Assembly (NCBI RefSeq): GCF_003334405.1
Contig: NZ_QOWM01000003.1
Length of the DNA stretch: 64,000 nucleotides
DNA from: Escherichia coli
Lineage (GTDB): Bacteria > Pseudomonadota > Gammaproteobacteria > Enterobacterales > Enterobacteriaceae
Reading direction: 5' to 3' (one strand)
In this document: in pieces, positions 1 to 64,000 of the stretch
Position numbering within the stretch: the stretch's first letter is position 1
How the letters are laid out: the number at the start of each line of letters is the position of its first letter
Notes under the pieces: model-generated
Database searches by the model: none
What the model was told of the DNA's origin: nothing
Seen by the model: only the letters and a program-made list of their open reading frames with translations
Translations under genes and position numbers: made by a program

Positions 1-1491
1 CCGCATGTAGCAGTATTAAGCCAGGTCCAACAGTTTCTCGATCGTCAACACGGTCTTTATATTGATGGTCGTCCTGGCCCCGCACAAAGTGAAAAACGGT
101 TGGCGATCTTTGATCCGGCCACCGGGCAAGAAATTGCGTCTACTGCTGATGCCAACGAAGCGGATGTAGATAACGCAGTCATGTCTGCCTGGCGGGCCTT
201 TGTCTCGCGTCGCTGGGCCGGGCGATTACCCGCAGAGCGTGAACGTATTCTGCTACGTTTTGCTGATCTGGTGGAGCAGCACAGTGAGGAGCTGGCGCAA
301 CTGGAAACCCTGGAGCAAGGCAAGTCAATTGCCATTTCCCGTGCTTTTGAAGTGGGCTGTACGCTGAACTGGATGCGTTATACCGCCGGGTTAACGACCA
401 AAATCGCGGGTAAAACGCTGGACTTGTCGATTCCCTTACCCCAGGGGGCGCGTTATCAGGCCTGGACGCGTAAAGAGCCGGTTGGCGTAGTGGCGGGAAT
501 TGTGCCATGGAACTTTCCGTTGATGATTGGTATGTGGAAGGTGATGCCAGCACTGGCAGCAGGCTGTTCAATCGTGATTAAGCCTTCGGAAACCACGCCA
601 CTGACGATGTTGCGCGTGGCGGAACTGGCCAGCGAGGCTGGTATCCCTGATGGCGTTTTTAATGTCGTCACCGGGTCAGGTGCTGTATGCGGCGCGGCCC
701 TGACGTCACATCCTCATGTTGCGAAAATCAGTTTTACCGGTTCAACCGCGACGGGAAAAGGTATTGCCAGAACTGCTGCTGATCACTTAACGCGTGTAAC
801 GCTGGAACTGGGCGGTAAAAACCCGGCAATTGTATTAAAAGATGCTGATCCGCAATGGGTTATTGAAGGCTTGATGACCGGAAGCTTCCTGAATCAAGGG
901 CAAGTATGCGCCGCCAGTTCGCGAATTTATATTGAAGCGCCGTTGTTTGACACGCTGGTTAGTGGATTTGAGCAGGCGGTAAAATCGTTGCAAGTGGGAC
1001 CGGGGATGTCACCTGTTGCACAGATTAACCCTTTGGTTTCTCGTGCGCACTGCGACAAAGTGTGTTCATTCCTCGACGATGCGCAGGCACAGCAAGCAGA
1101 GCTGATTCGCGGGTCGAATGGACCAGCCGGAGAGGGGTATTATGTTGCGCCAACGCTGGTGGTAAATCCCGATGCTAAATTGCGCTTAACTCGTGAAGAG
1201 GTGTTTGGTCCGGTGGTAAACCTGGTGCGAGTAGCGGATGGAGAAGAGGCGTTACAACTGGCAAACGACACGGAATATGGCTTAACTGCCAGTGTCTGGA
1301 CGCAAAATCTCTCCCAGGCTCTGGAATATAGCGATCGCTTACAGGCAGGGACGGTGTGGGTAAACAGCCATACCTTAATTGACGCTAACTTACCGTTTGG
1401 TGGGATGAAGCAGTCAGGAACGGGCCGTGATTTTGGCCCCGACTGGCTGGACGGTTGGTGTGAAACTAAGTCGGTGTGTGTACGGTATTAA
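1..1491 (+). CDS. feaB: phenylacetaldehyde dehydrogenase, 5'-partial (true start a few codons upstream of the window)
   Basis: Frame is open from nt 1 ([25 protein letters not shown]...); ALDH signatures ELGGKNP and catalytic-Cys GQVCAA; the ORF-track Met at 100 is internal; stop TAA 1489-1491. Confidence 0.9.
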
Positions 1492-1510
1492 TCTGGTTCG
1501 CTCATAAGTA

Positions 1511-1537
1511 AAAAACGGCACCTGGTGCCGTTTTTTT
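1511..1537. terminator. bidirectional rho-independent terminator between convergent feaB and tynA
   Basis: aaaaaACGGCACC-tGGTGCCGttttttt: GC stem flanked by an A-run and a T-run. Confidence 0.6.
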
Positions 1538-1548
1538 GTCTGAAACAA

Positions 1549-3822
1549 TCACTTATCTTTCTTCAGCGCCCCTAGCGTTGGCGTTTCGTCAAAGAAGTTC
1601 CATGGTTTCAGCAGAGTATGTACCCATTCGGTCGGCATAATCGGCCACTCTTCGGCGCGGGCCACATGTGTGGTGCCGGTGGTCATCCAGACAACGGCGT
1701 CGGTGTTGTCCAGCGACTCGTTATCCTTACTGTATTGTCCAAGACCGGTGTCATGAGTAGAACGGTTCGGATATTTGCCTTCCGGGAAACGCTCGCCAGG
1801 ATGATAACGCGTTACCCAGAGCTGCTTGTCCATAAAGCTTAAACGATGATAGATCCACTCGTCCGGCGCGAACTGGGCACCTTTTGCTACCGGGTGAGTA
1901 CCACCTGCATAAGGAATAATTTGATAGGAAACCGGATTGCCCATGCGGTTCTCTTTGTTCGGGTTACTCAACAGACGAATCGTGCCCGGATCAAATTTCT
2001 GTGCGGCATCCTGTTCATTGCCGATGTTGTACTGATTAACTTGCATGGTACTGGTGCGTGGGCCACCGGCAGTATTCGGTTTTACCACTGGGTCCATCGC
2101 CACCGGGCTGTTATTCTCGCCATCTACATCCAGATCGAGGAGGAAATTATAAATATGTTGGTGTGTAGTACCCACGATATTGTGATCGATAAGCGTGCCG
2201 TAGCGCGTGTCATCTTTCGCCGTCTCATCGTGCATGGTTTTCGCTTTAACACCTTTCACCGCTTCGATGCCCGTAGCACCGGCATCGATGCCAATAGTGC
2301 CGTTTTCATGGAAGATCCAGTCAAAAATGTAGTCATAGTTACCCACTGTACTGATCCAGCGCACCACTAACTCCCGGCGTTCGGTACTGACGTTGGGCTG
2401 GCCCATTTCCTGATGCTTATACTCCGGCCCGGCATAACGTTCAAATACCGCGATAGCGCGAGGGATCTCCATCGGCACGCCAGTGTAGTCGGCGATGGTT
2501 TCATTAAGGAGCACTGCGTTAGACGGGGCATCTTTACCACGAGCAATTGGTGAGGTTAGCGTGCCCATACCGTAGTCACCAGAGTCCAGATACGCTTTAA
2601 AGTACCAGCCAATATCAGGATCACCGTAAGGCACAATCATGCCGCCGAGAGAACCTTCGTACATGACTTTGCGTTTGGTGCCATTGTCGTTATAAGTCAC
2701 GGTGGAGATCATCGGCCCGACGCGAGAGTTCATGCTGAGGTGAAAATCCCAGTTCCGCCAGTGAATCATATCGCCAGTAATGGTGTAATTTTTACCTTCA
2801 GGCTCAATGATTTGCATAGGCTTAACTGCCGGAGCAACGCGGTCACGGCCATCAAATGGGCGTGCGGTCATTGGCACCGGAACTACCGGACCTTCTTCAA
2901 TCTTAACGATTTTTTTCTGTTCTAAATCAACGACCGCCACCAGGTTTTCGATGGGATGTGCCCAGTAGTTGCCATCACCGACATCAAGATAGCTGATGAC
3001 TTTGAGCAACCGGGCATCTTGTTTCAGGCCATCTTTACCATCGAAATAACCTACGGTCAGCGGCGTGGTAATCACTTTTTTCGCATCAGTAATACCGCGT
3101 TTCTTCACGGCAGCGGCAAATTCTTCACTGTTGTTAATAATGTTCTGCACACTGGCGAAATCATCCAGCAACACCATACCGTGGGCGTCTTTAATGGGTT
3201 GCCAGGAGAGCAGTTTGTTGTTTTGCAGATCCACCACCGCTTCGATGATATGTTTGCCGTCGAGCATAATGACGTCGGCTTTGCGCGGCTGGTCAACCGG
3301 TTTGTTTTCCAGCGCAAACGCCCAGACAGCTTCTTTATCTGGCGGTAGCAGGGAGATCTCAGTAAAACGGGTATTGGGTTTGAAGTCCGCGGAAGCTTTA
3401 ACAATTTCAACGGCCTGTTTAATTTCGTCCGCAGTTAGCGCATTAAGTGGGTGAGGGCGCTTTTCTACCTGAAAGGTTTGATCCAGCCCGGACTGGAAAA
3501 CATCGTTAATAAAGGTGTCAGAAACCCAGGCTTTATTGTCTTTCATCACTACCGGTACTTGCAGTGCCAGAGGCTGACCATTAACAATTGCTGTTTGCGC
3601 ACCAGGCTTCACTTTCACGTACGCGCCATCTTTAATCAGGGTAAAGAGCTGGGCGTAGTCGTCCCACTGCACATCGGCACCAAATTCTTTAAGCGTTTTA
3701 TCCATTGGCACCATATGCGCTTCACCACCGTGGGCAAATACCGGCGCTTGCCAGGCGAAACTTAAGGCGACTGCCAACGCCAGGGTTGTTTTACGGGCAG
3801 AATACAGAGAGGGGCTTCCCAT
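1549..3822 (-). CDS. tynA: copper-containing primary amine oxidase (periplasmic)
   Basis: 769-aa ORF; Met13 gives the 757-aa form starting MGSPSLYSARKTTLALAVALSFAWQAPVFA (signal peptide); amine oxidase homology over full length. Confidence 0.9.
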   Translation of the reverse strand: MGSPSLYSARKTTLALAVALSFAWQAPVFAHGGEAHMVPMDKTLKEFGADVQWDDYAQLFTLIKDGAYVKVKPGAQTAIVNGQPLALQVPVVMKDNKAWVSDTFINDVFQSGLDQTFQVEKRPHPLNALTADEIKQAVEIVKASADFKPNTRFTEISLLPPDKEAVWAFALENKPVDQPRKADVIMLDGKHIIEAVVDLQNNKLLSWQPIKDAHGMVLLDDFASVQNIINNSEEFAAAVKKRGITDAKKVITTPLTVGYFDGKDGLKQDARLLKVISYLDVGDGNYWAHPIENLVAVVDLEQKKIVKIEEGPVVPVPMTARPFDGRDRVAPAVKPMQIIEPEGKNYTITGDMIHWRNWDFHLSMNSRVGPMISTVTYNDNGTKRKVMYEGSLGGMIVPYGDPDIGWYFKAYLDSGDYGMGTLTSPIARGKDAPSNAVLLNETIADYTGVPMEIPRAIAVFERYAGPEYKHQEMGQPNVSTERRELVVRWISTVGNYDYIFDWIFHENGTIGIDAGATGIEAVKGVKAKTMHDETAKDDTRYGTLIDHNIVGTTHQHIYNFLLDLDVDGENNSPVAMDPVVKPNTAGGPRTSTMQVNQYNIGNEQDAAQKFDPGTIRLLSNPNKENRMGNPVSYQIIPYAGGTHPVAKGAQFAPDEWIYHRLSFMDKQLWVTRYHPGERFPEGKYPNRSTHDTGLGQYSKDNESLDNTDAVVWMTTGTTHVARAEEWPIMPTEWVHTLLKPWNFFDETPTLGALKKDK

Positions 3823-4002
3823 TATTAACCTCGTCAGATGTTGTGTTCTTGTTAGCAACCGCGCTCTGTGGGCGGTTTAGTCAGGTTCACATTATCAGTA
3901 CTGATGCAAAGGGGATTGCCTGCACCTGCCAGGTTGTTTGGCAGGTGTGCCAGCTTTTCATACAGTGGATGCCCTGAAAATAGATGTACACATCATGCAT
4001 AA

Positions 4003-4017
4003 TGTGACAACGTCACA
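4003..4017. promoter_or_regulatory. perfect inverted repeat TGTGAC-aac-GTCACA upstream of tynA (candidate operator)
   Basis: 6-bp arms with 3-nt spacer, about 180 bp upstream of the tynA start in the tynA-paaZ intergenic region. Confidence 0.3.
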
Positions 4018-4027
4018 AAACTTAGTG

Positions 4028-4059
4028 AAATAAAAGGGCAACTATTCGCCGTTGCCCTT
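4028..4059 (-). terminator. rho-independent terminator of paaZ
   Basis: AAGGGCAAC / GTTGCCCTT stem directly after the paaZ stop, followed by a U-run on the minus strand (plus-strand gtgaaataaaa). Confidence 0.55.
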
Positions 4060-4069
4060 CATTCACCGA

Positions 4070-6115
4070 TTAATCGACAAAATCACCGTGCTGCCTGGCC
4101 ACCAGCGTCAGAATTGAATACAGCGCCACCGGGGTTTGATGCTGATTGAATACCTCTACAGCCCATTCCACCACACCTGTTGGTTTTTCTTCTGCGCTAC
4201 GCTGTTTTTTCAGCGTCTTGCGCTTACAGGTGAGACGCACCTGGATGGTATCGCCTGGCTTTACGGGTTCGATAAAACGCAAGCTTTCCAGCCCGTAGTT
4301 AGCAATGACCGGACCGACACCGGCATCGACAAACAGACCCGCAGCCGCAGAAAGCACAAAATACCCATGCACCACCCGCTCACCGAAAATAGATTCGGCA
4401 GCAGCAATCTTATCCATATGTGCATAGAAATGATCGCCGCTGAGGCAAGCAAAGTTAACAATATCGGCCTCTGTCATTGTGCGGCGGGGAGTCAACAGGC
4501 TGTCGCCTGGTTGTAGCTCCTCAAAATATTTGCGGAACGGATGAATACGATCTTCTTCGACTTTCGCACCGCGCACCCACTGTTTACTGATAGCGGCAAG
4601 CATCGTCGGACTACCCTGAACAGCGGTTCGCTGCATGTAATGTTTCACCGCTCGTAAACCGCCTAATTCTTCACCGCCTCCTGCGCGACCAGGCCCACCA
4701 TGTACCAGTTGTGGCAGTGGGGAGCCATGCCCGGTGGATTCTTTTGCCGACTCTTCATTGAGGATCTGAATTCGCCCATGCGTACGTGCCGCGTCGGCAA
4801 TAAACTGACGCGCAATTTGCGGATCAGCCGTCACCAGCGTTCCCGCAAGGCTACCGCCGCCTGCACAAGCCAGTTGCAGAGCATGTCGCTGGTTTTGTGC
4901 TGGCATCAGCGTTGCGACAGGGCCAAAGGCTTCTGTTGCATGTACCGCCGGTGTTTCATCCGGCTGCGGACAGTACAATAAGGTTGGCGGGAAGAAGGCA
5001 CCCGCAGCAGATAAATCCGCCTGACCACCGAGGCGAATCTCGCATCCTGCAGCCAGCAATATGTTCACTTTTTCCTGCACATCGGCACGCTGCTCAGCAT
5101 TTACCAGTGCGCCCATTTTCACGCCTTCCTGAGCAGGATCACCGACCACGACTTTCTGTAATCGCGCAACCAGAGCATCACTGACAGCATTAACCAATGC
5201 CTGCGGCACAATAATCCGCCGGATTGCCGTACATTTTTGCCCGGCTTTTGTGGTCATCTCACGCACAACTTCACGAATAAACAGCGCAAACTCCGGTTGA
5301 TCCGGGGTGACATCTTCGCCCAGTACGCAGCAGTTCAGGGAATCAGCTTCCATAGTGAAGGGGATAGATTTGGCGACGATATTTGGCTGAACTCGCAGCA
5401 TCTGTCCGGTCGCCGCTGACCCCGTGAAAGTCACCACATCCTGGCTGTCCAGATGATCCAACAAGTCGCCAGCACTACCGCAGATCAGACTAATTGCGCC
5501 TTCGGGAACAAGACCACTATCGACAATTGATTTCACCATCGCCTGAGTCAGTTGGGCCGTCGCGGTAGCTGGTTTGATGATGGCTGGCATTCCGCCCAGC
5601 CACGTTGGTGCCAGCTTTTCCAGCATTCCCCAGCAGGGGAAGTTAAAGGCGTTAATATGCACTGCCACGCCTGACTTTGAGGTCAGTAAATGGCGCGCGG
5701 CAAATCCACCTTCTTTCGATAAGGGGATCAATTCATCTTCCGGCCACAGCGTATCGTCAGGCAGCTCCCGGCTACCGAGGCTGGCGTAAGTAAATAACGT
5801 CCCAATGCCACCTTCAATATCAACCCAACTGTCTGCCCGCGTTGCGCCTGTTTGCGCAGAAAGAGCATAGAAACGCTCTTTTTCACTCAGCAGATGTTTA
5901 GCGACCGCTTTAAGCATCGCCGCACGTTCGATAAAGGTCATAGCGCGAAGGGCGGGGGCACCTTTTTCAATGGCAAACTGGCGGGCAGCCGCCATATCAA
6001 GACCTTCACTGGTCACTTCCCATAACGCCTCGCCGCTAATAGCGTGGTGAATCAAACGGCTACGGCCCCGGCCAGACTGCCAGGTACCGGATAAGAAACT
6101 GGCTAACTGCTGCAT
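4070..6115 (-). CDS. paaZ: bifunctional oxepin-CoA hydrolase / 3-oxo-5,6-dehydrosuberyl-CoA semialdehyde dehydrogenase
   Basis: 681 aa; N-terminal ALDH domain plus C-terminal MaoC-like hydratase domain; divergent from paaA. Confidence 0.9.
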
Positions 6116-6399
6116 CGCTACTCTCCAGATGTTTCACATTTCTGTTGCTAATAGTTAAATCGCGAATCATAAAAAGCAAGGGATCTTTTAACGAAATGTT
6201 AACTATGCGATCTGTATAGCAACTGCGGAAAACATTAATGCACTGATAAACAATGATTTATAAAAATAGGGTGCGAAATCCGTCACAGTTCAAACATACA
6301 AAATTTGTGATTTTACTTAACTATTGTGTAACTTTCATAAAACAATGTGATTCGTGTTTTTAATTAATTCACGAAAACTGGAATCGTAAAGGTGATGAC
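6116..6399. promoter_or_regulatory. divergent paaZ / paaA control region (Pz/Pa)
   Basis: 284-bp AT-rich intergenic region between divergent paaZ and paaA carrying PaaX-box-like inverted repeats. Confidence 0.6.
6348..6386 (+). promoter_or_regulatory. PaaX operator-like box TGATTC-N27-GAATCG just upstream of paaA
   Basis: Inverted hexamers 6348-6353 and 6381-6386; a second weaker box TGTTTC-N28-GAATCA lies at 6130-6169 on the paaZ side. Confidence 0.5.
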
Positions 6400-7329
6400 G
6401 TGACCCAAGAAGAACGCTTTGAGCAACGGATAGCCCAGGAAACGGCTATCGAGCCACAGGACTGGATGCCCGATGCTTACCGAAAGACATTGATCCGCCA
6501 GATTGGGCAGCATGCGCACTCCGAGATTGTTGGTATGTTGCCTGAAGGTAACTGGATCACTCGCGCACCAACCTTGCGGCGTAAAGCCATTCTGTTGGCC
6601 AAAGTGCAGGATGAAGCCGGTCATGGTCTGTATCTCTATAGCGCCGCCGAAACACTGGGCTGCGCCAGAGAAGACATCTACCAAAAAATGCTCGACGGAC
6701 GGATGAAATATTCCTCCATCTTTAATTATCCGACATTGAGTTGGGCTGATATCGGTGTTATCGGCTGGCTGGTGGATGGCGCAGCGATCGTCAATCAGGT
6801 GGCGTTATGCCGCACTTCTTATGGCCCGTATGCCAGAGCAATGGTGAAAATCTGCAAAGAAGAGAGTTTTCACCAGCGTCAGGGGTTTGAAGCCTGCATG
6901 GCACTGGCGCAGGGCAGCGAAGCTCAAAAGCAGATGTTGCAAGACGCCATTAACCGTTTCTGGTGGCCAGCCTTAATGATGTTCGGGCCAAACGATGATA
7001 ACTCGCCAAACAGCGCCAGAAGTCTCACCTGGAAAATCAAACGTTTCACCAACGACGAACTCCGCCAGCGTTTCGTGGATAACACCGTTCCACAGGTTGA
7101 AATGCTCGGTATGACCGTTCCTGACCCGGATCTGCATTTTGACACTGAAAGCGGTCACTACCGCTTTGGTGAGATCGACTGGCAGGAGTTTAACGAAGTA
7201 ATTAACGGTCGCGGAATTTGTAATCAGGAGAGGCTCGACGCCAAACGTAAAGCCTGGGAAGAAGGTACCTGGGTACGGGAAGCAGCGCTGGCCCATGCAC
7301 AAAAACAACATGCCCGTAAGGTCGCATAA
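6400..7329 (+). CDS. paaA: ring 1,2-phenylacetyl-CoA epoxidase, subunit A
   Basis: 309 aa, GTG start; di-iron oxygenase family; first gene of paaABCDE. Confidence 0.9.
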
Positions 7330-7340
7330 GGAGATTCAAA

Positions 7341-7628
7341 ATGAGTAATGTTTACTGGCCGTTATACGAAGTTTTCGTGCGTGGCAAACAGGGCTTATCA
7401 CACCGCCATGTTGGCAGTTTACATGCTGCCGATGAGCGGATGGCACTGGAAAATGCCCGTGATGCTTACACCCGTCGTAGCGAAGGATGTTCAATTTGGG
7501 TGGTGAAGGCGAGTGAAATTGTTGCCTCGCAACCGGAAGAACGCGGTGAATTTTTTGATCCGGCTGAAAGCAAGGTCTATCGCCATCCAACGTTTTACAC
7601 CATCCCTGATGGCATTGAGCACATGTGA
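7341..7628 (+). CDS. paaB: ring 1,2-phenylacetyl-CoA epoxidase, subunit B
   Basis: 95 aa; position and sequence match PaaB. Confidence 0.9.
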   Translation: MSNVYWPLYEVFVRGKQGLSHRHVGSLHAADERMALENARDAYTRRSEGCSIWVVKASEIVASQPEERGEFFDPAESKVYRHPTFYTIPDGIEHM

Positions 7629-7636
7629 GGTCGGAA

Positions 7637-8383
7637 ATGAATCAGTTAACGGCTTACACCTTGCGCCTGGGCGATAACTGCCTGGTGCTCTCCCAGCGGT
7701 TGGGTGAATGGTGCGGTCACGCACCGGAACTGGAAATCGATCTCGCACTGGCAAACATTGGCCTCGATTTATTAGGTCAGGCACGCAACTTCTTATCGTA
7801 TGCCGCTGAATTAGCGGGAGAAGGCGATGAAGATACCCTGGCCTTCACCCGAGACGAGCGCCAGTTCAGCAACTTATTGTTGGTTGAACAACCAAACGGC
7901 AATTTTGCCGACACCATTGCACGCCAGTATTTCATCGATGCATGGCATGTGGCGCTCTTTACCCGTCTGATGGAAAGCCGTGATCCGCAACTGGCGGCGA
8001 TTTCTGCCAAAGCAATTAAAGAAGCGCGCTATCACCTGCGTTTTAGTCGTGGCTGGCTGGAGCGACTGGGCAATGGTACTGACGTATCAGGGCAAAAGAT
8101 GCAGCAGGCCATCAACAAGTTGTGGCGTTTTACCGCCGAACTGTTCGATGCCGACGAGATTGATATTGCACTGAGTGAAGAGGGTATTGCGGTTGATCCA
8201 CGCACTTTACGCGCAGCGTGGGAAGCCGAAGTTTTTGCCGGGATCAACGAAGCCACATTGAACGTACCGCAAGAGCAGGCGTATCGCACTGGCGGTAAAA
8301 AAGGACTGCATACCGAACACCTTGGACCCATGCTGGCAGAAATGCAGTATCTCCAGCGTGTCTTGCCCGGTCAGCAATGGTAA
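7637..8383 (+). CDS. paaC: ring 1,2-phenylacetyl-CoA epoxidase, subunit C
   Basis: ORF-track start 7625 is GTG; first ATG at 7637 gives the 248-aa form (MNQLTAY...). Confidence 0.85.
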   Translation: MNQLTAYTLRLGDNCLVLSQRLGEWCGHAPELEIDLALANIGLDLLGQARNFLSYAAELAGEGDEDTLAFTRDERQFSNLLLVEQPNGNFADTIARQYFIDAWHVALFTRLMESRDPQLAAISAKAIKEARYHLRFSRGWLERLGNGTDVSGQKMQQAINKLWRFTAELFDADEIDIALSEEGIAVDPRTLRAAWEAEVFAGINEATLNVPQEQAYRTGGKKGLHTEHLGPMLAEMQYLQRVLPGQQW

Positions 8384-8397
8384 CAGAGGAGATGGGT

Positions 8398-8895
8398 ATG
8401 CAACGTCTGGCCACCATTGCACCGCCACAGGTTCATGAGATATGGGCGCTACTCAGCCAGATCCCGGACCCGGAGATCCCGGTGCTGACCATTACTGATT
8501 TAGGCATGGTGCGTAATGTGACACAGATGGGAGAAGGATGGGTGATCGGCTTTACGCCGACATATTCCGGTTGTCCGGCAACGGAACATTTGATTGGCGC
8601 GATACGTGAGGCAATGACAACCAACGGGTTTACCCCCGTTCAGGTTGTGCTGCGACTCGACCCGGCATGGACCACCGACTGGATGACCCCCGATGCCCGT
8701 GAGCGTCTGCGAGAGTATGGCATTAGCCCGCCCGCCGGACACAGTTGCCATGCCCATTTGCCGCCAGAAGTACGTTGCCCGCGCTGCGCCAGCGTCCATA
8801 CCACACTTATCAGTGAATTTGGTTCCACGGCCTGCAAAGCATTGTACCGCTGCGATAGTTGCCGCGAACCTTTCGATTATTTCAAATGTATTTGA
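8398..8895 (+). CDS. paaD: phenylacetate degradation protein PaaD (Fe-S assembly-like)
   Basis: 165-aa form from ATG 8398 (MQRLATIAPP...); alternative in-frame ATGs at 8377 and 8392; C-terminal Cys cluster. Confidence 0.8.
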   Translation: MQRLATIAPPQVHEIWALLSQIPDPEIPVLTITDLGMVRNVTQMGEGWVIGFTPTYSGCPATEHLIGAIREAMTTNGFTPVQVVLRLDPAWTTDWMTPDARERLREYGISPPAGHSCHAHLPPEVRCPRCASVHTTLISEFGSTACKALYRCDSCREPFDYFKCI

Positions 8896-8902
8896 GGATG
8901 CC

Positions 8903-9973
8903 ATGACAACGTTTCATTCCTTAACAGTGGCAAAAGTCGAGTCGGAAACCCGTGATGCGGTGACCATTACCTTTGCGGTGCCCCAGCCTTTGCAGGAGGC
9001 GTATCGCTTTCGCCCCGGTCAACATTTGACCTTAAAAGCCAGCTTTGATGGTGAAGAATTACGCCGTTGTTACTCCATTTGCCGCAGCTATCTGCCTGGC
9101 GAAATTAGTGTGGCGGTGAAAGCCATTGAAGGCGGACGTTTCTCCCGCTATGCCCGCGAACACATCCGCCAGGGTATGACGCTGGAGGTCATGGTGCCGC
9201 AGGGGCATTTCGGCTATCAGCCGCAGGCCGAACGCCAGGGGCGCTATCTGGCAATTGCAGCAGGATCAGGTATTACGCCAATGCTGGCGATTATCGCCAC
9301 CACTTTACAAACCGAGCCTGAAAGTCAGTTCACCCTGATCTACGGTAACCGTACCAGCCAGAGCATGATGTTTCGCCAGGCACTGGCAGACCTGAAAGAC
9401 AAATATCCTCAGCGTTTACAGTTGTTGTGCATTTTCAGTCAGGAAACCCTCGACAGCGATCTGCTTCACGGGCGTATTGACGGTGAAAAATTACAGTCAC
9501 TTGGGGCCTCGCTCATTAATTTTCGTCTTTATGATGAGGCATTTATTTGTGGTCCGGCGGCGATGATGGATGACGCGGAAACCGCCTTAAAAGCACTGGG
9601 AATGCCAGATAAAACCATTCATCTGGAGCGGTTTAATACGCCTGGCACGCGCGTCAAACGTAGCGTTAACGTGCAAAGTGACGGACAAAAAGTGACTGTA
9701 CGTCAGGATGGGCGGGATCGGGAAATCGTGCTTAATGCCGACGATGAAAGCATTCTCGATGCGGCATTGCGCCAGGGGGCGGATCTGCCCTATGCCTGCA
9801 AAGGCGGCGTCTGTGCGACCTGCAAATGCAAAGTGCTGCGTGGCAAAGTGGCGATGGAAACCAATTACAGTCTGGAACCGGATGAACTGGCCGCAGGTTA
9901 TGTGTTGAGTTGCCAGGCACTGCCGCTGACCAGCGATGTGGTGGTTGACTTTGACGCGAAGGGGATGGCATGA
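8903..9973 (+). CDS. paaE: ring 1,2-phenylacetyl-CoA epoxidase reductase subunit (ferredoxin-NADPH reductase)
   Basis: 356-aa form from ATG 8903 (MTTFHSLTVAK...); FNR-like domain plus C-terminal 2Fe-2S ferredoxin (CKGGVCATCKC). Confidence 0.9.
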   Translation: MTTFHSLTVAKVESETRDAVTITFAVPQPLQEAYRFRPGQHLTLKASFDGEELRRCYSICRSYLPGEISVAVKAIEGGRFSRYAREHIRQGMTLEVMVPQGHFGYQPQAERQGRYLAIAAGSGITPMLAIIATTLQTEPESQFTLIYGNRTSQSMMFRQALADLKDKYPQRLQLLCIFSQETLDSDLLHGRIDGEKLQSLGASLINFRLYDEAFICGPAAMMDDAETALKALGMPDKTIHLERFNTPGTRVKRSVNVQSDGQKVTVRQDGRDREIVLNADDESILDAALRQGADLPYACKGGVCATCKCKVLRGKVAMETNYSLEPDELAAGYVLSCQALPLTSDVVVDFDAKGMA

Positions 9974-10737
9974 GCGAACTGATCGTCAGCCGTCAGCAAC
10001 GAGTATTGTTGCTGACCCTTAACCGTCCCGCCGCACGTAATGCGCTAAATAATGCCCTGCTGATGCAACTGGTAAATGAACTGGAAGCTGCGGCTACCGA
10101 TACCAGCATTTCGGTCTGTGTGATTACCGGTAATGCACGCTTTTTTGCCGCTGGGGCCGATCTCAACGAAATGGCAGAAAAAGATCTCGCGGCCACCTTA
10201 AACGATACACGTCCGCAGCTATGGGCGCGATTGCAGGCCTTTAATAAACCACTTATCGCAGCCGTCAATGGTTACGCGCTTGGGGCGGGTTGCGAACTGG
10301 CATTGTTGTGCGATGTGGTGGTTGCCGGAGAGAACGCGCGTTTTGGGTTGCCGGAAATCACTCTCGGCATCATGCCTGGCGCAGGCGGAACGCAACGTTT
10401 AATCCGTAGTGTCGGTAAATCGTTAGCCAGCAAAATGGTGCTGAGCGGAGAAAGTATCACCGCTCAGCAAGCACAGCAGGCCGGGCTGGTTAGCGACGTC
10501 TTCCCCAGCGATTTAACCCTCGAATACGCCTTACAGCTGGCATCGAAAATGGCACGTCACTCGCCGCTGGCCTTACAAGCGGCAAAGCAAGCGCTGCGCC
10601 AGTCGCAGGAAGTGGCTTTGCAAGCCGGACTTGCCCAGGAGCGACAGTTATTCACCTTGCTGGCGGCAACAGAAGATCGTCATGAAGGCATCTCCGCTTT
10701 CTTACAAAAACGCACGCCCGACTTTAAAGGACGCTAA
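9970..10737 (+). CDS. paaF: 2,3-dehydroadipyl-CoA hydratase (crotonase family)
   Basis: 255 aa; enoyl-CoA hydratase fold; overlaps paaE stop. Confidence 0.9.
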   Translation: MSELIVSRQQRVLLLTLNRPAARNALNNALLMQLVNELEAAATDTSISVCVITGNARFFAAGADLNEMAEKDLAATLNDTRPQLWARLQAFNKPLIAAVNGYALGAGCELALLCDVVVAGENARFGLPEITLGIMPGAGGTQRLIRSVGKSLASKMVLSGESITAQQAQQAGLVSDVFPSDLTLEYALQLASKMARHSPLALQAAKQALRQSQEVALQAGLAQERQLFTLLAATEDRHEGISAFLQKRTPDFKGR

Positions 10738-20800: not shown

Positions 20801-23633
20801 TACTCTGGTAGGGATGGCTGTTTATGAGCATGGTACTGCTATCAACGACCAGACGGGTGTTATCAATATCAATGTTGGTACTGGTCAGGCGTTTTATAAC
20901 GATGGCACAGGAACAATTGTTAACTATGGTACAATCTGCACTTTCGGCGTGTGCCAATCGGGGAATGAGTACAATAATACAGATGATTTCACCTCACTGA
21001 TCTATACCGGTGGCGATACGATTACACGAAGCGGAGAAACTGTAACGCTAAATAAATCTGCTGCTGTGACTGATAAGCTGGCTGGGAATGTTGTTAATAG
21101 CGGAACGCTTTCCGGTGATCAAATTACGGTATCAAGCGGTCTTCTGGAAAATACCAGCGGTGGCATCATCAATAACTTAGTAAAACTTGACAAGGGTGCC
21201 GTCATTAAAAATGCCGGGGTGATGACGAATAACGTCGATGTTAGCGGTGGAATCCTCAATAATGCCGGAGAAATGACTGCGCAAATTACCATGAATGCTG
21301 GTGCTGATAGTTCGTTAGTGAACAACACCGGAACCATCAATAAAATCGTGCAGAACGCGGGGGTATTCAATAATAGTGGCAGTGTAACAGGGCGGATGAT
21401 GTCGGCTGGCGGGGTCTTTAATAATCAAACTGACGGGGCGATTATGAGAGGTGCTGCGCTGACAGGTACTGCAGTGGCAAATAACGAAGGAACCTGGAAC
21501 CTCGGAAGTAGTAGTGAGGGTAACAACACCGGGATGCTGGAAGTTAATAATAATTCAGCTTTCAATAACCGCGGCGAGTTTATTCTTGATAACGACAAGA
21601 ATGCTGTGCACATCAACCAGTCCGGTACGCTTTATAATACCGGTCACATGAACATCAGTAATTCTTCCCACAACGGAGCCGTTAATATGTGGGGCGGAAA
21701 TGGTCGTTTTATCAATGACGGAACGATTGATGTTTCTGCGAAGTCACTGGTAGTCAGCGCTAATAATGCCGGCGATCAGAATGCCTTCTTCTGGAACCAG
21801 GATAACGGGGTCATCAACTTCGATCACGACAGCGCCAGTGCCGTGAAAGTCACCCACAGCAACTTTATTGCCCAGAATGACGGCATCATGAACATCAGCG
21901 GCACCGGTGCTGTGGCTATGGAAGGTGATAAGAACGCGCAGCTGGTTAACAATGGCACCATCAACCTCGGTACCGCAGGCACTACTGACACGGGTATGAT
22001 CGGTATGCAACTCGATGCCAACGCCACGGCGGATGCGGTAATCGAAAACAACGGCACCATCAATATCTTCGCCAATGACTCGTTTGCATTTAGCGTACTG
22101 GGTACAGTAGGTCATGTGGTTAACAACGGCACGGTGGTGATTGCCGATGGGGTTACGGGTTCTGGACTGATCAAGCAGGGCGACAGCATCAATGTTGAAG
22201 GTATGAACGGTAACAACGGTAATAGCAGCGAAGTGCATTATGGCGACTATACGTTGCCGGATGTGCCGAAGCCCAATACGGTTAGTGTAACGTCGGGAAG
22301 TGATGAGGCTGGTGGCAGCATGAACAACCTCAACGGCTATGTCGTCGGTACCAACGTTAACGGCAGCGCCGGGAAGCTGAAGGTTAACAATGCCAGCATG
22401 AACGGCGTGGAGATTAACACGGGCTTTACCGCTGGTACGGCAGACACCACTGTGAGTTTTGATAACGTAGTGGAAGGTAGCAACCTGACCGACGCTGACG
22501 CCATCACCTCAACGTCCGTGGTATGGACTGCCAAAGGCAGCACCGATGCCAGCGGTAACGTTGACGTCACCATGAGCAAAAATGCCTACACCGATGTGGC
22601 AACAGATGCCTCGGTGAATGACATCGCGAAAGCACTGGATGCGGGTTACACCAACAACGAACTGTTTACCAGCCTGAACGTCGGCACGACTGCTGAACTG
22701 AACAGTGCTCTGAAACAGGTCAGCGGTAGCCAGGCGACCACGGTATTCCGCGAAGCGCGCGTGTTAAGCAACCGCTTTAGTATGCTGGCAGATGCCGCGC
22801 CGAAAGTGGGTAACGGTCTGGCGTTCAACGTTGTCGCGAAAGGCGATCCGCGTGCCGAGTTAGGTAATAATACCGAATACGACATGCTGGCATTGCGTAA
22901 AACTATCGACCTGAGCGAAAGCCAGACGATGAGTCTGGAGTACGGTATCGCTCGTCTCGATGGTGATGGTGCGCAGAAAGCGGGTGATAATGGCGTTACA
23001 GGCGGTTATAGCCAGTTTTTTGGCCTGAAACATCAGATGTCGTTCGATAACGGCATGAACTGGAATAACGCCTTGCGTTACGACGTTCACAACCTTGACA
23101 GCAGCCGCTCGATTGCATTTGGCAACACGAACAAAACGGCTGATACCGACGTGAAACAGCAGTACCTGGAGTTCCGCAGCGAAGGGGTGAAGACTTTCGA
23201 ACCGAGCGAAGGACTGAAGGTTACGCCATATGCGGGTGTAAAACTGCGTCACACACTGGAAGGTGGCTATCAGGAGCGCAATGCCGGAGACTTTAACCTG
23301 AATATGAACAGTGGCAGCGAAACGGCGGTGGACAGCATCGTCGGGCTGAAACTGGACTACGCAGGTAAAGACGGCTGGAGCGCTAGCGCTACGCTGGAAG
23401 GCGGGCCGAACCTGAGCTACGCGAAGAGCCAGCGTACGGCAAGCCTGGCAGGCGCAGGCAGTCAGCACTTTAACGTCGATGACGGTCAGAAGGGCGGCGG
23501 CATCAATAGCCTGACAAGCGTCGGCGTGAAGTACAGCAGCAAAGAAAGTTCGCTGAATCTGGATGCGTACAACTGGAAAGAGGATGGCATCAGCGATAAA
23601 GGCGTGATGCTGAACTTCAAGAAAACGTTCTAA
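17865..23633 (+). CDS. ydbA: giant autotransporter (type Va) adhesin-like protein, uninterrupted
   Basis: 1922-aa ORF; signal peptide MQRKTLLSACIALALSGQGWA; Pro/Asp/His-rich linker; Gly/Asn/Thr-rich beta-helical passenger with tandem repeats; C-terminal beta-barrel ending ...LNFKKTF. Confidence 0.85.
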   Translation: MQRKTLLSACIALALSGQGWAADITEVETTTGEKKNTNVTCPADPGKLSPEELKRLPSECSPLVEQNLMPWLSTGAAALITALAVVELNDDDDHHHRNNSPLPPTPPDDESDDTPVPPTPGGDEIIPDDPDDTPTPPKPVSFNNDVILDKTEKTLTIRDSVFTYTENADGTISLQDSNGRKATINLWQIDEANNTVALEGVSADGATKWQYNHNGELVITGDNATVNNNGKTTVDGKDSTGTEINGNNGKVIQDGDLDVSGGGHGIDITGDSATVDNKGTMTVTDPESMGIQIDGDKAIVNNEGESTITNGGTGTQINGDDATANNNGKTTVDGKDSTGTEINGNNGKVIQDGDLDVSGGGHGIDITGDSATVDNKGTMTVTDPESIGIQIDGDQAIVNNEGESTITNGGTGTQINGNDATANNSGKTTVDGKDSTGTKIAGNIGIVNLDGSLTVTGGAHGVENIGDNGTVNNKGDIVVSDTGSIGVLINGEGATVSNTGDVNVSNEATGFSITTNSGKVSLAGSMQVGDFSTGVDLNGNNNSVTLAAKDLKVVGQKATGINVSGDANTVNITGNVLVDKDKTADNAAEYFFDPSVGINVYGSDNNVTLDGKLTVVSDSEVTSRQSNLFDGSAEKTSGLVVIGDGNTVNMNGGLELIGEKNALADGSQVTSLRTGYSYTSVIVVSGESSVYLNGDTTISGEFPLGFAGVIRVQDKALLEIGSGATLTMQDIDSFEHHGTRTPELTYADSGAKIVNKGTVEIQNLGFAFVTGENTTGINSGTISLLQNGKDPAPSPIVLLATNGGSATNAGTITGKVTEQHSVFNKYSTGTSNSFIFNNDVSSITGLVAQSNSTIINTDSGIIDLYGRGSVGMLAIADSTAENQGKITLDSMWVDANDTTAMRDIASNSAIDFGTGVGVGTDSYSGAGKNATAINQLGGVITIYNAGAGMAAYGASNTVINQGTINLEKNGNYDDSLAANTLVGMAVYEHGTAINDQTGVININVGTGQAFYNDGTGTIVNYGTICTFGVCQSGNEYNNTDDFTSLIYTGGDTITRSGETVTLNKSAAVTDKLAGNVVNSGTLSGDQITVSSGLLENTSGGIINNLVKLDKGAVIKNAGVMTNNVDVSGGILNNAGEMTAQITMNAGADSSLVNNTGTINKIVQNAGVFNNSGSVTGRMMSAGGVFNNQTDGAIMRGAALTGTAVANNEGTWNLGSSSEGNNTGMLEVNNNSAFNNRGEFILDNDKNAVHINQSGTLYNTGHMNISNSSHNGAVNMWGGNGRFINDGTIDVSAKSLVVSANNAGDQNAFFWNQDNGVINFDHDSASAVKVTHSNFIAQNDGIMNISGTGAVAMEGDKNAQLVNNGTINLGTAGTTDTGMIGMQLDANATADAVIENNGTINIFANDSFAFSVLGTVGHVVNNGTVVIADGVTGSGLIKQGDSINVEGMNGNNGNSSEVHYGDYTLPDVPKPNTVSVTSGSDEAGGSMNNLNGYVVGTNVNGSAGKLKVNNASMNGVEINTGFTAGTADTTVSFDNVVEGSNLTDADAITSTSVVWTAKGSTDASGNVDVTMSKNAYTDVATDASVNDIAKALDAGYTNNELFTSLNVGTTAELNSALKQVSGSQATTVFREARVLSNRFSMLADAAPKVGNGLAFNVVAKGDPRAELGNNTEYDMLALRKTIDLSESQTMSLEYGIARLDGDGAQKAGDNGVTGGYSQFFGLKHQMSFDNGMNWNNALRYDVHNLDSSRSIAFGNTNKTADTDVKQQYLEFRSEGVKTFEPSEGLKVTPYAGVKLRHTLEGGYQERNAGDFNLNMNSGSETAVDSIVGLKLDYAGKDGWSASATLEGGPNLSYAKSQRTASLAGAGSQHFNVDDGQKGGGINSLTSVGVKYSSKESSLNLDAYNWKEDGISDKGVMLNFKKTF
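18543..19190 (+). repeat. in-frame tandem repeat, 294-bp unit (98 aa), about 2.2 copies, inside ydbA
   Basis: Unit NNNGKTTVDGKDSTGTEINGNNGKVIQDGDLDVSGGGHGIDITGDSATVDNKGTMTVTDPES... repeats at 18543 and 18837 with near-identical DNA; partial third copy from about 19131. Confidence 0.85.
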
Positions 23634-23653
23634 TTTTTAGCATGTGATCCCTA

Positions 23654-23687
23654 AACCGCAACGCTGATACAGGTTGCGGTTTTTTTA
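23654..23687 (+). terminator. rho-independent terminator of ydbA
   Basis: AACCGCAAC-gctgatacag-GTTGCGGTT followed by TTTTTTT. Confidence 0.65.
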
Positions 23688-23840
23688 TTGCCGGATGTGG
23701 TACGTGACGCGTTTTGTTTTGTGTCTTTCAGGACAATAGAGCAACTCATCCAGTAATCTTGTTTACACCTTCGCATTATTTATCTCTTTTCGTTTCTATA
23801 CTGATTTTTCTTAATCCGTTTTATTACAGGGCAGGGTGCG

Positions 23841-24701
23841 ATGAGCAGCAATACATTTACTCTCGGTACAAAATCCGTTAACCGTCTTGGTTATGGCGCG
23901 ATGCAACTGGCAGGTCCTGGAGTTTTTGGCCCCCCACGAGATCGCCACGTCGCTATAACCGTGCTGCGTGAGGCGCTGGCATTGGGCGTCAATCATATTG
24001 ATACCAGCGACTTTTATGGTCCGCACGTCACCAATCAGATTATCCGCGAAGCGCTTTATCCTTACTCTGACGACCTGACAATTGTCACTAAAATTGGTGC
24101 GCGGCGTGGAGAGGACGCATCCTGGTTGCCCGCATTTTCTCCGGCAGAGCTGCAAAAAGCGGTGCACGATAATCTACGTAATCTCGGGCTGGACGTGCTG
24201 GATGTGGTTAACCTGCGCGTTATGATGGGGGATGGTCATGGCCCAGCGGAAGGATCGATTGAGGCCAGCCTGACCGTGCTGGCAGAGATGCAACAACAAG
24301 GCCTGGTAAAACATATTGGCCTGAGCAACGTCACACCGACGCAGGTTGCAGAGGCGCGCAAGATTGCCGAAATTGTCTGTGTGCAAAACGAATACAACAT
24401 CGCGCACCGTGCTGATGATGCAATGATTGATGCTTTGGCCCACGATGGCATTGCCTACGTGCCGTTCTTCCCGCTCGGGGGCTTTACACCGCTGCAATCG
24501 TCCACACTTTCCGATGTTGCTGCGAGCCTGGGTGCAACACCAATGCAGGTGGCGCTGGCGTGGCTGTTACAGCGTTCACCGAATATTTTGCTGATCCCAG
24601 GGACGTCTTCGGTTGCGCATTTACGGGAGAATATGGCTGCTGAAAAATTGCATCTTTCTGAGGAAGTGTTGTCTACGTTGGATGGTATTTCGCGAGAATA
24701 A
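23841..24701 (+). CDS. ydbC: aldo-keto reductase family NAD(P)-dependent oxidoreductase
   Basis: 286 aa; AKR fold. Confidence 0.85.
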   Translation: MSSNTFTLGTKSVNRLGYGAMQLAGPGVFGPPRDRHVAITVLREALALGVNHIDTSDFYGPHVTNQIIREALYPYSDDLTIVTKIGARRGEDASWLPAFSPAELQKAVHDNLRNLGLDVLDVVNLRVMMGDGHGPAEGSIEASLTVLAEMQQQGLVKHIGLSNVTPTQVAEARKIAEIVCVQNEYNIAHRADDAMIDALAHDGIAYVPFFPLGGFTPLQSSTLSDVAASLGATPMQVALAWLLQRSPNILLIPGTSSVAHLRENMAAEKLHLSEEVLSTLDGISRE

Positions 24702-24711
24702 CGAATATACA

Positions 24712-24746
24712 AAAGGGAAAGATGCATTTCCCTTTTTTTCTTTTTT
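24712..24746 (+). terminator. rho-independent terminator of ydbC
   Basis: AAAGGGAAA-gatgca-TTTCCCTTT followed by a long T-run. Confidence 0.65.
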
Positions 24747-24763
24747 AATGGCATGGAGTGCAT

Positions 24764-27070
24764 ATGTTTAAGGCCAGGAATTGCGGCTGGATACGTTTAC
24801 TGCCCCTGTTTATGCTGAGTCTACCAGTACAGGCGGAACTTCGATGTGTTGCAAATGCAGTTGATATTGAATCATTTTTTTCTGCGGCTACCGCTGAAGA
24901 TAAACAACAAGTTGAACAAGCTATCAACAGTAGCGTGAATCTTGTCCCCTTCGGTTTATCTGCATCGAACTGGAAAGTGCATCGTGGCGATTTAGTGGTA
25001 GAAGGTAATATAGAGAGTAATCAAAAATTGATTGTTCTTGGGAATTTGACAGTCAAAGGTAATATTTCCACTTTCTCTCTTTCTAATCCATGGGTTATTC
25101 TCGGTAACGTGACGGCAACGAATATAGTTGCGGATTCACCACTGTTAATTACCGGTTCGATAAATGCAAGTGGACTGGTATTTATCGACTCATATTACGA
25201 TAATCCGTCTACGATTAAGGGGAGTATTAATGCGCGTGGGATATTTATCAATGACATAATTGCACCTGTTGTTGCGTCTTCGACAAATAGTGAATTCATG
25301 GTCCGTGCGAGTGACAAACATGACACTGAAAATGTCAAAAAAGCGCTGATGATAATAAATCCTGATGCATATTATTGGGGGCTAATTAATGATGAAGATG
25401 CTCTGAAAGAAATTTTTAAGCGAAGCAATATTCGCATGGCAGGGAATGTCTGTAATCAGATGAAAAAAGAAGCGCTGTTTCGCCCTAAGCCTTCTCCTGA
25501 GTTAGTGCAAGAATTGCAAATGCTGGATGAAGGCAAAGTTGCTGCATTTGAAGGACGAGACATTGCGACATTTGATCTTGCCGTAATGCGAACTCTCCCA
25601 AGGCTTAAAGGAATTTCAGCTAACCTACGCAAACAACTTATTAATAGCAATGATGAACAAACGATTGAAAGTATGGCGAGATATATGCCTGACAATGAGA
25701 TTCTGGAGTTGACCGATCAGCAATTGGGTTACCAGCCTGTTGTTCTGGGGTTGCTCGACCGTGAACCGCTCTCTGTCGAAATAATGACGCGAATGAGTCG
25801 TCTACCTGATGGTGTCGGTCCGTTGAATCTTGCGCTACGTGAAAATCTCCCTCTGGATATCGTCATGACTCTGGCGAAAAGAGATTGGGATATGATCATT
25901 CAGGAGCTTTATAAAGATGCGTGGTTATTGCCTGAATCCATTATTGATGGCTATATCCGCAGTGATGATTCCTCTATTCGTCAGGTCGGTGCTGGAGGAC
26001 AACTCACCTACAATCAGGCAATGCAGTTGGCGAACGATTCATCAAACAATGTTGTCACAAGCTTAGCGTTCAAGCTGGCAGAGATGAAACACCATGGTCA
26101 ATTGTTGCGGATGACGCCACAAGAGAGTGACAAAGTTGCAGGCTATTTATACCAAAAATTCGAGAATGACGATGATCTAATACGTGTGTTATTTTTAGCA
26201 TTGCCAGATAACTTACAGTTTAATTTTGTTAAAAGGATGGAGAAAAAATCCCCGGCCTACTTTTGCTGTCGGGATATGCAGGTAATTCACTCTGACGCTG
26301 CTTTACAACGGTTATTGACACGTTTCAACGATCCTGAAGGGTGGAGTAATCTGGCGAAAAATCAGTATCTGAGCACGTCGATGAAACAAAAAATTTGGCA
26401 ACGTGCTTTATCGCATCGGAAAAATAATCCGAAAGCAGATTCAGATGCATATGAAACCAGCGCTGATATGATTTTGTCTGAGCTGATTAGCCACGGCGAA
26501 GTTGATGACCAGATGCTATTAAATGCCACCGCCCTGATACGTTCGGACGACTGGGACTTTTTAGAGAGTGCATTAATTAGTTGGGATAATTTACCCGCTG
26601 TTGTTCTCAAGGAATTACAGCAAAACACGCCACGCAATGATATTTGGGCGAAGTTTTTTCTGAGGCAGGAAAACAGTTCCCGTGCGCAGGTTGACGAAGC
26701 GTTACGTGTTTATTATGCACTAGACCCCGATGCGTTAGCACAACTGGATGTACTGGCAAAACAACCGGATCGTATATGGTGGAGTACACTGGCGAAAAGC
26801 AATCTCACATTTTTCAAGTTCGGCGCACTTAACAACCGCCACACACCGCCTGCAGTACTGGCGGCAGAAATTGATCCCGAGTGGTGGATTGTGGCGATGA
26901 ATAATCCCCGTTTTCCAGTTGATGTATTAAAGGCGAGGCTGAAACGTGATCCTTTGCTGGCGTTAGAGCTTGTTAACCCTGAACTGGATTTAGTCCGCCA
27001 GCTGGCGCTTAACGGTAAGACGCGCGCAATACGGGAACAAGCGATGAGAAAACTTGATGAGTTGTATTGA
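24764..27070 (+). CDS. ydbD: large secreted repeat protein (DUF2773-type; beta-helical N-terminal region, alpha-repeat C-terminal region)
   Basis: 768-aa form from first ATG 24764 (ORF-track start 24758 is GTG); signal peptide MFKARNCGWIRLLPLFMLSLPVQA; lower GC than flanks. Confidence 0.8.
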   Translation: MFKARNCGWIRLLPLFMLSLPVQAELRCVANAVDIESFFSAATAEDKQQVEQAINSSVNLVPFGLSASNWKVHRGDLVVEGNIESNQKLIVLGNLTVKGNISTFSLSNPWVILGNVTATNIVADSPLLITGSINASGLVFIDSYYDNPSTIKGSINARGIFINDIIAPVVASSTNSEFMVRASDKHDTENVKKALMIINPDAYYWGLINDEDALKEIFKRSNIRMAGNVCNQMKKEALFRPKPSPELVQELQMLDEGKVAAFEGRDIATFDLAVMRTLPRLKGISANLRKQLINSNDEQTIESMARYMPDNEILELTDQQLGYQPVVLGLLDREPLSVEIMTRMSRLPDGVGPLNLALRENLPLDIVMTLAKRDWDMIIQELYKDAWLLPESIIDGYIRSDDSSIRQVGAGGQLTYNQAMQLANDSSNNVVTSLAFKLAEMKHHGQLLRMTPQESDKVAGYLYQKFENDDDLIRVLFLALPDNLQFNFVKRMEKKSPAYFCCRDMQVIHSDAALQRLLTRFNDPEGWSNLAKNQYLSTSMKQKIWQRALSHRKNNPKADSDAYETSADMILSELISHGEVDDQMLLNATALIRSDDWDFLESALISWDNLPAVVLKELQQNTPRNDIWAKFFLRQENSSRAQVDEALRVYYALDPDALAQLDVLAKQPDRIWWSTLAKSNLTFFKFGALNNRHTPPAVLAAEIDPEWWIVAMNNPRFPVDVLKARLKRDPLLALELVNPELDLVRQLALNGKTRAIREQAMRKLDELY

Positions 27071-27240
27071 TCCACAACGTAATGTTTTTTAACTATCTGA
27101 TTAATTGGGGATAATCATTCCTGACAGTGAGTCCCCAATACCTTGATATATTCTGAATTTTTAATGAAACGGCGTGTTGCGATATCTCCGTCAGGGGAAT
27201 TGATGCACCATAGCGCAAACCGAATTATCAAGGATTGATA

Positions 27241-27846
27241 ATGACGCTCTACCAGATAAAACCGCTCTTTCAGTCGCTGTTAAGGCCGACGATGTTTTGG
27301 CTTTATAAGCACCACGTTACAGCGAATCACATCACTCTTGCTGCACTGGCGCTTTCTCTTCTTACCGGATTGCTGTTGATGTTGGCGGCACAACCCATCC
27401 TCTTTTTGCTATTGCCCATCGTGCTTTTTATCCGTATGGCGCTCAATGCGCTGGATGGCATGTTGGCGCGTGAGTGCAACCAGCAAACACGTCTGGGGGC
27501 GATTTTGAATGAGACTGGCGATGTTATTTCCGAAATTGCGCTCTATTTACCATTTTTATTTTTACCGGAAAGTAACGCATCACTCGTGATACTCATGTTA
27601 TTTTGCACCATATTGACCGAGTTTTGCGGTTTACTCGCGCAGACGATTAACGGTGTTCGCAGTTATGCCGGTCCATTTGGCAAAAGCGATCGCGCGTTAA
27701 TATTTGGTCTGTGGGGTCTGGCCGTTGCCATTTATCCACAGTGGATGCAGTGGAATAATCTTTTATGGAGCATTGCTTCAATTCTGCTTCTCTGGACTGC
27801 GATTAATCGTTGTCGGAGTGTGCTTCTTATGAGCGCTGAAATATAA
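27241..27846 (+). CDS. ynbA: CDP-alcohol phosphatidyltransferase-family inner-membrane protein (PgsA-like)
   Basis: 201 aa from ATG 27241; motif NALDGMLARECNQQTRLGAILNETGD resembles PgsA [26 protein letters not shown] but with Asn at two Asp positions; multiple TM helices. Confidence 0.85.
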   Translation: MTLYQIKPLFQSLLRPTMFWLYKHHVTANHITLAALALSLLTGLLLMLAAQPILFLLLPIVLFIRMALNALDGMLARECNQQTRLGAILNETGDVISEIALYLPFLFLPESNASLVILMLFCTILTEFCGLLAQTINGVRSYAGPFGKSDRALIFGLWGLAVAIYPQWMQWNNLLWSIASILLLWTAINRCRSVLLMSAEI

Positions 27847-28742
27847 TGCTGGAAAAATCTCTGGCAACACTTTTCGCGTTGTTAATTTTAGCAACGCTGA
27901 TAAACCGTTTTCTGCTATGGCGGTTACCGGAGAGAAAAGGGGGTGAGGTTACATTACGTATTCGTACCTGGTGGGGCATCGTCATTTGTTTTTCAATGGT
28001 GATTTCAGGTCCACGCTGGATGACGTTGACGTTTTTTGCGCTGATAAGTTTTCTGGCATTGAAAGAATATTGTACGCTTATATCTGTACATTTTCCGCGT
28101 TGGTTATATTGGGGTATTCCTCTTAACTATTTGCTTATCGGTTTTAATTGCTTTGAGCTGTTTCTGTTATTTATACCTTTGGCTGGGTTTCTGATATTAG
28201 CCACCGGGCAAGTTTTAGTGGGTGACCCCTCTGGTTTTCTGCATACCGTGAGCGCCATTTTTTGGGGCTGGATAATGACCGTTTTCGCCTTGAGTCATGC
28301 CGCCTGGTTATTAATGTTGCCAACCACAAATATCCAGGGCGGGGCGTTACTGGTGTTATTTCTTTTGGCATTAACCGAGTCAAACGATATTGCACAGTAT
28401 TTATGGGGAAAATCCTGCGGCAGAAGAAAAGTGGTCCCTAAAGTCAGCCCGGGAAAAACATTGGAAGGTCTGATGGGCGGCGTCATCACCATCATGATTG
28501 CGTCACTGATTATCGGACCGTTACTGACACCGCTAAATACATTACAGGCATTATTAGCGGGTTTGTTAATTGGTATTAGTGGTTTTTGCGGCGATGTCGT
28601 GATGTCAGCCATCAAACGAGATATTGGTGTTAAAGATAGCGGAAAACTATTGCCAGGACATGGCGGACTCCTTGACAGGATTGACTCATTAATTTTCACC
28701 GCTCCGGTATTTTTTTATTTTATACGCTACTGCTGTTACTGA
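27846..28742 (+). CDS. ynbB: CdsA-like phosphatidate cytidylyltransferase paralogue
   Basis: 298 aa; exact CdsA C-terminal signature SAIKRDIGVKDSGKLLPGHGGLLDRIDS; start overlaps ynbA stop by 1 nt. Confidence 0.85.
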   Translation: MLEKSLATLFALLILATLINRFLLWRLPERKGGEVTLRIRTWWGIVICFSMVISGPRWMTLTFFALISFLALKEYCTLISVHFPRWLYWGIPLNYLLIGFNCFELFLLFIPLAGFLILATGQVLVGDPSGFLHTVSAIFWGWIMTVFALSHAAWLLMLPTTNIQGGALLVLFLLALTESNDIAQYLWGKSCGRRKVVPKVSPGKTLEGLMGGVITIMIASLIIGPLLTPLNTLQALLAGLLIGISGFCGDVVMSAIKRDIGVKDSGKLLPGHGGLLDRIDSLIFTAPVFFYFIRYCCY

Positions 28743-28757
28743 AGGAAAATAGAGAAA

Positions 28758-31821
<3,064 letters not shown>

Positions 31822-31830
31822 GTGGATTGA

Positions 31831-31860
31831 GATGTGGACTGAATATCTACAGTCCACATC
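31831..31860. terminator. bidirectional terminator between convergent ynbD and azoR
   Basis: Perfect 11-bp stem GATGTGGACTG-aatatcta-CAGTCCACATC. Confidence 0.6.
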
Positions 31861-31874
31861 AAGACCGTGTCCGG

Positions 31875-32489
<615 letters not shown>

Positions 32490-32680
32490 TTATAGATGTT
32501 TGAATGGGCGATGCCCCGTTGCTTGTTGACACTTTATTCACAATCCTGCCACAGAGATAGCGCAATAAATCGAAGCCTATGTTCGAATTTATTGAACAAC
32601 GCATAGAAAGCCGCGATGTGGTACTCTATATCTATCATTTAAAAGAAAATTAATCAGGCAGACTACTGCCCACTAACGTT

Positions 32681-35600
32681 ATGACAGAACAACAAAAATT
32701 GACCTTTACGGCCTTGCAGCAGCGGCTGGATTCGCTGATGCTGCGTGACAGACTGCGTTTTTCTCGCCGTCTGCACGGCGTGAAGAAGGTTAAAAATCCT
32801 GATGCACAACAGGCCATTTTCCAGGAGATGGCGAAAGAGATTGACCAGGCGGCAGGGAAAGTCCTGCTGCGTGAAGCGGCACGACCGGAAATTACTTATC
32901 CTGACAATTTACCGGTTAGTCAGAAAAAACAGGACATTCTCGAAGCGATTCGTGATCACCAGGTGGTGATCGTCGCCGGGGAAACGGGTTCTGGTAAAAC
33001 GACTCAGTTACCGAAAATCTGTATGGAGCTGGGGCGCGGGATTAAAGGACTGATCGGCCATACCCAGCCGCGTCGTCTGGCGGCAAGAACAGTGGCGAAC
33101 CGTATTGCGGAAGAGCTGAAAACGGAGCCGGGCGGTTGCATCGGTTACAAAGTGCGTTTCAGCGATCACGTAAGTGATAACACGATGGTCAAGCTGATGA
33201 CCGACGGTATCCTGCTGGCGGAGATCCAGCAAGACCGCCTGCTGATGCAGTACGACACTATCATTATTGACGAAGCGCACGAACGCAGCCTGAATATCGA
33301 TTTTTTGCTCGGCTATTTGAAAGAGTTGCTGCCGCGGCGTCCTGACCTAAAAATCATTATCACTTCCGCGACTATCGACCCGGAACGCTTTTCGCGCCAC
33401 TTTAATAATGCGCCGATTATTGAAGTCTCCGGTCGGACCTATCCGGTGGAAGTGCGCTATCGCCCGATTGTTGAAGAAGCCGATGACACCGAGCGCGATC
33501 AGTTGCAGGCGATTTTTGACGCCGTAGACGAACTGAGTCAGGAAAGCCATGGCGACATTCTGATCTTTATGAGCGGCGAGCGGGAAATCCGCGATACCGC
33601 CGATGCGCTGAACAAGCTGAACTTACGCCATACCGAAATCTTGCCGCTTTATGCGCGGCTTTCGAACAGCGAACAAAATAGGGTATTCCAGTCGCACAGC
33701 GGACGGCGCATTGTGCTGGCGACCAACGTCGCGGAAACGTCGCTGACCGTACCGGGGATTAAATACGTTATCGACCCCGGTACAGCGCGTATCAGCCGCT
33801 ACAGCTATCGCACCAAAGTGCAGCGTTTGCCGATTGAGCCGATTTCCCAGGCGTCTGCCAATCAGCGTAAAGGCCGCTGTGGTCGTGTGTCCGAAGGGAT
33901 CTGTATTCGTCTCTATTCCGAAGACGATTTCCTCTCGCGCCCGGAGTTTACCGATCCGGAGATTCTGCGTACCAACCTGGCCTCGGTTATTTTGCAGATG
34001 ACCGCGCTGGGGCTGGGCGATATCGCTGCGTTCCCGTTTGTCGAAGCACCGGATAAACGCAATATCCAGGATGGCGTGCGTCTGCTCGAAGAGCTGGGCG
34101 CGATCACCACTGATGAACAGGCCAGCGCCTATAAACTGACGCCGCTCGGTCGCCAGCTCTCGCAGTTGCCTGTCGACCCACGTCTGGCGCGTATGGTGCT
34201 GGAAGCGCAAAAACATGGCTGCGTGCGTGAGGCGATGATTATCACGTCCGCGCTCTCCATTCAGGATCCGCGCGAACGTCCGATGGACAAACAGCAGGCA
34301 TCGGACGAAAAACATCGTCGCTTCCACGACAAAGAGTCTGACTTTCTCGCGTTTGTGAATCTGTGGAATTATCTTGGCGAGCAGCAAAAGGCGCTTTCTT
34401 CCAACGCCTTCCATCGCCTGTGTCGTACCGATTATCTCAACTATCTGCGCGTGCGCGAATGGCAGGATATCTACACCCAGTTGCGTCAGGTGGTGAAAGA
34501 ACTTGGCATTCCGGTTAACAGCGAACCGGCGGAGTATCGCGAAATTCACATTGCGTTGCTGACCGGTTTACTTTCCCATATCGGCATGAAAGATGCCGAT
34601 AAACAAGAATATACCGGCGCACGTAACGCGCGTTTCTCCATCTTCCCCGGTTCTGGTTTATTCAAAAAACCGCCTAAATGGGTAATGGTGGCGGAACTGG
34701 TAGAAACCAGCCGCCTGTGGGGGCGCATTGCTGCGCGTATCGACCCGGAATGGGTGGAGCCAGTTGCTCAGCATTTGATTAAACGCACCTACAGCGAACC
34801 GCACTGGGAACGGGCGCAGGGCGCGGTGATGGCAACGGAAAAAGTCACTGTTTATGGTTTGCCGATTGTTGCCGCGCGCAAGGTCAACTACAGCCAGATC
34901 GATCCGGCGTTATGTCGTGAACTCTTTATTCGCCACGCGCTGGTGGAAGGTGACTGGCAGACGCGTCACGCATTCTTCCGTGAAAACCTGAAACTACGGG
35001 CGGAAGTAGAAGAGCTGGAACACAAATCACGTCGCCGCGATATTCTGGTTGATGACGAAACGTTGTTTGAGTTCTACGACCAGCGCATCAGCCACGATGT
35101 AATCTCCGCTCGCCACTTCGACAGCTGGTGGAAAAAAGTCAGCCGCGAAACGCCTGATTTGCTCAACTTTGAAAAAAGCATGTTGATCAAAGAGGGCGCA
35201 GAAAAAATCAGCAAGCTGGATTACCCGAACTTCTGGCATCAGGGCAATCTCAAGCTGCGTTTGAGCTATCAGTTTGAGCCCGGCGCGGATGCTGACGGTG
35301 TGACCGTACATATTCCGCTGCCGTTACTTAACCAGGTTGAGGAAAGCGGGTTTGAATGGCAGATCCCCGGTCTGCGCCGCGAACTGGTGATTGCTCTGAT
35401 TAAATCGTTGCCGAAACCGGTACGCCGTAATTTTGTACCCGCGCCAAACTATGCCGAAGCGTTTTTAGGCCGCGTCAAACCGCTGGAGTTACCGTTGCTC
35501 GACAGCCTTGAGCGCGAGTTACGGCGGATGACCGGCGTTACCGTTGACCGCGAAGACTGGCACTGGGATCAGGTGCCCGATCACCTGAAAATTACCTTCC

Positions 35601-36583
35601 GCGTGGTGGATGACAAAAACAAGAAGCTAAAAGAAGGGCGCTCGCTACAAGATCTGAAAGATGCGCTGAAAGGCAAAGTGCAGGAAACGCTATCTGCGGT
35701 GGCGGATGACGGTATCGAGCAGAGCGGCTTACATATCTGGAGTTTTGGTCAGCTGCCGGAAAGCTACGAACAGAAGCGTGGCAACTACAAAGTGAAGGCG
35801 TGGCCGGCGCTGGTGGATGAGCGCGACAGTGTGGCGATCAAACTGTTTGATAACCCGCTGGAGCAAAAGCAGGCAATGTGGAACGGTCTTCGCCGTCTAC
35901 TGCTGCTGAATATTCCATCGCCAATCAAATATTTACATGAAAAGTTACCGAACAAAGCCAAGCTGGGACTGTACTTTAACCCGTATGGCAAAGTGCTGGA
36001 GCTGATCGACGACTGTATCTCCTGCGGTGTGGATAAATTGATCGACGCCAATGGTGGCCCGGTCTGGACGGAAGAAGGCTTTGCTGCGCTGCATGAAAAA
36101 GTGCGTGCCGAACTGAACGACACGGTGGTGGATATTGCGAAGCAGGTCGAGCAAATCCTTACGGCAGTGTTCAATATCAACAAACGTCTGAAAGGGCGGG
36201 TGGATATGACCATGGCGCTGGGGCTTTCTGACATTAAAGCGCAGATGGGCGGGTTGGTATATCGCGGTTTTGTCACTGGTAACGGCTTCAAACGGCTGGG
36301 CGACACGCTGCGATATTTGCAGGCGATTGAAAAACGGCTGGAAAAACTGGCGGTTGATCCACATCGCGACCGTGCGCAGATGCTGAAAGTCGAAAACGTC
36401 CAGCAGGCGTGGCAGCAATGGATCAACAAACTGCCGCCCGCACGTCGTGAGGATGAAGACGTGAAAGAGATCCGTTGGATGATAGAAGAGTTGCGCGTTA
36501 GTTACTTCGCTCAACAACTTGGTACGCCTTATCCGATTTCAGATAAGCGTATTTTGCAGGCGATGGAGCAGATTAGCGGTTAA
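32681..36583 (+). CDS. hrpA: ATP-dependent RNA helicase HrpA (DEAH-box)
   Basis: 1300 aa; Walker A GETGSGKT, DEAH box IIDEAHERS, C-terminal HA2/OB domains. Confidence 0.9.
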   Translation: MTEQQKLTFTALQQRLDSLMLRDRLRFSRRLHGVKKVKNPDAQQAIFQEMAKEIDQAAGKVLLREAARPEITYPDNLPVSQKKQDILEAIRDHQVVIVAGETGSGKTTQLPKICMELGRGIKGLIGHTQPRRLAARTVANRIAEELKTEPGGCIGYKVRFSDHVSDNTMVKLMTDGILLAEIQQDRLLMQYDTIIIDEAHERSLNIDFLLGYLKELLPRRPDLKIIITSATIDPERFSRHFNNAPIIEVSGRTYPVEVRYRPIVEEADDTERDQLQAIFDAVDELSQESHGDILIFMSGEREIRDTADALNKLNLRHTEILPLYARLSNSEQNRVFQSHSGRRIVLATNVAETSLTVPGIKYVIDPGTARISRYSYRTKVQRLPIEPISQASANQRKGRCGRVSEGICIRLYSEDDFLSRPEFTDPEILRTNLASVILQMTALGLGDIAAFPFVEAPDKRNIQDGVRLLEELGAITTDEQASAYKLTPLGRQLSQLPVDPRLARMVLEAQKHGCVREAMIITSALSIQDPRERPMDKQQASDEKHRRFHDKESDFLAFVNLWNYLGEQQKALSSNAFHRLCRTDYLNYLRVREWQDIYTQLRQVVKELGIPVNSEPAEYREIHIALLTGLLSHIGMKDADKQEYTGARNARFSIFPGSGLFKKPPKWVMVAELVETSRLWGRIAARIDPEWVEPVAQHLIKRTYSEPHWERAQGAVMATEKVTVYGLPIVAARKVNYSQIDPALCRELFIRHALVEGDWQTRHAFFRENLKLRAEVEELEHKSRRRDILVDDETLFEFYDQRISHDVISARHFDSWWKKVSRETPDLLNFEKSMLIKEGAEKISKLDYPNFWHQGNLKLRLSYQFEPGADADGVTVHIPLPLLNQVEESGFEWQIPGLRRELVIALIKSLPKPVRRNFVPAPNYAEAFLGRVKPLELPLLDSLERELRRMTGVTVDREDWHWDQVPDHLKITFRVVDDKNKKLKEGRSLQDLKDALKGKVQETLSAVADDGIEQSGLHIWSFGQLPESYEQKRGNYKVKAWPALVDERDSVAIKLFDNPLEQKQAMWNGLRRLLLLNIPSPIKYLHEKLPNKAKLGLYFNPYGKVLELIDDCISCGVDKLIDANGGPVWTEEGFAALHEKVRAELNDTVVDIAKQVEQILTAVFNINKRLKGRVDMTMALGLSDIKAQMGGLVYRGFVTGNGFKRLGDTLRYLQAIEKRLEKLAVDPHRDRAQMLKVENVQQAWQQWINKLPPARREDEDVKEIRWMIEELRVSYFAQQLGTPYPISDKRILQAMEQISG

Positions 36584-36604
36584 CCCTGCTATTTGCCTGA
36601 TAAA

Positions 36605-36641
36605 GAAAAAACCCGGTAAGCATTTAGCGCCGGGTTTTTTA
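36605..36641 (+). terminator. rho-independent terminator of hrpA
   Basis: aaaaaACCCGG-taagcatttagcg-CCGGGTtttttt. Confidence 0.55.
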
Positions 36642-36854
36642 TTAATTCTAAAACGGTAAGGGTAAAAATTCAGGAATTCAGAAAAATACAATTCTCTGCT
36701 GCAAGATGAATAATGTTTATCTACAGCATTTCCTTAAAAGATATGTCAGGCTTGCGGAGTGGCGGTTAAGGACATACGATTTCCTCCTTTCAGAGTGCTC
36801 CGCTTCTCACTATTATCTCACGCAGTATTCTTAAGGGAACGATAAGGAGGAACC

Positions 36855-37655
36855 ATGAACATTACCCCGTTTCCGACGCTTTCGCCGGCAACTATAGATG
36901 CCATAAATGTTATCGGACAGTGGCTGGCGCAGGATGATTTCTCCGGTGAGGTGCCGTATCAGGCCGATTGCGTGATCCTTGCAGGCAATGCGGTTATGCC
37001 GACTATCGATGCGGCATGTAAGATTGCCCGCGATCAGCAAATTCCTTTACTGATTAGTGGTGGTATCGGTCACTCGACAACTTTTTTGTATAGCGCCATC
37101 GCACAGCATCCGCACTACAACACTATCCGCACCACTGGCAGAGCAGAAGCGACCATCCTGGCGGATATCGCTCATCAGTTCTGGCACATTCCGCATGAAA
37201 AAATCTGGATTGAAGACCAGTCAACAAACTGCGGTGAAAACGCACGCTTTAGCATCGCGCTATTGAATCAGGCCGTAGAACGAGTTCATACGGCTATCGT
37301 TGTTCAGGACCCCACCATGCAGCGGCGCACGATGGCGACGTTCCGCCGTATGACTGGGGACAATCCCGATGCACCACGCTGGTTAAGTTATCCCGGATTC
37401 GTTCCTCAGTTAGGAAATAACGCAGACAGTGTAATCTTTATTAATCAGTTACAAGGATTATGGCCAGTTGAGCGTTATCTCTCACTACTCACTGGCGAGC
37501 TGCCGCGTTTACGCGATGATAGCGATGGCTACGGTCCCCGCGGGCGAGATTTTATCGTTCACGTTGATTTTCCGGCAGAAGTCATCCATGCATGGCAAAC
37601 GCTGAAACATGATGCGGTGCTCATCGAGGCGATGGAAAGTCGCTCGTTACGTTAA
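36855..37655 (+). CDS. ydcF: DUF218 (YdcF-like) protein
   Basis: 266 aa; RBS aaggagg precedes the ATG. Confidence 0.85.
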
Positions 37656-37851
37656 AAATTGCCCGTTTGTGAACCACTTATTTGCAAACGGGCATGACTC
37701 CTGACTTTTATTTCTGCCTTTTATTCCTTTTACACTTGTTTTTATGAAGCCCTTCACAGAATTGTCCTTTCACGATGCCGTCTCTCTGATGATTGATGTT
37801 AATTAACAATGTATTCACCGAAAACAAACATATAAATCACAGGAGTCGCCC

Positions 37852-39291
37852 ATGTCAGTACCCGTTCAACATCCTATGTATATCGATGGACAGTTTGTTA
37901 CCTGGCGTGGAGACGCATGGATTGATGTGGTAAACCCTGCTACAGAGGCTGTCATTTCCCGCATACCCGATGGTCAGGCCGAGGATGCCCGTAAGGCAAT
38001 CGATGCAGCAGAACGTGCACAACCAGAATGGGAAGCGTTGCCTGCTATTGAACGCGCCAGTTGGTTGCGCAAAATCTCCGCCGGGATCCGCGAACGCGCC
38101 AGTGAAATCAGTGCGCTGATTGTTGAAGAAGGGGGCAAGATCCAGCAGCTGGCTGAAGTCGAAGTGGCTTTTACTGCCGACTATATCGATTACATGGCGG
38201 AGTGGGCACGGCGTTACGAGGGCGAGATTATTCAAAGCGATCGTCCAGGAGAAAATATTCTTTTGTTTAAACGTGCGCTTGGTGTGACTACCGGCATTCT
38301 GCCGTGGAACTTCCCGTTCTTCCTCATTGCCCGCAAAATGGCTCCCGCTCTTTTGACCGGTAATACCATCGTCATTAAACCTAGTGAATTTACGCCAAAC
38401 AATGCGATTGCATTCGCCAAAATCGTCGATGAAATAGGCCTTCCGCGCGGCGTGTTTAACCTTGTACTGGGGCGTGGTGAAACCGTTGGGCAAGAACTGG
38501 CGGGTAACCCAAAGGTCGCAATGGTCAGTATGACAGGCAGCGTCTCTGCAGGTGAGAAGATCATGGCGACTGCGGCAAAAAACATCACCAAAGTGTGTCT
38601 GGAATTGGGGGGTAAAGCACCAGCTATCGTAATGGACGATGCCGATCTTGAACTGGCAGTCAAAGCCATCGTTGATTCACGCGTCATTAATAGTGGGCAA
38701 GTGTGTAACTGTGCAGAACGTGTTTATGTACAGAAAGGCATTTATGATCAGTTCGTCAATCGGCTGGGTGAAGCGATGCAGGCGGTTCAATTTGGTAACC
38801 CCGCTGAACGCAACGACATTGCGATGGGGCCGTTGATTAACGCCGCGGCGCTGGAAAGGGTCGAGCAAAAAGTGGCGCGCGCAGTAGAAGAAGGGGCGAG
38901 AGTGGCGTTCGGTGGCAAAGCGGTAGAGGGGAAAGGATATTATTATCCGCCGACATTGCTGCTGGATGTTCGCCAGGAAATGTCGATTATGCATGAGGAA
39001 ACCTTTGGCCCGGTGCTGCCAGTTGTCGCATTTGACACGCTGGAAGATGCTATCTCAATGGCTAATGACAGTGATTACGGCCTGACCTCATCAATCTATA
39101 CCCAAAATCTGAACGTCGCGATGAAAGCCATTAAAGGGCTGAAGTTTGGTGAAACTTACATCAACCGTGAAAACTTCGAAGCTATGCAAGGCTTCCACGC
39201 CGGATGGCGTAAATCCGGTATTGGCGGCGCAGATGGTAAACATGGCTTGCATGAATATCTGCAGACCCAGGTGGTTTATTTACAGTCTTAA
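37852..39291 (+). CDS. aldA: lactaldehyde / glycolaldehyde dehydrogenase
   Basis: 479 aa; ALDH signatures LELGGKAP and catalytic Cys GQVCNCAER. Confidence 0.9.
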   Translation: MSVPVQHPMYIDGQFVTWRGDAWIDVVNPATEAVISRIPDGQAEDARKAIDAAERAQPEWEALPAIERASWLRKISAGIRERASEISALIVEEGGKIQQLAEVEVAFTADYIDYMAEWARRYEGEIIQSDRPGENILLFKRALGVTTGILPWNFPFFLIARKMAPALLTGNTIVIKPSEFTPNNAIAFAKIVDEIGLPRGVFNLVLGRGETVGQELAGNPKVAMVSMTGSVSAGEKIMATAAKNITKVCLELGGKAPAIVMDDADLELAVKAIVDSRVINSGQVCNCAERVYVQKGIYDQFVNRLGEAMQAVQFGNPAERNDIAMGPLINAAALERVEQKVARAVEEGARVAFGGKAVEGKGYYYPPTLLLDVRQEMSIMHEETFGPVLPVVAFDTLEDAISMANDSDYGLTSSIYTQNLNVAMKAIKGLKFGETYINRENFEAMQGFHAGWRKSGIGGADGKHGLHEYLQTQVVYLQS

Positions 39292-39295
39292 TGAG

Positions 39296-39330
39296 TGAAA
39301 GAGGCGGAGGTTTTTTCCTCCGCCTGTGCG
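39296..39330. terminator. bidirectional terminator between convergent aldA and gapC
   Basis: AGGCGGAGG-tttttt-CCTCCGCCT. Confidence 0.65.
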
Positions 39331-39332
39331 CG

Positions 39333-40345
<1,013 letters not shown>

Positions 40346-40521
40346 TCAGGAACGTTCGGATGAAAATTGATCCTTTCCAGGCTTAGACCAGGATGGCGGG
40401 ATGGGCAATCTCCATTCTCACAGTGAAACGTAACGTACTGAAAACGGGTGAACAATATTTAATGAAATTTTGAGAAAAGCCCGTTATGTTAACGGAAAAT
40501 TATGTTAAAGCAGGAAATGTT

Positions 40522-41052
40522 ATGGAAAATAAATATTCAAGGTTACAAATCAGCATTCACTGGCTGGTCTTTTTACTGGTTATCGCAGCGTATTGCGCAA
40601 TGGAGTTTCGTGGTTTCTTCCCACGTAGCGATCGGCCACTCATCAACATGATTCATGTTTCCTGTGGCATCTCAATTCTCGTGCTGATGGTCGTTCGTCT
40701 TTTGTTAAGGCTGAAATACCCAACCCCGCCGATTATACCTAAGCCAAAACCGATGATGACGGGACTGGCGCATTTGGGACATTTGGTGATTTATCTCCTG
40801 TTTATTGCGCTGCCAGTGATTGGTTTGGTGATGATGTATAACCGGGGCAACCCGTGGTTTGCGTTTGGTTTGACGATGCCTTACGCTTCAGAGGCCAATT
40901 TCGAACGGGTAGATAGCTTAAAGTCGTGGCATGAAACGCTGGCGAATCTGGGATATTTTGTCATCGGGTTGCACGCTGCGGCTGCACTGGCACACCACTA
41001 TTTCTGGAAGGACAACACACTTCTACGCATGATGCCGCGTAAACGTTCCTGA
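40522..41052 (+). CDS. cybB: cytochrome b561
   Basis: 176-aa form from ATG 40522 (MENKYSRLQISIHWLVF...); SD aggaaa; transmembrane His ligands. Confidence 0.9.
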   Translation: MENKYSRLQISIHWLVFLLVIAAYCAMEFRGFFPRSDRPLINMIHVSCGISILVLMVVRLLLRLKYPTPPIIPKPKPMMTGLAHLGHLVIYLLFIALPVIGLVMMYNRGNPWFAFGLTMPYASEANFERVDSLKSWHETLANLGYFVIGLHAAAALAHHYFWKDNTLLRMMPRKRS

Positions 41053-41062
41053 AGGATATTTA

Positions 41063-41126
41063 AAGAAAACGCCTGTACTAAAACCGACCCGTGGTACAGG
41101 CGAAGAATACGGGTCTACATCGGAAG
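41063..41126 (-). ncRNA. rydC: Hfq-dependent small RNA RydC
   Basis: 64-nt minus-strand segment CUUCCGAUGUAGACCCGUAUUCUUCGCCUGUACCACGGGUCGGUUUUAGUACAGGCGUUUUCUU in the cybB-ydcA intergenic region, ending in a stem (CCUGUAC/GUACAGG) plus U-tract. Confidence 0.6.
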
Positions 41127-41296
41127 CGCCTATTATATTTATTTGTATGATAAATAAAACCATAATCCTTGCCCATACGTCCATCTGGCTTATTTTTAAT
41201 CAATTCACCCGATCTTTGATCTCATCAACGGTATCAAAATAAACCAGCGTATAACGTTCAAATCGAACATAAGATTCGATAAACCATGGAGGTTAT

Positions 41297-41470
41297 ATGA
41301 AAAAACTGGCACTTATTTTGTTTATGGGAACGCTTGTTTCCTTTTATGCCGATGCCGGGCGCAAACCCTGTTCTGGTTCGAAAGGGGGGATCTCACACTG
41401 TACGGCAGGCGGCAAATTTGTCTGTAATGATGGTTCTATTAGTGCATCGAAAAAAACATGCACTAACTGA
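41297..41470 (+). CDS. ydcA: small secreted Cys-containing protein
   Basis: 57-aa ORF MKKLALILFMGTLVSFYADA|GRKPCSGSKGGISHCTAGGKFVCNDGSISASKKTCTN with signal peptide and RBS ggagg; too short for the ORF track. Confidence 0.7.
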   Translation: MKKLALILFMGTLVSFYADAGRKPCSGSKGGISHCTAGGKFVCNDGSISASKKTCTN

Positions 41471-41541
41471 AGTGTAAAAGGGGTGCCATGAGAAAATGAA
41501 TCTGCTAGTCAAATGCGCGGGGAAAATCCCCGCGCTTGCCC

Positions 41542-41738
<197 letters not shown>

Positions 41739-41749
<11 letters not shown>

Positions 41750-41794
41750 TCGTTGGCCTCGGTTGATAGAAATATCGGTCGGGGCCTTCGTCTT
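41739..41794 (+). ncRNA. sokB: Sok-type antisense RNA (antitoxin of hokB), approximate extent
   Basis: Plus-strand promoter-like TTGCCG-N17-TAAGAT (41703-41731) inside mokB would start a transcript near 41738 antisense to the mokB start region; 3' end not resolved. Confidence 0.4.
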
Positions 41795-42023
41795 TCTGAT
41801 TCCCGGTTAGCCTGAAAACAGAAAGTCTCAGGCACCCGCAGGCATCCTATGAGGTTTCCTTAGGGACGAAAATAATCACTTCACGAAATTGCGTGCTGTT
41901 TTCCAGAATTTTTCGTCATTCGGGTTAGCCAGTTTAGCCATTCGTTACTCTCTTCATTCCAATAGCATTAATTTTCTATGCAATAATTGTTGTAAAAATG
42001 TGACGCAAAGAGGTTTTTGGTCA

Positions 42024-42050
42024 TAAGTAATTACCGTCAAGTGCCGATGA
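42024..42050 (+). promoter_or_regulatory. sigma28 (FliA)-type promoter of trg
   Basis: TAAGTAAT-N11-GCCGATGA versus consensus TAAAGTTT-N11-GCCGATAA, ending about 40 bp upstream of the trg ATG. Confidence 0.5.
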
Positions 42051-42089
42051 CTTTCTATCAGGAGTAAACCTGGACGAGAGACAACGGTA

Positions 42090-43730
42090 ATGAATACAAC
42101 TCCCTCACAGCGATTAGGTTTTTTGCATCACATCAGGTTGGTTCCGTTATTTGCCTGCATTCTAGGCGGTATCTTAGTTCTATTCGCATTAAGTTCAGCC
42201 CTGGCTGGCTATTTCCTCTGGCAGGCCGATCGCGATCAGCGTGATGTTACTGCGGAGATTGAGATTCGGACCGGGTTAGCGAACAGTTCAGATTTTTTGC
42301 GTTCAGCCCGGATCAATATGATTCAGGCCGGGGCTGCGAGTCGTATTGCGGAAATGGAAGCAATGAAGCGAAATATTGCGCAAGCCGAATCGGAGATTAA
42401 ACAGTCGCAGCAAGGTTATCGTGCTTATCAGAATCGACCGGTGAAAACACCTGCTGATGAAGCCCTCGACACTGAATTAAATCAACGCTTTCAGGCTTAT
42501 ATCACGGGTATGCAACCTATGTTGAAATATGCCAAAAATGGCATGTTTGAAGCGATTATCAATCATGAAAGTGAGCAGATCCGACCGCTGGATAATGCTT
42601 ATACCGATATTTTGAACAAAGCCGTTAAGATACGTAGCACCAGAGCCAACCAACTGGCGGAACTGGCCCATCAGCGCACCCGCCTGGGTGGGATGTTCAT
42701 GATTGGCGCGTTTGTGCTTGCCCTGGTCATGACGCTGATAACATTTATGGTGCTACGTCGGATCGTCATTCGTCCACTGCAACATGCCGCACAACGGATT
42801 GAAAAAATCGCCAGTGGCGATCTGACGATGAATGATGAACCGGCGGGTCGTAATGAAATCGGTCGCTTAAGTCGTCATTTACAGCAAATGCAGCATTCAC
42901 TGGGGATGACAGTAGGGACTGTTCGACAGGGCGCGGAAGAGATTTATCGTGGCACCAGCGAAATTTCAGCTGGCAATGCGGACCTGTCATCTCGCACCGA
43001 AGAACAAGCGGCGGCTATCGAACAAACTGCCGCCAGCATGGAGCAACTCACTGCGACGGTGAAACAGAATGCGGATAACGCGCATCATGCCAGCAAACTG
43101 GCGCAAGAGGCTTCTATTAAAGCCAGCGATGGCGGGCAGACGGTTTCCGGTGTAGTAAAAACGATGGGCGCTATCTCCACGAGTTCGAAGAAAATTTCTG
43201 AGATCACCGCCGTCATCAACAGTATTGCTTTCCAGACGAATATTCTGGCACTGAATGCTGCCGTTGAAGCCGCGCGAGCGGGTGAGCAAGGGCGTGGATT
43301 TGCCGTTGTCGCCAGCGAAGTACGGACACTCGCAAGTCGCAGCGCTCAGGCGGCGAAAGAGATTGAAGGCTTGATCAGTGAATCAGTCAGGTTAATTGAC
43401 CTGGGGTCGGATGAGGTGGCAACGGCCGGGAAAACCATGAGCACTATTGTTGATGCCGTCGCGAGTGTCACACATATCATGCAGGAAATCGCCGCCGCCT
43501 CGGATGAACAAAGTAGAGGCATAACGCAGGTTAGCCAGGCGATTTCTGAAATGGATAAGGTGACGCAACAGAATGCTTCTCTGGTAGAAGAGGCCTCAGC
43601 GGCGGCGGTGTCCCTTGAAGAACAGGCGGCACGATTAACTGAGGCGGTGGATGTATTCCGTCTGCACAAACATTCTGTGTCGGCAGAACCTCGCGGAGCG
43701 GGTGAACCAGTTAGTTTCGCTACGGTGTGA
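42090..43730 (+). CDS. trg: methyl-accepting chemotaxis protein III (ribose/galactose transducer)
   Basis: 546 aa; two TM segments, HAMP, and highly conserved MCP signalling domain. Confidence 0.9.
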
Positions 43731-43737
43731 AAATGTT

Positions 43738-43765
43738 CAAGGAGGGATCGACAGATCCCTTCACC
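43738..43765. terminator. hairpin between convergent trg and ydcI
   Basis: GGGATC-gaca-GATCCC stem in the 37-bp gap. Confidence 0.4.
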
Positions 43766-43767
43766 TT

Positions 43768-44691
43768 TCAGAACGGCATTGATTTTCGAATAGCGTTAAT
43801 CATCAACTGGCAACCAGAAGAGAACGTCGCATCTACGCGGGTCAGTATTCCAATCGGTTCGCCTGCACCATGTCCCGGAACAGGCAGGGCCACCAGCGTG
43901 GCATGACGCAGGTCGTCTTTTACAGCGCCAGAAGGGACAAACCACACGTAATCGTATTCAACCGTAAGTTGACGAGATAGCGAAGCAGACAGCGTTTCGA
44001 TACAACCCGAAGGAATTTTACAGCCCTGGCTCTGCACTAATGCATCTGAATGCTGGCGTGGCGCAGTGCCTTCTGGTGATACAACGACCGGCCATTCCAG
44101 CACCCGGCTTAGCGTTACGTTCTCCTGAAGTAGCGGGTGATTAGGGCGGACAACCAGCTTCAACGATTCAAGAAACAGCAGTTCGTAATTAAGCCCGGTC
44201 ATCAGTTCAGGATCTGACATCCGACCAATGCCGATATCGATTTCCCCGGTTTTTAAACCCGCCAGAATCATAGGGTTACTCATTGTCGCAACTTGCAAGG
44301 TCGTCTCTTTTTGTTGCTGATGAAACTGACCTATAACCGAAGGTAATATCCCCAGTGCCGCAGTAGGTAGTGCACCAACCCTGACGACATCATTATTAAG
44401 ACCTTCTTTACGATGAAGCGACCGTCCGGCAGTGTTGATGGCGTCAAGAACTCTGACTGCATGCGTTAAAAATTGTTCGCCGGGTAAGGTAAGTTGCGCC
44501 CCCTGACGACCACGCTCAAACAAGCGAGCGCCAGTCAGCTGCTCCAGTTCATTCAATGTCTTAGAGAGCGCAGGTTGACTCAAATTAAGGGTTTCAGCCG
44601 CGCGCCCCAAAGTTCCTTGTTGTGCGACAGCTACGAATGTATGAAGGTGGCGCAAACGGATGCGCTGACTAAACAGACTATTTTTTTCCAT
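43768..44691 (-). CDS. ydcI: LysR-family transcriptional regulator
   Basis: 307-aa form from ATG 44691 (MEKNSLFSQRIRLRHLHTFVAVAQ...); N-terminal HTH; the ORF-track 354-aa version is an upstream extension. Confidence 0.85.
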   Translation of the reverse strand: MEKNSLFSQRIRLRHLHTFVAVAQQGTLGRAAETLNLSQPALSKTLNELEQLTGARLFERGRQGAQLTLPGEQFLTHAVRVLDAINTAGRSLHRKEGLNNDVVRVGALPTAALGILPSVIGQFHQQQKETTLQVATMSNPMILAGLKTGEIDIGIGRMSDPELMTGLNYELLFLESLKLVVRPNHPLLQENVTLSRVLEWPVVVSPEGTAPRQHSDALVQSQGCKIPSGCIETLSASLSRQLTVEYDYVWFVPSGAVKDDLRHATLVALPVPGHGAGEPIGILTRVDATFSSGCQLMINAIRKSMPF

Positions 44692-44907
44692 AAGCGATGT
44701 TAAAAACGAAGCGGTGTCGCTGACAAGTGAAGTTGTTTGATTATGATAACTTGATTGTAAAATATTATTAACAATTAAAGCAATTATGTTACAGCAAAAT
44801 GGATAATATTGATGTTTTCGCGGCGAGATCACAGTTTGTAAATTCTTCCCGCAAGAGTGAATGCGGTTACCTACACTCCAGATTACTGACCACTGGAGGC
44901 AGACACT

Positions 44908-46251
44908 ATGGCGAACAGCATCACGGCGGATGAGATTCGGGAACAGTTTTCGCAGGCAATGTCAGCCATGTACCAGCAAGAAGTTCCGCAATATGGCACG
45001 CTGCTGGAACTGGTAGCTGATGTGAATCTGGCTGTGCTGGAAAACAATCCTCAACTGCACGAAAAAATGGTAAATGCAGACGAGCTGGCGCGACTGAATG
45101 TTGAACGTCATGGGGCGATTCGCGTTGGGACTGCACAAGAGCTTGCTACTCTTCGGCGGATGTTTGCCATTATGGGGATGTACCCGGTGAGCTATTACGA
45201 TCTCTCGCAGGCAGGGGTGCCGGTACATTCGACAGCATTTCGGCCCATTGATGATGCTTCTCTGGCGCGTAATCCCTTCCGCGTTTTTACCTCCTTACTC
45301 CGCCTTGAGCTTATCGAGAACGAAATTTTGCGCCAGAAAGCGGCGGAGATTCTGCGTCAGCGCGATATCTTCACCCCACGTTGTCGACAACTGTTAGAGG
45401 AATATGAGCAGCAGGGCGGTTTTAACGAAACACAGGCACAGGAGTTTGTGCAGGAAGCCCTGGAAACGTTTCGCTGGCACCAGTCAGCAACGGTAGATGA
45501 AGAAACCTATCGCGCATTGCACAACGAACATCGGTTGATTGCTGATGTGGTCTGTTTTCCTGGATGCCATATCAACCACCTGACGCCACGTACGCTGGAT
45601 ATTGACCGGGTGCAGTCGATGATGCCTGAATGCGGAATTGAACCCAAAATTCTCATCGAGGGGCCGCCGCGCCGCGAGGTACCGATTTTACTACGCCAGA
45701 CCAGCTTTAAAGCACTGGAAGAGACGGTGTTGTTTGCGGGGCAGAAACAGGGCACGCATACCGCGCGCTTTGGTGAAATTGAGCAGCGTGGCGTGGCATT
45801 AACGCCGAAAGGGCGACAACTGTATGATGATCTTCTGCGTAACGCTGGAACCGGGCAGGATAATCTCACTCACCAAATGCATTTACAGGAAACCTTCCGC
45901 ACTTTTCCTGACAGTGAGTTTTTAATGCGTCAGCAAGGGTTGGCATGGTTCCGGTACCGTCTGACGCCTTCGGGTGAGGCGCATCGTCAGGCGATTCATC
46001 CTGGAGACGATCCACAGCCCTTAATTGAACGTGGTTGGGTAGTGGCGCAACCCATCACCTATGAAGATTTCTTGCCCGTTAGCGCGGCGGGGATCTTCCA
46101 GTCAAATCTGGGTAATGAAACGCAGACACGCAGTCACGGTAATGCCAGTCGCGAAGCATTTGAGCAGGCGTTGGGTTGTCCGGTTTTGGATGAGTTCCAG
46201 CTTTACCAGGAAGCGGAAGAACGCAGTAAACGTCGCTGTGGTTTGCTTTAA
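44908..46251 (+). CDS. ydcJ: DUF1338 family metalloprotein (2-oxoadipate dioxygenase/decarboxylase-like)
   Basis: 447 aa; divergent from ydcI. Confidence 0.8.
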   Translation: MANSITADEIREQFSQAMSAMYQQEVPQYGTLLELVADVNLAVLENNPQLHEKMVNADELARLNVERHGAIRVGTAQELATLRRMFAIMGMYPVSYYDLSQAGVPVHSTAFRPIDDASLARNPFRVFTSLLRLELIENEILRQKAAEILRQRDIFTPRCRQLLEEYEQQGGFNETQAQEFVQEALETFRWHQSATVDEETYRALHNEHRLIADVVCFPGCHINHLTPRTLDIDRVQSMMPECGIEPKILIEGPPRREVPILLRQTSFKALEETVLFAGQKQGTHTARFGEIEQRGVALTPKGRQLYDDLLRNAGTGQDNLTHQMHLQETFRTFPDSEFLMRQQGLAWFRYRLTPSGEAHRQAIHPGDDPQPLIERGWVVAQPITYEDFLPVSAAGIFQSNLGNETQTRSHGNASREAFEQALGCPVLDEFQLYQEAEERSKRRCGLL

Positions 46252-46475
46252 AATCTGACCATCCGCCTTTGCAAAAATTTGCCTGATTTTACAAACGAAT
46301 CAGGCTCATCCCATCGACATAAAAAAAATGCCGATTTATGCATATTCTCTCAGTTCAACAATTGGATTATTAATAAATATTGTCTAGAGTGAGCGGTCAT
46401 AAATAAGCACTTTCTTGCCGCTGAAAACGACCAGCGCGGGACCATTCACAACACCAGAAGGACTCACTTTCAGGT

Positions 46476-48131
46476 ATGGATCGTAGACGATTTATTAAAG
46501 GTTCAATGGCTATGGCCGCCGTGTGCGGTACCAGCGGCATTGCTTCTCTTTTTTCTCAGGCGGCATTCGCGGCAGATTCTGATATTGCCGACGGGCAAAC
46601 CCAGCGTTTTGACTTCTCCATTCTACAGTCAATGGCGCACGACTTAGCGCAAACAGCGTGGCGTGGTGCGCCTCGTCCGTTACCTGACACGCTGGCGACA
46701 ATGACGCCGCAGGCTTATAACAGTATTCAATACGACGCCGAAAAATCGCTCTGGCATAACGTTGAGAACCGTCAACTGGACGCTCAGTTCTTCCATATGG
46801 GAATGGGATTCCGTCGCCGCGTTCGTATGTTTTCTGTAGATCCAGCAACACATCTGGCGCGTGAAATTCACTTTCGCCCGGAGTTGTTCAAATACAACGA
46901 TGCAGGTGTTGATACAAAACAATTAGAAGGGCAAAGCGATCTCGGCTTTGCCGGTTTTCGCGTGTTTAAAGCCCCCGAACTGGCGCGCCGTGATGTAGTA
47001 TCATTTCTCGGCGCGAGTTATTTCCGCGCCGTTGATGATACATATCAATACGGTTTGTCGGCCCGCGGCCTGGCGATCGACACTTACACCGACAGTAAAG
47101 AAGAGTTCCCCGACTTTACCGCCTTCTGGTTTGATACGGTAAAACCGGGGGCAACTACCTTTACCGTTTATGCGTTGCTCGATAGCGCCAGCATTACTGG
47201 TGCCTATAAGTTCACTATCCATTGTGAGAAAAGTCAGGTGATTATGGATGTGGAAAATCACCTGTATGCGCGCAAAGACATTAAACAGCTGGGCATTGCG
47301 CCGATGACCAGTATGTTCAGCTGCGGTACTAATGAACGTCGGATGTGCGATACAATTCATCCGCAAATTCATGACTCTGATCGTCTGTCCATGTGGCGGG
47401 GCAACGGCGAGTGGATTTGCCGTCCGCTGAATAATCCGCAAAAATTGCAGTTCAATGCTTACACCGACAACAACCCGAAAGGGTTTGGTTTATTGCAACT
47501 GGATCGTGACTTCTCCCATTATCAGGACATTATGGGCTGGTATAACAAACGCCCAAGTCTGTGGGTGGAACCGCGTAACAAGTGGGGTAAGGGCACCATC
47601 GGCCTGATGGAAATCCCAACAACGGGCGAAACGCTGGATAACATTGTCTGCTTCTGGCAGCCAGAAAAAGCTGTAAAAGCAGGTGATGAGTTTGCATTCC
47701 AGTATCGTCTGTACTGGAGTGCGCAACCGCCTGTTCATTGCCCATTAGCGCGCGTTATGGCGACGCGTACCGGCATGGGCGGTTTCTCGGAAGGTTGGGC
47801 GCCAGGTGAACACTATCCCGAAAAATGGGCGCGTCGTTTTGCCGTCGATTTCGTTGGTGGTGATCTGAAAGCTGCCGCGCCAAAAGGCATTGAGCCGGTG
47901 ATTACGCTTTCCAGTGGGGAAGCGAAGCAAATCGAAATTCTCTATATTGAACCCATCGATGGTTATCGTATTCAGTTTGACTGGTATCCGACTTCGGACT
48001 CCACTGATCCGGTCGATATGCGGATGTATCTACGTTGTCAGGGGGACGCTATCAGTGAAACATGGCTGTATCAGTATTTCCCGCCAGCGCCGGATAAACG
48101 TCAGTATGTTGACGACCGCGTGATGAGTTAA
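46476..48131 (+). CDS. opgD: periplasmic glucan biosynthesis protein D (Tat-exported)
   Basis: 551 aa; twin-arginine signal [32 protein letters not shown]. Confidence 0.9.
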
Positions 48132-48270
48132 TCGTTTTTTCTTCGGCACCTTCTTCGGGAGGTGCCGTCTGGTTAAACACGATCCCGCTCGCATTTTTCC
48201 CTAAGTTAAATGAGTAATCTGATGGTGTGTATTTCAGATACACCTTGTCAGCCACTAACAGGGAGTGCGT

Positions 48271-48495
48271 ATGTTTCCAGAATACCGAGATTTAATATCC
48301 CGTCTGAAAAACGAAAATCCTCGCTTTATGTCCTTGTTCGATAAACACAATAAACTTGATCATGAAATTGCCAGAAAGGAAGGTTCCGACGGTCGAGGGT
48401 ACAATGCGGAAGTGGTCCGCATGAAAAAACAAAAGCTACAGTTAAAAGATGAGATGCTCAAAATCCTGCAGCAGGAGAGCGTCAAAGAGGTGTAA
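48271..48495 (+). CDS. ydcH: DUF465 small protein
   Basis: 74 aa from ATG 48271 with SD gggag; ORF-track start 48265 is GTG. Confidence 0.8.
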   Translation: MFPEYRDLISRLKNENPRFMSLFDKHNKLDHEIARKEGSDGRGYNAEVVRMKKQKLQLKDEMLKILQQESVKEV

Positions 48496-48503
48496 ACTTT
48501 CCT

Positions 48504-48528
48504 AAGCCGCCAGCCAGGCGGCTTTTTT
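48504..48528 (+). terminator. rho-independent terminator of ydcH
   Basis: AAGCCGCC-agcc-GGCGGCTT followed by TTTTT. Confidence 0.6.
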
Positions 48529-48557
48529 AACAACTGCATGGATTGACTGGAGATAAG

Positions 48558-49097
48558 ATGACTGAAACGATAAAAGTAAGCGAATCACTTGAATTACATG
48601 CTGTTGCAGAAAATCACGTCAAACCTCTTTATCAGTTAATCTGTAAAAATAAAACCTGGTTACAGCAGTCGCTAAACTGGCCGCAGTTTGTTCAAAGTGA
48701 AGAGGACACGCGAAAAACGGTGCAGGGTAATGTGATGTTGCATCAACGCGGCTATGCCAAAATGTTCATGATTTTCAAAGAAGATGAACTTATCGGCGTT
48801 ATCTCGTTTAATCGTATTGAACCACTGAATAAAACCGCTGAAATAGGCTACTGGCTGGACGAATCTCATCAGGGGCAGGGGATCATTTCTCAGGCGCTGC
48901 AGGCATTGATTCATCATTACGCCCAGTCTGGTGAACTTAGACGCTTCGTGATCAAATGTCGGGTGGACAATCCGCAAAGCAACCAGGTCGCTTTGCGCAA
49001 TGGTTTTATCCTTGAAGGTTGCCTGAAACAGGCTGAGTTCCTGAATGATGCCTATGATGATGTGAACTTATACGCGCGTATTATCGATTCACAATAA
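48558..49097 (+). CDS. rimL: ribosomal protein L7/L12 serine N-acetyltransferase (GNAT)
   Basis: 179 aa from ATG 48558 ([11 protein letters not shown]...); ORF-track start 48543 is TTG. Confidence 0.85.
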
Positions 49098-50069
49098 CCC
49101 TGCCAGCGGCGTTCGCGTAATGCGCTCCTCGCCGTTAATGACTTTTGGACCACGGACATGAACCGTGTCGCCATCAAAGGCTTCAACGACGGCGTGGTCG
49201 GTTAACTCCACATGGTTTTCAATTATCACCGCACCTGTAATACGGCTCTCACCTTGTATGACAACGTGCTCGTCGAGCAGAATCGGTCCGCCACGTACCA
49301 CGGCATTTCCGCCAACCAAGACATGATGTTTTAACACACAATTACCTTCCACAATGGCATATTCCGCCACCTGCGAACTGTAATGAATCGTCGGAATGGC
49401 ATCTTCTTCTATGCCAGCTTTCACCTGCGCGTGACCGTAGACTTTAGCGCAATCGCATAGCCAGACATTGTTCTCTTCATTACCTTCAATACTGGCAAAA
49501 TCAAAAACTTCGGCGCGATGTTCAATAAAAGCATACCGGACGACGGCATCGCCATAAATTTGTGCCTGGTGGACAATACGCGAGGCGCTAACCCTTGCGC
49601 GATCATAAATTTGGAGCAGGAGTTGATGGTCGGGCGTTAAGCCTTGTGCGGCGACGATCATAGAATGTTGATCAATTAAGGCGTGACCAAATATTCTACA
49701 TTGCCCGTAAACTAATGAGTCATGAATGGTGACGCTGTCACTTATATATGCACCCAAGCTGATTTCACTATTATCGATCCAGACGTTATCCGTTGCGTAA
49801 ACCTCTCCCCACAGCACGCTGGTGCCGGTGATACGCGTATTACCGGAAATCACCGCTCCGCCGAACGCAATAGCATTCTGGTCGTAAATCCAGCAATTTC
49901 CTTCTTGTGCTAACACCGTTTCGCGATCGATCCAGCCGCCAGCGGTTCCTGCTATCACATCGTTAAAATCGCTAATGGCGATAATCTGCCGTAATAACAC
50001 ATTTTTTTTAGTGCCATCTTCCTGATAACTAAAGGCTCGCTGTTCTTCACTTAGACGATATTTGCGCAT
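49089..50069 (-). CDS. ydcK: hexapeptide-repeat (left-handed beta-helix) protein, putative acyltransferase
   Basis: 326 aa; repeated [LIV]-G-x4 hexapeptide pattern; divergent from tehA. Confidence 0.85.
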
Positions 50070-50192
50070 AGCGTTTTCCCACAGGTGACTTACTATAACC
50101 GTAGCAAATTCTGCGGCTCTGGCTATGCTCGAGAAAATTCCATAAAATGCATTTCAAATATACTTTATAAATTAAACAAAATGAGTAAGAAG

Positions 50193-51185
50193 ATGCAGAG
50201 CGATAAAGTGCTCAATTTGCCGGCAGGCTACTTTGGTATTGTGTTGGGGACGATAGGGATGGGATTTGCCTGGCGCTATGCCAGCCAGGTTTGGCAGGTC
50301 AGCCACTGGTTAGGGGATGGGCTGGTGATTCTGGCGATGATCATCTGGGGATTATTGACTAGCGCATTTATTGCCCGACTCATACGCTTTCCGCATAGCG
50401 TGCTGGCGGAAGTTCGCCATCCAGTGCTGAGCAGTTTTGTGAGTTTGTTTCCGGCAACGACGATGCTGGTGGCGATTGGTTTTGTTCCGTGGTTTCGCCC
50501 ACTGGCGGTGTGCCTGTTCAGTTTTGGTGTCGTGGTTCAGTTGGCTTATGCCGCCTGGCAAACTGCGGGATTATGGCGCGGATCTCACCCTGAAGAAGCT
50601 ACCACGCCTGGACTGTATCTGCCGACAGTTGCCAACAACTTTATCAGCGCAATGGCCTGTGGTGCGTTGGGCTACACCGACGCCGGTCTGGTGTTTTTAG
50701 GCGCAGGCGTTTTCTCATGGCTAAGCCTTGAACCGGTGATCTTGCAGCGTCTGCGCAGTTCGGGAGAATTACCCACGGCACTGCGGACATCACTCGGCAT
50801 TCAGCTCGCTCCTGCGCTGGTGGCTTGTAGTGCCTGGCTGAGCGTCAACGGCGGCGAGGGTGACACGCTGGCGAAAATGCTTTTCGGTTATGGACTGCTG
50901 CAACTGCTGTTTATGCTACGTCTGATGCCATGGTATCTCTCCCAGCCATTTAATGCTTCATTCTGGAGTTTCTCGTTCGGCGTATCTGCACTGGCAACCA
51001 CCGGTTTGCATCTGGGGAGTGGCAGCGATAATGGATTTTTCCATACGCTGGCGGTGCCGCTGTTTATCTTTACCAATTTTATTATTGCAATACTGCTCAT
51101 CCGTACTTTTGCGCTTCTGATGCAGGGAAAATTGTTAGTCAGAACCGAGCGCGCCGTTTTAATGAAAGCAGAGGACAAAGAATGA
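50193..51185 (+). CDS. tehA: tellurite resistance / C4-dicarboxylate transporter family membrane protein
   Basis: 330-aa form from ATG 50193 ([19 protein letters not shown]...); about 10 TM helices. Confidence 0.9.
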
Positions 51186-51775
51186 TCATTCGTGACGAAA
51201 ACTATTTTACTGATAAATATGAATTAACCCGCACACACTCTGAAGTACTGGAAGCGGTGAAAGTGGTTAAACCGGGTAAAACGCTGGATCTGGGCTGTGG
51301 CAATGGTCGTAACAGTCTTTACCTGGCAGCCAATGGTTATGATGTTGACGCATGGGATAAAAATGCCATGAGTATCGCCAACGTCGAGCGCATTAAATCC
51401 ATTGAAAATCTGGATAATTTACACACCCGAGTCGTTGATCTGAATAACCTCACATTTGATAGACAGTACGATTTTATTCTTTCGACTGTGGTGCTGATGT
51501 TCCTTGAGGCTAAAACCATCCCCGGGTTGATTGCCAATATGCAACGTTGCACTAAACCTGGTGGTTACAACCTGATTGTGGCGGCGATGGATACCGCTGA
51601 TTATCCATGTACCGTCGGCTTCCCGTTTGCCTTCAAAGAGGGAGAATTACGTCGATATTACGAAGGCTGGGAGAGGGTGAAATACAATGAAGACGTCGGC
51701 GAGCTGCACCGCACCGACGCCAACGGTAATCGTATTAAACTGCGTTTCGCCACGATGCTGGCACGTAAAAAATGA
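51182..51775 (+). CDS. tehB: tellurite SAM-dependent methyltransferase
   Basis: 197 aa; ATGA overlap with tehA; methyltransferase motif [12 protein letters not shown]. Confidence 0.9.
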
Positions 51776-52076
51776 CCCGGTAAGCACAAAACGCGTGAAA
51801 ATTCCCCACGCTGAGATGATTTACTGTTCTTCTTTTCGGTAAGCATATTTTTTATCGAAGGGATGTGAAATTAATCACAGTAGTCGAAGTTTTTAGCAGC
51901 TTAACTTACTGAAATTTAAGTACTGATGATTGACTTAGCCCCTTTTTCGGCATTGACTATGTCGTCTGAAAAGGGGCTGAAAAATTTATTTTCACCAACA
52001 CTTTTTTTGCCACAACACGAAGCGGCGCTTTTTGCTATAACTTAGAAAGTAATATAATCATCTCAGGAAACTATTC

Positions 52077-52745
52077 ATGCGTACCACATCATTTGCGAAA
52101 GTTGCAGCTTTATGCGGCTTATTGGCTCTGTCTGGTTGTGCCTCTAAAATCACCCAGCCAGATAAATATTCTGGTTTTTTAAACAATTACTCTGATTTAA
52201 AAGAAACAACCTCGGCTACAGGTAAACCTGTTTTACGTTGGGTAGACCCGAGTTTTGATCAAAGCAAATATGACAGCATCGTCTGGAACCCAATCACTTA
52301 TTATCCGGTACCGAAACCGTCGACCCAGGTAGGGCAGAAAGTTCTGGATAAAATTTTGAACTATACCAACACCGAAATGAAAGAAGCGATAGCGCAGCGT
52401 AAACCACTGGTTACCACCGCTGGGCCGCGTAGTCTGATTTTCCGTGGGGCCATTACCGGTGTAGATACCAGCAAAGAAGGGCTGCAATTCTATGAAGTGG
52501 TTCCTGTTGCATTAGTGGTTGCGGGGACGCAAATGGCTACAGGCCACCGTACCATGGATACTCGCCTCTATTTTGAAGGTGAGCTGATTGATGCAGCGAC
52601 TAATAAACCGGTTATCAAAGTCGTTCGTCAGGGCGAAGGTAAAGACCTGAATAACGAAAGTACGCCAATGGCTTTCGAAAATATTAAACAAGTTATTGAT
52701 GACATGGCGACCGATGCCACCATGTTTGACGTTAACAAAAAGTAG
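52077..52745 (+). CDS. ydcL: lipoprotein (DUF3313)
   Basis: 222 aa; lipobox LALSGC in MRTTSFAKVAALCGLLALSGCASK. Confidence 0.85.
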   Translation: MRTTSFAKVAALCGLLALSGCASKITQPDKYSGFLNNYSDLKETTSATGKPVLRWVDPSFDQSKYDSIVWNPITYYPVPKPSTQVGQKVLDKILNYTNTEMKEAIAQRKPLVTTAGPRSLIFRGAITGVDTSKEGLQFYEVVPVALVVAGTQMATGHRTMDTRLYFEGELIDAATNKPVIKVVRQGEGKDLNNESTPMAFENIKQVIDDMATDATMFDVNKK

Positions 52746-52753
52746 TTCCAGAC

Positions 52754-52778
52754 GCGCCATCGTTAGATGGCGCTTTTT
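52754..52778 (+). terminator. terminator of ydcL, overlapping the tnpA stop; possible IS left-end hairpin
   Basis: GCGCCATC-gtta-GATGGCGC followed by TTTTT. Confidence 0.55.
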
Positions 52779-53269
52779 ATCCGGTGCGCCGTAAAACCCC
52801 ATCCTTCAGGGCGGGGATATAAGGCGCGGTTTTCCACCTGACCAGGTGTTTGCTGTTGTTCAATGTATTGGCGGATGACGGATATTGGCGCACCTCCGCA
52901 GCTACTGGCAAAATAGCCAGGACTCCACAAAACGCCTTTGTAGTAATACCTGAATGCAATATCTGGTCGATCTCGTCGCAGTCACCTACCCGATACGCCT
53001 TTGAGGCTGTTTACCAGACTGGATATCGCCAGTTTGGGAGGATAGTTAATTAACAAATGGACGTGATCTGGTTCGCCATCCATTTCAACCAGTTCAGCTT
53101 CAAAATCAGCACATACATTTGAAAAGTAAGTGCGTAGTTTTTCTGTCGCGTCATGGTCAAAAATCTGGCGTCGGTATCTGGTGACAAAGAGCAGGTGAAC
53201 ATGCATCAGGAAAACACAATGCCTTCCACGCCGGATATCGGTTTCTTTTTTCACAGACCAAAGTATCAT
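52763..53269 (-). pseudogene. insP: IS200/IS605-family Y1 transposase TnpA interrupted by a single in-frame TGA
   Basis: N-terminal 95 aa (HVHLLFVTRYRRQIF, HUH motif PDHVHLL) then TGA at 52982-52984, then same-frame continuation LRRDRPDIAFRYYYKGVLWSPGYFASSCGGAPISVIRQYIEQQ... to TAA 52763-52765. Confidence 0.75.
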
Positions 53270-53276
53270 TTGACCT

Positions 53277-54485
53277 GTGAAACGATTACAGGCATTTAAA
53301 TTCCAGTTAAGACCCGGTGGTCAACAGGAGTGTGAAATGAGGCGCTTCGCAGGCGCATGTCGTTTCGTTTTCAATCGTGCTCTGGCACGTCAGAATGAGA
53401 ATCATGAGGCCGGTAATAAATACATCCCTTACGGGAAAATGGCTTCCTGGCTGGTTGAGTGGAAAAATGCCACTGAAACGCAATGGCTTAAAGATTCTCC
53501 CTCACAGCCATTGCAACAGTCACTGAAAGACCTTGAGCGGGCTTACAAAAACTTCTTCCGGAAGCGGGCTGCTTTTCCCCGATTCAAAAAGCGGGGACAG
53601 AATGATGCATTCCGCTACCCGCAGGGCGTTAAGCTCGATCAGGAAAACAGCCGTATTTTTCTGCCGAAACTGGGCTGGATGCGCTACCGGAACAGCCGTC
53701 AGGTCACGGGTGTTGTGAAAAATGTCACTGTCAGCCAGTCCTGCGGTAAGTGGTACATCAGTATTCAGACAGAAAGTGAAGTATCAACTCCGGTTCACCC
53801 TTCAGCATCAATGGTCGGGCTGGATGCTGGCGTGGCTAAACTCGCCACGCTGTCAGATGGCACAGTCTTTGAGCCTGTAAACAGTTTTCAGAAAAACCAG
53901 AAGAAGCTGGCGAGACTTCAGCGACAGTTAAGCCGCAAGGTCAAATTCAGCAACAACTGGCAAAAGCAGAAACGCAAAATACAGCGACTGCATTCCTGTA
54001 TCGCAAATATCCGCAGGGACTACCTTCACAAAGTCACAACGGCCGTCAGCAAAAACCACGCAATGATAGTCATTGAGGATTTGAAGGTCAGCAACATGTC
54101 AAAGTCAGCAGCGGGTACGGTCAGCCAGCCGGGGCGCAATGTCCGGGCAAAATCAGGTTTAAACCGTTCGATACTGGATCAGGGCTGGTATGAAATGCGC
54201 CGCCAGCTTGCGTACAAGCAGCTCTGGCGTGGCGGTCAGGTGCTTGCTGTTCCGCCAGCGTATACAAGCCAGCGTTGCGCGTACTGTGGTCATACAGCGA
54301 AAGAGAACCGCCTGTCACAAAGTAAATTCAGATGCCAGGTATGTGGATATACAGCGAACGCCGATGTAAATGGCGCTCGCAACATTTTAGCGGCGGGGCA
54401 CGCCGTTCTTGCCTGTGGAGAGATGGTGCAGTCAGGCCGCCCGTTGAAGCAGGAACCCACCGAAATGATTCAGGCGACAGCCTGA
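53277..54485 (+). CDS. insQ: TnpB (OrfB) RuvC-like RNA-guided endonuclease of the IS200/IS605 family
   Basis: 402 aa from GTG 53277 (first ATG 53337 gives 382 aa); N-terminal motif [10 protein letters not shown]; RuvC-I VGLDAGV, RuvC-II IVIEDL, zinc finger CAYCGH...CQVCG, Ruv[13 protein letters not shown] all present. Confidence 0.85.
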
Positions 54486-54525
54486 ACGTAGCAGGGATCC
54501 ACGTCCTTCAGGGCGTGGAGGATGT
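54330..54525 (+). ncRNA. predicted omegaRNA (right-end RNA) of TnpB; extent approximate
   Basis: By analogy with characterised TnpB systems the guide RNA scaffold derives from the tnpB 3' end and the right-end hairpin (candidate stem TCCACG/CGTGGA 54500-54521); not directly demonstrable from sequence. Confidence 0.3.
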
Positions 54526-55700
54526 CAATATCGGTTTCTGTCAGCGATTAAATTCAACACCACGTAACAAACGCCTCCGGCAATTAATCCCCAAAACGCA
54601 GAACCAATCCCGACCAGCGTCAATCCACTTGCCGTTACCAGAAATGCCACCACCGCCGCGTCTCGCTCACGCTCATTATGCAGCGCCTGATACAAACTGC
54701 CGCCGATGGTACTTAACAGCGCCAGACCTGCCAGCATCTGGATCCAACTTACGGGCAGGGCAGCCATCATCCCGGTAATGGCACTACCAAACAGACCTGC
54801 GAGCAAATAGAAAATGCCTGCAACGGCAGCGGCCAGCCAACGTTGATCTTTATCCGGATGCGCTTCCGGGCTTTGGCAAATAGCCGCGGTGATTGCCGCA
54901 ATACCGACGGAATAAACGCCGAAAGGGGAAAAAACCAGTGCCAGCAATCCAGTAAATACAATTAATGGCGAAACAGGAGCCGAATATCCAGCTGCTTTCA
55001 TTGCTGCGATACCCGGTGCGTTTTGCGATGCCATCGTCACCAGAAAAAGGGGGAGTGCAACGCTCAGGCTGTGAGCAAACGAAAAATCAGGGGTAATATA
55101 AGTGGGGAGAACGGGTTTAAAGACAACATCAGTTGTGACAACGTCACCTTGCGCGATGACGATCACGATCCCAATAATCATCGCGGCAATTACCGCATAG
55201 CGCGGCGCAACGGCCTTGGTTGCCAGCCATACCAGCAACATACTTCCACACAACGTAAATTGACCGTCCAGACTGGCAAACGCCTGTAAACCAAAGCGTA
55301 ATAAAATCCCGGCAAGCATTGCCGCCGCAAGCGAGTGCGGAATAATGCGCATCAGACGAGCAAAGAGTCCCGTTATGCCGCAGAGGACTATTAGCGCGTT
55401 GGTGACAATAAAAACGCCGATGGCTTCGTTAAGTGTTAGTCCCTGCAATCCGGTGACCAACAAAGCCGCGCCAGGCGTTGACCATGCGGTGAGAACAGGT
55501 ACGCGATACCATAATGTCAGAGTCAGCGTACTGACGCCCATTGCCAGCCCCAGCGCCGTCATCCAGCCAGAGATTTGTGCAGTGGTGGCTCCGGCGACAA
55601 TCGCTGCTTGCCAGATTATTGCCGCTGAACTGGCGTAGCCAATTAATACCGCCAGAAACCCCGCCAGTAGCGTGGGTGGAGGAATAGAAAACAGACGCAT
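54525..55700 (-). CDS. ydcO: BenE-family (benzoate transporter-like) inner-membrane protein
   Basis: 391-aa form from ATG 55700 (MRLFSIPPPTLLAGFLAVLIGY...); polytopic membrane protein; ORF-track 478-aa version is an upstream extension. Confidence 0.85.
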   Translation of the reverse strand: MRLFSIPPPTLLAGFLAVLIGYASSAAIIWQAAIVAGATTAQISGWMTALGLAMGVSTLTLTLWYRVPVLTAWSTPGAALLVTGLQGLTLNEAIGVFIVTNALIVLCGITGLFARLMRIIPHSLAAAMLAGILLRFGLQAFASLDGQFTLCGSMLLVWLATKAVAPRYAVIAAMIIGIVIVIAQGDVVTTDVVFKPVLPTYITPDFSFAHSLSVALPLFLVTMASQNAPGIAAMKAAGYSAPVSPLIVFTGLLALVFSPFGVYSVGIAAITAAICQSPEAHPDKDQRWLAAAVAGIFYLLAGLFGSAITGMMAALPVSWIQMLAGLALLSTIGGSLYQALHNERERDAAVVAFLVTASGLTLVGIGSAFWGLIAGGVCYVVLNLIADRNRY

Positions 55701-55791
55701 AGTCACCTCGTGCGTTATAGCGTACAGGCACCGTAGCATTTGTCCGTTATAACGCACAAGTGATAAACTTCCGTTTTGCCGGAGGAGTCGC

Positions 55792-64000: not shown

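Follow-up and report, generated by a model that had tools for sequence, protein, structure and literature searches.

Putative PaaX operators and their cross-genus conservation in the phenylacetate (paa) cluster of Escherichia coli

Gene content and layout of the paa cluster

The stretch of DNA analysed here (64 kb in length, hereafter the window) contains the E. coli phenylacetate (paa) cluster, in which paaZ and the operon paaABCDEFGHIJK diverge from a shared intergenic region of 284 bp with a G+C content of 32% (Table 1). Profile searches identified paaZ, paaA and the repressor gene paaX with scores that were all far above the curated NCBIfam cut-offs, and 316 of the 316 residues of the window PaaX aligned with E. 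coli PaaX in PDB entry 8A39. No structure of a PaaX-DNA complex was present among the PDB matches to this protein. Two inverted repeats that resemble PaaX boxes occupy the paaZ-paaA intergenic region, at the promoters Pz and Pa, and a third occupies the paaK-paaX intergenic region, at Px; paaX itself is present, intact and encoded 9.6 kb downstream of the two putative operators between paaZ and paaA, within the same cluster.

The same layout was found in the annotated K-12 derivative MC1061, in which tynA and paaZ are followed divergently by paaABCDEFGHIJK and then by paaXY. Of 5426 complete E. coli genomes, 3132 carried the 401 bases around the paaZ-paaA repeats at an identity of at least 90%, and in each case paaZ and paaA flanked them. 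Between the window strain and K-12 there are about two differences in these 401 bases, both outside the boxes, and MC1061 has exactly the same sequence at each of the three boxes, Pz, Pa and Px.

Two neighbouring features were recorded alongside these genes. Directly after the paaK stop codon and before the Px box, positions 15914-15958 form a very stable stem-loop (-31.2 kcal/mol, z = -6.5 against shuffles), with no run of T after the hairpin. This structure separates the paaA-K unit from the paaXY unit and could serve either as a terminator that lacks a U-tract or as a hairpin that stabilizes mRNA. Adjoining paaY, an uninterrupted open reading frame of 1922 aa (17865-23633) showed similarity to autotransporter adhesins (BigA-like) below the family cut-off. 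The corresponding K-12 gene, ydbA, is interrupted by insertion sequences, which indicates that the window strain is not K-12.

Table 1. Genes, putative PaaX operators and candidate promoter elements of the paa cluster, with positions in the window.
Feature	Position	Strand	Description
paaZ	4070-6115	-	NCBIfam TIGR02278, 1210.5 bits; controlled from Pz
Pz PaaX operator (putative)	6130..6169	-	TGATTC(6169..6164)-N28-GAAACA(6135..6130); one mismatch to the published box
Candidate Pz -10	6151..6156	-	AACTAT, the probable -10, in the middle of the Pz operator
Candidate Pz -35	6179..6174	-	TTGCTT; conserved, 17 nt upstream of AACTAT
CRP-like site (predicted)	6272..6287		TGCGA-N6-TCACA; between the two operators; both pentamers conserved in the 45-sequence alignment
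Pa PaaX operator (putative)	6348..6386	+	TGATTC-N27-GAATCG; one mismatch; ends 13 nt before the paaA GTG
paaA	6400-7329	+	NCBIfam TIGR02156, 517 bits; heads the operon paaABCDEFGHIJK, which is controlled from Pa
Candidate Px extended -10	15968..15976	+	TGcTATGAT, conserved, with TATGAT at 15971-15976 as the candidate -10 hexamer; overlaps the Px left half-site
Px PaaX operator (putative; paaXY promoter)	15973..16010	+	TGATTC-N26-GAAGCG; two mismatches; ends 2 nt before the paaX ATG
paaX	16012-16962	+	NCBIfam TIGR02277 (PaaX), 410.9 bits against a cut-off of 264.55; repressor gene

Occurrence of PaaX-box-like repeats in the window

The initial annotation had placed a TGTTTC-N28-GAATCA repeat on the paaZ side of the divergent region and a TGATTC-N27-GAATCG repeat just upstream of paaA, and both proved exact to the base, the former consisting of TGTTTC (6130-6135), a 28-nt spacer and GAATCA (6164-6169), and the latter of TGATTC (6348-6353), a 27-nt spacer and GAATCG (6381-6386). 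When the Pz box is read towards paaZ, its perfect half, on the minus strand, is the upstream one and its degenerate half adjoins the paaZ ribosome-binding site. A further TGATTC hexamer had been reported upstream of paaX at 15973-15978; the hexamer is present, but rather than standing alone it forms the left half of a full, decayed box that had been overlooked, the right half of which (GAAGCG, 16005-16010) has decayed relative to the consensus. On its own, a TGATTC hexamer is uninformative, because the number in the window (n = 39) equals the number expected (38.75). As a caveat, all three E. coli boxes are imperfect, with mismatches at one of 12 positions in Pa (TGATTC/GAATCG), one in Pz (TGATTC/GAAACA) and two in Px (TGATTC/GAAGCG).

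Exact TGATTC-N26-28-GAATCR occurred once in 64 kb, as the Pa box, against an expectation of 0.03, whilst sequences with at most one mismatch to TGATTC-N26-28-GAATCA numbered four against 0.69 +/- 0.86 expected. Two of these four fell within the 284-bp intergenic region. Amongst 20,000 dinucleotide-preserving shuffles of this region, none contained two such sites and 74 contained one; for the 100-bp spacer between paaK and paaX, 126 of 20,000 shuffles yielded a site as good as the Px box.

The remaining two one-mismatch sequences (29798-29836 and 57671-57709) have GC-rich spacers and lie deep inside open reading frames, the first in 28758-30515, which had no NCBIfam hit, and the second in 56359-58362, which is U32-peptidase-like. 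With such locations and spacers, and in a number within chance, they were set aside as new PaaX targets; both are probably chance occurrences, since 0.69 sites of this kind are expected per window.

A 15-bp motif, WWTRTGATTCGYGWT, was reportedly defined inside the protected regions by Ferrandez and colleagues in 2000. This 15-mer matched only positions 6344-6358 (plus strand) and 6159-6173 (minus strand) in 64 kb, without a mismatch, although there is some circularity in the comparison, since these two sites are the ones from which the motif was originally derived.

Conservation of the half-sites across enterobacterial genera

Related loci were obtained through a PaaX protein scan restricted to one genome per species, which returned 80 loci with PaaX proteins 73-99% identical, from Citrobacter, Enterobacter, Lelliottia, Leclercia, Klebsiella, Raoultella, Kluyvera and others, the set also extending to Pluralibacter, Trabulsiella, Yokenella, Buttiauxella, Cedecea and Rosenbergiella. 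Within each locus paaA and paaX were placed by tblastn, and the boxes were scored in the 58 loci that included the paaA start (Pa), the 46 with enough upstream sequence (Pz) and 78 loci for Px. The resulting cross-genus footprint is independent of the literature.

In more than 20 enterobacterial genera the half-sites were kept at fixed positions and the spacers between them diverged, with each promoter retaining a spacer length of its own (26 nt at Px, 27 or 28 nt at Pa and 28 nt at Pz). The Pa box, in the form [T/C]GATTC-N27/28-GAATC[A/G], was found in 58 of 58 loci, ending 13-20 nt before the paaA start, and was perfect in 49 of them; its half-sites were almost invariant, although the spacers were only 42-50% identical to each other. 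Read towards paaZ, the Pz box comprised an invariant TGATTC followed by exactly 28 bases in 46 of 46 loci and a distal half that was always degenerate (GTAACA in 34 loci, GAAACA in six, the window included, GAACCA in four and other variants in two). In every genus examined this distal half showed the same departure from the consensus, an A for T at position 4 (GNAACA). Because this half lies right beside the ribosome-binding site of paaZ, some of its conservation could reflect a role in translation instead of PaaX recognition. A whole-intergenic alignment of 45 sequences gave conservation of at least 95% at the hexamers, with a collapse in the spacers. This pattern shows that constraint on the PaaX operator falls on the two outer hexamers and the distance between them, and neither on the inner 15-bp motif nor on the bases of the spacer.

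Some Pa boxes carried an additional element. In loci L022, L026, L027, L028 and L029, which represent several genera, a second GAATCA lies inside the right half of the box by one helical turn (GTGAATCAAATGGGAATCA), at about -30 to -14 from paaA, and would offer an alternative spacing of approximately N17.

At Px, 53 of 78 loci carried TGATTC-N26-GAATCA without a mismatch, placed so that it ends 2 nt before the paaX ATG, and eight more, the window included, carried a near-perfect version, so that 61 of 78 carried a box with two mismatches or fewer. The right half in E. coli, GAAGCG, was more decayed than that in most other genera, and the comparison shows that the autoregulatory box of E. coli is a weaker form of a site that most relatives keep without a mismatch. 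No Px box was found in 17 of the 78 loci, which belong to Buttiauxella, Cedecea and some others. The element TGTGCTATG was conserved before paaX in nearly all 78 loci, those without a box included, as was observed for L053-L055, L057-L060, L062, L065, L070, L072 and L080 (Buttiauxella, Cedecea and some relatives). Because this promoter-like element has been kept before paaX in the absence of a PaaX box, its distribution suggests that paaX autoregulation has been lost or moved in Buttiauxella, Cedecea and some of their relatives.

Predicted promoter elements

Within the Pz operator, the candidate -10 hexamer AACTAT was at least 90% conserved amongst 39 distinct spacers that were otherwise 64% identical. 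With the elements listed in Table 1, the perfect Pz half-site would fall between the -35 and the -10, and the degenerate half would cover the first transcribed bases, beside the paaZ ribosome-binding site. On the opposite side, TTGTGA (6307-6312) could be the Pa -35 and TAACTT (6329-6334) the Pa -10, and the Pa box would then span roughly +7 to +45, on the downstream side of the polymerase footprint.

A consensus sigma-70 scan of the paaZ-paaA region called neither Pz nor Pa and returned one irrelevant hit on the minus strand, and the same scan of the paaX region did not call Px and found no -35. As none of the three promoters was called, we treat the promoter geometry as inferred. Consensus scans commonly miss activator-dependent promoters. 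CRP control of the paa promoters was reportedly described by Ferrandez and colleagues in 2000. Elsewhere in the intergenic region, conserved blocks at 6190-6212 (TTTTAA..TTAAC..TGTGATC) may be sites for other global regulators.

Identity of the repeats and alternative explanations

Every feature by which a PaaX box can be recognized in sequence was found at this locus, namely the hexamers, their spacing, their intergenic location, the presence of the regulator and conservation at orthologous positions. We therefore consider, with a probability of roughly 95%, that these repeats are the operators at which PaaX, a repressor that responds to phenylacetyl-CoA, controls Pz, Pa and Px. Previous studies gave TGATTC(N27)GAATCA as the sequence recognized by PaaX in E. 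coli (Kim et al. 2004), described negative control of Pz and Pa by this protein (Ferrandez et al. 2000), attributed its repression of Px to a steric block on RNA polymerase (Fernandez et al. 2014), and reported that PaaX is released from Pa and Pz by phenylacetyl-CoA and not by phenylacetate, and that it competes with RNA polymerase at Px and Pz and acts by a different mechanism at Pa (all in PMC9493321). Together with identity to K-12 and conservation of the half-sites, this literature (PMC9493321) supports the original proposal that PaaX represses both divergent promoters. The sequences, their non-random occurrence, their conservation and the repressor gene come from our own analysis, whilst PaaX binding, the inducer and competition with polymerase are taken from the literature; the promoter hexamers and start sites are predictions, and the correspondence with published sites was made by sequence rather than by protected limits.

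It is very improbable that the hexamers are read by another regulator, such as CRP through a TGTGA that overlaps the Pa left half, rather than by PaaX. The octamer TGTGATTC at 6346-6353 does contain this CRP half-site, and the CRP-like site at 6272-6287 is nearby, but this TGTGA depends on the T at 6346, where the consensus of other genera has a different base (AGTGATTC), and no TCACA partner follows the half-site. Furthermore, the hexamers match the published PaaX site (PMC9493321), and the same pair stands directly before paaX in 53 of 78 loci, the pattern expected of an autoregulated repressor.

We attach equally little weight to the proposal that the repeats work at the RNA level and not as operators in the DNA, forming hairpins in the leaders of paaA and paaZ that would serve attenuation or stability. 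The Pa box is probably in the transcribed leader, and in E. coli it carries an inner inverted repeat, TTCGTG/CACGAA (6351-6356 and 6370-6375); however, both leaders folded no better than shuffled sequences (z = 0.06 and -0.02), and this equality of folding energies led us to reject the proposal. Moreover, the outer arms would close a loop of 27-28 nt, the arms never covary and are merely invariant, and neither another E. coli (L002) nor other genera retain the inner repeat. For the same lack of retention, the inner repeat was rejected as the true recognition element, and it is probably under no selection.

The least credible alternative is that the repeats are functionless chance matches in an AT-rich intergenic region, since, despite the chance frequency of the single hexamer and the random near-matches inside open reading frames at 29798 and 57671, it is rejected by the shuffles, none of which held two sites, and by half-sites that stay invariant at fixed distances from paaA in 58 loci whose spacers have diverged.

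Proposed mechanism of repression by PaaX

Simple arithmetic places the inverted halves of the PaaX operators (TGATTC / GAATCA) 32-34 bp apart, centre to centre, a distance of about three helical turns that would set both on the same DNA face, where a PaaX dimer could meet the two half-sites together. When phenylacetate is not available, PaaX would occupy the Pz and Pa boxes and its own Px box and all three transcription units would be off. Activation of phenylacetate to phenylacetyl-CoA by PaaK would then release PaaX, and transcription would begin. We propose that RNA polymerase is excluded at Pz and Px, because the boxes there overlap the likely -10 elements, and these geometries would fit the reported competition with RNA polymerase. 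At Pa, the likely start site is upstream of the box and the paaA ribosome-binding site downstream of it, which would make a later step the one that is blocked; its predicted place downstream of the polymerase footprint is consistent with the different mechanism reported for this promoter.

The imperfect halves are open to a more speculative interpretation. We regard it as possible, but on balance doubtful, that the imperfections in the boxes are designed rather than the product of decay and, with the promoter-specific spacer lengths, give each promoter its own affinity for PaaX, thereby tuning repression and producing a graded derepression in which Pz responds first and Pa and Px later. To our knowledge, such a tuned imperfection has not been described. 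Two observations, the uniform departure of the Pz distal half and the decay of the right Px half in E. coli against a perfect box in most relatives, may add to what has been published, and both concern the strength of repression rather than its kind.

Overall, the finding is already known, these being textbook sites of a well-studied catabolic cluster, and it matters little beyond annotation. The cross-genus footprint nevertheless confirms computationally, and cleanly, the constraint on the outer hexamers and on their spacing; this constraint, together with the weakened Px box, could guide the design of phenylacetyl-CoA biosensors based on PaaX.

Comparison with known PaaX operators

The closest counterparts are the Pa and Pz operators of E. 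coli W and K-12 (Ferrandez, Garcia and Diaz 2000, J Biol Chem 275:12214; via PMC9493321), which share the organism, locus and sequence of the boxes described here and from which we found no difference of substance. The consensus from the pac (penicillin G acylase) promoter (Kim et al. 2004; Galan et al. 2004; via PMC9493321) has the same inverted hexamers and a 26-28 nt spacer, but the window contains no pac gene and its boxes depart from this consensus by one, one and two mismatches, with spacers of 28, 27 and 26 nt (Pz, Pa and Px, respectively). Like the Px operator described for paaXY (Fernandez, Diaz and Garcia 2014, Environ Microbiol Rep; via PMC9493321), the third box in the window stands directly before paaX and overlaps the likely -10, which would fit the reported steric exclusion of RNA polymerase. 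More distantly, the PaaX boxes reported for the sty and paa promoters of Pseudomonas sp. Y2 (del Peso-Santos et al. 2006; via PMC9493321 and PMC2770484) involve a regulator of the same family and resemble the present boxes as inverted repeats with a long spacer, in another genus and at other target promoters, a likeness drawn from their description only.

What the first reader, a model, noticed from the sequence alone, without database searches (positions are those of the whole stretch)
24764..27070. YdbD: large secreted repeat protein with lower GC, adjacent to the ynb operon
The 768-aa protein has a signal peptide, an N-terminal region of short beta-strand repeats (VVEGNIESNQKLIVLGNLTVKGNIS...) and a C-terminal region of alpha-helical repeats. 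Its codon composition looks more AT-rich than its neighbours. Its function is poorly defined and its position directly upstream of ynbABCD may be functionally linked.
Basis: partly seen in the sequence, partly recalled or inferred. Interest (0 to 1): 0.3.

Follow-up and report, generated by a model that had tools for sequence, protein, structure and literature searches.

The report
E. coli ydbD: exported solenoid protein
This is the already catalogued E. coli gene ydbD, a rarely expressed and often deleted gene for an exported protein made of a small beta-helix plus a long helical-repeat arm; its function is still unknown, and its position next to the ynb lipid genes looks like an accident of Escherichia genome history.

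Summary
Window 24764-27070 (+) is E. coli ydbD (768 aa), which RefSeq names 'DUF2773 domain-containing bactofilin'. It has a Sec-type signal peptide. Residues ~67-185 form a three-sided beta-helix and residues ~247-768 form an all-helical solenoid. Its GC (0.434) and GC3 (0.408) are the lowest of any long ORF in the window.

New here:
- The helical part is a leucine-rich-repeat-variant (LRV) array. The family profile matches 1LRV at E 7e-22, and Pfam DUF2773 is simply its last repeats.
- About 40 full-length relatives (15-31% identity) exist outside Escherichia, and most have signal peptides.

The proposed link to ynbABCD is not supported:
- The ynb cluster is conserved in Citrobacter, Salmonella bongori and Serratia without any ydbD relative.
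- Distant ydbD relatives sit in unrelated contexts.
- At least 450 E. coli genomes keep ynbABCD but lack ydbD.
- ynbA has its own published, 5'-RACE-mapped promoter.

The most likely role is a non-enzymatic periplasmic binding or scaffold protein. This is a known gene of modest interest.

The parts
24711..24746 (+). Intrinsic-terminator-like hairpin (10-bp stem AAAAGGGAAA/TTTCCCTTTT) plus T tract downstream of pdxI. It ends 17 nt before the ydbD ATG.
   Evidence: Consensus scan. RNA fold -13.9 kcal/mol, z -1.7. No sigma-70 or sigma-E consensus promoter in the 560 bp upstream of ydbD.
24753..24756 (+). Shine-Dalgarno GGAG, 7 nt upstream of the ydbD start codon.
   Evidence: Read directly from the sequence.
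24764..27070 (+). ydbD coding sequence (768 codons plus TGA).
   Evidence: ORF list and translation. 100% identical to RefSeq ydbD, 'DUF2773 domain-containing bactofilin'. dN/dS 0.18 against E. whittamii.
24764..24841 (+). Sec-type signal peptide, aa 1-26 (predicted cleavage VQA|E).
   Evidence: n/h/c regions read from the sequence. pLDDT <50 for residues 1-25. Signal-peptide-like N-termini in at least 28 of 40 family members.
24962..25318 (+). Three-sided beta-helix domain, aa ~67-185, with a bactofilin-like fold. Conserved W-x-x-H-x-G-D-L motif at its start.
25319..25501 (+). Linker, aa 186-246: two to three helices and a low-confidence loop (aa 207-223).
   Evidence: AF2 pLDDT and secondary structure. 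Highest dN/dS among the structured parts, 0.27.
25502..27067 (+). Alpha-helical solenoid, aa 247-768: about 20 leucine-rich-repeat-variant (LRV) type repeats.
26825..27067 (+). Pfam DUF2773 (aa 688-768), which is the last repeats of the solenoid.
   Evidence: PF10971 E 2.3e-45. The region is helical-repeat in the model and continuous with the LRV array.
27071..27240 (+). ydbD-ynbA spacer. It holds the published ynbA promoter and BglJ-RcsB site. The hairpin at 27104-27139 has no T tract.
   Evidence: PMC3950696: lacZ fusions of the intergenic fragment, 5'-RACE and site mutagenesis. No terminator by scan. Hairpin -17 kcal/mol, z -1.3, not significant.

Best explanation
The feature is the E. coli gene ydbD (b1407). 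It encodes a Sec-exported, probably periplasmic, non-enzymatic protein with three parts: a cleaved signal peptide, a compact three-sided beta-helix 'head' (aa ~67-185, bactofilin-like in fold), and a ~520-residue alpha-solenoid 'arm' of about 20 leucine-rich-repeat-variant repeats, whose last repeats are what Pfam calls DUF2773.

Shown here: gene identity, domain layout, conservation of export signals across the family, purifying selection, AT-rich composition, patchy presence in E. coli, and the lack of conserved linkage to ynbABCD.

Inferred: solenoids of this kind offer long binding surfaces and nothing catalytic is detectable. I therefore think the protein most likely acts as a binding or scaffold protein for a partner in the cell envelope (a protein or an envelope polymer). 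The conserved beta-helix would be the functionally critical end, serving either as a docking or an oligomerisation module.

It is an accessory gene already present in the ancestor shared by E. coli, E. albertii and E. whittamii. It is kept nearly silent: there is no recognisable promoter, the pdxI terminator abuts its ribosome-binding site, and published expression is under 1 ppm. It is repeatedly lost.

Its adjacency to ynbABCD is a lineage-specific juxtaposition, not an operon-level functional unit.
For: Identity.

Export: signal peptide in YdbD and in at least 28 of 40 relatives.

No enzyme or defence signature: NCBIfam, PDB sequence, PADLOC and PHROGs searches were all empty.

The same beta-helix module is fused to other protein-binding repeats (LRR, ankyrin) in other proteins.

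Real gene under constraint: dN/dS 0.18 overall and 0.08 in the beta-helix.

Silent and accessory:
- GC3 0.408.
- No promoter consensus, and a terminator at 24711-24746.
- Under 1 ppm by ribosome profiling (PMC5053530).
- Three independent deletion types plus IS insertions.

Envelope connection: 3.9-fold induction on sigma-E overproduction (PMC2731931).

No ynb linkage.
Against: - No binding partner, localisation data or phenotype was obtained here, so 'scaffold' is an inference from fold class only.
- The signal peptide was judged by rule, not by a trained predictor, and about 8 of 40 relatives seem to lack one.
- The conserved W-x-x-H-x-G-D motif could be a ligand, metal or catalytic site that I cannot evaluate.
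- Annotations call it 'involved in detoxification of methylglyoxal', which this model does not explain.
- No sigma-E promoter was found upstream, so the envelope-stress induction may be indirect.
- Tn-seq flagged both ydbD and ynbB, and no terminator separates ydbD from ynbA, so some coupling is not excluded.
Confidence: 0.55

Rival explanations
1. YdbD is an accessory component of the ynbABCD pathway. The ynb genes encode a CDP-alcohol phosphatidyltransferase, a CdsA paralogue, a hydrolase/methyltransferase and a PAP2/dual-specificity phosphatase. In this reading ydbD is co-transcribed with them and acts in the periplasm on, or with, their lipid or glycolipid product.
For: - Same strand, 170-bp spacer and no canonical terminator.
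- The order pdxI-ydbD-ynbABC is kept in E. whittamii.
- ydbD and ynbAB share an AT-rich composition.
- YdbD and YnbB were both listed among six barely expressed genes important for fitness (PMC5053530).
- YnbB is implicated in synthesis of the envelope glycolipid MPIase (PMC6362211).
Against: - The ynb cluster is conserved in Citrobacter, S. bongori and Serratia with no YdbD relative within 8 kb, and YnbC orthologues are far more widespread than YdbD.
- Distant YdbD relatives are never next to ynb-like genes in the five loci examined.
- At least 450 E. coli genomes keep ynbABCD without ydbD, including a clean ydbD-only deletion.
- ynbA has its own mapped promoter.
- The shared Tn-seq signal could be polarity, or (my inference) an artefact of a silenced AT-rich region.
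Confidence: 0.1
2. YdbD is a periplasmic polymer-forming protein. Its bactofilin-like beta-helix would stack end to end, as cytoplasmic bactofilins do, and build a 'periskeletal' filament decorated with LRV arms.
For: - The beta-helix superposes on BacA and TtBac over nearly their whole length at 1.9-2.6 Å.
- RefSeq names it a bactofilin.
- There is a marginal Pfam Bactofilin hit (E 0.0015 for the domain alone).
- The beta-helix is the most constrained part.
Against: - Sequence membership fails: 0 of 40 relatives reach E<=0.001, and the domain profile against BacA in the PDB gives E 1.6.
- The segments flanking the helix are structured (pLDDT 75-93 for aa 31-66 and 78-90 for aa 178-205). From my knowledge of published bactofilin structures, bactofilins have disordered tails there, so the ends may be capped.
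- Expression of about six copies per cell is hard to reconcile with a filament.
Confidence: 0.1
3. YdbD is a methylglyoxal resistance or detoxification factor, as several database names state.
For: Database and source names read 'protein involved in detoxification of methylglyoxal' or 'induced by methylglyoxal'. From my own knowledge, these trace back to a 2007 genetic screen for methylglyoxal susceptibility, which I could not read here.
Against: - There is no similarity to any glyoxalase, aldo-keto reductase or other enzyme family.
- The protein is an exported repeat protein, whereas, from general knowledge, methylglyoxal detoxification is cytoplasmic.
- Any effect would more plausibly be indirect, through envelope permeability, or (an untested thought) a neighbourhood effect of pdxI, an aldo-keto-reductase gene 62 bp upstream.
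Confidence: 0.08
4. ydbD is a functionless, decaying remnant of an old horizontal acquisition. It is silenced and on its way out of the genome.
For: - Lowest GC3 in the window.
- No promoter found and negligible expression.
- Absent or truncated in about 29% of complete E. coli genomes, with IS1/IS5 insertions and several deletion types.
- Many fragmentary versions in databases.
Against: - The full-length reading frame is kept in E. coli, E. albertii and E. whittamii at 80-88% identity.
- dN/dS is 0.18 overall and 0.08 in the beta-helix.
- The architecture is conserved in relatives at 15-31% identity, with a confident fold.
Confidence: 0.15

Closest known systems
Bactofilins (Pfam PF04519; BacA of Caulobacter crescentus, PDB 2N3D; Thermus thermophilus bactofilin, PDB 6RIA)
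   Different: - Sequence similarity is marginal (E 0.05 and 0.0015; 0 of 40 relatives significant; PDB profile E 1.6).
- The protein carries a signal peptide, as do most relatives.
- The helix has structured flanks and a 520-aa solenoid, not short disordered tails.
- Polymerisation is untested.
Leucine-rich repeat variant (LRV) proteins (PDB 1LRV from Azotobacter vinelandii; Pfam PF01816 and PF25591)
   Different: - E. coli YdbD itself is too diverged to hit the LRV models. Only the family profile shows the relationship.
- There are about 20 repeats with a 26-residue period. From my memory of the 1LRV structure, that protein has eight 24-residue repeats and an N-terminal Fe-S domain.
- No Fe-S domain was seen in YdbD, which has a beta-helix and a signal peptide instead.
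- LRV proteins have no established function either.
MinC C-terminal domain and FapA beta-solenoids
   Same: Weak sequence echoes of the H-x-G-D-[LI]-x-[IV]-x-G rung motif: NCBIfam MinC E 0.012, PDB 4v02 E 0.55, and Pfam FapA and MinC_C.
   Different: None of these is significant. Those are cytoplasmic division or flagellar proteins.
ynbABCD lipid-metabolism cluster (the YnbB CdsA paralogue is linked to glycolipid MPIase synthesis; PMC6362211)
   Same: Immediate neighbour on the same strand, similarly AT-rich (ynbAB), similarly low expression and similarly dispensable in E. coli populations.
   Different: The cluster has a separate promoter. It is conserved in other genera without ydbD. ydbD relatives occur elsewhere without ynb genes.

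Membership tests
E. coli ydbD (b1407) orthologue group | Near-identical sequence at the pdxI-ydbD-ynbA locus | tested here: met
   100% nucleotide identity over 2701 bases to K-12-like and NCTC86 chromosomes, with the CDS annotated as ydbD.
Pfam DUF2773 (PF10971) | Profile match to the 81-residue C-terminal model | tested here: met
   E 2.3e-45, aa 688-768, model 1-81/81. 6 of 40 relatives also match.
Bactofilin (PF04519) | Significant sequence match to the bactofilin/DUF583 profile | tested here: not met
   E 0.05 (full length) and 0.0015, 19 bits (domain alone). 0 of 40 and 0 of 22 relatives at E<=0.001. Domain profile against BacA 2n3d, E 1.6.
Bactofilin (PF04519) | Compact three-sided beta-helix fold of about six windings | tested here: met
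   [not shown]
Bactofilin (PF04519) | Cytoplasmic protein with short disordered tails flanking the beta-helix | tested here: not met
   N-terminal Sec-type signal peptide, conserved in at least 28 of 40 relatives. Structured flanks and a 520-aa solenoid.
Bactofilin (PF04519) | Nucleotide-independent end-to-end polymerisation | not testable with these tools
   Only monomer prediction without coordinates was available. This needs AF-Multimer or EM of purified protein.
Leucine-rich repeat variant (LRV; PF01816/PF25591; 1LRV) | Sequence match to the LRV repeat | tested here: met
   Family profile against 1LRV, E 6.7e-22, three overlapping stretches. LRV_2 in 9 and LRV in 7 of 40 relatives. YdbD alone gives no LRV hit, so membership is at superfamily or profile level.
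Leucine-rich repeat variant (LRV; PF01816/PF25591; 1LRV) | Right-handed superhelix of short helix pairs with a ~24-residue period | tested here: met
   [not shown]
Sec-exported (periplasmic) proteins | N-terminal signal peptide with n/h/c regions and small residues at -3 and -1 | tested here: met
   K3, R5 and R11; LLPLFMLSLPV; V-Q-A|E. Relatives end in AxA-like motifs just before a conserved W. This was a rule-based reading only; no SignalP and no experiment.
ynbABCD operon / functional unit | Conserved gene neighbourhood across genera | tested here: not met
   No ydbD relative (tblastn E<=1e-3) within 8 kb of ynb clusters in Citrobacter, S. bongori and Serratia. No ynb relatives near five distant ydbD relatives.
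ynbABCD operon / functional unit | Co-occurrence within E. coli | tested here: not met
   3834 genomes with ydbD against 4284 with ynbABCD at >=80% coverage. A clean ydbD-only deletion occurs in strain S1-KEN-07-A.
ynbABCD operon / functional unit | Single transcription unit | tested here: inconclusive
   ynbA has its own 5'-RACE-mapped promoter (PMC3950696). No terminator was found between ydbD and ynbA, so read-through cannot be excluded.

The most novel reading that the evidence does not exclude
YdbD and its roughly 40 distant relatives could define an undescribed class of exported, bactofilin-fold proteins. In this reading the beta-helix polymerises or docks in the periplasm and the LRV arm recruits envelope partners, giving a periplasmic counterpart of the cytoplasmic bactofilin scaffolds that is switched on under envelope stress.
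Probability: 0.1. Interest if true: 0.6.

Novelty: already known. Interest (0 to 1): 0.2.

Why it matters
ydbD is one of the uncharacterised 'y-genes' of E. coli K-12. This analysis gives it a concrete anatomy: signal peptide, bactofilin-fold beta-helix and about 20 LRV repeats, with DUF2773 being the last of those repeats. That places it in the envelope. It also shows that the name 'bactofilin' is justified by fold only, and removes a tempting but unsupported guilt-by-association link to the ynb lipid genes. The practical value is better annotation and a focused set of experiments. It does not open or close a major question.

Tried and rejected
- Word-indexed homologue search found only Escherichia sequences at >=80% identity. 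The exhaustive HMMER search was needed to find distant relatives.
- The genome-contig scan failed with the 40-sequence alignment. With five sequences it returned only E. whittamii, so taxonomic names for the distant relatives remain sparse: one Pseudomonas MAG and Halopseudomonas in AFDB.
- Sequence searches of YdbD against the PDB, NCBIfam, PADLOC and PHROGs gave nothing significant. I rejected the MinC hit (E 0.012) as a generic beta-helix echo.
- The Rfam scan of 23500-28000 found nothing.
- Promoter scans found no sigma-70 or sigma-E consensus upstream of ydbD.
- The hairpin after ydbD (27104-27139) is not distinguishable from shuffles and lacks a T tract, so I do not call it a terminator.
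- Hydrophobic autocorrelation did not detect the beta-helix period.
- Megablast of the P0039 gene against E. coli genomes found nothing. tblastn of P0039 against 'plasmids' only re-found ydbD on chromosomes mislabelled as plasmids.
- Supplementary tables of PMC3950696 are not held.
- I considered an immunity-protein or defence role because the gene is patchy, AT-rich and made of repeats. Nothing supported it: there is no toxin neighbour and no PADLOC hit.
- I considered an AF2 'tandem-linker' dimer test for polymerisation. I dropped it because it could not be interpreted without a bactofilin control and PAE output.
Full report
**What is there**

The window is Escherichia coli DNA. The stretch 24600-27300 is 100% identical to several complete E. 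coli chromosomes. The ORF at 24764-27070 (+) is annotated there as ydbD, 'DUF2773 domain-containing bactofilin'. It lies between pdxI (ydbC) and ynbA, followed by ynbB, ynbC, ynbD, azoR and hrpA. The start is ATG 24764, with GGAG 7 nt upstream, and the product is 768 aa.

**Composition**

ydbD has GC 0.434 and GC3 0.408, the lowest of all reading frames of at least 250 codons in a window whose mean GC is 0.500. The first 300 codons are the most AT-rich, with GC3 0.31-0.36. Neighbour GC3 values are 0.530 (pdxI), 0.515 (ynbA), 0.448 (ynbB), 0.488 (ynbC) and 0.531 (ynbD). The claim 'more AT-rich than its neighbours' is therefore true, but the AT-rich patch continues into ynbA/ynbB.

**Protein anatomy**

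- **Signal peptide.** The N-terminus MFKARNCGWIRLLPLFMLSLPVQA|E has the three regions of a Sec signal peptide.
- **Model quality.** An AlphaFold2 model built on a 40-sequence family alignment is confident (mean pLDDT 86.8, pTM 0.76). Low confidence is limited to residues 1-25 and a loop at 207-223.
- **Beta-helix.** Residues 70-181 form 5-6 rungs of three short strands each.
- **Solenoid.** Residues 247-767 form about 40 short helices.
- **Sequence relationship to bactofilins is marginal.** Pfam Bactofilin scores E 0.05 for the full protein and 0.0015 for the isolated domain. None of 40 relatives reaches E<=0.001. A profile of the domain scores E 1.6 against BacA in the PDB.
- **Identity of the solenoid.** A profile of the family matches the leucine-rich repeat variant structure 1LRV at E 6.7e-22. 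Pfam LRV_2, LRV or HEAT_2 models hit many relatives. The family hydrophobicity profile has a significant 26-residue period. AFDB neighbours are HEAT/LRV proteins.
- **DUF2773.** Pfam DUF2773 (aa 688-768, E 2e-45) is simply the end of this repeat array.
- **Traces of repetition in the DNA.** There is a 30-nt direct repeat spaced 54 nt, which is one 18-residue rung, and a 31-nt repeat within the solenoid.
- **A shortened natural allele.** A 711-aa allele seen on 88 contigs lacks 55 residues of the beta-helix in frame, about three rungs.

**Family and export**

A word-indexed search found only Escherichia proteins at >=80% identity, from E. coli and E. albertii. E. whittamii has an 86% identical copy. 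An exhaustive HMMER search of 1.84 billion representatives found 157 proteins at E<=0.001, including about 40 full-length relatives of 709-819 aa at 15-31% identity.

Most of these relatives begin with an obvious signal peptide that ends in an AxA-like motif just before a conserved tryptophan. The two closest relatives, P0039 and P0041, gain one when an upstream in-frame ATG is used. By my count at least 28 of 40 are exported. About eight seem to lack a signal peptide.

The beta-helix module, with its conserved W-x-x-H-x-G-D-L start, also occurs in shorter proteins fused to LRR or ankyrin repeats. Some of these have signal peptides and some do not.

Searches of NCBIfam, PDB sequences, PADLOC and PHROGs found no enzyme, defence or phage family.

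**Is it a real, constrained gene?**

Yes. Against E. whittamii, dN/dS is 0.18 overall and 0.08 in the beta-helix. For comparison, pdxI is 0.06, ynbA 0.17, ynbB 0.12, ynbC 0.12 and hrpA 0.01.

**Expression signals**

A canonical terminator-like hairpin with a T tract (24711-24746; -13.9 kcal/mol) follows pdxI and ends 17 nt before the ydbD ATG. No sigma-70 or sigma-E consensus promoter was found in the 560 bp upstream.

Published data fit a nearly silent gene:
- Under 1 ppm of protein synthesis, about six copies per cell (PMC5053530).
- 3.9-fold induction on sigma-E overproduction (PMC2731931).
- Listed as a target gene of the transcription factor YciT in a ChIP-exo study (bioRxiv 10.1101/2021.06.10.447994).

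**Is it linked to ynbABCD?**

Against a link:
1. YnbC orthologues at 69-78% identity occur in Serratia, Citrobacter, Salmonella, Klebsiella, Buttiauxella, Vibrio fluvialis and Snodgrassella. In the three loci examined (a contig carrying the Citrobacter rodentium protein, S. bongori, and Serratia), the cluster is ynbA-ynbB-(PlsC-like acyltransferase)-ynbC-ynbD-orf135. In two of them it lies between ydbH-ynbE-ydbL and azoR-hrpA. No YdbD relative lies within 8 kb in any of the three.
2. Five distant YdbD relatives lie in five different contexts, none with ynb-like genes.
3. In 5426 complete E. coli genomes, ydbD is present at >=80% coverage in 3834 and ynbABCD in 4284.
4. One lineage has a clean deletion that leaves about 10 codons from the start of ydbD, a few codons from its end, and an intact ynbA upstream region. 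Other strains carry an IS1-mediated deletion of ydbD through the 5' part of ynbC, or a deletion from pdxI to ynbD.
5. ynbA has its own promoter in the 170-bp spacer. It is activated by BglJ-RcsB, and its start site was mapped by 5'-RACE (PMC3950696).

For a link:
- No terminator was detected between ydbD and ynbA.
- The gene order is kept within the genus.
- ydbD and ynbB were both flagged in one Tn-seq fitness screen.

I conclude that the adjacency is specific to Escherichia. Read-through transcription remains possible but is not evidence of shared function.

**Most likely function**

The shown facts are export, a beta-helix head, a long LRV solenoid, no catalytic signature, purifying selection that is strongest on the head, and near-silent, dispensable status. 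From these I infer a non-enzymatic binding or scaffold protein of the cell envelope (confidence about 0.55).

The rivals are:
- a ynb pathway component (0.10);
- a periplasmic bactofilin-like polymer (0.10);
- a methylglyoxal detoxification factor, as databases state (0.08);
- a functionless, decaying acquisition (0.15).

**Comparison and novelty**

The gene and its domain labels are already in RefSeq and UniProt. This analysis adds four points:
- The helical part is an LRV array that includes DUF2773.
- The bactofilin label holds for the fold but not for sequence, cell compartment or flanking regions.
- A sparse exported family exists beyond Escherichia.
- The ynb association is not conserved.

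This is useful annotation-level knowledge, not a surprise. I give it interest 0.2 and class it as 'already known'. The most novel reading still open is a periplasmic bactofilin-type scaffold, with probability about 0.1.

Noticed in passing
window 25040-25222 (ydbD aa ~93-153); protein P0013: A 711-aa ydbD allele seen on 88 contigs has an in-frame loss of 55 residues inside the beta-helix (about three 18-residue rungs) plus a 2-residue deletion. The solenoid length therefore varies naturally.
   Followed up: partly
window 27846-31821 (ynbB-ynbD) compared with L010-L012: The E. coli ynb cluster lacks two genes found in the Citrobacter, S. bongori and Serratia clusters: the PlsC-like acyltransferase between ynbB and ynbC, and the ~135-aa ORF after ynbD. 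E. whittamii additionally lacks ynbD. The E. coli version looks like a reduced form of a six-gene lipid cluster.
   Followed up: partly
window 17865-23633 (+): The ydbA autotransporter gene is intact here (1922 aa), as in strain NCTC86. In the K-12-like strain 3A it is split by IS2 and IS30.
   Followed up: partly
L002 1-4033 and L014 1-6451: RefSeq names the >2300-aa ydbA-like autotransporter upstream of pdxI 'EntS/YbdA MFS transporter' (WP_089502719.1, WP_338903216.1). This looks like a gene-name confusion (ydbA/ybdA) propagated into product names.
   Followed up: no
[not shown]
   Followed up: partly
L005 4581-9307 (Pseudomonas sp. MAG): Two YdbD-family paralogues (764 and 768 aa) lie in tandem next to an ABC-transporter and glycosyltransferase polysaccharide-type cluster.
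   Followed up: no
AFDB A0A2X5QEV0 and Q32JE4; L003 8001-10241: Some E. coli strains carry a second, 26%-identical family member (759 aa), and Shigella dysenteriae carries a 302-aa protein, possibly a truncated version. The closest distant relative, P0039, sits between sprT and galP in an enterobacterial contig. Megablast of that gene found nothing in the complete E. coli genomes.
   Followed up: partly
window 24742-24760 and 27158-27176: A 19-nt motif (TTTTTAATGxxAxGGxGTG, 79% identical) occurs just upstream of the ydbD start and again in the ynbA upstream spacer. It may be chance.
   Followed up: no
window 24711-24764: The pdxI terminator hairpin and T tract abut the ydbD ribosome-binding site, leaving no room for a conventional promoter. 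ydbD transcription would need terminator read-through or an unusual start.
   Followed up: partly

Follow-up and report, generated by a model that had tools for sequence, protein, structure and literature searches.

YnbA of Escherichia coli belongs to a branch of the CDP-alcohol phosphotransferases with asparagine at two of the four metal-binding aspartate positions and a probably altered active site

The ynbA locus

The window analysed here is a stretch of 64,000 nucleotides from Escherichia coli, in which ynbA is followed by ynbB, ynbC and ynbD (Table 1). The gene is labelled ynbA by RefSeq in K-12-type genomes that are 100% identical across the region. Activation of its promoter by BglJ-RcsB has been reported (PMC3950696), and a simple sigma-70 scan of the intergenic region gave no strong match. 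YnbA matches the superfamily profile PF01066 over residues 27-175 (E 1.2e-9); to our knowledge, PgsA is the only other PF01066 protein in E. coli. In the AF2 model (pLDDT 89), seven helices are arranged as in the six-transmembrane (TM) fold, with a predicted six-TM core and an N-terminal amphipathic helix that superimpose on solved CDP-alcohol phosphotransferases (CDP-APs). When the model was compared with PIPS, AF2299 and IPCT-DIPPS by Foldseek, a probability of 1.00 and TM-scores of 0.73-0.77 were obtained.

Table 1. Genes, codons and conserved elements at the ynbA locus (positions in the window)
Feature	Positions	Strand	Description	Basis
ydbD-ynbA intergenic region	27071-27240	+	holds the BglJ-RcsB-activated ynbA promoter	placed from PMC3950696
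ynbA CDS	27241-27846	+	201 aa; CDP-alcohol phosphatidyltransferase-family membrane protein	ORF and translation, RefSeq, Pfam
R65	27433-27435	+	clade-specific invariant Arg, one helical turn before N69	110/110
Variant signature motif	27445-27522	+	N69-x2-D72-G-x2-A-R77-x8-G86-x3-N90-E91-x2-D94	alignments and conservation
N69 codon	27445-27447	+	AAT	
D72 codon	27454-27456	+	GAT	
N90 codon	27508-27510	+	AAT	
E91 codon	27511-27513	+	D3+1	
D94 codon	27520-27522	+	GAT	
E127	27619-27621	+	clade-specific invariant Glu in TM4	109/110
R140 and G144-P-x-G-K148-S-D150-R151-A152 loop	27658-27696	+	conserved element	at least 94% conserved
R190	27808-27810	+	aligns with R195 of Mtb PgsA1 ('tivnRv' vs 'tcvqRl')	108/110
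ynbB	27846-28742	+	CdsA (CDP-diacylglycerol synthase) paralogue; start overlaps ynbA stop (ATAATG)	
ynbC	28758-30515	+	fusion of alpha/beta hydrolase (Hydrolase_4) and SAM methyltransferase (Methyltransf_20)	Pfam
ynbD	30505-31821	+	membrane PAP2-type domain and C-terminal dual-specificity phosphatase domain	Pfam, RefSeq coordinates

The variant motif and its register

In all domains of life, the CDP-alcohol phosphotransferases are responsible for most phospholipid head groups, and their four-aspartate, two-metal motif is treated as both defining and essential. The complete signature, D1xxD2GxxAR(x8)GxxxD3xxxD4, is not present in YnbA. The corresponding stretch reads N69-A-L-D72-G-M-L-A-R77-ECNQQTRL-G86-A-I-L-N90-E91-T-G-D94, with Asn at D1 (N69) and D3 (N90), and with D2, D4 and the Gly, Ala, Arg and Gly residues of the signature kept. 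A first-pass annotation of the locus had claimed that the first and third Asp of the motif are Asn, and that YnbA aligns residue for residue with PgsA, including an xNQxTRxG core; both claims are borne out by the translation and the alignments. E. coli PgsA (taken from a K-12 genome, L090:27543-28091, minus strand) aligns with YnbA residues 69-103 without a gap in the motif (17/36 identical, E 2e-7), the NQ-TR-G loop is common to the two, and significant alignment is limited to the motif region. PgsA has all four Asp (D46-W-F-D49 ... D68-P-V-A-D72) and a Lys after D4, whereas YnbA does not.

The register was found to be the same in BLASTP against E. coli PgsA, in phmmer and profile hmmsearch comparisons with five solved enzymes, and in Pfam, with the motif gap-free throughout, and a misalignment artefact was thus rejected. 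In HMMER alignments with the PIP synthases of M. tuberculosis and M. kansasii and with CHPT1, N69, D72, N90 and D94 fall on D1, D2, D3 and D4. An all-Asp motif elsewhere in the protein was looked for and is impossible, since YnbA contains just three Asp residues (72, 94 and 150).

The role that the annotation had given to the motif Asp residues, coordination of the catalytic cations, agrees with solved structures (PMC6506517, PMC8633023, PMC10182977). Solved bacterial CDP-APs were described with one or two Mg2+ bound; in xlCHPT1, it is precisely D1 and D3 that bridge both Mg2+, and Ala substitutions reduced activity to below 20% (PMC10182977). As these bridging carboxylates are fixed as Asn in the YnbA branch, the canonical carboxylate-bridged two-metal centre would be unable to form there. 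In MjPSS, the phosphatidylserine synthase of M. jannaschii, every Asp substitution lowers activity; D62N, the same chemical change as N90 at D3, abolished it and extra Mg2+ gave no rescue, and D41S lies at the position of N69 (PMC8633023). Each of the MjPSS mutants has one engineered change in an otherwise canonical enzyme, whereas in YnbA both changes are natural and come with conserved accompanying residues. Because the same D3-to-Asn change inactivates MjPSS, and because both Asn stand at Mg2+-bridging positions, some probability has to be given to a non-catalytic YnbA, a pseudoenzyme that would bind CDP-diacylglycerol or a related lipid and serve YnbB or the enzymes encoded with it as partner, gate or regulator. 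We consider this unlikely for reasons that emerge from the conservation and the gene neighbourhood.

Conservation across the clade

Both Asn positions are conserved among YnbA orthologues. Among 120 close homologues, 114 have the N-D-N-D state, as do, in a HMMER search, 126 of the 129 motif-matching 50%-identity representatives among the matches listed (the best 150 of 1532, down to about E 1e-30). A strain-specific mutation or a sequencing error was rejected on the grounds that close homologues and nearly all distant representatives share the state. In a full-length alignment of 110 clade representatives with a median pairwise identity of 41%, D72 and D94 are present in all 110 and N69, N90 and E91 in 109 each. 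The departures from the Asn state are isolated cases: D1 is D in P0054 and P0268 and C in P0242, while P0225 carries S-V instead of N-E. A genome scan found both Asn in 80/80 species loci, a count biased for N69, not for N90, because one of the two peptide patterns used contains N69; the HMMER search is free of this bias. The clade is present in at least 597 species genomes from many phyla. At the Arg of the 'AR' pair, 15/110 members have K and 10/110 a non-basic residue, and this lack of strictness would suit a pseudoenzyme. The residue after D4, V95 in E. coli, is V, I, L, M, Q or A across the clade and never K or R.

An Asp codon lies one A-to-G change away from each of the two Asn codons, yet Asn has been kept, and these residues are under strong purifying selection. 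Averaged over 28 species, identity to the E. coli protein is 55% for YnbA, 48% for YnbB, 62% for YnbC and 45% for YnbD; YnbA is no less constrained than its operon partners. Hence, relaxed selection or a decaying family was rejected at the level of the clade, and a constraint equal to or above that of YnbB argues against a pseudoenzyme. In E. coli itself ynbA is dispensable, the signs of this being its absence from about 18% of complete genomes and the loss from the species of the acyltransferase that accompanies ynbA elsewhere.

Relationship to known enzymes

The best sequence and fold matches of YnbA are PIP synthases (M. tuberculosis PgsA1, PDB 6h59, and the enzymes of M. kansasii and R. 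salmoninarum) together with archaetidylinositol-phosphate synthase. A clade profile matched PIP synthases over residues 9-197 (E 2.4e-16), and the best NCBIfam match is NF040950. Common to PIP synthases and the YnbA clade are the six-TM core, the N-terminal interfacial helix, the residues of the CDP pocket, D2, D4 and the anion-site residues, including the Arg residues of the sulfate-1 site; the comparison also lists D98 (aligned with D97). Compared with Mtb PgsA1, the clade differs in having Asn at D1 and D3, an invariant Glu in place of both A90 and Q129, a hydrophobic residue in place of R94, and an extra invariant Arg four residues before D1. In Mtb PgsA1, A90 (D3+1) lines the acceptor pocket, and R94, directly after D4, is critical for inositol-phosphate binding.

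The ranking of these matches, with archaetidylinositol-phosphate and PIP synthases first and PgsA next, would be expected if YnbA were a redundant or backup PGP, PIP or PS synthase in which the Asn residues merely tune metal affinity. The 'NQxTRxG' loop shared with PgsA fits such a role, as does the co-encoded phosphatase YnbD, which recalls the two-step PGP-to-PG and PIP-to-PI pathways. This role is quite unlikely, however, since every NCBIfam equivalog score is far under its cut-off: 71.1 bits against 180 for the AIPS model NF040950, 44.2 against 170 for the PIPS model NF045883, and 31.7 against 109.1 (TIGR00560) and 21.1 against 304 (NF008090) for PgsA. It is further disfavoured by the missing basic residue after D4 and by the loss of PG and cardiolipin in pgsA-null E. 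coli. We know of no inositol-phosphate synthase in E. coli, and no gene for one was seen in the YnbA clusters examined. YnbD was reported not to complement PGP or C55-PP phosphatase mutants (PMC7413402), and the former result also speaks against a backup PGP pathway.

The eukaryotic choline/ethanolamine phosphotransferases of the CHPT1/CEPT1 type (xlCHPT1, human CEPT1), with the extended motif D1xxD2GxxAR...GExxD3HxxD4, show that a subfamily can have a catalytic residue of its own at D3+1, where YnbA has its invariant Glu; in xlCHPT1 the residue is His133, which was proposed to be catalytic (PMC10182977). The likeness of E91 to this His is positional only. The position of the partner Glu in CHPT1/CEPT1 (G2+1, position 87) is variable in the YnbA clade and mostly Ala. 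Unlike YnbA, CHPT1 has all four Asp, two Mg2+, CDP-choline as the donor, diacylglycerol as the acceptor and ten TM helices.

Residues around the metal site and in the substrate pockets

Three charged residues distinguish the clade. The position of R65 is V or a gap in Mtb PIPS, His in AF2299, Tyr in CHPT1 and Ala in E. coli PgsA; that of E91 is occupied by A, G, S, H or P in canonical enzymes. E127 aligns with Q129 of Mtb PgsA1, which lies three positions ahead of the sulfate-binding S132 (PMC6506517). From the alignments and the periodicity of the helices, R65, E91 and E127 are predicted to surround the metal site.

N29, T32, G73, A76 and G86 align with D31, T34, G72, A75 and G85 of Mtb PgsA1, which form part of its cytidine pocket (PMC6506517), and each is conserved at 97% or above; judged by these matches, the CDP-binding residues are retained in the clade. 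The counterparts of K148, R151 and R190 in Mtb PgsA1 are R152, R155 and R195, and all three positions are at least 97% conserved. R152 and R155 line the acceptor/anion pocket and R195 is a ligand of sulfate site 1 (PMC6506517), so a PIP-synthase-like anion site is, on the alignment, retained in YnbA.

A pseudoenzyme would normally be expected to have lost its catalytic base, with an active site conserved loosely or in patches. In YnbA, by contrast, D72 and D94 are without exception and new invariant charged residues stand around the site, which argues against a non-catalytic protein.

The gene module

YnbA homologues recur with YnbB, a PlsC-like acyltransferase, YnbC and YnbD, and this gene context points to lipid metabolism. 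Among 57 species loci, a YnbB-like gene lies within 6 kb of the YnbA homologue in 47, and the acyltransferase is present in 45, YnbC in 39 and YnbD in 36. The Pfam matches of YnbD are DSPc (E 2.7e-27) and, at about 1e-4, PAP2_3 and PAP2. Natural fusions join YnbA to a PlsC-like domain and to a YnbC-like domain (P0185).

YnbB makes CDP-DAG in vitro, and its overproduction without YnbA raises MPIase (PMC6362211, PMC7018664). This independence of YnbB, the translational coupling of ynbA and ynbB and their adjacency in most genomes would be consistent with YnbA as an accessory of YnbB. Against this, the fusions are with acyltransferase or hydrolase domains and not with YnbB, and 7 of the 57 loci have YnbA together with YnbC and YnbD and no YnbB nearby, which argues that YnbA is more than an accessory.

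The link of YnbB to MPIase also bears on the identity of the acceptor. YnbA might move the phosphatidyl group to the phosphate oxygen of a sugar-1-phosphate, giving a diacylglycerol-pyrophosphate glycolipid such as GlcNAc-PP-DAG, the first MPIase intermediate; the less anionic site would fit the extra negative charge of the acceptor. The coupled downstream YnbB was reported to be dedicated to MPIase and not to bulk phospholipid, although the step that moves phosphatidyl from CDP-DAG onto GlcNAc-1-P has until now been ascribed to CdsA and YnbB themselves (PMC6362211, PMC7018664). The loss of two carboxylates, the gain of one Arg near the diphosphate site and the retention of the anion-binding residues R151, R190 and K148 all accord with a sugar-phosphate acceptor. 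Nevertheless, we hold it to be very unlikely: CdsA or YnbB overproduced alone raises MPIase (PMC6362211), and MPIase is essential, yet ynbA is missing from many E. coli genomes. Moreover, E91 and E127 in or near the acceptor pocket, with no basic residue after D4, disfavour a dianionic acceptor next to the base, and for YnbC, YnbD and the PlsC-like partner no connection to a glycan chain is apparent.

Literature searches for YnbA, ynbABCD, ynbC/ynbD, PF12147 and the cluster combination turned up no work on the function of YnbA or of the module, no published enzyme assay of YnbA and no paper that describes this form of the motif or the gene set. Nothing on point came from a search for Asn-variant CDP-APs, and the Lipocone paper refers to the family just in passing.

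A probably remodelled active site

As two metal-binding Asp residues are always Asn in the YnbA branch, an altered active site is probable. The first-pass annotation had left the choice between altered chemistry and a non-catalytic protein; altered chemistry is favoured by the conserved Asn residues, D2, D4 and CDP-binding residues, the new charged residues, a conservation on a par with that of the operon partners and the fusions to lipid enzymes, and the non-catalytic option is the less likely one. On balance, we lean towards YnbA being an active CDP-diacylglycerol phosphatidyltransferase of a distinct and ancient bacterial clade in which the two-metal site has been remodelled, probably for the use of one metal. 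What is observed is the motif with its conservation and the invariant residues that go with it, the fold and the gene neighbourhood, and it is from these that we infer catalytic competence. Several observations stand against a working enzyme, namely the inactivity of MjPSS D62N, the non-basic residue at the 'AR' Arg in some members, the lack of a basic residue after D4, and the dispensability of ynbA in E. coli, where the module is without its acyltransferase.

The scheme that we infer covers how many metals are bound, what R65, E91 and E127 do and what kind of acceptor is used. YnbA would bind CDP-diacylglycerol, either made by the co-encoded YnbB or drawn from the pool of the cell, and pass the phosphatidyl group to a polar acceptor, which probably carries an anionic group. 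One Mg2+ would sit on the diphosphate, with D72 and the carbonyl oxygens of the two Asn (N69, N90) as its ligands, and R65 would bring positive charge close to the phosphates. At D3+1, the site of the proposed catalytic His of the eukaryotic choline phosphotransferases, E91 may act together with D94 (D4), the proposed base, and the two could deprotonate or position the acceptor or hold a weaker second metal. The lipid would then be processed by YnbD as a phosphatase or phosphotransferase, by the hydrolase-methyltransferase YnbC and by the PlsC-like acyltransferase.

Significance

A more far-reaching possibility, which at present we would call a long shot, is that the N-x-x-D-G...N-E-x-x-D clade forms a new mechanistic class of CDP-diacylglycerol transferases, one-metal or Arg-assisted, that makes an undescribed bacterial membrane lipid together with YnbB, the PlsC-like protein, YnbC and YnbD. 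The head group of the product may be pyrophosphate-linked or unusual in some other way, and the reaction may possibly be the missing dedicated step to the MPIase anchor GlcNAc-PP-DAG.

The motif is specific, so that YnbA-type genes can be recognised in annotation and separated from those of PgsA, PIPS and Pss. The clade also marks a conserved five-gene lipid module, and for one of its members, YnbB, a connection with the essential glycolipid MPIase is already on record. The occurrence of Asn at both bridging positions in so many species genomes, E. coli K-12 included, suggests a second active-site solution within the family, and the YnbA clade is a natural experiment on the role of the bridging carboxylates.

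The ynbA locus and its motif

The window is K-12-type E. coli chromosomal DNA in which the 5 kb around ynbA are 100% identical to strains C600 and ER1709, and the RefSeq gene order at the locus is ydbD, ynbA, ynbB, ynbC, ynbD and azoR. Translation of ynbA gives the motif R65-M-A-L-N69-A-L-D72-G-M-L-A-R77-E-C-N-Q-Q-T-R-L-G86-A-I-L-N90-E91-T-G-D94-V-I-S-E98, its N69-D94 part exactly as described in the first-pass annotation. YnbA contains only three Asp residues (72, 94 and 150), and therefore no complete four-Asp motif lies elsewhere in the protein. The stop codon of ynbA and the start codon of ynbB overlap (ATAATG) and ynbC and ynbD overlap by 11 bases, both in keeping with translational coupling along the operon.

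Features of the ynbA locus and their positions in the window
Feature	Position	Strand	Basis
ynbA CDS, 201 residues	27241-27846	+	ORF translation
N69 codon AAT	27445-27447	+	translation
N90 codon AAT	27508-27510	+	translation
Codon 98 GAA	27532-27534		
ynbA stop/ynbB start overlap	27844-27848		
ynbB-ynbC spacing	28742-28758		
ynbC/ynbD overlap	30505-30515		
YnbD	30505-31821		

Relation to characterised enzymes

E. coli PgsA, taken from a K-12 genome (L090:27543-28091, minus strand), has the motif D46-W-F-D49[18 protein letters not shown]68-P-V-A-D72. It aligned with YnbA residues 69-103 without a gap in the motif (BLASTP, 17/36 identical, E 2e-7), which bears out the residue-for-residue correspondence proposed earlier. 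The register was identical in HMMER alignments to the PIP synthases of M. tuberculosis and M. kansasii and to the choline phosphotransferase CHPT1, and again when a profile of the YnbA clade was compared with the PDB (M. tuberculosis PIP synthase, Mtb PgsA1, residues 9-197, E 2.4e-16). In this register, N69, D72, N90 and D94 take the places of the four motif Asp residues, D1, D2, D3 and D4. YnbA matches Pfam PF01066 (E 1.2e-9), and its AlphaFold2 model (pLDDT 89, pTM 0.82) gives TM-scores of 0.73-0.77 against PIP synthases, AF2299 and IPCT-DIPPS. The CDP-pocket residues N29, T32, G73, A76 and G86 are kept and align with D31, T34, G72, A75 and G85 of Mtb PgsA1. The profile match, the fold and the CDP pocket make YnbA a clear homologue of the CDP-alcohol phosphotransferase superfamily; it fails the four-Asp signature that defines the family, and scores under the cut-off of every characterised subfamily model.

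Conservation of the Asn residues and other clade-specific positions

N-D-N-D at D1-D4 was found in 114 of the 120 close homologues compared (69% identity or higher), the remainder being fragments or singletons. An exhaustive HMMER search over 1.84 billion 50%-identity representatives gave 1532 relatives, 155 of them at E ≤1e-30; among the best 150 of the 1532, N-D-N-D was present in 126 and Glu after the second Asn in 128 of the 129 strict-pattern matches, and most full-length sequences outside the pattern depart from it at the 'AR' arginine alone, with N..DG and N-E..D intact. In an alignment of 110 full-length clade representatives (median pairwise identity 41%, range 28-59%), N69, N90 and E91 are each present in 109 and D72 and D94 in all 110. 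The Asn positions are thus conserved among orthologues. Codons for Asn and Asp are one transition apart, and since Asn is nearly invariant all the same, the alignment shows Asp to be selected against at positions 69 and 90.

D98 is likewise kept across the clade, beside D72 and D94. Residue 98 corresponds to D97 in Mtb PgsA1 and is Asp in 109/110 representatives and in all other close homologues checked, other E. coli clusters included; the Glu of K-12-type YnbA is a conservative, possibly lineage-specific change at this near-invariant site.

Three further residues are specific to the clade. R65 (110/110) lies one helical turn ahead of N69, where canonical enzymes have Val or a gap (Mtb), His (AF2299), Tyr (CHPT1) or Ala (PgsA). 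E91, an invariant residue at D3+1, replaces Ala, Gly, Ser, His or Pro. E127, also invariant, is in TM4 and aligns with Q129, which precedes the sulfate ligand S132 by three residues. The conserved basic set comprises R140, the loop G144-P-x-G-K148-S-D150-R151-A152, and R190; in the alignment, K148, R151 and R190 are the counterparts of the Mtb PgsA1 residues R152, R155 and R195, which bind a sulfate thought to mark the acceptor phosphate (PMC6506517). Directly after D4, Mtb PgsA1 has R94, at a site said to hold K or R in every case; the R94K mutant is severely impaired. No clade member among the 110 has a basic residue there. Counted against Mtb PgsA1, E91 and E127 would balance the two negative charges lost with D1 and D3, and R65 the positive charge lost with R94, leaving no net change.

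That YnbA is a backup PgsA, PIPS or Pss is improbable given this missing basic residue and NCBIfam scores far under the cut-offs; the partner protein YnbD, to which no function is assigned, moreover did not complement loss of PGP phosphatases or C55-PP phosphatases (PMC7413402).

At the 'AR' arginine, 85 of the 110 have R and 15 have K. In the other 10, roughly 9% of the clade (P0138, P0162, P0168, P0202, P0204, P0227, P0237, P0249, P0263 and P0270), I, N, T or V takes the place of the Arg in the otherwise universal DGxxAR with the Asn, Glu and Asp positions retained, which may be a second layer of active-site change.

Role of the substituted residues

In the Mtb PgsA1 site, D1, D2, D3 and the CDP-DAG phosphates are the ligands of Mg-1, and D3 and D4 (the presumed base) those of Mg-2. 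In the choline phosphotransferase xlCHPT1 both Mg2+ are bridged by D1 and by D3, and Asp-to-Ala at any of the four positions leaves <20% activity; both structures agree with the earlier statement that the Asp residues of the family coordinate the catalytic cations. The xlCHPT1 authors remark that bacterial structures hold one or two Mg2+; they proposed that His133 (D3+1) with Glu129 deprotonates the acceptor, and extended the motif accordingly. In the M. jannaschii phosphatidylserine synthase (MjPSS) all Asp-to-Ser and Asp-to-Asn mutants were impaired; extra Mg2+ partly rescued D41S (D1) and did not rescue D62N, the same change as N90 of YnbA. Because D1 and D3 bridge Mg2+ in canonical enzymes, YnbA has replaced precisely the two bridging carboxylates, a change that is inactivating in a canonical background.

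A reading of YnbA as a pseudoenzyme or a partner of YnbB is supported by D62N in MjPSS and by variation at the 'AR' arginine, yet is unlikely in view of the invariance of D72 and D94, the new invariant charged residues, and the occurrence of YnbA without YnbB or fused to other enzymes.

Distribution and gene neighbourhood

A scan of one genome per species found relatives in at least 597 species, using two search patterns of which one contained N69, so that the scan is biased for N69 and unbiased for N90. They occur in Enterobacterales, Pasteurellaceae, the Pseudomonas syringae group, Rhizobium/Phyllobacterium/Brucella, Variovorax, Neisseria, Chromobacterium, methanotrophs, Campylobacter/Sulfurospirillum, Bacteroidota, Acidobacteria, Desulfobacterales and Calditrichia. 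R65, N69, [RK]77, N90, E91, D94 and D98 were present in 80/80 species-scan loci.

ORFs of 88 loci were searched with phmmer, and partners were counted at the 57 species loci that had 4.5 kb or more on both sides. A YnbB-like CDP-DAG synthase was near YnbA at 47 of these, a PlsC-like acyltransferase at 45, a YnbC-like protein at 39 and a YnbD-like protein at 36; all four occurred at 26, PlsC-like and YnbB only at 16, and YnbC and YnbD only at 7. The gene set recurs in variable order (A-B-PlsC-C-D; A-C-D-PlsC-B; divergent A / C-D-PlsC-B), and natural fusions join YnbA to a PlsC-like domain (P0192, Bryobacterales) and to a YnbC-like hydrolase (P0185). Mean identity over 28 species with all four E. 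coli genes is 55% for YnbA as against 48%, 62% and 45% for YnbB, YnbC and YnbD, and by this comparison YnbA is under no relaxed constraint.

Variant modules were also seen. In Vibrio fluvialis (L004, 7606-7998) the gene that follows the ynbA homologue covers no more than the first 130 residues of a YnbB-like protein and so lacks the catalytic C-terminal half; the cluster (YnbA, truncated YnbB, YnbC, YnbD) adjoins a resolvase gene, which suggests horizontal acquisition. In Thaumasiovibrio subtropicus (L006) and a Desulfobacterales MAG (L084), a patatin-like phospholipase and a short-chain dehydrogenase beside YnbA, YnbC and YnbB-like genes add to the picture of a lipid-remodelling cluster.

In E. 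coli only 15 bp separate ynbB from ynbC, the junction at which Hafnia, Citrobacter, Serratia, Budvicia and Superficieibacter carry the PlsC-like gene (compare L010-L014, L016-L019, L022); the E. coli module appears to have lost this component. In some strains ynbA or ynbB is interrupted by IS1, IS5 or IS3, and in at least one no more than the final 33 bases of ynbA remain. Of 5426 complete E. coli genomes, 4467 have the gene (4251 of them near full length) and 5418 match over the surrounding 5 kb; ynbA is dispensable and repeatedly lost in this species.

The membrane domain of YnbD matches PAP2_3 (PF14378) and PAP2 (PF01569) equally weakly (about 1e-4) and is fused to a clear dual-specificity phosphatase domain. 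Its segment '[10 protein letters not shown]' resembles the H-x3-D-V motif of PAP2_3-type lipid phosphotransferases such as sphingomyelin or IPC synthases, and because of this likeness the domain could be a head-group transferase rather than a hydrolase.

Published work and proposed function

The ynbA gene and its family assignment are already known. The literature searched held no account of YnbA activity, of its motif and the Asn/Asn state found across the clade (with R65, E91 and E127 as further signature residues), or of the conserved five-gene module. BglJ-RcsB activates the ynbA promoter and at some loci acts via relief of H-NS repression (PMC3950696). YnbB synthesises CDP-DAG in vitro and its overproduction raises the glycolipid MPIase; it is non-essential and does not substitute for CdsA in bulk phospholipid synthesis (PMC6362211; PMC7018664). 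YnbB makes it attractive to assign YnbA a phosphate-acceptor chemistry giving GlcNAc-PP-DAG for MPIase, but this is very improbable, as MPIase is essential, yet ynbA is missing from ~18% of E. coli genomes, and the added glutamates disfavour a dianionic acceptor.

We lean towards YnbA being an active phosphatidyltransferase of a distinct clade with a remodelled metal site. CDP-DAG would bind through the intact CDP pocket, and loss of the bridging carboxylates would leave the enzyme unable to hold the canonical bridged Mg2+ pair. D72 and the carbonyl oxygens of N69 and N90 could ligate one Mg2+ on the diphosphate, with R65 supplying positive charge nearby. E91, which sits at the position of the CHPT1 catalytic His and of Mtb A90 lining the acceptor pocket, would with D94 act on the acceptor hydroxyl or hold a weaker second metal. 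Since the site formed by R151, R190 and K148 is retained, the acceptor probably bears an anionic group. The two gained glutamates, E91 and E127, together with the missing basic residue after D4, point to an acceptor that is held in another way than inositol phosphate or glycerol phosphate and that may have a cationic or strongly hydrogen-bonding group as well. The remaining steps of a dedicated lipid pathway would fall to the co-encoded YnbD (phosphatase-type) and YnbC (hydrolase-methyltransferase) and to the acyltransferase.

What the first reader, a model, noticed from the sequence alone, without database searches (positions are those of the whole stretch)
41063..41126. RydC small RNA in the cybB-ydcA intergenic region
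A 64-nt minus-strand sequence matching my recollection of RydC lies just downstream of cybB and ends with a GC stem (CCUGUAC/GUACAGG) plus U-tract. It is invisible to ORF-based annotation.
Basis: partly seen in the sequence, partly recalled or inferred. Interest (0 to 1): 0.4.

Follow-up and report, generated by a model that had tools for sequence, protein, structure and literature searches.

The report
RydC small RNA gene, confirmed

Summary
Confirmed and already known. Window 41063-41126 (minus strand) matches the Rfam RydC model (RF00505) end to end at 92.5 bits, against a gathering score of 48 (E = 5e-17). It is base-for-base the rydC gene (b4597) annotated in E. coli K-12 MG1655, which lies tail to tail with cybB and divergent from ydcA. 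The window is K-12-like, with one mismatch in 4,001 bases. The 64-mer is single-copy in 5,412 of 5,426 complete E. coli genomes.

All defining features I could test are present:
- an invariant single-stranded 5' seed
- conserved UU steps in both loops
- a 3' U-rich tail
- a perfect TATAAT box placed 5 bases upstream of the start
- the neighbouring cybB gene

The seed pairs over 10 bp with the cfa mRNA leader, right at the published RNase E site. I also placed a 14/15 match to the published YieP motif in the promoter spacer (-29 to -15). That fits the published finding that YieP represses rydC.

Nothing is new except that minor operator placement. Interest is low.

The parts
41063..41126 (-). 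rydC gene: the 64-nt RydC small RNA. The K-12 annotation extends it one U further, to 41062.
   Evidence: Rfam RF00505 at 92.5 bits vs gathering score 48, model positions 1-64. Identical to b4597 of NC_000913.3.
41115..41126 (-). 5' single-stranded seed (RNA nt 1-12, CUUCCGAUGUAG) that base-pairs with target mRNAs.
   Evidence: Unpaired in the Rfam consensus structure. nt 1-12 are invariant in 7 distinct homologs. nt 3-12 form a 10-bp duplex with cfa mRNA -108..-99, dG -15.2 kcal/mol, reached by 6 of 1000 shuffles. Published C4G / cfa G101C compensatory mutants support the pairing (PMC6755755).
41109..41115 (-). Pseudoknot stem 1, 5' arm (nt 12-18, GACCCGU).
   Evidence: Paired in the Rfam consensus. 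7/7 sequences are paired at six of the seven pairs, and 6/7 at U18-A35. One pair shows a one-sided A-U to G-U change.
41086..41092 (-). Pseudoknot stem 1, 3' arm (nt 35-41, ACGGGUC). The outer A11/G42 position is an A.G mismatch in this allele and A-U in most relatives.
41094..41101 (-). Pseudoknot stem 2, 5' arm (nt 26-33, GCCUGUAC).
   Evidence: Minimum-free-energy fold. Three pairs show two-sided compensatory changes.
41071..41078 (-). Pseudoknot stem 2, 3' arm (nt 49-56, GUACAGGC). Together with the tail it also serves as the terminator stem.
41063..41070 (-). 3' tail GUUUUCUU(U): terminator U-tract and the part that contacts the proximal face of Hfq.
   Evidence: Read directly from the sequence. 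In the crystal structure the poly-U 3' end sits in the proximal groove of Hfq (PMC4337610).
41132..41137 (-). -10 box TATAAT of the rydC sigma-70 promoter, at -11..-6 relative to the start at 41126. There is no recognisable -35 box.
   Evidence: Sequence. Invariant in 7 homologs. PMC11340327 reports the same: a perfect -10 and no obvious -35. The generic promoter scan missed it because it requires a -35 match.
41141..41155 (-). Probable YieP operator: ATTTATCATACAAAT, the core of the palindrome TTATTTAT-CAT-ACAAATAA (41139-41157). It sits at -29..-15, inside the promoter spacer.
   Evidence: 14/15 match to the reverse complement of the published YieP ChIP-exo motif atTTGTaTGAcaAAT (PMC7642389). 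It is the only match in the window at <=1 mismatch, with 0.02 expected. The match is 15/15 in E. albertii, E. whittamii and two non-Escherichia loci, inside an almost invariant -34..-6 block with divergent flanks. That YieP binds this site is inferred, not shown.
40522..41052 (+). cybB (cytochrome b561 / superoxide oxidase), the conserved convergent neighbour. It is context, not part of the RNA.
   Evidence: A CybB homolog lies next to rydC in all 8 related loci examined.
41297..41470 (+). ydcA (57-aa periplasmic protein), the divergent neighbour in E. coli. It is context only.
   Evidence: Detected beside rydC in only 2 of the 8 related loci.

Best explanation
This is the rydC gene, which encodes the 64-nt Hfq-dependent small RNA RydC.

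Transcription: it starts at window 41126 on the minus strand, from a sigma-70 promoter with a perfect TATAAT box and no -35 box. The GntR-family repressor YieP keeps the promoter off under standard conditions. YieP most likely binds the palindrome in the promoter spacer (-29..-15); that step is inferred.

Fold: the RNA forms an H-type pseudoknot (stem 1, nt 12-18 with 35-41; stem 2, nt 26-33 with 49-56). This leaves the first ~11 nucleotides single-stranded as a seed. The RNA ends in a U-rich tail that docks on the proximal face of Hfq.

Action: with Hfq, the seed pairs with the long 5' leader of cfa mRNA at about -108..-99. That raises cyclopropane fatty acid synthase production, by masking an RNase E site and, according to the most recent work, mainly by reducing premature Rho-dependent termination. 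Weaker repressive targets have also been reported (csgD, yejABEF, pheA, trpE).

Shown here: the family match, identity to the annotated gene, covariation in the pseudoknot, seed-cfa complementarity, conservation of the promoter and palindrome, and synteny. Taken from the literature: expression, Hfq binding, the regulatory outcomes and YieP repression.
For: - Family match: full-length Rfam RF00505 hit at 92.5 bits vs gathering score 48.
- Identity: 100% identical to annotated rydC b4597 in the same cybB/ydcA/hokB/trg context.
- Distribution: single copy in 5,412 of 5,426 complete E. coli genomes.
- Homologs: Escherichia species and two more distant metagenome loci all score 73-91 bits and lie next to a cybB homolog.
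- Stem 2: 7/7 sequences paired at every pair present in all seven, with three two-sided compensatory changes (U-A to C-G, A-U to G-C, C-G to U-A).
- Stem 1: one A-U to G-U change.
- Other conserved features: the seed, U23U24 and U46U47 are invariant.
- Target pairing: seed-cfa duplex of 10 bp at -108..-99, abutting GG|AUUAU, reached by 6 of 1000 shuffles.
- Promoter: the TATAAT box and the YieP-motif palindrome are conserved while the flanks diverge.
- Literature: pseudoknot, Hfq crystal structure and stability (PMC4337610); cfa activation with compensatory mutants and the RNase E site (PMC6755755); Rho mechanism (PMC12691595); YieP repression with Northern blot (PMC11340327); csgD repression (PMC3985669).
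Against: No result speaks against the identification. Three limits apply. First, no expression data can be examined for this window. Second, nested-fold energy is not better than shuffles (z = -0.48), which is expected for a pseudoknot. Third, the covariation rests on only 7 distinct sequences in two clades, so the three compensatory pairs may reflect few independent events. The published literature disagrees on how much RNase E protection and Rho anti-termination each contribute. The generic promoter scan did not call the real promoter.
Confidence: 0.98

Rival explanations
1. The element is only the transcription terminator or 3' end of the convergent cybB gene, read on the + strand, and makes no independent minus-strand RNA.
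For: It begins 10 nt after the cybB stop codon. The stem 2 inverted repeat can fold on either strand.
Against: On the + strand the hairpin is followed by GAAGAAUAC, which is not a U-tract. The covariance model hits the minus strand only. The most conserved part is the 5' seed plus a TATAAT box and palindrome oriented for minus-strand transcription; these lie beyond the hairpin and would be irrelevant to a cybB terminator. Published Northern blots detect RydC.
Confidence: 0.01
2. The region encodes a small protein on the minus strand (mechanical ORFs 41023-41184, 53 aa, and 41078-41203, 41 aa), and the RNA-family resemblance is secondary.
For: Two minus-strand ORFs overlap the element.
Against: Both ORFs start upstream of the transcription start at 41126, inside the promoter. 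The non-Escherichia homologs carry two separate 1-nt insertions in the loops, which would shift any reading frame between them, yet they preserve base pairing through compensatory changes. That conservation pattern is RNA-like, not codon-like. The only AUG inside the RNA (nt 7-9) is followed directly by UAG.
Confidence: 0.005
3. It is a RydC-like sequence that has decayed into a non-functional relic in this strain.
For: The outer stem 1 position is an A.G mismatch in this allele, and one operator half-site carries G to A compared with sister species. RydC is barely detectable under standard laboratory conditions.
Against: This exact allele is the K-12 allele on which the functional studies were done: cfa activation, the Hfq complex and yieP de-repression. 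It occurs at >=99% identity in 4,064 genomes. Low expression is explained by YieP repression.
Confidence: 0.005

Closest known systems
RydC sRNA of E. coli K-12 (rydC, b4597; Rfam RF00505)
   Same: It is the same gene. The 64 nt are identical, and the strand, neighbours (cybB, ydcA, hokB/sokB, trg), seed, pseudoknot, U-tail and promoter all match.
   Different: Nothing differs within the RNA. The curated K-12 record extends the 3' end by one U, to window 41062. The window as a whole differs from MG1655 by one base in 4,001 (40380, G vs A), which lies outside the gene.
RydC of non-Escherichia enterobacteria (Salmonella-type allele; here the metagenome loci L056 and L057)
   Same: Same seed, stem 1, UU loop steps, tail, TATAAT box, palindrome and adjacent cybB.
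   Different: The inner three pairs of stem 2 are swapped (UAC/GUA to CGU/ACG) and the stem has one extra pair. The loops carry 1-nt insertions, making the RNA 66 nt. The operator core is a perfect 15/15 motif match, against 14/15 here. Position 42 is U, so it forms an A-U pair, where K-12 has an A.G mismatch.
ArrS and CpxQ, other Hfq-dependent sRNAs acting on the cfa leader
   Same: Both use 5'-proximal seeds on the long cfa 5' UTR. ArrS binds a site overlapping RydC's and also activates cfa (PMC6755755).
   Different: They have unrelated sequences and loci and no pseudoknot. CpxQ is processed from the cpxP 3' UTR and represses cfa. Neither is a member of the RydC family.

Membership tests
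RydC (Rfam RF00505) | Scores at or above the curated gathering threshold of the family covariance model over its full length. | tested here: met
   92.5 bits vs 48, E = 5.2e-17, model positions 1-64 of 64, not truncated.
RydC (Rfam RF00505) | Conserved single-stranded 5' seed CUUCCGAUGU at the very 5' end. | tested here: met
   Present at nt 1-10 and unpaired in the consensus structure. Invariant in 7 distinct homologs. That invariance is partly forced, because both collection scans required CTTCCGATGT.
RydC (Rfam RF00505) | H-type pseudoknot: stem 1 (nt 12-18/35-41), and stem 2 (nt 26-33/49-56) with its 5' arm inside the stem 1 loop. | tested here: met
   All pairs form in the window sequence, except the outer A11.G42 position. 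Across 7 sequences, stem 2 has three two-sided compensatory pairs and is 100% paired. Stem 1 has one A-U to G-U change. The sample is small and spans two clades. The fold is confirmed by the crystal structure in PMC4337610.
RydC (Rfam RF00505) | Conserved UU steps in both pseudoknot loops (U23U24 and U46U47) that contact the Hfq rim. | tested here: met
   Present in the window and invariant in 7 homologs. Their role in RNA stability is from PMC4337610.
RydC (Rfam RF00505) | Rho-independent terminator ending in a U-rich tail. | tested here: met
   Stem 2 is followed by GUUUUCUU(U). The generic terminator scan did not report it, because the 15-nt loop exceeds its 3-8 nt limit.
RydC (Rfam RF00505) | Genomic location next to cybB, in convergent orientation. 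| tested here: met
   cybB ends at 41052, 10 nt from the RNA's 3' end. A CybB homolog is adjacent in all 8 related loci. The same is reported in PMC11340327.
RydC (Rfam RF00505) | Seed complementarity to the long cfa 5' UTR at the RNase E site. | tested here: met
   10-bp duplex, RydC nt 3-12 with cfa -108..-99, dG -15.2 kcal/mol, reached by 6 of 1000 shuffled UTRs; it is immediately 5' of GG|AUUAU. The cfa leader was taken from NC_000913.3, because cfa lies outside the window.
RydC (Rfam RF00505) | Binding to Hfq and Hfq-dependent stability. | not testable with these tools
   Literature only: pull-downs, half-life measurements and the crystal structure (PMC4337610).
RydC (Rfam RF00505) | Expression as a discrete ~64-nt transcript from the mapped start site. 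| not testable with these tools
   No expression data are available for the window. A Northern blot in a yieP deletion of K-12, which carries the identical allele, is reported in PMC11340327.
YieP (GntR/FadR-type) regulon promoters | An operator matching the ChIP-exo palindrome atTTGTaTGAcaAAT and overlapping the promoter. | tested here: met
   14/15 match at 41141-41155 (-29..-15). It is the only hit in 64 kb at <=1 mismatch, with 0.02 expected, and it is conserved. Actual occupancy of this site by YieP was not tested here.

The most novel reading that the evidence does not exclude
The only part not already written down in the papers I read is the base-pair placement of the YieP operator. It is a palindrome in the rydC promoter spacer (-29..-15) that would block RNA polymerase directly. 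E. coli carries a G-to-A change in one half-site, where E. albertii, E. whittamii and more distant relatives keep a perfect motif. That change could alter how tightly rydC is repressed in E. coli. The RNA itself offers no novel reading.
Probability: 0.6. Interest if true: 0.1.

Novelty: already known. Interest (0 to 1): 0.04.

Why it matters
As a discovery it does not matter. RydC has been known since the early-2000s sRNA screens. It has an Rfam family, a crystal structure with Hfq, mapped targets and an identified repressor. The value of this check is quality control. It shows the first-stage reader can recall and place a 64-nt non-coding gene to the exact base and strand. It also shows that routine PGAP annotation leaves this gene unlabelled in the E. 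coli genomes sampled (12 of 12 rows). Biologically, RydC links envelope and redox signals (YieP, FnrS, OmrB) to membrane lipid cyclopropanation and acid resistance.

Tried and rejected
1. Folding energy as a test. The minimum-free-energy fold of the 64-mer is no better than shuffles (z = -0.48). I rejected this as uninformative, because the fold is a pseudoknot.

2. Generic promoter/terminator scan. It reported a TGGGCA-17-TATCAT site that would place the start about 14 nt too far upstream. It missed the real TATAAT box (no -35 match) and the real terminator (loop too long). It also flagged an alternative small hairpin at 41087-41101 that competes with the pseudoknot. I did not use any of these calls.

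3. Genome-collection scan with CTTCCGATGT-N11-CTTCGCC. Of the 53 hits, 47 were chance matches at 21-35 of 64 identities, and only 6 were real, all Escherichia. Other genera were missed because their loop 1 is one base longer.

4. Metagenome scan designed to exclude the E. coli allele. It gave only 4 loci, 2 of them non-Escherichia. That was enough to see compensatory changes but too few for statistics.

5. MAFFT placed the stem 2 gap so that the arms were out of register. I re-registered the alignment by hand and counted pairs in a script rather than using count of structure pairs.

6. I looked for YieP ChIP-exo peak coordinates in the supplement of PMC7642389. None are held, so occupancy of the palindrome remains inferred.

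7. A full-length RydC-cfa duplex prediction gave an implausible 60-nt interaction that ignores intramolecular structure. I discarded it in favour of the seed-only duplex.

8. The coding, cybB-terminator and relic readings were considered and rejected (see rival explanations).

Full report
**Observation.** The minus strand of window 41063-41126 reads CUUCCGAUGUAGACCCGUAUUCUUCGCCUGUACCACGGGUCGGUUUUAGUACAGGCGUUUUCUU. A scan of the whole 64-kb window against all 4,227 Rfam families at gathering thresholds returned two hits. One is RydC (RF00505) at exactly these coordinates and on this strand. It covers model positions 1-64 of 64 at 92.5 bits against a gathering score of 48, E = 5.2e-17. CCUGUAC is RNA nt 27-33 and GUACAGG is nt 49-55, followed by CG-UUUU-C-UU. 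The minimum-free-energy fold forms that stem.

**Identity and context.**
- A 4,001-base stretch of NC_000913.3 (E. coli K-12 MG1655) aligns to the window with a single mismatch, at window 40380 (G vs A).
- In that record rydC (b4597, 'small regulatory RNA RydC') is annotated at the position corresponding to window 41062-41126, minus strand. It is identical in sequence and one U longer at the 3' end.
- cybB occupies 40522-41052 (+), so the two genes converge with 10 nt between them.
- ydcA (41297-41470, +) is divergent from rydC. hokB/mokB/sokB and trg follow.
- The 64-mer is present once in 5,412 of 5,426 complete E. coli genomes, at >=99% identity in 4,064 of them.
- In all 12 sampled PGAP-annotated records nothing is annotated under the match.

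**Structure.** Rfam annotates only stem 1 (nt 11-18 with 35-42). This is the published RydC fold, seen in the Hfq co-crystal (PMC4337610). That explains why nested folding energy is unremarkable (z = -0.48).

To test the fold independently I collected homologs.
- One genome-collection scan gave six Escherichia loci among 47 chance hits.
- One metagenome scan, built to exclude the E. coli allele, gave four loci, two of them from outside Escherichia.
- All eight of these loci that I submitted to Rfam were confirmed as RydC, at 73-91 bits.
- CybB homologs (83.6-94.4% identity) are adjacent in all eight, with only a partial match at the contig edge in L056.

In a hand-registered alignment of the 7 distinct sequences, stem 2 is paired in every sequence at every pair. 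Three consecutive pairs change on both sides: U-A to C-G, A-U to G-C, and C-G to U-A. Stem 1 shows one A-U to G-U change. Its outer position is an A.G mismatch in the K-12 allele and A-U in most of the others. The seed (nt 1-12), U23U24 and U46U47 are invariant. The sample is small and falls into two clades, so this is supporting evidence rather than a statistical proof. The seed's invariance is also partly forced by the search patterns.

**Mechanism.** The cfa gene lies outside the window, so I fetched its leader from NC_000913.3. RydC nt 3-12 form a 10-bp duplex (nine Watson-Crick pairs and one G.U) with cfa -108..-99. The energy is -15.2 kcal/mol, reached by 6 of 1,000 shuffled leaders. The duplex ends directly at the GG|AUUAU RNase E cleavage site. 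This reproduces the published interaction, which was verified with RydC C4G / cfa G101C compensatory mutants and an 18-fold activation of the long-isoform fusion (PMC6755755). Later work attributes most of the activation to reduced Rho-dependent termination in the cfa leader, with only a minor RNase E contribution (PMC12691595). Repression of csgD by pairing at its translation initiation region, with Hfq-assisted opening of stem 1, is also reported. So are effects on yejABEF, pheA and trpE (PMC3985669; PMC6755755; PMC11340327).

**Promoter and regulation.** A perfect TATAAT box sits at 41137-41132, 5 nt upstream of the start. There is no recognisable -35 box, as published (PMC11340327), and the generic scan therefore missed the promoter.

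Between them lies the palindrome TTATTTAT-CAT-ACAAATAA (41157-41139). Its core, ATTTATCATACAAAT (41155-41141, -29..-15), matches the reverse complement of the published YieP ChIP-exo motif atTTGTaTGAcaAAT at 14 of 15 positions (PMC7642389). It is the only such match in the window at <=1 mismatch, with 0.02 expected.

Across Escherichia species and the two more distant loci, the block from about -34 to -6 is almost invariant while the sequences on either side diverge. The core is a perfect 15/15 match everywhere except in E. coli.

YieP represses rydC 20-fold in E. coli, and RydC is detectable on Northern blots only in a yieP deletion (PMC11340327). In the sections of that paper I read and the terms I searched, no operator is mapped. 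Placing it in the spacer is my inference. It is a small refinement, not a discovery.

**Rivals.**
- A + strand cybB terminator is unlikely. No U-tract follows the hairpin on that strand. The most conserved parts (seed, -10 box, palindrome) lie beyond the hairpin and are oriented for minus-strand transcription.
- The two mechanical minus-strand ORFs start upstream of the transcription start. The 1-nt loop insertions seen in distant homologs would shift their reading frames, while base pairing is compensated.
- A decayed relic is excluded, because this exact allele is the one studied functionally in K-12.

**Verdict.** The feature is already known and fully ordinary for an E. coli genome. Interest is very low.

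Noticed in passing
window 41686-41837 (-), compared with annotated sokB at window 41739-41795 (+): The Rfam 'sok antitoxin' model RF01794 hits the minus strand (109.7 bits) and ends in the hokB start codon. It therefore covers the hokB/mokB mRNA leader rather than the strand on which K-12 annotates the SokB antisense RNA. A strand call taken from this Rfam family would mislabel the antitoxin.
   Followed up: partly
window 41139-41157 (-): The palindrome TTATTTAT-CAT-ACAAATAA in the rydC promoter spacer matches the published YieP ChIP-exo motif at 14/15 positions. Sister species and more distant relatives have a perfect 15/15 match. In what I read of the paper showing that YieP represses rydC, no operator is mapped.
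   Followed up: yes
window 41223-41231 and 41244-41247 (seen in L061 and L060): Some E. coli strains carry an IS element in the rydC-ydcA spacer. L061 has IS1 with target duplication CATCAACGG. L060, strain JW-5, has IS5 (1,195 bp) with duplication CCAG. The insertions lie 97-118 bp upstream of the rydC start and 50-66 bp upstream of the ydcA ATG. They leave the rydC core promoter intact but probably affect the ydcA promoter. IS481-family insertions were also listed in this region but not mapped.
   Followed up: partly
L028 1742-2389 and L039 1135-1783: E. coli E69 and E. whittamii carry two tandem hok/sok copies beside rydC, where this window has one.
   Followed up: no
window 40380: This is the single difference from MG1655 in the 4,001 bases compared (G here, A in MG1655 and in strain JW-5). 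It lies in the gapC-cybB spacer. Several non-K-12 isolates match the window at 100% over 40400-41900, a query that does not include position 40380. The window may therefore come from a close relative rather than from the MG1655 reference itself.
   Followed up: partly
window 41063-41126 (search of E. coli genomes): Five of the 5,412 rydC matches lie on records typed as plasmids, and 14 complete genomes lack a match altogether.
   Followed up: no
window 41118-41123 (-), RNA nt 4-9 region (AUG at nt 7-9, UAG at nt 10-12): The seed contains a minimal start-stop (AUGUAG). No Shine-Dalgarno sequence is apparent upstream. This is probably coincidental.
   Followed up: no

What the first reader, a model, noticed from the sequence alone, without database searches (positions are those of the whole stretch)
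42024..42050. sigma28-type promoter in front of trg
TAAGTAAT-N11-GCCGATGA closely matches the FliA consensus and ends about 40 bp upstream of the trg start, placing trg in the late flagellar/chemotaxis regulon.
Basis: partly seen in the sequence, partly recalled or inferred. Interest (0 to 1): 0.3.

Follow-up and report, generated by a model that had tools for sequence, protein, structure and literature searches.

The report
Known FliA (sigma-28) promoter of trg
The motif is real and is the already characterised flagellar sigma-factor (FliA) promoter of the E. coli chemoreceptor gene trg, which published work shows is also helped by the cAMP receptor protein CRP binding just upstream, so the finding is correct but ordinary.

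Summary
TAAGTAAT-N11-GCCGATGA sits exactly at window 42024..42050 (+), 39 nt before the trg ATG (42090). The sequence match alone is modest. The -10 matches 7/8 and the -35 only 4/8. It is the third-best FliA weight-matrix hit in the window, with 0.3-0.5 equally good hits expected by chance per 64 kb. Other evidence settles it. The identical 28-mer is listed as the trg FliA site in the E. coli FliA ChIP-seq study (FAT 23), and trg RNA falls from 108 to 4 in a fliA deletion. RegulonDB's trgp1 start site maps to window 42059. A trg::lacZ fusion needs FliA. In 80 of 81 trg upstream regions from at least 15 enterobacterial genera, a TAA-N16-GYCGAT motif lies at the same place while the spacer varies freely. 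A CRP site (AAATGTGACGCAAAGAGGTTTT, 41996..42017) has the same spacing to the core promoter as in aer. Its TGTGA half-site is invariant in all 81 sequences, and published work shows that CRP binds and activates this promoter. Verdict: observation confirmed, interpretation supported, already known, low interest.

The parts
42024..42031 (+). -35 octamer of the sigma-28 promoter (TAAGTAAT; 4/8 to TAAAGTTT, TAA core kept)
   Evidence: Sequence. It is part of the 28-mer listed for trg in the FliA ChIP-seq table. TAA is conserved in 80/81 orthologous upstream regions; position 4 is G, T or C and never the consensus A.
42032..42042 (+). 11-nt spacer between the -35 and -10 octamers
   Evidence: The length is constant, but the sequence varies freely among orthologues.
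42043..42050 (+). -10 octamer (GCCGATGA; 7/8 to GCCGATAA, includes the CGA core at 42045..42047)
   Evidence: GCCGAT is found in 80/81 orthologues, and the non-consensus G at position 7 in 75/81. These are the most conserved columns in an unanchored MAFFT alignment.
42056..42059 (+). Transcription start region. RegulonDB trgp1 TSS = C at 42059; the aer-equivalent position is 42056.
   Evidence: Table S3 of PMC4183435 reproduces RegulonDB trgp1 with TSS 1490463 (NC_000913.2) and evidence codes HIPP and HTTIM. It was mapped onto the window through the printed sequence. Position 42056 follows from identical spacing to aer, whose start was mapped by primer extension.
41996..42017 (+). CRP site AAATGTGACGCAAAGAGGTTTT (13/22 to consensus; perfect distal half AAATGTGA, poor proximal half, T-tract kept). 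Its centre at 42006.5 is -49.5 from position 42056.
   Evidence: TGTGA (41999..42003) is invariant in 81/81 orthologues, 25 or 26 nt before the -35 T. The spacing equals that of aer. CRP gel shift and CRP-dependent trg100::lacZ activity are reported in PMC2859248.
42056..42089 (+). Short 5' untranslated leader (31-34 nt, depending on the start site) with GAGAG ribosome-binding-like sequence at 42076..42080
   Evidence: GAGAG and the ATG are conserved in the alignment.
42090..43730 (+). [quoted passage not shown]
   Evidence: ORF. Annotation in matching RefSeq records, including MG1655 b1421 at the same locus coordinates.

Best explanation
This is trgp1, the single functional promoter of the chemoreceptor gene trg. 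RNA polymerase carrying the flagellar sigma factor FliA (sigma-28) recognises TAAGTAAT (-35) and GCCGATGA (-10), which are 11 nt apart. Transcription starts a few bases downstream, at about 42056-42059, and yields a leader of about 31-34 nt before the trg ATG. FliA is held inactive by FlgM until the hook-basal body is complete, so trg is expressed as a late (class 3) flagellar/chemotaxis gene. The core promoter is a deliberately imperfect match. cAMP-CRP bound at 41996..42017, centred about 49.5 bp upstream of the aer-equivalent start, helps recruit the sigma-28 holoenzyme. Expression therefore needs FliA and is boosted when CRP is active. Shown by published experiments: FliA occupancy, fliA dependence, CRP binding and CRP activation. 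Shown here: exact coordinates, matrix score, the same CRP-to-core spacing as aer, and conservation of both elements in 81 loci. Inferred: the exact start nucleotide, the recruitment mechanism (by analogy with aer) and the role of the conserved T-tract.
For: The window is identical to MG1655 over 41001..43800. The identical 28-mer TAAGTAATTACCGTCAAGTGCCGATGAC is listed for trg with ChIP-seq FAT 23, and RNA-seq falls from 108 to 4 in the fliA deletion. The microarray data show fliA dependence. The RegulonDB trgp1 start site lies 20 bp after the motif centre, within the 18-23 bp rule for FliA promoters. trg100::lacZ needs sigma-28 and is activated by CRP, and CRP shifts the trg fragment in a gel-shift assay. 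No sigma-70-like promoter was found in 41400..42300. In 80 orthologous loci from other species, the best matrix hit upstream of trg averages 15.4 bits, against 4.3 on the opposite strand and 5.0 in coding sequence, and it beats both controls in 79/80. An unanchored alignment shows conserved islands exactly at TGTGA, the T-tract, TAA and GCCGATGAC. TGTGA lies at fixed spacing in 81/81 sequences. The spacing from the CRP half-site to the -35 is 25 nt in both aer and trg of E. coli.
Against: The sequence match is only mid-range: rank 27-32 of 52 known sites, with 0.27-0.5 equally good hits expected by chance per 64 kb. Two sites in the window score as well or better (31967..31994 and 57384..57411) and are not among the published FliA-bound sites, so the motif alone proves little. 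I found no primer-extension or 5' RACE mapping of the trg start. The RegulonDB start (42059) is 3 nt downstream of the aer-equivalent position (42056). The proximal half of the CRP site matches none of the five consensus bases. The Cappable-seq supplement held here gave no entry for this start.
Confidence: 0.97

Rival explanations
1. The motif is a chance resemblance, and trg is transcribed from some other promoter (for example a sigma-70 promoter). Its fliA dependence would then be indirect.
For: A crude consensus search gives 15 hits in the window against 5.8 expected. The matrix score is reached by chance 0.27-0.5 times per 64 kb, and two unbound sites in the window score as well.
Against: FliA ChIP-seq peaks here, and the published motif is this exact 28-mer. 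The recorded start site lies at the expected distance. No sigma-70-like promoter is found in the intergenic region. The motif and its position are conserved in 80/81 orthologous loci while the surrounding bases vary. The residual expression in the fliA deletion is 4 against 108.
Confidence: 0.01
2. It is a FliA promoter, but CRP plays no direct part, and the conserved TGTGA/T-tract upstream serves another purpose. Candidates are the divergent hokB promoter region, an UP-like element, or another regulator's site.
For: The proximal CRP half-site is 0/5 to consensus, and the site as a whole is 13/22. In most genera the half-site sits 1 nt further from the -35 than in E. coli. CRP also controls flhDC, so part of any CRP effect in vivo is indirect (the paper's own discussion).
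Against: CRP shifts the trg fragment with an affinity similar to aer. trg100::lacZ is CRP-activated in a strain where FliA is supplied from a plasmid, independently of CRP. The spacing is identical to the experimentally dissected aer promoter. AAnTGTGA is invariant in 81/81 sequences.
Confidence: 0.05

Closest known systems
E. coli K-12 trgp1 (RegulonDB ECK120034223), FliA/sigma-28 class 3 promoter
   Same: It is the same object. The window is base-for-base identical to MG1655 over 41001..43800. The RegulonDB promoter string and the ChIP-seq 28-mer match the window sequence exactly.
   Different: Nothing differs in the promoter itself. The window comes from a K-12-like strain that lacks the IS2D and IS30C insertions of MG1655 in ydbA, about 22 kb upstream. 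This is irrelevant to the promoter.
aer promoter of E. coli (sigma-28 dependent, CRP-activated from -49.5; Hollands et al. 2010, PMC2859248)
   Same: The architecture is the same: a CRP half-site starting 25 nt before the -35 T, an 11-nt spacer, and an imperfect -10 3' end (aer GCCGACAT, trg GCCGATGA). Both promoters drive MCP-type receptors, and both are FliA- and CRP-dependent.
   Different: The aer start site, the alpha-CTD positions and the spacing requirements were mapped experimentally. For trg, only the gel shift and reporter assays were done. The -35 of aer (TAAAGATA) is closer to consensus than that of trg (TAAGTAAT). The proximal CRP half-site is TCAAA in aer and GAGGT in trg.
Canonical class 3 promoters such as tar, motA, flgM, tsr and fliC
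   Same: They have the same two-octamer layout and the same sigma factor. All are bound by FliA in ChIP-seq.
   Different: Most of them score much higher: 22-27.5 bits for tar, flgM, motA and tsr, against 14.8 for trg (fliC, at 15.3, is the exception). They show no direct CRP binding or effect. The one exception for binding is a distant, non-functional site at tsr.

Membership tests
sigma-28 (FliA) dependent promoter | -10 element resembling GCCGATAA with the CGA core | tested here: met
   GCCGATGA at 42043..42050 matches 7/8, and CGA is present. GCCGAT is kept in 80/81 orthologues.
sigma-28 (FliA) dependent promoter | -35 element resembling TAAAGTTT | tested here: inconclusive
   TAAGTAAT matches only 4/8 in register (consensus). 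The TAA core is conserved in 80/81 orthologues. On its own this is a weak match.
sigma-28 (FliA) dependent promoter | 11-nt spacer between the two octamers | tested here: met
   Positions 42032..42042 make 11 nt. The TAA-N16-GYCGAT register is kept in 80/81 orthologues.
sigma-28 (FliA) dependent promoter | Overall score against a matrix of bound sites well above background | tested here: inconclusive
   The site scores 14.8-15.8 bits with a leave-one-out matrix. It ranks 3rd in the window, but 0.27-0.5 such hits are expected per 64 kb.
sigma-28 (FliA) dependent promoter | Transcription start at the proper distance downstream (18-23 bp from motif centre) | tested here: met
   The test is by reading published data. 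RegulonDB trgp1 TSS 1490463 is 20 bp from motif centre 1490443, and the distance rule comes. I found no dedicated primer-extension mapping for trg.
sigma-28 (FliA) dependent promoter | FliA holoenzyme occupancy in vivo | tested here: met
   The data are published, not computed here. The ChIP-seq peak has FAT 23, and its centre is 18 bp downstream of the motif centre.
sigma-28 (FliA) dependent promoter | Expression lost without fliA | tested here: met
   The data are published. RNA-seq falls from 108 to 4, the microarray shows -2.0x and +2.2x, and the lacZ fusion is sigma-28 dependent.
sigma-28 (FliA) dependent promoter | Conservation of the elements upstream of orthologous genes | tested here: met
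   In 80 loci of other species, the best hit beats both controls in 79/80. The unanchored alignment shows the elements as conserved islands.
CRP-activated sigma-28 promoter (aer/trg type) | CRP site with the aer spacing to the core elements (centre about -49.5) | tested here: met
   TGTGA starts 25 nt before the -35 T in trg, and TGCGA does so in aer. The site centre at 42006.5 is -49.5 from 42056. It would be -52.5 if the start is 42059.
CRP-activated sigma-28 promoter (aer/trg type) | CRP binds the fragment and stimulates sigma-28 dependent expression | tested here: met
   The data are published: a gel shift and trg100::lacZ activity in CRP+/- and FliA+/- backgrounds. This cannot be tested computationally.
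CRP-activated sigma-28 promoter (aer/trg type) | Good match of both half-sites to TGTGA-N6-TCACA | tested here: not met
   The distal half is a perfect match, the proximal half is 0/5, and the site overall is 13/22. Orthologues keep TGTGA but have GGCG in the proximal half. A one-sided site is common among real CRP sites, so this weakens the case but does not exclude function.

The most novel reading that the evidence does not exclude
The trg promoter may be held under selection as a sub-optimal sigma-28 promoter that must be helped by CRP. That would make it a conserved FliA-AND-CRP gate across Enterobacteriaceae, not just an E. coli peculiarity. In 81 orthologous regions the CRP half-site TGTGA is invariant. 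The -35 never has the consensus A at position 4, and the -10 keeps a non-consensus G at position 7 in 75/81. By contrast, 32/51 and 46/51 other E. coli FliA sites have A at these positions, and restoring them would raise the score from 14.8 to 24 bits. Most genera place the CRP half-site 26 nt from the -35 rather than 25, so the 'unusual' -49.5 geometry described in E. coli may be a 1-bp-shorter variant of a widespread -50.5 arrangement.
Probability: 0.45. Interest if true: 0.25.

Novelty: already known. Interest (0 to 1): 0.07.

Why it matters
It adds nothing new for E. coli. The trg promoter, its FliA dependence and its CRP activation are in RegulonDB and in at least three papers. The practical value is as a calibration case. 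A first-stage reader correctly found a genuine alternative-sigma promoter from sequence alone. However, the sequence score by itself would not have separated it from two equally good unbound sites in the same window. One modest extension comes from the comparative analysis. The FliA core, the CRP half-site and the non-consensus bases are conserved in at least 15 genera, which suggests that dual FliA-plus-CRP control of the ribose/galactose receptor is ancestral in Enterobacteriaceae.

Tried and rejected
1. The consensus search with mismatches and the matrix scan cannot by themselves establish significance; I kept them only as context.
2. The sigma-70 promoter scan of 41400..42300 found nothing, so an alternative housekeeping promoter was rejected.
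3. The Rfam scan of 41200..42400 found only the hok/sok element at 41686..41837, with no RNA family in the trg leader.
4. I tried to obtain a direct start-site measurement. The Thomason dRNA-seq paper is not held. The Cappable-seq supplements hold no entry near the expected coordinates. The 2017 preprint has no supplements held. The only start site obtained is the RegulonDB entry copied in Table S3 of PMC4183435.
5. My first attempt to anchor the orthologue stack on G[CT]CGAT picked a GTCGAT in the ribosome-binding region in 25 loci. I redid it with TAA-N16-GYCGAT.
6. I assumed the window was MG1655 throughout. This is false for the first ~20 kb, because of IS and indel differences, but true for the trg region.

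Full report
**Observation**

The window read shows TAAGTAAT at 42024..42031 on the + strand. An 11-nt spacer follows at 42032..42042, then GCCGATGA at 42043..42050. The next long ORF starts with ATG at 42090 and encodes a 546-aa protein. Matching E. coli records annotate this ORF as the methyl-accepting chemotaxis protein Trg. The gap between the -10 octamer and the ATG is 39 nt. The coordinates, the sequence and the stated distance are therefore all correct.

**Where the window comes from**

The 401-bp region around the site is found in 4547 of 5426 complete E. coli genomes. Gene order is aldA, gapC (pseudogene), cybB, ydcA, hokB/mokB/sokB, trg, ydcI, ydcJ.

From about 20.2 kb onward the window is collinear with NC_000913.3 starting at 1450381, with about a dozen single-base differences. 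It is identical to MG1655 over 41001..43800. Upstream it lacks the IS2D and IS30C insertions of MG1655 in ydbA and differs by a 294-nt indel. It is thus a K-12-like strain but not MG1655 itself.

**Is the match more than chance?**

By sequence alone, only marginally.

- The consensus printed in the literature is TAAAGTTT-N11-GCCGATAA. The -10 matches 7/8, but the -35 matches only 4/8.
- TAAA-N15-GCCGATAA with up to two mismatches hits 15 places in the window, against 5.8 expected.
- I built a weight matrix from the 51 other FliA-bound sites of Fitzgerald et al. 2014, leaving trg out. With it the site scores 14.8 bits, or 15.8 with only the strongly bound sites.
- That score is the third-best in the window on both strands, and only rank 27-32 among the 52 published sites.
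- Shuffled windows reach the score 0.27-0.5 times per 64 kb.
- Two sites score as well or better: 31967..31994 (+, antisense inside azoR) and 57384..57411 (+, inside rlhA). Neither is among the published bound sites.

'Closely matches the consensus' is therefore an overstatement. The motif alone would not be decisive.

**Published experiments**

- Table 2 of Fitzgerald, Bonocora and Wade (PLoS Genet 2014, PMC4183435, unchanged in the correction PMC4203485) lists the 28-mer TAAGTAATTACCGTCAAGTGCCGATGAC for trg. This is identical to window 42024..42051. The FliA ChIP-seq signal is 23-fold above threshold.
- In the same table, trg RNA falls from 108 to 4 in a fliA deletion and is flagged significant.
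- Zhao, Liu and Burgess 2007 (PMC1935009) report trg 2.0-fold down in a fliA deletion and 2.2-fold up on sigma-F induction.
- Table S3 of the 2014 paper reproduces the RegulonDB entry trgp1, with its start site at 1490463 (NC_000913.2). The site is marked by the capital C in ...gccgatgactttctatCaggag, which is window 42059. The evidence codes are HIPP and HTTIM.
- That start lies 20 bp from the published motif centre. This is inside the 18-23 bp interval found for 38 of the 52 FliA sites.
- A scan for sigma-70-type promoters in 41400..42300 finds none.

**Comparative evidence computed here**

One scan of the species-representative genome collection with the first 300 residues of Trg returned 80 orthologous loci. 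They come from Escherichia, Citrobacter, Enterobacter, Lelliottia, Leclercia, Kosakonia, Phytobacter, Pseudocitrobacter, Silvania, Siccibacter, Franconibacter and others.

- In the 300 nt upstream of each start, the best + strand matrix hit averages 15.4 bits. The opposite strand averages 4.3 and coding sequence 5.0. The upstream hit exceeds both controls in 79 of 80 loci.
- The hit lies 39-71 nt from the guessed start codon in 79 of the 80 loci. Enterobacter mori (L035, 244 nt) is the exception.
- A MAFFT alignment made without anchoring on the motif shows conservation concentrated in a few islands. These are AAnTGTGA, a T-tract, TAA, GCCGATGAC, the GAGAG ribosome-binding-like sequence and the ATG. 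The spacer and flanks vary.
- TAA-N16-GYCGAT is present in 80 of 81 sequences.

This is a clear phylogenetic footprint of the two promoter elements.

The conserved upstream island is a CRP site, AAATGTGACGCAAAGAGGTTTT, at 41996..42017. It matches the 22-bp consensus at 13/22, with a perfect distal half and a poor proximal half.

Hollands, Lee, Lloyd and Busby (Mol Microbiol 2010, PMC2859248) studied this region directly.

- CRP shifts the trg promoter fragment with an affinity similar to aer.
- A trg100::lacZ fusion depends on sigma-28 and is activated by CRP. This held in a background where FliA supply was made independent of CRP.
- The spacing between the CRP site and the core elements is the same as at aer, where CRP acts from -49.5.

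I verified the spacing on the sequences. The CRP half-site begins 25 nt before the -35 T in both aer (L082) and trg. This places the trg site centre (42006.5) at -49.5 relative to position 42056, or -52.5 relative to the RegulonDB start at 42059.

TGTGA is invariant in all 81 orthologous regions. It lies 25 nt before the -35 in the five Escherichia sequences (the window and L002-L005) and two Silvania sequences, and 26 nt before it in the other 74.

**Mechanism**

*Shown by published experiment:* FliA holoenzyme binds here, trg expression needs FliA, and CRP binds and stimulates.

*Established background knowledge:* FliA activity is gated by the anti-sigma factor FlgM and hence by completion of the hook-basal body. 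This makes trg a late (class 3) gene.

*Inferred by analogy with aer:* CRP recruits the sigma-28 holoenzyme through an alpha-CTD contact placed between CRP and sigma region 4. The conserved T-tract at 42014..42018 lies where that contact would fall, but this was not tested.

The exact start nucleotide is not settled. It is 42059 from a high-throughput mapping and 42056 by analogy with aer.

**A modest extension**

The deviations from consensus are themselves conserved.

- The -10 keeps G at position 7 in 75/81 sequences, and the -35 never has A at position 4.
- Among the other 51 E. coli FliA sites, A occurs at these positions in 46 and 32 cases respectively.
- Restoring both octamers to consensus would raise the score from 14.8 to 24 bits.

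Together with the invariant CRP half-site, this suggests the promoter is kept weak so that it stays CRP-dependent. That is an inference. The 81 sequences are related, and no phylogeny-aware test was run.

**Comparison with known systems and verdict**

This is not merely similar to a known promoter. It is RegulonDB trgp1 itself, one of the two described CRP-activated sigma-28 promoters; the other is aer. All defining features of a FliA promoter that could be checked are met. The exceptions are the weak -35 match and a matrix score that is only borderline against chance.

The feature is already known, and interest is low.

Noticed in passing
window 41996..42017 (+): A CRP site, AAATGTGACGCAAAGAGGTTTT, lies immediately upstream of the sigma-28 -35 element. 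It has the same spacing to the core promoter as the CRP site of aer, and its TGTGA is invariant in 81/81 trg orthologue regions.
   Followed up: yes
window 42027 and 42049; loci L002-L081: The non-consensus bases of the trg promoter are themselves conserved across genera. The -35 position 4 is never A, and the -10 position 7 is G in 75/81. Most other E. coli FliA sites have A at both positions. This suggests selection for a weak, activator-dependent core promoter.
   Followed up: partly
loci L006-L081 versus window and L002-L005, L033, L036: The distance from TGTGA to the -35 T is 26 nt in 74 sequences. It is 25 nt in the five Escherichia sequences (the window and L002-L005) and two Silvania sequences. 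The T-tract keeps its distance to the -35 in both groups.
   Followed up: partly
window 31967..31994 (+), 57384..57411 (+), 2767..2794 (-): These three sites score as well as or better than the trg promoter with the FliA matrix: CAAATTTCACATCGGTAATGCCGATAAA antisense inside azoR, one inside rlhA, and one in the tynA region. None is among the 52 published FliA ChIP-seq sites, so they are probably chance matches or very weak intragenic promoters.
   Followed up: partly
window 41686..41837 (-) and 41739..41795 (+): The Rfam 'sok' family (RF01794) matches the minus strand at 109.7 bits, whereas RefSeq annotates sokB on the plus strand at 41739..41795. A terminator-like hairpin at 41755..41786 (+) ends where sokB ends, so read-through from sokB into trg is unlikely.
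   Followed up: no
window about 18000..20200: Relative to MG1655, the window lacks 2559 nt that correspond to IS2D plus IS30C in ydbA, and it differs by a further 294-nt indel in ydbA. The strain may therefore carry an uninterrupted ydbA autotransporter gene.
   Followed up: partly
L035 (Enterobacter mori), upstream of trg: The conserved promoter lies 244 nt from the trg start instead of about 52 nt. This suggests an insertion of about 190 nt in the leader.
   Followed up: no
loci L006-L079, leader about +5 to +30: Outside Escherichia, the trg leader carries a well conserved ACAGGCGTGTTTTTACGC-like stretch, a possible small hairpin. The Escherichia sequences lack it. Its function is unknown.
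   Followed up: no
window 41850..42250: The trg promoter region is absent from 879 of 5426 complete E. coli genomes. One hit (H15) keeps only about 70 bp of the hokB-side sequence. trg is therefore not universal in the species.
   Followed up: no

What the first reader, a model, noticed from the sequence alone, without database searches (positions are those of the whole stretch)
44908..46251. YdcJ: DUF1338 metalloenzyme with no assigned substrate in E. coli
The 447-aa protein appears to belong to the DUF1338 family, some members of which are reported as 2-oxoadipate-converting dioxygenase/decarboxylases. It sits divergently from the LysR regulator ydcI, suggesting a small regulated catabolic unit.
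Basis: partly seen in the sequence, partly recalled or inferred. Interest (0 to 1): 0.3.

Follow-up and report, generated by a model that had tools for sequence, protein, structure and literature searches.

The report
E. coli ydcJ: the known HglS enzyme
This gene is the well-conserved E. coli copy of HglS, an iron enzyme already shown in the test tube to turn 2-oxoadipate into 2-hydroxyglutarate, so the finding is ordinary; what remains unknown is where E. coli gets that substrate and whether the neighbouring regulator YdcI controls the gene.

Summary
Window 44908..46251 (+) is an intact 447-aa ORF, E. coli ydcJ, lying 216 bp from and divergent to the LysR-family gene ydcI.

The family assignment is also correct:
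- It gives a full-length match to Pfam PF07063 (formerly DUF1338, now named HGLS).
- It scores 743 bits against the NCBIfam HglS equivalog (cut-off 550).
- It differs by one residue from the solved Shigella YdcJ structure 2RJB.
- The metal triad H68/H224/E290 and the substrate residues R72/V391/S392 are all present and invariant in 80 orthologues.

The title claim "no assigned substrate in E. coli" is out of date. Thompson et al. 2020 (PMC7286885) assayed E. coli YdcJ and saw 2-oxoadipate converted to 2-hydroxyglutarate. RefSeq now names the gene hglS.

The "ydcI–ydcJ regulated unit" idea is only partly supported. The pair persists in a relative whose HglS is 59% identical. Against it:
- 21 of 80 related loci have pcaHG between the two genes, and 9 have no ydcI match within the 6 kb upstream.
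- YdcI is PcaQ-like.
- The palindrome ATAACC-N3-GGTTAT found in relatives is absent from the E. coli spacer.
- The conserved ydcJ promoter region travels with ydcJ, not with ydcI.
- No paper I found lists ydcJ as a YdcI target.

Verdict: already known, low interest.

The parts
44908..46251 (+). ydcJ (hglS) coding sequence, 447 aa: Fe(II)-dependent 2-oxoadipate dioxygenase/decarboxylase. Catalytic residues are H68, H224 and E290 (metal), R72 (distal carboxylate of the substrate) and V391/S392 (the loop that closes on the substrate).
   Evidence: ORF. (PF07063, E=1.6e-161, model positions 1-386 of 386). (NF049974, 743 bits against a 550 cut-off). (2RJB with one difference, S193 vs L; 6W1G E=1e-157). 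(residues present and invariant in 80 orthologues).
44895..44899 (+). Shine-Dalgarno sequence GGAGG, 8 nt upstream of the ATG.
   Evidence: Read directly. Conserved in nearly all 80 orthologous loci.
44871..44877 (+). Conserved CTACACT, a candidate -10 element with a C at -13 (sigma-S-like). It ends 31 nt before the ATG. This is an inference; no transcription start site was mapped here.
   Evidence: The block (T/C)CTACACTCCAG is at least 90% conserved in 80 loci, whatever gene lies upstream. ydcJ is induced at entry into stationary phase in O157:H7 (PMC2241611). The sigma-70 consensus scan did not call it, because there is no -35 element.
44827..44847 (+). Conserved upstream element GATCACA-N6-AAATTCTT, about -57 to -37 relative to the inferred start site. 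It is a candidate activator site; the binding factor is unknown.
   Evidence: both halves are nearly invariant in 80 loci, including the 9 loci with no ydcI match within 6 kb upstream and the pcaHG-type loci. A related version is seen in L082.
44720..44747 (+). Sigma-70-like promoter CTGACA-16-TATGAT. It is specific to Escherichia and lies in the AT-rich, H-NS-associated part of the spacer.
   Evidence: 10 of 12 consensus positions. The same hexamers are listed for ydcJ in Shimada et al. 2014 (PMC3946193). It is not conserved outside Escherichia.
44692..44907 (.). The 216-bp ydcI-ydcJ spacer. It has no match to ATAACC-N3-GGTTAT with up to 3 mismatches.
43768..44691 (-). ydcI, a LysR-family regulator (307 aa) of the PcaQ-like subfamily. 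It is a neighbour of ydcJ; it has not been shown to regulate ydcJ.
   Evidence: TIGR02424 PcaQ, 286.9 bits, cut-off 303.8. (annotation). (reported targets are gltA, nhaA, dtpA, lldP, gltP, gadBC and iraP).
46281..46305 (+). Stem-loop GCCTGATT-N9-AATCAGGC, 30 nt after the ydcJ stop codon. It may be a terminator, but no T-run follows it.
   Evidence: Read. Not called by the terminator scan. Weak evidence.

Best explanation
ydcJ encodes the E. coli orthologue of HglS. HglS is a VOC-fold, mononuclear Fe(II) enzyme that binds 2-oxoadipate at the metal through its 2-oxo-acid group and through R72 at the distal carboxylate. It uses O2 to decarboxylate and hydroxylate the substrate in one step, giving D-2-hydroxyglutarate and CO2. 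This chemistry was shown for P. putida HglS. For E. coli YdcJ, product formation was shown by LC-MS.

The rest is inferred:
- The product is probably oxidised to 2-oxoglutarate by the E. coli D-2-hydroxyglutarate dehydrogenase YdiJ.
- In E. coli the gene stands alone. It is the reduced form of a variable Enterobacterales locus, ydcI-[pcaHG]-hglS-[carboxylesterase]-[LysR, aminotransferase, Lys/Arg/Orn-binding protein]-opgD.
- It is probably expressed mainly at entry into stationary phase, from a conserved sigma-S-like promoter that travels with hglS and not with ydcI.
- It probably clears or scavenges 2-oxoadipate (from 2-aminoadipate) and is not part of a full lysine pathway.
- YdcI is probably not a dedicated ydcJ regulator in E. 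coli.
For: Identity and chemistry:
- PF07063 full-length match.
- HglS equivalog model passed, 743 bits against a 550 cut-off.
- One residue different from the solved structure 2RJB, and E=1e-157 to P. putida HglS 6W1G, with H70/R74/H226/E294/V402/S403 aligning to H68/R72/H224/E290/V391/S392.
- These residues are invariant in 80 orthologues and 95-99% conserved (except V391) in 76 distant representatives.
- The in-vitro activity of E. coli YdcJ and the mechanism are in PMC7286885.

Functional gene: dN/dS 0.03-0.08; present in 5418 of 5426 genomes.

Downstream enzyme: YdiJ is a D-2-hydroxyglutarate dehydrogenase in E. coli (PMC9504171).

Pathway context in other organisms:
- HglS followed by an FAD-linked oxidase and P6C dehydrogenase (806 bits against a 730 cut-off) in L087.
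- A DAO-family oxidase followed by HglS in L086.
- An aminotransferase and an ArgT-like binding protein near hglS in 36-38 of 80 Enterobacteriaceae loci, but not in Escherichia.

Expression:
- About 80 bp of promoter region (from the GATCACA element at 44827 to the ATG) is conserved independently of the upstream neighbour, with a CTACACT -10 element.
- ydcJ is induced at the transition to stationary phase.
- ydcJ shows a strong Csr-dependent response.
Against: - No source of 2-oxoadipate or 2-aminoadipate is known in E. coli. The authors of the enzyme paper leave its role open.
- The sigma-S assignment rests on a sequence pattern and one microarray study. No transcription start site or rpoS-mutant data were seen.
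- E. coli YdcJ was assayed only qualitatively, and in what I read only on 2-oxoadipate. Its kinetics and specificity are not reported.
- YdcI control cannot be excluded. The pair is conserved in a relative whose HglS is only 59% identical. A YdcI-type box lies in the spacer of many relatives. I could not read the ChIP-exo site tables.
Confidence: 0.85

Rival explanations
1. ydcI and ydcJ form a dedicated divergent LysR-target unit: YdcI senses 2-oxoadipate or a related C6 dicarboxylate and switches ydcJ on.
For: - Divergent orientation with a 216-bp spacer.
- The two genes are adjacent in 41 of 80 Enterobacteriaceae loci, and also in a relative with 59% HglS and 73% YdcI identity.
- A LysR-type palindrome, ATAACC-N3-GGTTAT, lies in the spacer of many relatives, including some that have no pcaHG.
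- Its form, ATAA-N7-TTAT, fits the published description of the YdcI motif as AT-rich inverted repeats 7 nt apart.
- A LysR gene also sits next to hglS in a distant operon, though it is of the GcvA type.
Against: - The box is absent from the E. coli spacer even with 3 mismatches allowed.
- Where present, it lies 124-137 nt (247 nt in L082) upstream of the hglS ATG. That is too far upstream for a classic -65 LysR site, and better placed for the divergent pcaH or ydcI promoter.
- The conserved hglS promoter block is kept in 9 loci that have no ydcI within 6 kb.
- YdcI is PcaQ-like and is directly linked to pcaHG in 21 of 80 loci.
- The published YdcI targets and phenotypes concern pH, acetate/gltA, gadBC and long-term starvation. 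ydcJ is not mentioned in the text of those papers.
Confidence: 0.2
2. In E. coli, YdcJ acts physiologically on a different 2-oxoacid, and the in-vitro activity on 2-oxoadipate is a family trait without physiological meaning.
For: - E. coli lacks the known upstream enzymes that make 2-oxoadipate from lysine. The authors note that 2-oxoadipate may function 'in other physiological processes'.
- Overexpression gives a glycogen-excess phenotype.
- In most relatives the conserved operon partner is a carboxylesterase, which does not fit lysine catabolism.
Against: - P. putida HglS acted only on 2-oxoadipate in a panel of 2-oxoacids, and its specificity depends on Arg74.
- That Arg and the V/S loop are invariant here.
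- The protein passes an equivalog-level model.
Confidence: 0.1
3. ydcJ is an evolutionary leftover in Escherichia. It is still intact but has no role, because its pathway partners were deleted.
For: The Escherichia loci lack every accessory gene found next to hglS in other genera: the esterase, aminotransferase, binding protein and pcaHG.
Against: - dN/dS is 0.04 within the genus (E. albertii) and 0.03-0.08 overall.
- The gene is present in 99.9% of complete E. coli genomes.
- The promoter and ribosome-binding site are conserved.
- Expression is regulated.
Confidence: 0.05

Closest known systems
Pseudomonas putida HglS (PP_5260; PDB 6W1G/6W1H), 2-oxoadipate dioxygenase/decarboxylase (hydroxyglutarate synthase)
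   Same: Same family and length, alignable end to end (E=1e-157). The metal triad, the specificity Arg and the V/S substrate loop are identical. The same reaction is reported for the E. coli protein.
   Different: [quoted passage not shown] In E. coli it stands alone, no upstream pathway is known, and no phenotype is reported.
Shigella flexneri YdcJ (SF1787), PDB 2RJB
   Same: 447 of 447 residues aligned with a single substitution (S193 here, L in 2RJB). This is effectively the solved structure of this protein.
   Different: It was deposited as 'uncharacterized protein'. The structure carries no functional annotation.
Rice FLO7 / Arabidopsis AT1G07040 (plant DUF1338 proteins)
   Same: Same fold, HHE triad, Arg and reaction.
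   Different: Only about 15% sequence identity to HglS. The plant proteins are targeted to organelles and have a role in plant lysine catabolism and in germination and endosperm phenotypes.
PcaQ (TIGR02424), LysR-type activator of protocatechuate genes. This is the closest family for the neighbour YdcI, not for YdcJ.
   Same: It is the best NCBIfam hit for YdcI over its full length. Orthologues of YdcI sit directly next to pcaHG in 21 of 80 related loci, with an ATAACC-N3-GGTTAT palindrome nearby.
   Different: The score is below the curated cut-off (286.9 and 297 against 303.8). E. coli has no pcaHG at this locus. The published E. coli YdcI targets are unrelated to protocatechuate.

Membership tests
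HglS / Pfam PF07063 (ex-DUF1338) | Full-length match to the family HMM | tested here: met
   PF07063, E=1.6e-161, residues 14-400 matched to model positions 1-386 of 386.
HglS / Pfam PF07063 (ex-DUF1338) | Score above the curated cut-off of the NCBIfam equivalog NF049974 (HglS) | tested here: met
   743.4 bits against a cut-off of 550. The Mycobacterium-type model NF050083 is not met (382.7 against 600).
HglS / Pfam PF07063 (ex-DUF1338) | His-His-Glu metal-binding triad (P. putida H70/H226/E294) | tested here: met
   H68, H224, E290. Invariant in 80 orthologues and present in 73-75 of 76 distant representatives.
HglS / Pfam PF07063 (ex-DUF1338) | Specificity-conferring Arg (P. putida R74) that binds the distal carboxylate of 2-oxoadipate | tested here: met
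   R72. Invariant in 80 orthologues and present in 72 of 76 representatives.
HglS / Pfam PF07063 (ex-DUF1338) | Mobile loop residues V402/S403 that contact the substrate | tested here: met
   V391/S392, invariant in 80 orthologues. In distant representatives the Ser is kept (69 of 76) and the Val is variable.
HglS / Pfam PF07063 (ex-DUF1338) | VOC-type partially closed beta-barrel fold | tested here: met
   one residue different from the solved chain 2RJB_A. The fold is described in PMC7286885. No new structure prediction was needed.
HglS / Pfam PF07063 (ex-DUF1338) | Fe(II)- and O2-dependent conversion of 2-oxoadipate to D-2-hydroxyglutarate and CO2 | not testable with these tools
   Reported for E. 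coli YdcJ by LC-MS in PMC7286885 (Supplementary Fig. 5a, as quoted). Kinetics, metal dependence and stereochemistry were measured for the P. putida enzyme only.
Divergent LysR regulator-target unit (ydcI-ydcJ) | Divergent orientation with a short shared spacer | tested here: met
   216 bp.
Divergent LysR regulator-target unit (ydcI-ydcJ) | A LysR-type T-N11-A palindrome in the spacer, placed upstream of the target promoter | tested here: not met
   no ATAACC-N3-GGTTAT match (up to 3 mismatches) in 44692-44907; the only inverted repeat is AATATTAT/ATAATATT, 34 nt apart. Relatives do have the box. Only this motif was tested. The actual YdcI logo could not be read.
Divergent LysR regulator-target unit (ydcI-ydcJ) | Regulator and target kept together across genomes | tested here: inconclusive
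   Adjacent in 41 of 80 loci. Separated by 1.2-5.7 kb in 30. No ydcI match within the 6 kb upstream in 9. Adjacent again in a relative with 59% HglS identity.
Divergent LysR regulator-target unit (ydcI-ydcJ) | Regulator-dependent expression of the target | not testable with these tools
   No paper in the searchable library reports it. The supplements of the ChIP-exo paper, Romiyo & Wilson 2020 and Jennings 2011 are not held.
PcaQ (TIGR02424), for the neighbour YdcI | Score above the curated equivalog cut-off | tested here: not met
   286.9 against 303.8. The Klebsiella orthologue scores 297.0 against 303.8.

The most novel reading that the evidence does not exclude
E. coli keeps a stand-alone HglS as a stationary-phase 'clean-up' enzyme. 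2-Oxoadipate arises from 2-aminoadipate (from oxidised lysine residues or taken up from the gut) or from side reactions. YdcJ converts it to D-2-hydroxyglutarate, and YdiJ returns that to 2-oxoglutarate. The PcaQ-like YdcI would sense a related dicarboxylate, which would tie this shunt to YdcI's reported effects on gltA/TCA flux, pH homeostasis and long-term starvation fitness.
Probability: 0.12. Interest if true: 0.4.

Novelty: already known. Interest (0 to 1): 0.12.

Why it matters
As found, it matters little. The enzyme family was de-orphaned in 2019-2020, the E. coli protein was assayed, a near-identical crystal structure exists, and current RefSeq annotation already uses the name hglS.

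Two questions remain open and testable:
- What produces 2-oxoadipate in E. coli, which lacks the known route from lysine to 2-aminoadipate?
- Does YdcI have any link to its conserved neighbour? Loss of YdcI is repeatedly selected in starvation experiments.

The comparative picture obtained here is a modest addition to what is published. It shows a reduced Escherichia locus, a promoter region that is conserved independently of ydcI, and a PcaQ-type box present in relatives but not in E. coli.

Tried and rejected
1. RNA element or SD-sequestering hairpin in the ydcJ leader (CTCCAG 44876-44881 pairing with CTGGAG 44893-44898).
- The fold is no better than shuffled sequence (z=-0.54).
- There is no Rfam match at E<=1.
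- The 80-locus alignment shows uncompensated changes in either arm, for example CTCGAG, CTGCAG and CAGGAA.
- With the inferred -10 element, the 5' arm would not even be transcribed. Rejected.

2. The search for homologous proteins with the E. coli protein returned only near-identical E. coli/Shigella clusters, so it was useless for distant context. The 50%-cluster representative search was used instead.

3. Several representative lookups gave contigs too short to show any neighbours (P0125, P0138, P0140).

4. Reading the conserved GATCACA as a CRP half-site: the expected left half-site is neither present nor conserved (by eye). Not pursued.

5. Remnant of the carboxylesterase, pcaHG or the other accessory genes in the window: tblastn found none near ydcJ.

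6. The YdcI ChIP-exo site list and the Salmonella and 2020 ydcI papers could not be read.

7. Structure prediction and fold search were not run, because a solved structure with one residue difference exists.

Full report
**Observation**

The window holds an intact ORF at 44908..46251 on the + strand: ATG start, 447 codons, TAA stop. A GGAGG ribosome-binding site lies 8 nt upstream. The DNA is 99.9-100% identical to ydcJ of E. coli K-12 and other strains. It occurs in 5418 of 5426 complete E. coli genomes, nearly always once, and RefSeq annotates it as 'hglS/ydcJ: 2-oxoadipate dioxygenase/decarboxylase HglS'.

The local gene order is trg, ydcI (-), ydcJ (+), opgD, ydcH, rimL, ydcK. ydcI is the 307-aa LysR-family gene at 43768..44691 (-). 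The 354-aa GTG-start form in the mechanical ORF list is an artefact, because the annotation and all orthologues start at MEK/MQK. The spacer between the two genes is therefore 216 bp. The coordinates, the length and the divergent LysR neighbour are all confirmed.

**What the protein is**

Four independent libraries agree:
- Pfam gives a full-length match to PF07063, the former DUF1338, now named HGLS (E=1.6e-161, model positions 1-386 of 386).
- NCBIfam gives the equivalog model NF049974 'HglS' at 743 bits against a curated cut-off of 550.
- The PDB holds 2RJB, Shigella YdcJ, which differs at one residue (S193 here, L there).
- The PDB also holds 6W1G/6W1H, P. putida hydroxyglutarate synthase, alignable over residues 5-445 at E=1e-157.

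The enzyme paper defines these residues for P. putida HglS: metal ligands His70, His226 and Glu294; Arg74 forming a salt bridge to the distal carboxylate; and Val402/Ser403 on a loop that closes over the substrate (PMC7286885). They align to H68, H224, E290, R72, V391 and S392 of the window protein. All six are invariant in 80 orthologues from other Enterobacteriaceae. The triad, the Arg and the Ser are kept in 69-75 of 76 full-length representatives of clusters at no more than 50% mutual identity.

The gene is under strong purifying selection. dN/dS is 0.03-0.08 against E. albertii, Salmonella, Citrobacter, Klebsiella, Enterobacter, Trabulsiella and Kluyvera.

**What is already known**

The title statement that the protein has no assigned substrate in E. 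coli is out of date.
- Thompson et al. 2019 identified PP_5260 (DUF1338) as the Fe(II)-dependent enzyme that converts 2-oxoadipate to D-2-hydroxyglutarate in P. putida D-lysine catabolism.
- Thompson et al. 2020 solved its structure, proposed the dioxygenase/decarboxylase mechanism and showed a 1:1 O2:substrate stoichiometry.
The likely consumer of the product also exists: E. coli YdiJ is a D-2-hydroxyglutarate dehydrogenase (PMC9504171), although that paper does not mention ydcJ or lysine.

**The locus in relatives**

A scan of one genome per species returned 80 Enterobacteriaceae loci with HglS at 79-97% identity. Compared with these, the Escherichia arrangement is the most reduced.
- A type-B carboxylesterase gene (PF00135) follows hglS after 40-50 bp in 58 of the 80 loci.
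- A GcvA-type LysR gene, a methionine-type aminotransferase (NF009079, 753 bits) and an ArgT-like Lys/Arg/Orn-binding protein follow in 36-38 loci, before opgD.
- None of these genes is present in Escherichia.

Upstream of hglS, the arrangement varies:
- ydcI is directly adjacent in 41 loci.
- It is separated by protocatechuate 3,4-dioxygenase genes pcaHG in 17, and by pcaHG plus a pyrophosphatase gene in 4 more.
- It is separated by a Mn-pyrophosphatase gene alone in 8.
- It gives no tblastn match within the 6 kb upstream in 9.

Two further lookups extend the picture. A more distant relative (HglS 59% identical) keeps the order ydcI (73% identical) <> hglS - esterase ... opgD-like. More distant HglS genes sit in clear lysine or pipecolate contexts. 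One operon is GcvA-type LysR - HglS - FAD-linked oxidase - L-piperidine-6-carboxylate dehydrogenase (806 bits against 730). Another has a DAO-family oxidase followed by HglS.

**Is ydcI-ydcJ a regulated unit?**

Evidence for:
- The orientation is divergent.
- The pair is old, as described above.
- Many relatives carry a LysR-type palindrome ATAACC-N3-GGTTAT (that is, ATAA-N7-TTAT) in the spacer. It is found in 16 of 17 pcaHG-type loci, in degenerate form in 11 of 41 adjacent-type loci, and in the 59%-identity relative.

Evidence against, for E. coli:
- That box is absent from 44692-44907 even with three mismatches allowed. The best match in the whole window lies inside the ydcI coding sequence.
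- Where present, the box lies 124-137 nt (247 nt in the distant relative) upstream of the hglS ATG. That is better placed for the divergent pcaH or ydcI promoter than for hglS.
- YdcI is PcaQ-like. TIGR02424 is by far its best model, although just below the cut-off at 286.9 against 303.8.
- The roughly 80 bp from the GATCACA element (44827) to the hglS ATG are conserved in all 80 loci whatever lies upstream, including the loci without ydcI. This block comprises GATCACA-N6-AAATTCTT, then (T/C)CTACACT, then the ribosome-binding site.
- The papers on E. coli YdcI report gltA, nhaA, dtpA, lldP, gltP, gadBC and iraP as targets, with pH, acetate and starvation phenotypes. The text of these papers never mentions ydcJ.

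I could not read the ChIP-exo site table or two ydcI papers, so the question is unresolved. I put the dedicated-unit model at about 0.2.

**Expression (inference)**

The conserved CTACACT has a C at -13, no -35 element at consensus spacing, and ends 31 nt before the ATG. From general knowledge of E. coli promoters, this resembles a sigma-S-type -10 element. The conserved element about 25 nt upstream of it could be an activator site for an unidentified factor.

Published data are consistent with this reading:
- ydcJ rises at entry into stationary phase in O157:H7, in the same expression cluster as astCADBE, acnA and ydcS (value 3.64, PMC2241611).
- It responds strongly to removal of CsrB/CsrC (PMC5389547).
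- An Escherichia-specific sigma-70-like promoter, CTGACA-16-TATGAT at 44720-44747, is also predicted and was listed by Shimada et al. 2014, with H-NS in the spacer.

No transcription start site was available to decide between the two promoters.

**Rejected ideas**

The 6-bp hairpin that would sequester the Shine-Dalgarno sequence is not supported:
- Its folding z-score is -0.54.
- It has no Rfam match.
- The alignment shows uncompensated changes in its arms.

**Verdict**

However, it is textbook-level annotation in 2026, so the finding is already known.

The enzyme class is right. 'No assigned substrate' is wrong. 'A small unit regulated by ydcI' is plausible in the wider family but lacks support in E. 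coli.

The open issues are modest in scope: the source of 2-oxoadipate in E. coli, the factor acting at the conserved hglS promoter, the meaning of the hglS-esterase pairing in other genera, and any YdcI link. I score interest at 0.12.

Noticed in passing
window 44333-44347 (inside the ydcI CDS): ATAACCGAAGGTAAT is the single best match in the 64-kb window (1 mismatch) to the PcaQ/YdcI-type palindrome ATAACC-N3-GGTTAT. It lies within ydcI itself, not in the spacer. It could be chance or an autoregulatory site.
   Followed up: no
L024:7386-8894, L026:7387-8895, L082:7377-8897 and 55 other loci: A type-B carboxylesterase gene (PF00135, about 502 aa) follows hglS after 40-50 bp in 58 of 80 Enterobacteriaceae, and also in a relative with 59% HglS identity. 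It is missing in Escherichia. No known pathway links an esterase to 2-oxoadipate.
   Followed up: partly
L026:4404-5761 and 20 other loci: Protocatechuate 3,4-dioxygenase genes pcaHG lie between ydcI and hglS, with a perfect ATAACC-N3-GGTTAT box in the pcaH-hglS spacer. Together with the PcaQ-like score of YdcI, this suggests that YdcI is the local pcaHG regulator in those genera.
   Followed up: partly
L024:8881-11797 and about 36 other loci: A GcvA-type LysR gene, a methionine-type aminotransferase (NF009079) and an ArgT-like Lys/Arg/Orn-binding protein lie between the esterase gene and opgD in many Enterobacter, Kosakonia, Leclercia and Klebsiella relatives. The aminotransferase is a possible source of 2-oxoadipate from 2-aminoadipate in those genera. 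All three are absent in E. coli.
   Followed up: partly
window 44827-44847: GATCACA-N6-AAATTCTT is almost invariant upstream of hglS in 80 species, whatever the upstream neighbour. I could not assign a transcription factor to it.
   Followed up: partly
E. coli genomes collection, hit H2 NZ_CP061530.1 2010993-2013010: In strain WEM25 the ydcJ match is split into two pieces spanning about 317 extra bases, and two hglS-family features are annotated there. Also, 5 of the 5423 places matching ydcJ are on plasmids.
   Followed up: no
window 43768-44832 (- strand): The longest ORF for ydcI starts at GTG 44832 (354 aa) and would shrink the spacer to 75 bp. Annotation and all orthologues support ATG 44691 (307 aa).
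   Followed up: yes
window 44741-44775 and L082:5625-5660: E. coli and the relative with 59% HglS identity share a ydcI-proximal element, TGATAAC-yTGAT-wGyAAAATA, about 40-75 nt upstream of the ydcI ATG. It overlaps the predicted ydcI promoter TTAATA-17-TATCAT.
   Followed up: no
L087:3096-8487: A metagenomic operon reads GcvA-type LysR - HglS (50% identical) - FAD-linked oxidase (GlcD-like, probably a D-2-hydroxyglutarate dehydrogenase) - L-piperidine-6-carboxylate dehydrogenase. It is a compact pipecolate/2-aminoadipate-to-2-oxoglutarate module.
   Followed up: partly

What the first reader, a model, noticed from the sequence alone, without database searches (positions are those of the whole stretch)
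51936..51977. Long-loop inverted repeat in the tehB-ydcL intergenic region
AGCCCCTTTT ... AAAAGGGGCT forms a 10-bp stem with a 22-nt loop, about 160 nt after tehB and 100 nt before ydcL, followed by a T-rich stretch. It could be a distal terminator, a protein-binding site or the 3' end of an unannotated small RNA.
Basis: seen in the sequence. Interest (0 to 1): 0.25.

Follow-up and report, generated by a model that had tools for sequence, protein, structure and literature searches.

The report
Stem-loop ending the tehAB messenger RNA
The inverted repeat is real and folds into a long RNA hairpin. It marks a published RNA 3' end downstream of the E. coli tehAB tellurite-resistance genes, so it is an ordinary, unannotated transcript-end hairpin without a U-tail, and its DNA also appears to hold a start site for the next gene, ydcL.

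Summary
The window is E. coli K-12 MG1655 (MG1655 coordinate = window + 1,450,380). The 10-bp perfect inverted repeat exists at 51937-51946 / 51969-51978, one base off the stated coordinates. The 22-nt "loop" pairs further: the + strand RNA forms a 19-bp hairpin (51935-51980, 3-nt bulge, 5-nt loop, -25.4 kcal/mol, z = -5.9).

Published RNAtag-seq analysis (TRS, PMC10687069) lists a + strand RNA 3' end at window 51981-51985, directly after the stem. It is the only terminus listed between ydcH and the end of ydcL. No U-tract follows the stem (GAAAAAUUUAUUUU). It therefore fits the U-poor protective 3' stem-loops of Rho-dependent transcripts (Dar & Sorek 2018) better than a canonical intrinsic terminator.

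The element is single-copy, present in about 99% of E. coli genomes and in all six other Escherichia species representatives recovered (six GTDB species clusters, two of them labelled E. coli), and absent by sequence from other genera. Where the other genera have a hairpin at the equivalent position, it is a different one and is often a canonical terminator. Escherichia also retains a 12-codon relic of a dppA-like gene just upstream.

SMRT-Cappable-seq (PMC6131387) places a ydcL start site at 51967, inside the hairpin. The loop sequence is invariant across Escherichia.

Verdict: an ordinary feature, a new member of a known kind, of low interest.

The parts
51935..51980 (+). Full RNA hairpin: 13 bp, 3-nt bulge (51965-51967) and 6 bp, with a 5-nt apical loop (UGACU, 51954-51958)
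   Evidence: RNAfold gives -25.4 kcal/mol, z = -5.94. The same hairpin appears in the fold of the whole intergenic region. In 10 Escherichia sequences, 91% of pair cells are paired.
51937..51946 (.). 5' arm of the perfect 10-bp inverted repeat (AGCCCCTTTT)
51969..51978 (.). 3' arm of the perfect 10-bp inverted repeat (AAAAGGGGCT)
51981..51985 (+). Published steady-state RNA 3' terminus. Peak MG1655 1502359-1502368; dominant positions 1502361, 1502363 and 1502365.
   Evidence: TRS analysis of RNAtag-seq, PMC10687069 Supplementary Data 2 and 3. In the LB sheet the three replicates have adjusted p of 1.5e-14 to 4.5e-28. The label '5' UTR ydcL' comes only from a rule that assigns anything within 100 nt upstream of a start codon.
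51182..51775 (+). tehB, the last gene of the tehAB operon, whose transcript most likely ends at the hairpin after a 3' UTR of about 205 nt
   Evidence: Annotation. SMRT-Cappable-seq lists the operon b1429|b1430 from start site 1500535 without ydcL. The TRS rows show no other terminus between ydcH and the hairpin.
51967..51967 (+). Published distal ydcL transcription start site (MG1655 1502347), at the junction of the bulge and the 3' arm
   Evidence: SMRT-Cappable-seq Supplementary Data, operons b1431 and b1431|b1432, in NC_000913.3 coordinates. It comes from a single dataset and is not in the Kim 2012 table.
51929..51935 (+). First ATTGACT repeat, a possible -35 (TTGACT) of the distal ydcL promoter; invariant in Escherichia
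   Evidence: Invariant columns in alignment A1. The promoter role is inferred from the start site at 51967.
51953..51960 (+). Second ATTGACT repeat plus AT (ATTGACTAT), spanning the apical loop. GACTAT at 51955-51960 is a possible -10, ending 7 nt before the start site at 51967.
   Evidence: The loop columns are invariant in all 10 Escherichia sequences, which is unusual for a plain terminator loop. The promoter role is inferred.
51976..52035 (+). Region just downstream of the hairpin with mild C-over-G excess (C 15, G 9), a possible Rho loading region
   Evidence: Base counts. Dar & Sorek report a mild C>G enrichment downstream of such stem-loops. This evidence is weak.
51835..51870 (+). Relic of the last 12 codons of a dppA-like substrate-binding-protein gene (FGKHIFYRRDVK against FGKHIFYQVDIK). 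It shows that about 3 kb was lost between tehB and ydcL in Escherichia.
   Evidence: blastn hits to Klebsiella and Cedecea loci, sequences, tblastn E = 1.6e-4, family assignment, alignment A2.
52036..52048 (+). Proximal ydcL promoter: -10 TATAAC (52036-52041, within the conserved TTTGCTATAAC) and the start site at 52048
   Evidence: Start site in Kim 2012 (29-nt 5' UTR) and in SMRT-Cappable-seq (1502428). TTTGCTAT is invariant and the following A/T-A-A/T-C/T nearly so across 15 Enterobacteriaceae. An RpoS-holoenzyme SELEX peak lies in this spacer.
52077..52745 (+). ydcL (DUF3313 lipoprotein), the downstream gene

Best explanation
The inverted repeat encodes a + strand RNA stem-loop that defines and protects the 3' end of the tehAB mRNA, about 205 nt after the tehB stop codon.

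Proposed mechanism. Transcription from the tehA promoter runs through the untranslated spacer and the hairpin folds in the nascent RNA. Because no U-tract follows the stem, RNA polymerase most likely does not terminate efficiently there by the intrinsic mechanism. It is instead released a little further downstream, by Rho or by weak intrinsic termination. Alternatively, the read-through RNA is cut in the AU-rich single strand after the stem. 3'-to-5' exonucleases (PNPase, RNase II) then trim back to the base of the stem, leaving the stable ends observed at 51981-51985.

The same DNA also appears to carry the core of a distal ydcL promoter (start site 51967). Transcripts from that start contain only the 3' arm and cannot form the hairpin.

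In evolutionary terms, the hairpin occupies the slot where related genera have the canonical terminator of a dppA-like gene that Escherichia has lost.

Shown directly or in published data: the structure, the 3' end, the start sites, the conservation and the gene relic. Inferred: which transcript ends here, Rho and exonuclease involvement, and the assignment of promoter elements.
For: - The hairpin is real and unusually stable for its composition.
- A + strand RNA 3' terminus lies at MG1655 1502359-1502368 (window 51979-51988; dominant 51981, 51983, 51985). It appears in three TRS sheets, and no other terminus on either strand is listed between ydcH and the hairpin.
- SMRT-Cappable-seq defines tehA-tehB as an operon that does not include ydcL. 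Its ydcL transcripts start at 51967 and 52048, both downstream of the 5' arm.
- The tail after the stem is GAAAAAUU, with no U-tract.
- The feature matches the class of Dar & Sorek 2018: a steady-state 3' end immediately after a stable stem-loop that lacks a U-rich tail, with mild C>G downstream. The counts here are C 15 / G 9 in 51976-52035.
- The + strand fold is stronger than the - strand fold in most Escherichia sequences. There are 24 G-U cells on the + reading against 10 on the - reading.
- The stem is kept in all Escherichia species (91% of cells paired, 2 pairs with double changes). It refolds at -26.7 kcal/mol in Escherichia sp. MOD1-EC7003 despite four substitutions in the arms.
- In that species a 127-bp deletion (window 51778-51904) brings the stem to about 35 nt after the tehB stop, yet the hairpin is retained.
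- Other genera have a different hairpin after tehB, or after the dppA-like gene, at the equivalent position. Many of these are canonical GC stems followed by a T-run.
Against: - No experiment links the 3' end to tehAB transcripts specifically. The assignment is by elimination.
- The Adams 2021 Term-seq tables held here list no tehB or ydcL end, although those tables are cut and limited to stronger ends.
- Rho dependence and exonuclease trimming are untested for this site. There is no strong C-rich, G-poor rut-like region.
- The core of the stem is invariant in sequence, so covariation support is weak. In 14 of 500 shuffles the covariation score is reached, and the sequences are closely related. 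Conservation could equally reflect the overlapping promoter.
- The alignment of the hairpin to other genera's terminators is positional, between shared anchors. It is not sequence homology.
Confidence: 0.6

Rival explanations
1. It is a genuine factor-independent intrinsic terminator of tehAB. RNA polymerase would release the transcript a few nucleotides after the stem, despite the atypical A-then-U tail.
For: - The stem is stable and has a GC-rich base.
- The 3' ends lie within 7-9 nt of the GGGGC core.
- TTTATTTT begins 7 nt after the stem base, 51987-51994.
- Related genera have canonical intrinsic terminators at the equivalent position.
- Dar & Sorek discuss intermediate terminators that are weak intrinsic and also Rho-dependent.
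Against: - The first 8 nt after the stem hold only 2 U (GAAAAAUU).
- The mapped ends lie in the A-run rather than in a U-tract.
- The consensus scan does not call it a terminator.
Confidence: 0.15
2. The conserved feature is mainly a DNA element: the core of the distal ydcL promoter, or an operator flanking it. On this view the RNA hairpin and the 3' end are by-products.
For: - A start site lies at 51967 inside the element.
- The apical loop and both ATTGACT repeats are invariant across Escherichia, whereas plain terminator loops usually drift.
- The arms are centred 32 bp apart, about three helical turns, and flank the putative -10 (sequence).
- The core stem is invariant, so it cannot distinguish DNA from RNA constraint.
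Against: - A clear RNA 3' end sits exactly at the stem base.
- Substitutions in the arms are mostly G-U-compatible on the + strand, or compensatory.
- The distal start site rests on one dataset and is absent from the Kim 2012 table.
- The inferred promoter is poor: TTGACT, a 19-nt spacer, then GACTAT.
- No regulator is known to bind 10-bp arms 22 bp apart.
Confidence: 0.12
3. The hairpin is the 3' end of an independent small RNA made from a promoter inside the tehB-ydcL spacer, for example one driven by the perfect CRP-like site at 51864-51879.
For: - A perfect TGTGA-N6-TCACA palindrome lies 55 nt upstream of the hairpin and is kept in most Escherichia species.
- SMRT-Cappable-seq size selection would miss RNAs shorter than 1 kb.
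Against: - No start site between tehB and the hairpin appears in the datasets consulted.
- There is no convincing -10 at class I or class II spacing from the CRP-like site (sequence inspection).
- There is no U-tail of the kind typical of Hfq-dependent sRNAs, and no Rfam match.
- The hairpin is retained in Escherichia sp. MOD1-EC7003, where the CRP-like site and almost the whole spacer are deleted.
- The 39-codon ORF over the element loses its ATG in 3 of the 6 other species representatives.
Confidence: 0.08
4. It is a premature-termination (attenuator) element in a long ydcL 5' UTR, as the TRS table labels it.
For: The TRS annotation reads '5' UTR ydcL'.
Against: - The label comes only from the rule 'within 100 nt upstream of a start codon'.
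- Both published ydcL start sites (51967 and 52048) lie downstream of the 5' arm, so ydcL transcripts cannot form the hairpin.
Confidence: 0.03

Closest known systems
[quoted passage not shown]
   Same: A steady-state RNA 3' end lies immediately downstream of an energetically stable stem-loop. There is no U-rich tail and no upstream A-tract, and there is mild C-over-G content downstream.
   Different: Rho (bicyclomycin) dependence and PNPase/RNase II trimming have not been shown for this site. The stem is longer than usual (19 bp with a bulge), and its loop and 3' arm overlap a reported start site of the next gene.
Canonical Rho-independent (intrinsic) terminators
   Same: It is a GC-based stem-loop downstream of the last gene of an operon. 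It occupies the same position, relative to the ydcL promoter, as canonical terminators in Enterobacter, Klebsiella, Yokenella, Trabulsiella and Atlantibacter.
   Different: No U-tract adjoins the stem (GAAAAAUUUAUUUU). The U and A runs lie inside the stem (GCCCCUUUUU...AAAAGGGGC), and the mapped ends fall in an A-run.
REP/BIME and other dispersed intergenic hairpin repeats that stabilise upstream mRNA
   Same: It is an intergenic hairpin that could block 3' exonucleases.
   Different: It is single-copy in E. coli genomes, with a median of 1 place per genome. It has no REP consensus and no Rfam hit.
3'-UTR-derived or intergenic Hfq-dependent small RNAs
   Same: A discrete RNA 3' end lies at a hairpin in an intergenic region.
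   Different: There is no U-tail, no identified 5' end or own promoter, and no family match. Conservation is limited to Escherichia.

Membership tests
Intrinsic (Rho-independent) terminator | Stable GC-rich stem-loop with a short loop | tested here: met
   19 bp in total, a GCCCC/GGGGC core, a 5-nt apical loop, -25.4 kcal/mol.
Intrinsic (Rho-independent) terminator | U-rich tract of about 7-8 nt immediately 3' of the stem | tested here: not met
   The tail is GAAAAAUUUAUUUU, with 2 U in the first 8 nt. The consensus scan did not call it.
Intrinsic (Rho-independent) terminator | RNA 3' end within the U-tract | tested here: not met
   The published dominant ends at 51981, 51983 and 51985 fall in the A-run, or at its first U.
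Intrinsic (Rho-independent) terminator | Factor-independent release in vitro | not testable with these tools
   This needs in vitro transcription.
Protective 3' stem-loop of Rho-dependent transcripts (Dar & Sorek 2018) | Steady-state 3' end immediately downstream of a stable stem-loop | tested here: met
   The TRS terminus lies 1-5 nt after the stem base. This rests on published data, not a new experiment.
Protective 3' stem-loop of Rho-dependent transcripts (Dar & Sorek 2018) | Low uridine content after the stem and no A-tract before it | tested here: met
   The upstream flank is GAUGAUUGACUU and the downstream flank is GAAAAAUU.
Protective 3' stem-loop of Rho-dependent transcripts (Dar & Sorek 2018) | C-over-G enrichment (rut) just downstream | tested here: inconclusive
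   C 15 / G 9 in 51976-52035 and C 13 / G 9 in 51996-52055. The excess is mild and there is no statistical test.
Protective 3' stem-loop of Rho-dependent transcripts (Dar & Sorek 2018) | Read-through on Rho inhibition, and longer 3' ends in pnp or rnb mutants | not testable with these tools
   This needs bicyclomycin and exonuclease-mutant RNA-seq. The main text of PMC6061677 does not mention tehB or ydcL, and its supplementary tables could not be consulted.
Independent small RNA | Own promoter or defined 5' end upstream of the hairpin | tested here: inconclusive
   None appears in the Cappable-seq, SMRT-Cappable-seq or Kim 2012 tables held. Those tables are incomplete or size-selected.
Independent small RNA | Match to a described RNA family | tested here: not met
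   The best Rfam hits have E values of 0.2-5 and score far below their gathering thresholds.
Dispersed repeat (REP/BIME, ERIC, MITE) | Multiple copies per genome | tested here: not met
   Median 1 place per genome in 5,407 E. coli genomes, using sensitive blastn.
5'-UTR attenuator of ydcL | The hairpin lies inside a transcript that starts upstream and continues into ydcL | tested here: not met
   The published ydcL start sites at 51967 and 52048 are downstream of the 5' arm. The TRS label is rule-based.

The most novel reading that the evidence does not exclude
The hairpin is a dual-use module in which one 46-bp sequence acts as an RNA 3'-end stem-loop for tehAB and, as DNA, as the core promoter of ydcL (start site inside the stem, -10 in the loop). 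The end of the upstream transcript and initiation of the downstream gene would then be mechanistically coupled. For example, the terminator could insulate the promoter, or polymerase could be handed over to it. A variant of this reading is that the module yields a CRP-controlled small RNA.
Probability: 0.1. Interest if true: 0.45.

Novelty: new member of a known kind. Interest (0 to 1): 0.15.

Why it matters
This is mainly an annotation point. The tehAB operon of E. coli K-12 appears to have a 3' UTR of about 205 nt that ends at an unannotated stem-loop lacking a U-tail. A published table files this end under 'ydcL 5' UTR' purely by a distance rule.

The site is a clean example of terminator turnover. 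Related genera have canonical intrinsic terminators in the same slot, whereas Escherichia has a U-poor hairpin next to the relic of a deleted gene. This fits the idea that terminators switch between Rho-independent and Rho-dependent modes by changes in U content.

The overlap with a reported ydcL start site is a minor curiosity. It could matter to anyone who engineers or deletes this spacer.

None of this would surprise a specialist.

Tried and rejected
- Rfam search in E-value mode over 51500-52400: only chance-level hits.
- Dispersed-repeat or MITE idea: rejected, because the element is single-copy per genome.
- Small protein: the 39-codon ORF at 51926-52045 has no Shine-Dalgarno sequence, and its ATG is ACG, AAG or ATA in three of the six other Escherichia species representatives. 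Rejected.
- Sequence homologue outside Escherichia: blastn-short and an nhmmer profile against 80 tehB loci found the hairpin only in the six other Escherichia species representatives.
- ydcL 5'-UTR attenuator: rejected on start-site positions.
- A CRP-dependent promoter feeding the hairpin: inspection found no convincing -10 at class I or class II spacing on either strand. The hairpin also survives deletion of the CRP-like site in L003. Not supported.
- A marbox in the conserved TTTTTGCCACAAC box, prompted by lower ydcL expression in a rob mutant: matching by eye to the consensus AYnGCACnnWnnRYYAAAY failed.
- Term-seq tables of Adams 2021 and short-read Cappable-seq: no entry for this locus. 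Supplements for PMC9023263 and PMC11092163 are not held.
- Literature searches on tehB, ydcL, sRNA and terminator found nothing specific to this spacer.

Full report
**Identity of the region.** The window is identical to E. coli K-12 MG1655 around tehA-tehB-ydcL, and MG1655 coordinate = window + 1,450,380. tehB is at 51182-51775 (+) and ydcL at 52077-52745 (+). IS609 (insQ/TnpB) follows. RefSeq annotates nothing in the 301-bp spacer in MG1655 or in the other E. coli genomes listed.

**Observation.** The perfect 10-bp inverted repeat AGCCCCTTTT / AAAAGGGGCT is at 51937-51946 and 51969-51978, so the finding is one base off.
- The exact pattern never occurs in 100 shuffles of the window.
- Inverted repeats of this kind occur at about a dozen loci in the window (19 counts including offsets), against about 2 counts expected. 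The repeat is real, but it belongs to a common class.
- The 22-nt "loop" is not a loop. The + strand RNA folds into 13 bp, a 3-nt bulge and 6 bp with a 5-nt apical loop (51935-51980). The energy is -25.4 kcal/mol, z = -5.94.
- The - strand gives only -18.8 kcal/mol.
- The hairpin persists in the fold of the entire spacer.
- The stem is followed by GAAAAA and only then by TTTATTTT. No U-tract adjoins it, and the terminator scan does not call it.

**Transcript ends.**
- The TRS re-analysis of RNAtag-seq (Bar et al. 2023, PMC10687069) lists a + strand RNA 3' terminus at MG1655 1502359-1502368. The dominant positions are 1502361, 1502363 and 1502365, which are window 51981, 51983 and 51985.
- It appears in two sheets of Supplementary Data 2 and, judging by its position in the truncated stored file, in the LB RNAtag-seq sheet of Supplementary Data 3. 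There the three replicates have adjusted p values of 1.5e-14 to 4.5e-28. The table prints the same -25.4 kcal/mol fold.
- The rows are sorted by coordinate. In those sheets no other terminus on either strand lies between ydcH/opgD and this site.
- The label '5' UTR ydcL' comes only from the rule 'within 100 nt upstream of a start codon'.
- The Adams 2021 Term-seq tables held here have no entry for the locus.

**Transcript starts.**
- SMRT-Cappable-seq (Yan et al. 2018, PMC6131387, NC_000913.3 coordinates) defines tehA-tehB as an operon from start site 1500535 that does not include ydcL.
- It gives ydcL transcripts two start sites: 1502428 (window 52048) and 1502347 (window 51967).
- The first is confirmed by Kim et al. 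2012, with a 29-nt 5' UTR. It sits 7 nt after the TATAAC within the conserved TTTGCTATAAC.
- The second lies inside the hairpin, at the junction of the bulge and the 3' arm. It rests on that one dataset.
- Transcripts from either start lack the 5' arm and cannot form the hairpin. The RNA that ends at 51981-51985 must therefore begin upstream.
- With no other terminus after tehB, and no start site reported in the spacer, the tehAB mRNA is the most likely source. This is an inference by elimination.

**Comparative data: distribution.** The spacer is present in 5,394 of 5,426 complete E. coli genomes, and the 71-nt element has a median of one copy per genome. It is not a dispersed repeat. A scan of one genome per species with TehB returned 80 loci. 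By sequence, the hairpin is found only in the six other Escherichia species representatives recovered; two of these GTDB species clusters are labelled E. coli.

**Comparative data: structure within Escherichia.**
- In ten Escherichia sequences, 91% of pair cells are paired. Two pairs show changes on both sides, and several show G-U/A-U or G-U/G-C switches.
- The GCCCC/GGGGC-UUUU/AAAA core is invariant. Covariation support is therefore modest, with 14 of 500 shuffles reaching the score among closely related sequences.
- Escherichia sp. MOD1-EC7003 carries four arm substitutions, yet it refolds in a shifted register at -26.7 kcal/mol.
- The + strand reading pairs better than the - strand reading (91.0% against 83.6% of cells). 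It is also the more stable fold in most species.
- In MOD1-EC7003 a 127-bp deletion (window 51778-51904) brings the stem to about 35 nt after the tehB stop, and the hairpin is retained. This argues that the hairpin serves whatever reads out of tehB, not a promoter inside the spacer.

**Origin.**
- In Klebsiella, Raoultella, Enterobacter and Lelliottia, about 3 kb separates tehB from ydcL. It holds a pepT-like gene on the - strand and a dppA-like substrate-binding-protein gene on the + strand.
- Window 51835-51870 translates to FGKHIFYRRDVK. This matches the last 12 residues of that protein (FGKHIFYQVDIK; tblastn E = 1.6e-4), and the DNA aligns. Escherichia therefore lost these genes and kept a relic.
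- In the other genera the dppA-like gene is followed by a canonical GC stem plus T-run. This sits just upstream of the shared AATTTRT...TTTTTTGYCACAAC...TTTGCTATAAC ydcL promoter region.
- The Escherichia hairpin occupies that same slot between the same anchors.
- Genera in which tehB abuts ydcL also have a hairpin after tehB. It is canonical in Yokenella, Trabulsiella, Atlantibacter and Pseudocitrobacter, and U-poor in Citrobacter and Intestinirhabdus.
- A hairpin at this position is thus recurrent in the genera examined, while its sequence and U-tract are not conserved.

**Mechanism.**
- A stable stem-loop with a steady-state 3' end directly after it, no U-rich tail, no upstream A-tract and mild C>G downstream is the signature Dar & Sorek (2018) described for Rho-dependent transcripts.
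- In that study, termination was diffuse downstream and PNPase and RNase II trimmed back to the stem. The authors also proposed that terminators switch mode through changes in U content.
- Here C exceeds G just downstream (15 against 9 in 51976-52035), but only mildly.
- I therefore favour a 3'-end-defining, protective stem-loop of the tehAB mRNA. The release mechanism (Rho, weak intrinsic termination or endonucleolytic cleavage in GAAAAAUUUAUUUU) remains unresolved.
- From my own knowledge, the A/U-rich single strand after the stem also resembles RNase E target sequence. This was not tested.

**Overlap with a promoter.** The apical loop and both ATTGACT repeats (51929-51935 and 51953-51959) are invariant across Escherichia. 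That is unusual for a terminator loop. It fits a DNA-level constraint from the distal ydcL promoter, possibly TTGACT as -35 and GACTAT as -10, the latter ending 7 nt before the start site at 51967. This assignment is inferred, and the 19-nt spacer makes it weak.

**Rivals.**
- A canonical intrinsic terminator fails the U-tract test.
- An independent small RNA lacks a start site, a U-tail and an RNA-family match, and is hard to reconcile with the MOD1-EC7003 deletion.
- A ydcL attenuator is contradicted by the start sites.
- A purely DNA-level element cannot be excluded as an additional function, but it does not explain the RNA end or the G-U-tolerant substitutions.
- The 39-codon ORF over the element is not conserved.

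**Verdict.** The interpretation 'distal terminator / transcript 3' end' is essentially right once it is refined to a U-tract-less protective stem-loop. The feature is an ordinary, unannotated member of a known class, and interest is low.

Noticed in passing
window 51835-51870 (+): Relic of the last 12 codons (FGKHIFYRRDVK) of a dppA-like ABC substrate-binding-protein gene. In Klebsiella, Enterobacter and Raoultella this gene, together with a pepT-like gene, lies between tehB and ydcL. Escherichia has lost about 3 kb here.
   Followed up: yes
window 51864-51879: Perfect CRP-consensus palindrome TGTGA-N6-TCACA overlapping the relic's former stop region. It is kept in most Escherichia species (one half-site is altered in E69) and is removed by a deletion in Escherichia sp. 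MOD1-EC7003. No promoter at standard class I or class II spacing was evident; it would be at about -95.5 from the start site at 51967.
   Followed up: partly
window 52001-52048 (+): Promoter region conserved upstream of ydcL across about 15 Enterobacteriaceae genera. It comprises the box TTTTTTGCCACAAC (-47 to -34) and TTTGCTATAACTT, a sigma-S-like -10 with C at -13. The start site at 52048 is supported by two datasets, and an RpoS-holoenzyme SELEX peak lies in the spacer. ydcL expression is lower in a rob mutant, but the box did not match a marbox by eye.
   Followed up: partly
window 51811-51821 and 52056-52066: An 11-nt perfect inverted repeat (CTGAGATGATT / AATCATCTCAG) 234 nt apart. It joins the region just after tehB to the ydcL 5' UTR next to the Shine-Dalgarno sequence, and it forms the closing helix in the fold of the whole spacer. 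It is only partly conserved in other Escherichia, and the 5' partner is deleted in L003.
   Followed up: partly
window 51793-51811 (-): Terminator-like hairpin on the minus strand (GCGTGGGGAATTTTCACGC followed by GTTTTGTGCT) just downstream of tehB, with a promoter-like site on the same strand at 51869-51842. It is not conserved in other Escherichia species, and no minus-strand RNA end is listed there in the TRS tables.
   Followed up: partly
L086 (E. coli ET210) and L087 (E. coli CT01): IS1 insertions in the tehB-ydcL spacer. In ET210 two IS1 copies (one partial) are inserted within the 3' arm of the hairpin, with a duplicated CTGAAAAGGGG. In CT01 an IS1 replaces most of the spacer including the hairpin.
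   Followed up: no
L003 (Escherichia sp. MOD1-EC7003) against window 51778-51904: A 127-bp deletion removes the gene relic and the CRP-like site but keeps the hairpin, which then begins about 35 nt after the tehB stop.
   Followed up: yes
window 52757-52785 (+): Canonical intrinsic terminator of ydcL (GCGCCATC GTTA GATGGCGC followed by TTTTTATCC). TRS 3' termini lie at MG1655 1503154-1503164, just before the IS609 left end.
   Followed up: no
window 51926-52045 (+): A 39-codon ORF spanning the hairpin. It has no Shine-Dalgarno sequence, and its start codon is lost in Escherichia sp. E1V33, E. whittamii and E. albertii, so it is probably not a gene.
   Followed up: yes
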